Shown here one piece after another: positions 1 through 10,306 of a DNA stretch of 10,306 nucleotides. The notes beneath the pieces were generated by a model. The model did no database searches, was not told where the DNA came from, and saw only the letters and a list, made by a program, of their open reading frames with translations. The stretch is from Thermoplasmata archaeon. GTDB taxonomy: Archaea > Thermoplasmatota > Thermoplasmata > GCA-020350865. How positions within the stretch are numbered: position 1 is the stretch's first letter; the number at the start of each line of letters is the position of its first letter. The position numbers and the translations under genes are program-made. Location of the stretch: assembly GCA_020348445.1 (NCBI GenBank), contig CP070751.1, positions 1,360,112-1,370,417 on the forward strand. The letters run 5' to 3'.

Positions 1-142
1 TTGTTTTCGGCATTACCACGATATCGGGATTTTCGTGATGAATCGAGGCGTCAAAGCCATATACATAAAGATCAGCAGTCTTTGTGGTGCAGTTGTCTTC
101 ACCTGCAATTCCCTTTATCTCTTCTATCACAGCAGAGTCCAT
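1..142 (-). CDS. FAD-binding oxidoreductase (GlcD / D-lactate dehydrogenase-like, FAD_binding_4), N-terminal part; gene runs off the left edge
   Basis: Not in the ORF track. Minus-strand translation from the ATG at 142 gives MDSAVIEEIKGIAGEDNCTTKTADLYVYGFDASIHHENPDIVVMPKT, open to the window edge. The YGFDAS...PDxVVxP pattern is the typical N-terminus of GlcD-type FAD oxidoreductases. Confidence 0.85.
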   Translation of the reverse strand, partial: MDSAVIEEIKGIAGEDNCTTKTADLYVYGFDASIHHENPDIVVMPKT

Positions 143-181
143 GTTATCACAGCCCTATTCATTCTAGGATGGGTTTAAGCC

Positions 182-189
182 TATTTAAA
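182..189 (-). promoter_or_regulatory. Putative archaeal TATA box (TTTAAATA) for the FAD oxidoreductase
   Basis: TTTAAATA on the minus strand about 40 nt upstream of the ATG at 142. Confidence 0.5.
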
Positions 190-221
190 ATTGGCGAGAA
201 AAGAATATGAATATCTTATAA

Positions 222-656
222 TCACTTTCGTGATAAGATATCTACATCCTCCATATCTTGTTTTCTTCCAACTTCTCGCAGTATCCGAATTTGATCTTCC
301 TTGGAAATAACATTTATCATTACCCCTTCATAGATTACACTTTCTCTCCGTTCCCAGAGGGCCTCAAAATCATTATTTCCTGGTAAATCTGTTATAACAT
401 CGACTTCTATATCCTTTGAAAAAGTAATACCTCCTTGAGCAAGGATATCAACTATGTTTTCAGTATCGCATGATAGGCCTAAGTTTCTCATGGTTTCTAT
501 GGTCTTTTTTACATTCTCTTCAGAAGGACTGATTGCGATGTCGTAATCAAGCGTGGTTCGCGGGACGCCATATAAAATACTAGCCATACCACCAATCAGC
601 AGATATTTTATATTTGCATCATTAAGAGCATTAAAAAGCTCCTCAAGACTTAACAA
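222..656 (-). CDS. Nucleotidyltransferase (Pol-beta superfamily, DUF6036 / AbiEii-like type), about 144 aa
   Basis: Motif YLLIGGMASILYGVPRTTLDYD matches IGGxAxxxxGxxRxTxDxD, and the C-terminal GRKQDMEDV resembles the usual RxKD motif. The ORF track starts at 695, but the TTG at 656 follows AGGAGG and overlaps the stop of the upstream small ORF, so it is the more likely start. Confidence 0.8.
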   Translation of the reverse strand: MLSLEELFNALNDANIKYLLIGGMASILYGVPRTTLDYDIAISPSEENVKKTIETMRNLGLSCDTENIVDILAQGGITFSKDIEVDVITDLPGNNDFEALWERRESVIYEGVMINVISKEDQIRILREVGRKQDMEDVDILSRK

Positions 657-777
657 ACCGTGCTTCCCTCCTGAATTTCTCGACTTGAAGTGCAATTTTT
701 AAGCGCTGCTCTGGAGTTAGCCTATCGAACCATTCTTGGAGATGCTTTTTATTGTGCCAATCCTGGGATTTTGACAT
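643..777 (-). CDS. Small 44-aa protein, putative partner of the nucleotidyltransferase
   Basis: Not in the ORF track. MSKSQDWHNKKHLQEWFDRLTPEQRLKIALQVEKFRREARFVKS. SD-like AGGTG at 792-788 lies 10 nt before the ATG. The stop overlaps the proposed nucleotidyltransferase start by 14 nt. The WxxxLTPEQRL helical motif resembles small ORFs that precede this nucleotidyltransferase type. Confidence 0.7.
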   Translation of the reverse strand: MSKSQDWHNKKHLQEWFDRLTPEQRLKIALQVEKFRREARFVKS

Positions 778-877
778 AATATCTACGCACCTTAATAGTA
801 ATTTGTCCTTTATTAATTTGTTGAGAAAAAAATAATTGAATCTAAGTATTCCCGAATTTAAGCAATTAGAGTTTAGG

Positions 878-943
878 GTGCGAGGGATGTGGATGTTTAA
901 GAATTAAGCTTGTCCCAACATAACATCCACTGACTCGCACTCC
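878..943. repeat. Hairpin element bounded by a copy of the tRNA-Leu acceptor end
   Basis: GTGCGAG (878-884) pairs with CTCGCAC (934-940), and GTGGATGTT (889-897) pairs with AACATCCAC (922-930). GTGCGAGGGA at 878-887 is repeated at 971-980. CTCGCACTCC (934-943) is also the exact reverse complement of GGAGTGCGAG (968-977). Confidence 0.8.
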
Positions 944-955
944 GTAAGCTAATAT

Positions 956-961
956 AAAAAA
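956..961 (-). terminator. Possible oligo-T terminator after the outer tRNA 3'-end copy
   Basis: T6 run on the minus strand about 10 nt after the 972-987 copy of the tRNA 3' end. Confidence 0.35.
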
Positions 962-971
962 GGATAAGGAG

Positions 972-1092
972 TGCGAGGGACCGGATTCACCGAGCTATTT
1001 GTTTCTCTCACAGCTCTTGCTCGCAAATTTTTTAAATTTGCTCGTGAACCAAGGTTCAAATCCAGAATGTTATAAGATACTAGCAGTCCCTC
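972..1092. repeat. tRNA-Leu 3'-end cassette: direct copy with a hairpin insert plus an inverted copy
   Basis: 972-987 TGCGAGGGACCGGATT is identical to 1114-1129 and continues as TGAACC at 1045-1050 after a 57-nt insert. The inverted copy is GGTTCAAATCC (1053-1063) plus GTCCCTC (1086-1092). There is an internal perfect hairpin GCAAATTT-TTT-AAATTTGC at 1023-1041. Confidence 0.85.
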
Positions 1093-1113
1093 TTAAATGA
1101 GAAAATAATTAGA

Positions 1114-1221
1114 TGCGAGGGACCGGATTTGAACCGGCGAACCACTTCTGGAACAGATGTCCCATGCAACATGGTTTAGATCTTGAGTCTGTCGCCTTTG
1201 ACCATGCTTAGCTACCCTCGC
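1114..1221 (-). tRNA. trnL-CAA: tRNA-Leu (anticodon CAA), intron-containing, 85 nt mature, CCA not encoded
   Basis: Acceptor stem GCGAGGG/CCCTCGC with discriminator A. D arm GCTAAGCATGGTCAAAGGC. Anticodon stem ACAGA/TCTGT with loop CT-CAA-G|A (anticodon at 1185-1183). Long variable arm CCA-GAAG-TGG. T arm GCCGG-TTCAAAT-CCGGT. Confidence 0.97.
1159..1181 (-). other. 23-nt tRNA intron at the canonical position 37/38 with a bulge-helix-bulge-like motif
   Basis: Removing ATCTAAACCATGTTGCATGGGAC restores a 7-nt anticodon loop. Central helix CTCA/TGGG, with 3-nt bulges AG|A and AC|A. Confidence 0.9.
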
Positions 1222-1242
1222 ATTAAGGCGAATAACAGCTTA

Positions 1243-1417
1243 GAGGGTAGCTAAACTTGCTCCGAAGACAAACCGAAGGTTTGTTTAGGCAAGGGGTTGG
1301 GTACTCCAACCCTGGGCCCGTAGGAAACAGTTACATTTTAATCGAAGCATTGTTTCCGAGGGCGTAGAGGGAACCGAAGGTTGCCTCGATGTAGCTACCC
1401 TCGCATTAAAGCGAATA
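1243..1417. repeat. tRNA-Leu 5'-end cassette: inverted copy, four hairpins and a 26-bp direct copy
   Basis: 1392-1417 matches 1209-1234 at 25/26 (tRNA nt 1-13 plus 13 nt of leader). GAGGGTAGCTAA (1243-1254) is the reverse complement of 1208-1219. Hairpins at 1268-1284, 1294-1312, 1316-1363 and 1367-1387. Confidence 0.88.
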
Positions 1418-1549
1418 GCTCTCTTCTTAGGAATAATAACCATAATAGAAAAGGTTGTTTAAGTCAATTGCTGTTTTTTAGAATAACTTGACAGATATTA
1501 TGGATATGGGAATTGTTATCAGTTTGATAAAATAGTGCACGGTATTATG

Positions 1550-2152
1550 TTAAACATCACCTAATTTGAGTTGTTTTGTGCCCACCACCAGTCTTTTAGC
1601 CCTAAAATTCTCTATCATAATCTCTGACATTATATCAAGAAATATTGACTCATAATCCTTGTTTACAACATATGCAGGATCGTTATAGGGAAGATGCACA
1701 CTTGCCTTTGTGAGTGCAGCTTTTGCTTCCCTTCTTTCCTCGCCTATGATTTGCTCAGCATCCTCAACACCTTCCTTAAAACCGCACTGCTTTAATTCCT
1801 CAAAGAAAATGGGTCTGTGAAACAATCTCTGTAAAATATAAACTGCAATCAAGGCTTTTTCGTCATCGTCAACATTTAAAGCAATGCATTTTTCCCCAAC
1901 TGCTTCATATACATTTTTATCTCTATGCGCAGACGTGATGTACACTTTTGCAGGGGGGATTTCCTTTTCTTTTAAAACTCCCACATCTGCCAAGGCTTTT
2001 AGGTAACCAGTTAATACAAGTCTATGCATCTTATGGCCATCTTCCTCAAGACGCCTAGATAATGAGCTAATTGAGCGCTCTTCTTCTTTTACATACTTGA
2101 TTATCAGGTCTTTTAACCTTTCTGGTGTAACAAATACATTGCCTTTTGCCAT
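1550..2152 (-). CDS. Hypothetical protein with an N-terminal winged-helix-like domain, 200 aa
   Basis: Long ORF with a G-rich RBS (GGGGGGA) 4 nt upstream. SISSLSRRLEEDGHKMHRLVLTGYLKALADVGVLKEKEIPPAKVY has the helix-helix-wing pattern of a wHTH domain. Function unknown. Confidence 0.8.
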   Translation of the reverse strand: MAKGNVFVTPERLKDLIIKYVKEEERSISSLSRRLEEDGHKMHRLVLTGYLKALADVGVLKEKEIPPAKVYITSAHRDKNVYEAVGEKCIALNVDDDEKALIAVYILQRLFHRPIFFEELKQCGFKEGVEDAEQIIGEERREAKAALTKASVHLPYNDPAYVVNKDYESIFLDIMSEIMIENFRAKRLVVGTKQLKLGDV

Positions 2153-2254
2153 ACTATCCCCCCATTTTATATGACTGGCCCATATATATATTAGTAATTC
2201 TATATTGGGTTGACAATTTTTAATTAAATATCTTTAATTATATGGCAAGTCGCA

Positions 2255-2357
2255 TTGGTAACAGACTTGATAACAAATAAAACCTTCGGTGGTTTTTTGT
2301 GGTAACAAAATTGATTCAAAAAATGATTTAAATAAGGTCTTCATTTGCGTGCTAACA
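2255..2357. repeat. Four copies of (T/G)TGNTAACA, possible regulator binding sites
   Basis: TTGGTAACA 2255-2263, TTGATAACA 2267-2275, GTGGTAACA 2299-2307 and GTGCTAACA 2349-2357, in the intergenic region upstream of the wHTH gene. Confidence 0.35.
2279..2296. terminator. Hairpin AAAACC-TTCGGT-GGTTTT flanked by T tracts; possible terminator or REP-like motif
   Basis: 6-bp stem followed by T-rich sequence on both strands. It contains the reverse complement of the ACCGAAGGTT motif seen twice in the tRNA 5' cassette. Confidence 0.35.
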
Positions 2358-2414
2358 ACTTTTTGAAAACTCCTCCCCCTTTTATTTTTTTTATTAAAAG
2401 AATGAAGGACAATA

Positions 2415-3140
2415 TTAATGTTCCATTAAAATCTCTAAAAACTGCGCAAGATGCCTGGCTAATTGTGCATTTTCAATGTAACCGCATGCATTCAGATCTG
2501 GGGAGGCAATAAGGGCTGTAGTTTCGTCTGAGATCACATCAGTTGCAATAAGGCCCTCTCTTCGTACAACCTTTACATTCTTGGGAACCTTTTGTCCAGC
2601 TTCAGTGATGATGGTGACATCAATTCCCCTTTTTATCGCGTTTTCTATCTTCTTCTGAAGTTTATCTCTAATCTCTGATACCACAGGCGTGGAGATAATG
2701 AAATTGCTTGTGGATTTATCCAATAACTCCCCGATTTTTTCTGTCACCTTATCCTTTCCTGTTATGGTGTAAACAAGCTGCGGCTCCCCCCTCTCCCTTA
2801 GGATTTCGTGAATCAATTCAAGTTTTTGGAAAGTTTCCTCTAGCTCGTCCTTCACCTTCTCAAAGATTTTAGAAGGCGGCTCGGGCTTGTAGATCACAGG
2901 CCTGCCTGTTGTTGCAATGGCAAAACCTTTGCTCTCAAGGGACTTGAGCACAGAATATGCTGATGTTCTTGGTATCTGGGCTGTCTTTGCAATGAGCTCA
3001 GCATTTCCGTATCCATGGGCGACAAGGGCGATATAGGCCTTGGATTCATAGGCTGAAAGACCTAGAGATTCCAATTTACCTGACACGCTCTTAAATTCCT
3101 TTTCCAGCTCTTCCTTGGTTTGAGGAATGGTTATGGGCAT
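2415..3140 (-). CDS. TrmB-family transcriptional regulator, 241 aa
   Basis: N-terminal LGLSAYESKAYIALV...AELIAKTAQIPRTSAYSVLKSLESKGF...GRPVIYKPEPP is the TrmB wHTH signature. The C-terminal effector domain includes RGIDVTII and ISDETTALI. Confidence 0.93.
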   Translation of the reverse strand: MPITIPQTKEELEKEFKSVSGKLESLGLSAYESKAYIALVAHGYGNAELIAKTAQIPRTSAYSVLKSLESKGFAIATTGRPVIYKPEPPSKIFEKVKDELEETFQKLELIHEILRERGEPQLVYTITGKDKVTEKIGELLDKSTSNFIISTPVVSEIRDKLQKKIENAIKRGIDVTIITEAGQKVPKNVKVVRREGLIATDVISDETTALIASPDLNACGYIENAQLARHLAQFLEILMEH

Positions 3141-3319
3141 AATATCACTTTTTAGTAGTCCATGCTACGACATTCAATACAATCCAGTAATAAATAGTTT
3201 TGCCTTATTGATGGTTCAAGTATATGAGCAATAAAAGGACAATTTTTTTATCATCACAATCCTTTTACTGTTAGGATAAGGTATTTGTTCCTTAGGACTT
3301 GTGGATAGGAGACAGTTAA

Positions 3320-4513
3320 ATGAAGGATCTTAATGTAGATGTCGTGGTTGTAGGGGCAGGCCCTGCAGGGACCATCACAGCAAAATATGCTGCAAAATCA
3401 GGTGCGAGAGTATTGATTATCGAGAAAAGACAGGAGATTGGCTCTCCTGTTCGATGCGGGGAGGGAATAGCAGGGGGAAGATGGCTTGACGATGTGGGTA
3501 TAAGAGAAAGTGATAAATGGCTTACGCACAGGGTAAAAGGTGCCAAGATAGTCTCCCCAGACGGTTCAACATTGATAATAGACGAAAAGATCGCAGGAAA
3601 AGAGGTGGGAATGGTCATAGAGCGGGATATATTTGACAAGGAGCTTGCAAGGGATGCAATAATGGCCGGGGCCGATATCATGATAAAGACTTCGGCTATC
3701 GGGCTGTTGAATAAGGATAAAAGGATCATTGGAGTCAGGGCCAAACACATGGATTCTAAATTCAACATTTCAGCCAATATAGTTGTTGGAGCCGACGGAT
3801 TTGAATCCCAGGTGGGCAGATGGGCGCAAATAGACACAACTTTGGCGCCCAAGGACATCTCCACATGCTTCCAATATCGCATGATAGATATTGAACCTGA
3901 TCCAGATTACTGCGAGTTCATTATAGAGGATGTATTAAAGGGAGGATATATCTGGGTCTTTCCCAAAGGTAAAGATGAGGCCAACGTCGGTTGCGGTATG
4001 CAACTGAACAAGATCAAAGAAAAAGGAGCTGTGCGTGCATATTTGGACGATTTCATAAAAAGGCACCCACAGTATTCGAGTGGTAAAACAATTGAGATGG
4101 TTGCAGGAGCCGTTTCTGTTTCAGCACCCATCGAAAGAACTGTTGGAGAGGGTATATTGCTTGTCGGGGATGCCGCAAGACAGGTCAACCCAATGACAGG
4201 TGGGGGAATAGCAAATGGTTGCATTGCAGCCAAGATAGCTGGGGAAGTAATAGGTGAGGCAGTTGCAGTGGGTGATTTCAGTGCTGAGTTTCTTGCCAAA
4301 TATGAGAAGGGATGGCGAAAGAAACTGGAGGATTCATTGTATTTGAATTGGGCAGCAAGAGAGAAGTTGACCACATTGGGCAACGAGGCCATAAATAAGA
4401 TAATAAAAAGCCTTTCAGAGGTTAAAATCGACCAATTATCCACACTTAAGATAATTAAAGTGATAAGCGACAGACATCCAGAACTTTTAGAGGAATTAAG
4501 TGATCTTATATAG
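3320..4513 (+). CDS. ggr: Digeranylgeranylglycerophospholipid reductase (geranylgeranyl reductase family), 397 aa
   Basis: Rossmann GAGPAG, EKRQEIGSPVRCGEG, the GGR signature YIWVFPKG..ANVG, and GDAARQVNPMTGGGI. GGAG RBS upstream. Confidence 0.93.
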   Translation: MKDLNVDVVVVGAGPAGTITAKYAAKSGARVLIIEKRQEIGSPVRCGEGIAGGRWLDDVGIRESDKWLTHRVKGAKIVSPDGSTLIIDEKIAGKEVGMVIERDIFDKELARDAIMAGADIMIKTSAIGLLNKDKRIIGVRAKHMDSKFNISANIVVGADGFESQVGRWAQIDTTLAPKDISTCFQYRMIDIEPDPDYCEFIIEDVLKGGYIWVFPKGKDEANVGCGMQLNKIKEKGAVRAYLDDFIKRHPQYSSGKTIEMVAGAVSVSAPIERTVGEGILLVGDAARQVNPMTGGGIANGCIAAKIAGEVIGEAVAVGDFSAEFLAKYEKGWRKKLEDSLYLNWAAREKLTTLGNEAINKIIKSLSEVKIDQLSTLKIIKVISDRHPELLEELSDLI

Positions 4514-4528
4514 CATACATACCATGAA

Positions 4529-4540
4529 TTTTGTTTTTTT
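4529..4540 (+). terminator. Oligo-T terminator after ggr
   Basis: TTTTGTTTTTTT starting 16 nt after the stop codon. Confidence 0.5.
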
Positions 4541-4659
4541 CTAGGAAAAGAAGGATTATTCAGCAATGAATTCAGATTCCTTCCAGAAAAATGAACATTA
4601 TAAAAACGCCTAAAATCGACGGTAAAAATCTAACATTTTCATAATCTGGCAGGGAAGCA

Positions 4660-4667
4660 TATAAATA
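4660..4667 (+). promoter_or_regulatory. Putative TATA box (TATAAATA) with purine-rich BRE-like sequence upstream
   Basis: AGGGAAGCA-TATAAATA, 38 nt before the ATG at 4706. Confidence 0.45.
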
Positions 4668-4705
4668 GTAGAAGTATCAATATATGTTAGAGTGAGGGGT
4701 TGCCC

Positions 4706-4816
4706 ATGTCCAAGCTGTTTCAAACAGATGATGCAATCATATCCGCTATCCTGAAAATACAATACCTGGAAGAAATAACCTTCAAAGATAACTTTGAACG
4801 ACTTGAAAAGGAATGA
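4706..4816 (+). CDS. Candidate 36-aa small protein or gene remnant
   Basis: Not in the ORF track. MSKLFQTDDAIISAILKIQYLEEITFKDNFERLEKE, preceded by GTGAGGGG (4692-4699) and a TATA box. Confidence 0.45.
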   Translation: MSKLFQTDDAIISAILKIQYLEEITFKDNFERLEKE

Positions 4817-5084
4817 AACGTTCATTATTTGAGCACGAAATCCATAATTTCAAGTGACTTCAGTGTATTTTCCTTAATCTTTAATCCATTGGATAGCTCG
4901 GCCTTTCTTTACAGAAATAGTTATTTATCTAAAAAGTCATACATGTGAGGCCAAAAGAACGATTTTTTGGTATGATTGTAAGAGTAAAAGGGATGGATAT
5001 GACGAGGCTTATCTTTATGGATAATTGTTTGAATACGATAATCCTCTTATGTAAATCATCTCAGTATAAAATGGCCAGGAGGCG

Positions 5085-5858
5085 ATGATTTACATGAGAG
5101 TGTGTGTAATAGGCAGTTCCAGCGAAGGCAACGCAACAGTCATATGGACGAAAAATACCAAAATACTCATAGACGCAGGTTTTTCAGGAAGGGAACTTGA
5201 AAGGAGATTGAAGGGTATTAACTTAAGTCCATCCCAAATAAATGGTATCTTGATTTCACATGAGCATTCAGATCATACCAAGGGCGCGGGTGTTCTCTCA
5301 AGAAGATACAAAATTCCAGTATATGCAAACAAAACCACATTCAGGCTGTCAAGGGCACTTGAGGATGTCTCGGAAAAAAAATATTTTAAATCCCATAAAG
5401 ACTTTTTAATTGGGGAATTTAAGATCATACCCTTGGTCGTGCCCCACGATGCATCAGAACCCAATGCGTTCGTGGTTCGCTCAAAGAAAAAGAAGGTAAC
5501 CATAGCAACAGATATGGGGAAGCACACTTCTGCATTTATAGAACATGCAAAAAACTCCAATCTCATTATAATCGAGAGCAACTATGACAAGAAGATGCTA
5601 CTTGAGGGGGATTATCACCCACTTTTAAAGGAAAGAATACTTTCAGATTTTGGGCATCTGTCAAATTCGGCTGCTGCAAAAACCCTAAGGCAGGTGATTG
5701 GTTCTTCCACAAAACATGTGCTTTTAGCCCATCTTTCTCAGAACAACAACACCCCTGATTTGGCTTTTGATGCTGCAAACGAAAGTTTAAAGGATTTTAT
5801 AGGAGTGAGCTTGGATCTAACGTTTCCCCATCAATGCAGCAGGATAATCAAGCTTTAA
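5085..5858 (+). CDS. Metallo-beta-lactamase-fold hydrolase, YycJ/WalJ-like, 257 aa
   Basis: GSSSEGN, ILIDAG, HEHSDH (HxHxDH), VPHDA, ATDMG, ESNYD, GHLSN and LAHLSQNNN motifs. AGGAGG RBS directly upstream. Confidence 0.92.
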   Translation: MIYMRVCVIGSSSEGNATVIWTKNTKILIDAGFSGRELERRLKGINLSPSQINGILISHEHSDHTKGAGVLSRRYKIPVYANKTTFRLSRALEDVSEKKYFKSHKDFLIGEFKIIPLVVPHDASEPNAFVVRSKKKKVTIATDMGKHTSAFIEHAKNSNLIIIESNYDKKMLLEGDYHPLLKERILSDFGHLSNSAAAKTLRQVIGSSTKHVLLAHLSQNNNTPDLAFDAANESLKDFIGVSLDLTFPHQCSRIIKL

Positions 5859-5888
5859 CATCAAAATTAGTACCTATGAACCTGCTGT

Positions 5889-6191
5889 TTACTTGATTTC
5901 AAAACCCTGTTTTCTTATGACCTTCCATCTTGATACATCATGGTTTTCGGCTTTTATGATGATTCCATAATCGATTCTCACTTTCTGAAGGGGACATCTT
6001 ATATTTTCAATGGGCCTTGCATCAAAGTCTAGGCAGTCCCTTCCGCAGTCCCTGATGCAGTCTCTGCAGTTTTCAATGATTGCATTTCTAAGGGCCAAAT
6101 AATCCCTAACAAAGCGCTTTGAGGATTTATTATCCTCTTGAATTTCTTTGTTAGTTTTCTGTATTTTTGTGTTTGCCTTGACATCTTGCAT
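5889..6191 (-). CDS. Small Cys-rich hypothetical protein, 100 aa, probable metal-binding
   Basis: AIIENCRDCIRDCGRDC...RCPL gives C-x2-C-x3-C-x3-C-x12-C. GGGATGGGA RBS-like sequence 4 nt upstream. Confidence 0.65.
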   Translation of the reverse strand: MQDVKANTKIQKTNKEIQEDNKSSKRFVRDYLALRNAIIENCRDCIRDCGRDCLDFDARPIENIRCPLQKVRIDYGIIIKAENHDVSRWKVIRKQGFEIK

Positions 6192-6460
6192 GCGATCCCA
6201 TCCCTATATTGTAGGGTTTATCTCTAATTATATTAATAGTTGAAGTATTATATACATTGTTTTGGAAGGGTAAATGGAAAGAGGAGGATGCCCAGGAGCC
6301 TCGCCAAAGGAGGTATCCTCCCAGGGTCAGTGGCTTTTTTTATTAACATATTTTGGAGGATCAAGTGGCAGAACCCTTCCTATTTTATGGAAGCTTTTTT
6401 ATTCCCATCCAAGTGGATTCGCTTATCGTTCCTGGGCTGCCGATAGCGTATATCTGGGGA

Positions 6461-6862
6461 TTATGGCATTTTATAATATGAATTGAGCTTCTTTTGCTCT
6501 CTTGTTTCCAAGATTTTTGATTTGGTTTGAGTGATAGTTTTTGAATACTTTTCTCTACCTACGATGTATTTTTCAACCTGGGATTCGGTCCAGGATTTTA
6601 TTGCATGGTGAAATGCCTCTTCTCTTCCTGAGATACGCCCTATATCCACGAGATTGTCGACGTCAGAGAGAATGTCTTCACCTATATCGATTATGATGTT
6701 TTCAGTGGAAAGATGGATTTGTTTTAGTCTAATATACTCTTCTATACATTCTCTTAGACCCTCTGAAATGGACGTAATTCCTTCTTTGTCCATTATCCCT
6801 TCAAGTCTTCGTACCAGCTCTTCTGGCACCCTTGCAGATACTCTTTGTGTCTTTTGCACCAT
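6461..6862 (-). CDS. Tandem ribbon-helix-helix (CopG/MetJ/Arc-type) DNA-binding protein, 133 aa
   Basis: Two RHH units: QRVSARVPEELVRRLEGIMDKEGITSISEGLRECIEEYI and NIIIDIGEDILSDVDNLVDIGRISGREEAFHHAIKSW. Start moved from 6982 to the ATG at 6862 because of the GGATGGG RBS and because the extension overlaps the promoter. Confidence 0.85.
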   Translation of the reverse strand: MVQKTQRVSARVPEELVRRLEGIMDKEGITSISEGLRECIEEYIRLKQIHLSTENIIIDIGEDILSDVDNLVDIGRISGREEAFHHAIKSWTESQVEKYIVGREKYSKTITQTKSKILETREQKKLNSYYKMP

Positions 6863-6873
6863 AATACCCATCC

Positions 6874-6899
6874 TAATGGTGTACATTTGTACGCCATTA
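6874..6899. promoter_or_regulatory. Palindromic operator, likely for the RHH protein
   Basis: TAATGGTGTACA-TT-TGTACGCCATTA, an 11/12 inverted repeat lying between the TATA box and the RBS. Confidence 0.65.
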
Positions 6900-6921
6900 T
6901 TATTGATGGTATATACGTGTG

Positions 6922-6929
6922 TATATAAA
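6922..6929 (-). promoter_or_regulatory. BRE-TATA promoter of the RHH gene
   Basis: The minus strand reads CGAAAAACT-TTTATATA. The TATA box overlaps a second inverted repeat, TATATAC-GTGT-GTATATA (6910-6927). Confidence 0.6.
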
Positions 6930-7021
6930 AGTTTTTCGAGGTAAAAATCTTTAAGGATAATATTATTTATTATGTTGAACATTTTGTGTACAAATTGCCA
7001 AAAACAGGGTAAATAGGATAT

Positions 7022-10000
7022 TTAAAGCCTGATATAGTCCTCACCTTTCTTGCCACCCTTTTTTCTGCGAACCAAGATGATTTCCTCATTGCACTTGGGG
7101 CATATCACCTCGTCACCTTCTGTGTCATAGAGCTTTGAGTACCTTTCATTGTATTCATTAATACAGTCCTTGCATAGCTTAGCTCCACAGTCATGCTCTA
7201 TCTTTACAGGATTATTCTCGCATATGAGGCATAGTTCTTCTTCCTCCTCAGCAGCAGGTTCATAATCCAAAGGCTCAGGTACAGGTTTCTCAAAAGGACC
7301 GGCCTCACCTTCAATAGGTTCTGTTAGTATGTGCCGCTCATCAAGGGATTTCACCCTAACCTCTGGTGTCACAACCTCCTGATCATGGAACTGCACAAGC
7401 AGGGCATGCACCCTTTTTGCTTCGAAGATTCCAAGGTTCAAATCCTGTATCAGGCCATTTACATTTCGTCTATGAGGTGGTAGTTCAAGTGCCCGATGAA
7501 GTATCTCCTCAAGTTCGGGATTGACTCTATCGACCTTCATTTCCATCTCATCTGCCTTGTTGATGTAGGCCAAAAGCCTTTTCGCCTTTATTATATCATA
7601 ATCAGAAAAACCCATTACCACATCTGCAAGTCTTAGACCGTTTTTCTCAAATGAAGCGGGATCGTCCCGTAATATACCCACAATGGCCCTGTTGGAATCC
7701 CCCTCGAACCTGTCTCTATCTTTTTGACTTAGGGCATTGATGTCCACATCCTCTTTCCGTGAGAGATATTGGATCACATCATCAAGATAACTGTATGGAA
7801 CATGACAAATTCTGAAGGCCTCCTCCTTGGTGGCAGGTCTTTTGTAATCTTTTTCGAATCTGAGTATGTCCCTTGCATACCGTTCTAGATTACCTTTCTT
7901 GATTTCCTTTTCAGCCAGTTCTTTACCCTCCACAGCAGGCATGTGTTTTGGATCCAGCTCAAGGGCATGATCAAAGCATCTTATGGCCTGTTCGTAGTTC
8001 TTGAGGTTATTCAAAGTCAGGCCTTTGCTGGTCCAGATTGCCTTGTTTTCTGGAGCAAGCCCCAGCCCTCTGTCAAAGCAGCCTATGGCAGCTTCAAGGT
8101 CACCTATTTTTGACAATGACATGCCCTTTCTGTGCCATAAATTAGGATCCTTGTCATCCAAGTTCAGGGCATTATCATAGCTTCTTATGGCTTCCTCGTA
8201 CTTCCCTGTCCTATCCAGCAACATGCCCTTGTTCAACCAATGCGATTTGTTGTTTTCGTCCAAATCGATGGCCCTGTCATAGCAGCCGATTGCAGCCTCG
8301 AACCTCCCAAGGCCCATATATGCCTCGGCCTTGCGAACCCATGACACGATATCATCAGAAATGGTCTCAAGAACTCTGTCAAAACTTCTTATTGCACTTT
8401 CAAATTCGTCCTTTGCCATGAGAGTGTGACCTTTGCCTTTATGGGCATGAATATTGTCCTTATCGATATCCAAAGCTCGATCAAATGCTTCCAGCGCCTC
8501 ATCGTGCTTGCCTGCCTCATAGAGAGCGTGCGCCCTATTCGTCCATATGCGGGCATCGTTGGGATCCAATTCCAGGGCCTTATCATAGCATATTATCGCT
8601 TCTTCATATTCTTCCATCTTCGAAAGCAGTTGGGCCTTATCGTTCCAAAGGAGCTTATCCTTTATCTGCAGTTTCAGTGCCTCATCATAGCTTTTCAGTG
8701 CCGCTTCGTACAGACCCTGCCTGCTTTCTGCCCTGCCCTTTTTCTGCAATGTCGCCACATCCTTTGGATTGAATTCCAAAATGCGGTTGTACAGGTCAAC
8801 AGCCTCCTCCAGTCTGTCCAGGTTTGCCAAAGCCACCCCCTTGTCCCTCAATGCTTCCATATTCCTGGGCTCCAAATCAAGAATTCTATCACAGGAAAAG
8901 ATGACATCCTCGTATCTTTTAAGGGATTTTAATGCCTCCTTCTTCTGGTTCCATATACCGATATTATCAGGCTCAATATTCAAGGCGCTCTCATATGCTG
9001 ATACAGCATCCTTATATTTTCCCAGCTTAGTCAAAGCGAAGGCCTTGTGCTCCAATGCCCTTGCGTTGTTAGGTGAATGTTCCAGGATCCTGTCGCAGGT
9101 TGTCTCGGCTTCCTCGTAATTTTCGAGTTTCATGAGCACATCCTTTTTGGTGATTAGTGCTTCCAGGTTGTCGGAATTGATATCAAGGACCTTGTTAAGA
9201 ATCCTTAAGGCATCGCTCTGCTTGTCCATTTTCACAAGCACCATACCTTTGGCTAATAGAGTACCTTCATCCTTTGGATTCAGATCCAAAGCCGAATCAA
9301 AGGAGACAAGTGACTCTTCGTATCGCCCTAACCAGTCCAAAGCCACACCTTTTAGATACAGATATCTTGAGTTCGTTGAATCTATTGAAAGTGCCTTCTC
9401 ATATGAGAGTAGAGCCTCCTCGTACCTCTCGGAATCTAGGAGTATTTTCCCTCTTTTATCCCACAAATTGGGATCCTGCTCATCCAGTGCAAGGGCCTTG
9501 TCATAACTTCTCACTGCCGCATCGAAATGCTCCAGAAATCTTAGAGCATCACCTTTATTCTCCAAAACATCCTTGTTATCTGGATTCAGTTTCAATGCAG
9601 AATCATAACTTTTTATAGCCTCTTCATAGGCCCCAATTCGGCTTAATGCAATACCTTTTTTCTGAATCGCATCCACGTTCTTGGAATCGAGCCTCAACAA
9701 CTCATCAAAGAGGTCAATTGCTTCATCGTTTCTTGCCAGATTTATGAGTGAAGCACCTTTATCCTCTAGAGCTTCGAGATTTTTTGGTTCTAGATTTAAA
9801 ATGCTTGTGCATGTTTCTATTATATCCTCATCCTTGCCCAATTGTTTTAAAGCATTCTTCTTTTTGAATAGAATGTCCATATCCTCGGGGCTGATTTGTA
9901 AGGCCTTATCATACGAAGAGACAGCCTTGTCCAACTGATTCAGATCCTCTAAAACCCAACCCCTATCTACCCAAGTCTCTAAATCCTTGGGATAGAACTT

Positions 10001-10306
10001 CACGATTAGCTCACAGGTCTCAAGCACTTTATCTGGTTCATTCAGTCTCTTGTACGCTTCTTTTTTATTGACAAGAGCATTGTAGTTTTTTGGATCTATA
10101 ACCAAAGCACGATCAAAGAGATCCACGGCTTCCTTTGTCTCTCCCAGAAACAGCAAGGCAAGGCCTTGGTCATTTAATGCAGGAGTATTTTGGGAATCGA
10201 GCTCCAGTATCTTGTCGCAGATTGCTAGAACATCCTCGTACCTCTCAAGTGCCATCAAGGCGTCCTTTTTATTGCTGAGAGTCATAACATCATCTGGTGC
10301 AAGTTT
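7022..10306 (-). CDS. Giant tetratricopeptide repeat protein with an unassigned helical domain and a C-terminal RING-like zinc finger; 5' end lies beyond the right edge
   Basis: 23 consecutive 34-aa TPR units at 7928-10273. The frame stays open to the window edge (KLAPDDV before the ATG at 10285, itself TPR-like). C-terminal CLIC...HDCGAKLCKDC...CPKC at 7091-7231. Confidence 0.93.
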   Translation of the reverse strand, partial: KLAPDDVMTLSNKKDALMALERYEDVLAICDKILELDSQNTPALNDQGLALLFLGETKEAVDLFDRALVIDPKNYNALVNKKEAYKRLNEPDKVLETCELIVKFYPKDLETWVDRGWVLEDLNQLDKAVSSYDKALQISPEDMDILFKKKNALKQLGKDEDIIETCTSILNLEPKNLEALEDKGASLINLARNDEAIDLFDELLRLDSKNVDAIQKKGIALSRIGAYEEAIKSYDSALKLNPDNKDVLENKGDALRFLEHFDAAVRSYDKALALDEQDPNLWDKRGKILLDSERYEEALLSYEKALSIDSTNSRYLYLKGVALDWLGRYEESLVSFDSALDLNPKDEGTLLAKGMVLVKMDKQSDALRILNKVLDINSDNLEALITKKDVLMKLENYEEAETTCDRILEHSPNNARALEHKAFALTKLGKYKDAVSAYESALNIEPDNIGIWNQKKEALKSLKRYEDVIFSCDRILDLEPRNMEALRDKGVALANLDRLEEAVDLYNRILEFNPKDVATLQKKGRAESRQGLYEAALKSYDEALKLQIKDKLLWNDKAQLLSKMEEYEEAIICYDKALELDPNDARIWTNRAHALYEAGKHDEALEAFDRALDIDKDNIHAHKGKGHTLMAKDEFESAIRSFDRVLETISDDIVSWVRKAEAYMGLGRFEAAIGCYDRAIDLDENNKSHWLNKGMLLDRTGKYEEAIRSYDNALNLDDKDPNLWHRKGMSLSKIGDLEAAIGCFDRGLGLAPENKAIWTSKGLTLNNLKNYEQAIRCFDHALELDPKHMPAVEGKELAEKEIKKGNLERYARDILRFEKDYKRPATKEEAFRICHVPYSYLDDVIQYLSRKEDVDINALSQKDRDRFEGDSNRAIVGILRDDPASFEKNGLRLADVVMGFSDYDIIKAKRLLAYINKADEMEMKVDRVNPELEEILHRALELPPHRRNVNGLIQDLNLGIFEAKRVHALLVQFHDQEVVTPEVRVKSLDERHILTEPIEGEAGPFEKPVPEPLDYEPAAEEEEELCLICENNPVKIEHDCGAKLCKDCINEYNERYSKLYDTEGDEVICPKCNEEIILVRRKKGGKKGEDYIRL

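Follow-up and report, generated by a model that had tools for sequence, protein, structure and literature searches.

Hairpin Modules at Both Ends of a tRNA-Leu(CAA) Gene and at Other tRNA Genes in an Uncultured Thermoplasmata Archaeon

Arrangement of the tRNA-Leu(CAA) Locus

The DNA analyzed in this study comes from an uncultured Thermoplasmata lineage for which sediment metagenome-assembled genomes (MAGs) are the nearest public records. The source genome, designated G000, is a MAG of 5.16 Mb and 41.5% GC that comprises 354 contigs with 100-N linkers between them. The window, by which we mean the whole stretch that was analyzed, is one entire contig of this MAG and has a length of 10.3 kb. Four sister genomes of the same genus (G001, G002, G003, and G004) were used for comparison, making five in all. 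Around the features described below, the only RNA gene (Rfam, E ≤ 1) is a tRNA-Leu(CAA) gene on the minus strand (positions 1114–1221), which matches RF00005 over its full length with 42.6 bits and is called Leu(caa) by ARAGORN with the -i option. It has an intron of 23–25 nt in the anticodon loop, at about positions 1159–1181 (position 42 and 23 nt long according to ARAGORN -i), and because of this intron the gene is overlooked by ARAGORN in its default mode.

The features that flank the gene are also on the minus strand and are described here in the direction of the tRNA. A conserved box (cagcaattgacttaaaca..attatgg, 1440–1473), inferred to be a promoter region, lies upstream of a module (1243–1417) that is made up of a 5′ arm (U5), a body, and a 3′ arm (U3). 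The U5 arm (1392–1417) combines a direct copy of tRNA nucleotides 1–13 (1392–1404) with a copy of 12–13 nt of the leader (1405–1417) and is identical to 1209–1234 at 25 of 26 positions. The U3 arm (1243–1254), with the sequence GAGGGTAGCTAA, is an inverted copy that forms the exact complement of tRNA nucleotides 3–13; it lengthens to 20 nt with 85% complementarity when 1243–1262 is compared with 1200–1219. The body between the two arms (1255–1391) is of a family designated U-Leu and has nested hairpins, P2 with a TTCG loop and P3 (CCCTCGGAAAC..GTTTCCTACGGG), as well as two further hairpins that are common only to the GAG locus of G000. The predicted fold of the upstream module has an energy of −72.1 kcal/mol (z −5.9). 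Between U3 and the gene is a spacer of 21 nt (1222–1242), of which the 12 nt nearest the tRNA (..attcgccttaa) are the native leader, kept among the Leu paralogs. The motif ATTCGCYTTAAT is present ahead of most Leu tRNA genes in the genus, and a similar sequence is present ahead of GAG loci that are empty of modules.

On the downstream side, a second spacer of 21 nt (1093–1113), AT-rich and with a T4 run, leads to module D1 (966–1092), which is of a T-arm fold-back type. D1 consists of an inverted acceptor arm (GTCCCTC, 1086–1092), an inverted copy of the T-arm (1053–1063), an inner hairpin, and a direct copy (972–987) of the last 16 nt of the tRNA (1114–1129), with which it agrees at 16 of 16 positions. 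The spacer travels with modules of this type, and the sequence ctaattatttt..a(a)gaggga recurs ahead of D1-type units in G001, G003, and G004. D1 is separated from module D2 (866–946) by a spacer (947–965) that contains a T6 run and forms, together with the flanking arms, a further 10-bp hairpin. D2 is of a core-hairpin type and has an inverted arm at 934–940, a direct arm at 878–887, and a core stem (924–930 paired with 889–895) with the loop TTATG..TCTTAAA. A tail (820–865, ..aaattcgggaat..) that ends in a T7 run follows D2; it is common to the GAG and CAG loci only and is missing from an empty locus in G002 that is described below. The order in the tRNA direction is box, U5, body, U3, 21-nt spacer, tRNA, 21-nt spacer, D1, T6 spacer, D2, and T7 tail.

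The original prediction for this locus had described inverted and direct copies of the tRNA ends at 1086–1092, 1243–1254, 972–987, and 1392–1417 in a mirror-symmetric layout with two gaps of equal length, and every one of these elements is present at the coordinates given; D2 and the inverted T-arm copy come in addition to them. The mirror symmetry is an outcome of pairing, in that the edges of each module carry a copy and the exact complement of the adjoining tRNA terminus. [quoted passage not shown] All five occurrences of the acceptor 7-mer GCGAGGG/CCCTCGC in the window fall within 880–1404, and its density across the genome is 0.048 per kb; the end-copy layout at tRNA-Leu(CAA) is far beyond chance. 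A permuted tRNA on the opposite strand, with a 3′-like end at 1086–1093 and a 5′-like start at 1242, was also considered and was rejected for want of a tRNA match and of a plausible D or anticodon arm.

Modules at Other tRNA Genes

Mobile elements classically insert at tRNA genes, which in archaea also host introns and can be split or permuted. The 55 Rfam tRNA matches in G000 were the base of a census in which the 9-nt end of each gene was sought in the matching flank. A direct copy of the gene's own first 9 nt was found upstream of 18 of the 55 genes and a direct copy of its own last 9 nt downstream of 19, as compared with 3–4% in a control for which the ends were taken from unrelated tRNAs. 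Downstream of 13 of the 55 there is also an inverted 3′-end copy, mostly at 26–28 nt. The pattern is not unique to the CAA locus, since about 20 of the 55 tRNA genes in the MAG carry such modules; the 4.64-Mb cluster of about 24 tRNA genes has none. The other three Leu loci of G000 with archaeal-type genes have the same layout as the window, and their arms follow each tRNA (GCGGGGG in the case of the TAA gene). At a tRNA-Ala gene with a G3:U70 pair, the upstream arms are exactly complementary to the 5′ strand and the downstream arms to the 3′ strand, and the modules are therefore single-end palindromes and not decayed copies of a tRNA.

The outer stem of a module is formed by the first 11–26 nt of the tRNA when the module is upstream and by the last 7–16 nt when it is downstream. 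The inserts measure 60–190 nt, and an AT-rich spacer of about 21–28 nt lies between the module and the tRNA or the next module. The bodies belong to a few sequence families; upstream units have several unrelated bodies, and the same body adjoins tRNA genes with differing ends. The U-Leu type was aligned in 16 units from five genomes and five isoacceptors, and it has 13-nt arms, a covarying hairpin that is usually closed by TTCG, and a second conserved hairpin. Homologs of D1 follow tRNA-Tyr in G000 and Leu genes in G001, G003, and G004. Three tandem upstream units with a different body are present in G005, a genome from another genus of the same order.

The core of the D2 type has a variable 9-bp stem and a loop that starts with TTAT and ends with TCTTAAG, the loop ends GTTAT and CTTAA.C being invariant. 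An alignment of 21 downstream core units that include D2 of the window (alignment A1) has the consensus GTGTTCGAG..CTCGAACAC. A covariance model (R1), whose E-values are rough, was built on this core and detects 22–43 copies in each of the five genus genomes; among 115 other sampled Thermoplasmata there was no match in 114 and one marginal match. The copy that corresponds to D2 is at G000:1360994–1361046 (window 883–935). In G000, 36 of the 38 copies follow a tRNA gene at a distance of no more than 350 nt, and no copy precedes one. The orientation of these 36 is that of the tRNA in 32 and opposite in 4, and the first core unit begins 21–48 nt past the end of the gene, mostly at 32–38 nt. A subfamily of seven copies with the same core is located away from tRNA ends. 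In the few cases that were inspected, the core stem showed no correlation with the T-loop variant of the neighboring tRNA, and templating from that loop was rejected as its source. The tail motif TTCGGGAAT was also rejected as a general boundary signal; it occurs near tRNA genes at three places only, two of them downstream of Leu genes and the third upstream of an Ala gene.

These modules are best read as a lineage-specific family of non-coding fold-back DNA elements that accumulate at both ends of tRNA genes, of which the window holds one instance. The original prediction of a palindromic, non-autonomous family that targets tRNA genes is to this extent borne out by recurrence at many tRNA genes, by the small number of body families, and by presence and absence at exact tRNA boundaries. 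Its statement that the architecture is undescribed agrees with full-text literature searches, in which no published description of a tRNA-end hairpin family was found.

Gain and Loss among Sister Genomes and Transfer between Loci

The orthologous CAA locus in G002 is empty on both sides: the conserved box stands 15 nt ahead of the tRNA, and the next gene, which is syntenic, has its ATG 47 nt past the tRNA. In G004, the CAA locus contains a shorter upstream module that starts exactly where the tRNA starts in G002, so that a 13-nt direct repeat (tRNA nucleotides 1–13) stands on either side of the insert; the two downstream types are present there in reverse order. The direct repeat is also present in G003, where it is accompanied by an unrelated insert of 58 nt and lacks the inverted arm. 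G001 has D1 and D2 in common with the window at about 82% identity. An N-run, probably a contig join, begins inside the tRNA-Leu(CAA) gene of G001. At the GAG locus, the upstream module is present in G000 and G004 and missing in G001 and G002. The conserved box lies directly before the empty GAG gene of G001 and 16 nt before U5 in G004. Sister species have gained, lost, and rearranged modules, and these changes fall exactly at the boundaries of the tRNA.

The upstream module in the window is closest to that of the GAG locus in the same genome (68%), which has the same composite build. In G004, the upstream body at the GAG locus is 94% identical to that at the CAG locus, and nucleotides 12 and 17 of the GAG tRNA are of the CAG type. 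The sequences indicate a gene-conversion tract between these Leu loci that covers the module as well as nucleotides 1–17 of the tRNA. Within a single genome, modules can spread from one tRNA locus to a paralogous one and take the neighboring stretch of the tRNA with them.

The same comparison bears on whether the arrangement is an assembly artefact or a chance similarity in a metagenome contig. The window is a whole contig of a 354-contig MAG and palindromes are able to mislead assemblers, but independently assembled sister genomes carry the same modules at the orthologous locus with 82–88% identity, and the family-wide statistics oppose chance. We regard the probability of this explanation as negligible. 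The modules mimic tRNA ends and break assemblies.

Folding on the Two Strands and Possible Functions in RNA

The stems of the modules evolve through Watson-Crick double changes. In the 9-bp helix of alignment A1, 95.8% of the positions are paired, double changes are observed in eight of the nine pairs, and a one-sided G-U change is observed in none; the 189 stem cells contain no G-U intermediate. Mismatches in the core, as read on the sense strand, are A:C in nine cases versus G:T in two. Folding energies are alike on the two strands, and the antisense strand folds as well as the sense strand or better in 14 of 19 upstream flanks. The sense strand of the upstream flanks contains TTCG 44 times versus 18 for CGAA and CTTCGG seven times versus none for CCGAAG, whereas TTCG and CGAA are symmetric downstream. 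The upstream excess of TTCG would fit selection on a transcribed RNA or, alternatively, the formation of stable mini-hairpins, C(GAA)G, by the other strand of the DNA.

These observations cut both ways for a function at the level of RNA, in which the modules would be leader and trailer structures of the pre-tRNA that serve maturation, termination, insulation, or a folding switch, or would themselves be small hairpin RNAs. With the conserved box ahead of it and the tRNA behind it, the upstream module is probably transcribed, and its TTCG excess is on the sense strand. The hairpins covary, and the U-Leu architecture is kept. Downstream, the core is at a fixed distance with an orientation bias of 32:4, and a T-run follows each direct arm and is lacking at the empty G002 site. 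[quoted passage not shown] Against this, the modules are dispensable, the orthologous loci of sister genomes being empty on one or both sides, and four cores are inverted relative to the tRNA. The T-runs ahead of the downstream modules imply that most transcripts should stop before them. The absence of G-U intermediates, the preponderance of A:C over G:T mismatches, and the equal or better antisense folds also weigh against a function in RNA. Sense-specific RNA folding was rejected, since neither the energies nor the G-U counts give the sense strand an advantage. An RNA-level function is on balance unlikely.

The original prediction had offered as one alternative an RNA switch in the leader and trailer that competes with folding of the acceptor stem and gates tRNA maturation. 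This fares poorly, because the locus is empty yet working in a sister species, stem changes pass through no G-U intermediates, and both strands fold equally. Moreover, each inverted arm is transcribed beside its own partner and so does not compete with the tRNA. On inspection, no K-turn, C/D, or H/ACA motif was seen in the core.

Relation to Mobile Elements and Other Known Repeats

The direct repeats of the tRNA end that bound every module here are of the kind left by integration into the 5′ or 3′ ends of archaeal tRNA genes (PMC3293823; PMC9897764). The modules could on this account be att-site duplicates left by integrative plasmids or viruses with a tyrosine recombinase, or by casposon-like elements, with interiors that were later deleted. 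However, the inserts are just 60–190 nt long and have no gene remnants, both ends of one tRNA are affected, and the inverted copies and conserved hairpin cores are left unexplained. A fixed attP cannot serve tRNA genes whose ends differ, yet one and the same body stands beside such genes. No full tyrosine recombinase was found in G000, where PF00589 is represented by two short fragments, both at other loci, and neither Cas1 nor a casposase was found there. Scars of this type are very unlikely to be the source of the modules. The repeats of SSV/pNOB8-type elements are the closest in form, in that duplicated tRNA terminal segments bound an insert and leave the functional gene intact (PMC3293823; PMC9897764), but they are about 40–60 bp long, belong to kilobase elements with an integrase, and occur at one end only, whereas the modules have copies of 7–26 nt, an inverted copy, 60–190-nt inserts at both ends of the gene, and no integrase. 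Archaeal integrative elements are the subject of a review (PMC8371274).

Mobilization in trans has also been considered, with the modules as REP/MITE-like non-autonomous transposons whose hairpin is recognized by an HUH (Y1) or other transposase. Y1_Tnp genes are present in all five genus genomes (5–17 matches each), the loop ends of the core hairpin are invariant, and the seven-copy subfamily carries the same core away from tRNA ends. On the other hand, of 26 relatives that lack the core, 8 also possess Y1_Tnp. In G000, the end hairpins of the IS200-type copies are unrelated and the core does not adjoin these copies, and no reverse transcriptase (RVT_1) was found in G000, G001, or G002. The outer arms are locus-specific, unlike the terminal repeats of transposons. 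Co-occurring HUH nucleases or integrases had been named in the original prediction as partners to look for, and the search yielded no linked integrase and no specific HUH transposase; such transposition appears improbable.

REP, BIME, and REPIN sequences are short, non-coding, imperfect extragenic palindromes that are mobilized by RAYT (Y1 HUH) transposases. The modules are similar to them in that each genome has copies by the tens, many of them arranged in tandem, with covarying stems and a narrow lineage distribution. REP sequences have one fixed consensus and lie between any genes, whereas the outer arms here are copied from the adjoining tRNA end and the modules keep to tRNA termini. The search for a specific RAYT-like partner was negative, the flanks of the Y1 genes in G000 being without the core. 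Integron attC sites are imperfect palindromes with conserved ends and a variable center and are thought to act as folded single strands. The modules have a similar division into conserved ends and variable center, but A1 lacks the RYYYAAC/GTTRRRY core sites, and there are no cassettes and no IntI-type recombinase. Tandem inversion duplications, as well as quasi-palindrome correction, arise by template switching during replication. They have in common with the modules the direct-inverted-direct order of one segment and exact Watson-Crick arms (also at G:U positions), but they are sporadic and at arbitrary sites, whereas the modules recur at many tRNA gene ends with conserved body families. The module bodies are old and are shared between loci.

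[quoted passage not shown] Like the downstream core, it is a hairpin that is confined to one lineage and keeps a set distance from the 3′ ends of many archaeal tRNA genes. It differs in being one short and invariable motif that neither copies the tRNA end nor forms arrays and that has nothing equivalent upstream, and its sequence is unrelated to the A1 consensus. The family fails one defining feature of each of REP/BIME, att scars, attC, and the Methanopyrus palindrome. Mobile bulge-helix-bulge introns and the leaders of split and permuted tRNAs (PMC4090602; PMC3978253) resemble the modules in that a stretch of the insert complements the adjoining exon and the same family occurs in different tRNAs of an intron-rich lineage. 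The modules differ from these introns in lying outside the mature tRNA and in sharing no sequence with ARAGORN-called introns. The latter comparison covered 24 such introns of at least 15 nt, a 25th of 8 nt and the T-loop introns of two tRNA genes missed by the tools being left out; blastn against 94 flanks gave trivial self-overlaps only, and tRNA introns were rejected as the source of the module bodies. On inspection, as well as in the minimum-free-energy folds, the arms appear as continuous helices in which no 3-nt bulges spaced by 4 bp were seen at the junctions.

Origin and Maintenance of the Modules

The preferred reading, to which we assign about an even chance, is that the modules are DNA-level fold-back repeats that are templated on the ends of tRNA genes and spread by gene conversion. 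It is consistent with the strictly Watson-Crick covariation, the excess of A:C over G:T mismatches in the core, the similar folding of the two strands, the four inverted cores, and the dispensability of the modules in sister species. A construction by fold-back or template switching, as suggested in the original prediction, would account for the direct-inverted-direct order and for arms that pair strictly by Watson-Crick rules; what the sequences demonstrate is the spread between paralogous tRNA loci by gene conversion.

Several features sit less well with a DNA-level origin. The core is strongly polar (32 versus 4) and at a fixed distance from the tRNA end, mostly 32–38 nt, which hints at a function or at directed insertion rather than at passive palindromes. 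This polarity and the TTCG bias are left unexplained by the DNA-level reading. The U-Leu bodies are kept over five isoacceptors and five species, and hairpin loops of 21–29 nt are poor formers of cruciforms. Neither an enzyme nor a direct trace of a template-switch event has been identified.

A different reading, possible but on balance doubtful, is that an undescribed process dedicated to the ends of tRNA genes exists and that the modules are either its product or its functional components. In one version, a pathway driven by a nuclease or recombinase, or by replication restart, may copy the gene end into a fold-back cassette whose distance and orientation are both fixed. In the other, the modules may constitute a functional boundary system of tRNA loci, for example as terminators, as insulators, or as attachment sites that act as decoys for elements integrating into tRNA genes. 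If either version were true, the modules would represent a new class of genome element with repeat arms templated by the target, and if the downstream core were a signal for processing, termination, or protection against integration, it would be a new component of archaeal tRNA biology. The arms of this family are remade to agree with the adjoining tRNA end, whichever that is, and this holds on both sides of the gene. The empty sites in sister genomes and the transfer between loci make it a tractable system for studying how short palindromes form, stay perfect, and spread without an obvious transposase.

Under the preferred reading of templated fold-back repeats, the resident tRNA end would serve as the template for fold-back copying or template switching, by which the palindromes arise and stay perfect. 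New tRNA genes would be reached by ectopic gene conversion anchored in conserved tRNA sequence, and arrays would grow and shrink through unequal recombination between direct repeats. The modules may be tolerated because the inverted arm pairs with its own partner and leaves the folding of the tRNA alone. The downstream modules would be located behind T-runs. The upstream modules would be transcribed within the leader and cut off by RNase P. The RNase P RNA was found in the genome with 184.8 bits, so that removal of the leader in this way is feasible.

Core Loop Away from tRNA Ends and the Y1_Tnp Gene Pair

The core loop of the tRNA-end modules also occurs in an intergenic element of ~110 nt, of which G000, the genome holding the window, has seven copies (contig C1, positions 70974, 395435, 2621050, 3219250, 3473535, 3486804, and 4029795). 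The loop is identical to that of the module core, its stem is GCCCTTAGG/CCTAAGGGC, and the flanks of the element, which are C-rich, do not correspond to tRNA ends. At the GAG locus, another tRNA-Leu locus, one copy is found directly upstream of the box, the putative promoter region. Two adjacent Y1_Tnp genes (C1:4214534–4215446) have orthologs in the sister-species genomes G001, G002, and G003, a pairing that recurs in the genus. The flanks of the pair showed no module core.

Strand Asymmetries and Exon Copies within tRNA Genes

Across the tRNA flanks of G000, core-stem mismatches read on the sense strand comprise nine A:C versus two G:T, and the upstream flanks fold better on the antisense strand at 14 of 19 loci. 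Contrary to this antisense advantage, TTCG loops are enriched upstream on the sense strand.

Two G000 tRNA genes, at about C1:668255–668405 (−) and C1:2879725–2879868 (+), were detected by neither ARAGORN -i nor Rfam and carry homologous T-loop introns of ~50 nt. Both introns have a degenerate T-loop copy at their end, so that the exon-copy theme is present within genes too.

tRNA Genes without Modules and a Bacterial-Looking tRNA-Leu

At C1:4640570–4643566, approximately 24 tRNA genes, among them several whose introns are odd, are tightly clustered; end-copy modules were found at none of them, and the cluster may derive from a virus or from another organism in the bin. Modules are likewise absent at a second tRNA-Leu(CAA), which is intron-less and unlike the focal gene in sequence (C1:1350514–1350599). 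A bacterial-looking tRNA-Leu(TAA) (C1:1864505–1864591) adjoins a tyrosine-recombinase fragment (1864225–1864380). Either of these tRNA-Leu genes could be contamination or part of a mobile element.

Assembly and Gene Content of the Window

The "single contig" of G000 consists of 354 contigs arranged by size with 100-N linkers between them, and the window is one complete contig, at C1:1360112–1370417. In G001, a run of N begins inside the orthologous tRNA-Leu gene and probably likewise marks a junction between contigs; if so, the assembly was broken at the module.

The focal tRNA-Leu(CAA) is flanked by a nucleotidyltransferase-like ORF (222–695, −; weak NTP_transf_5 match) and a second ORF (1550–2152, −), for which the C-terminal SoFic-like match is weak. 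Synteny of the downstream ORF is kept in G002 and G001; in G002 only 47 nt separate the tRNA from its ATG, and the intervening T-run is absent. A tRNA-Ile with a 90-nt intron, called by ARAGORN -i at 3286–3471, overlaps the start of a geranylgeranyl-reductase ORF; the call lacks support from Rfam and is likely to be a false positive. A sub-threshold match to C/D-box sR17 (19.8 bits; 9478–9526) lies within a 1087-residue TPR ORF.
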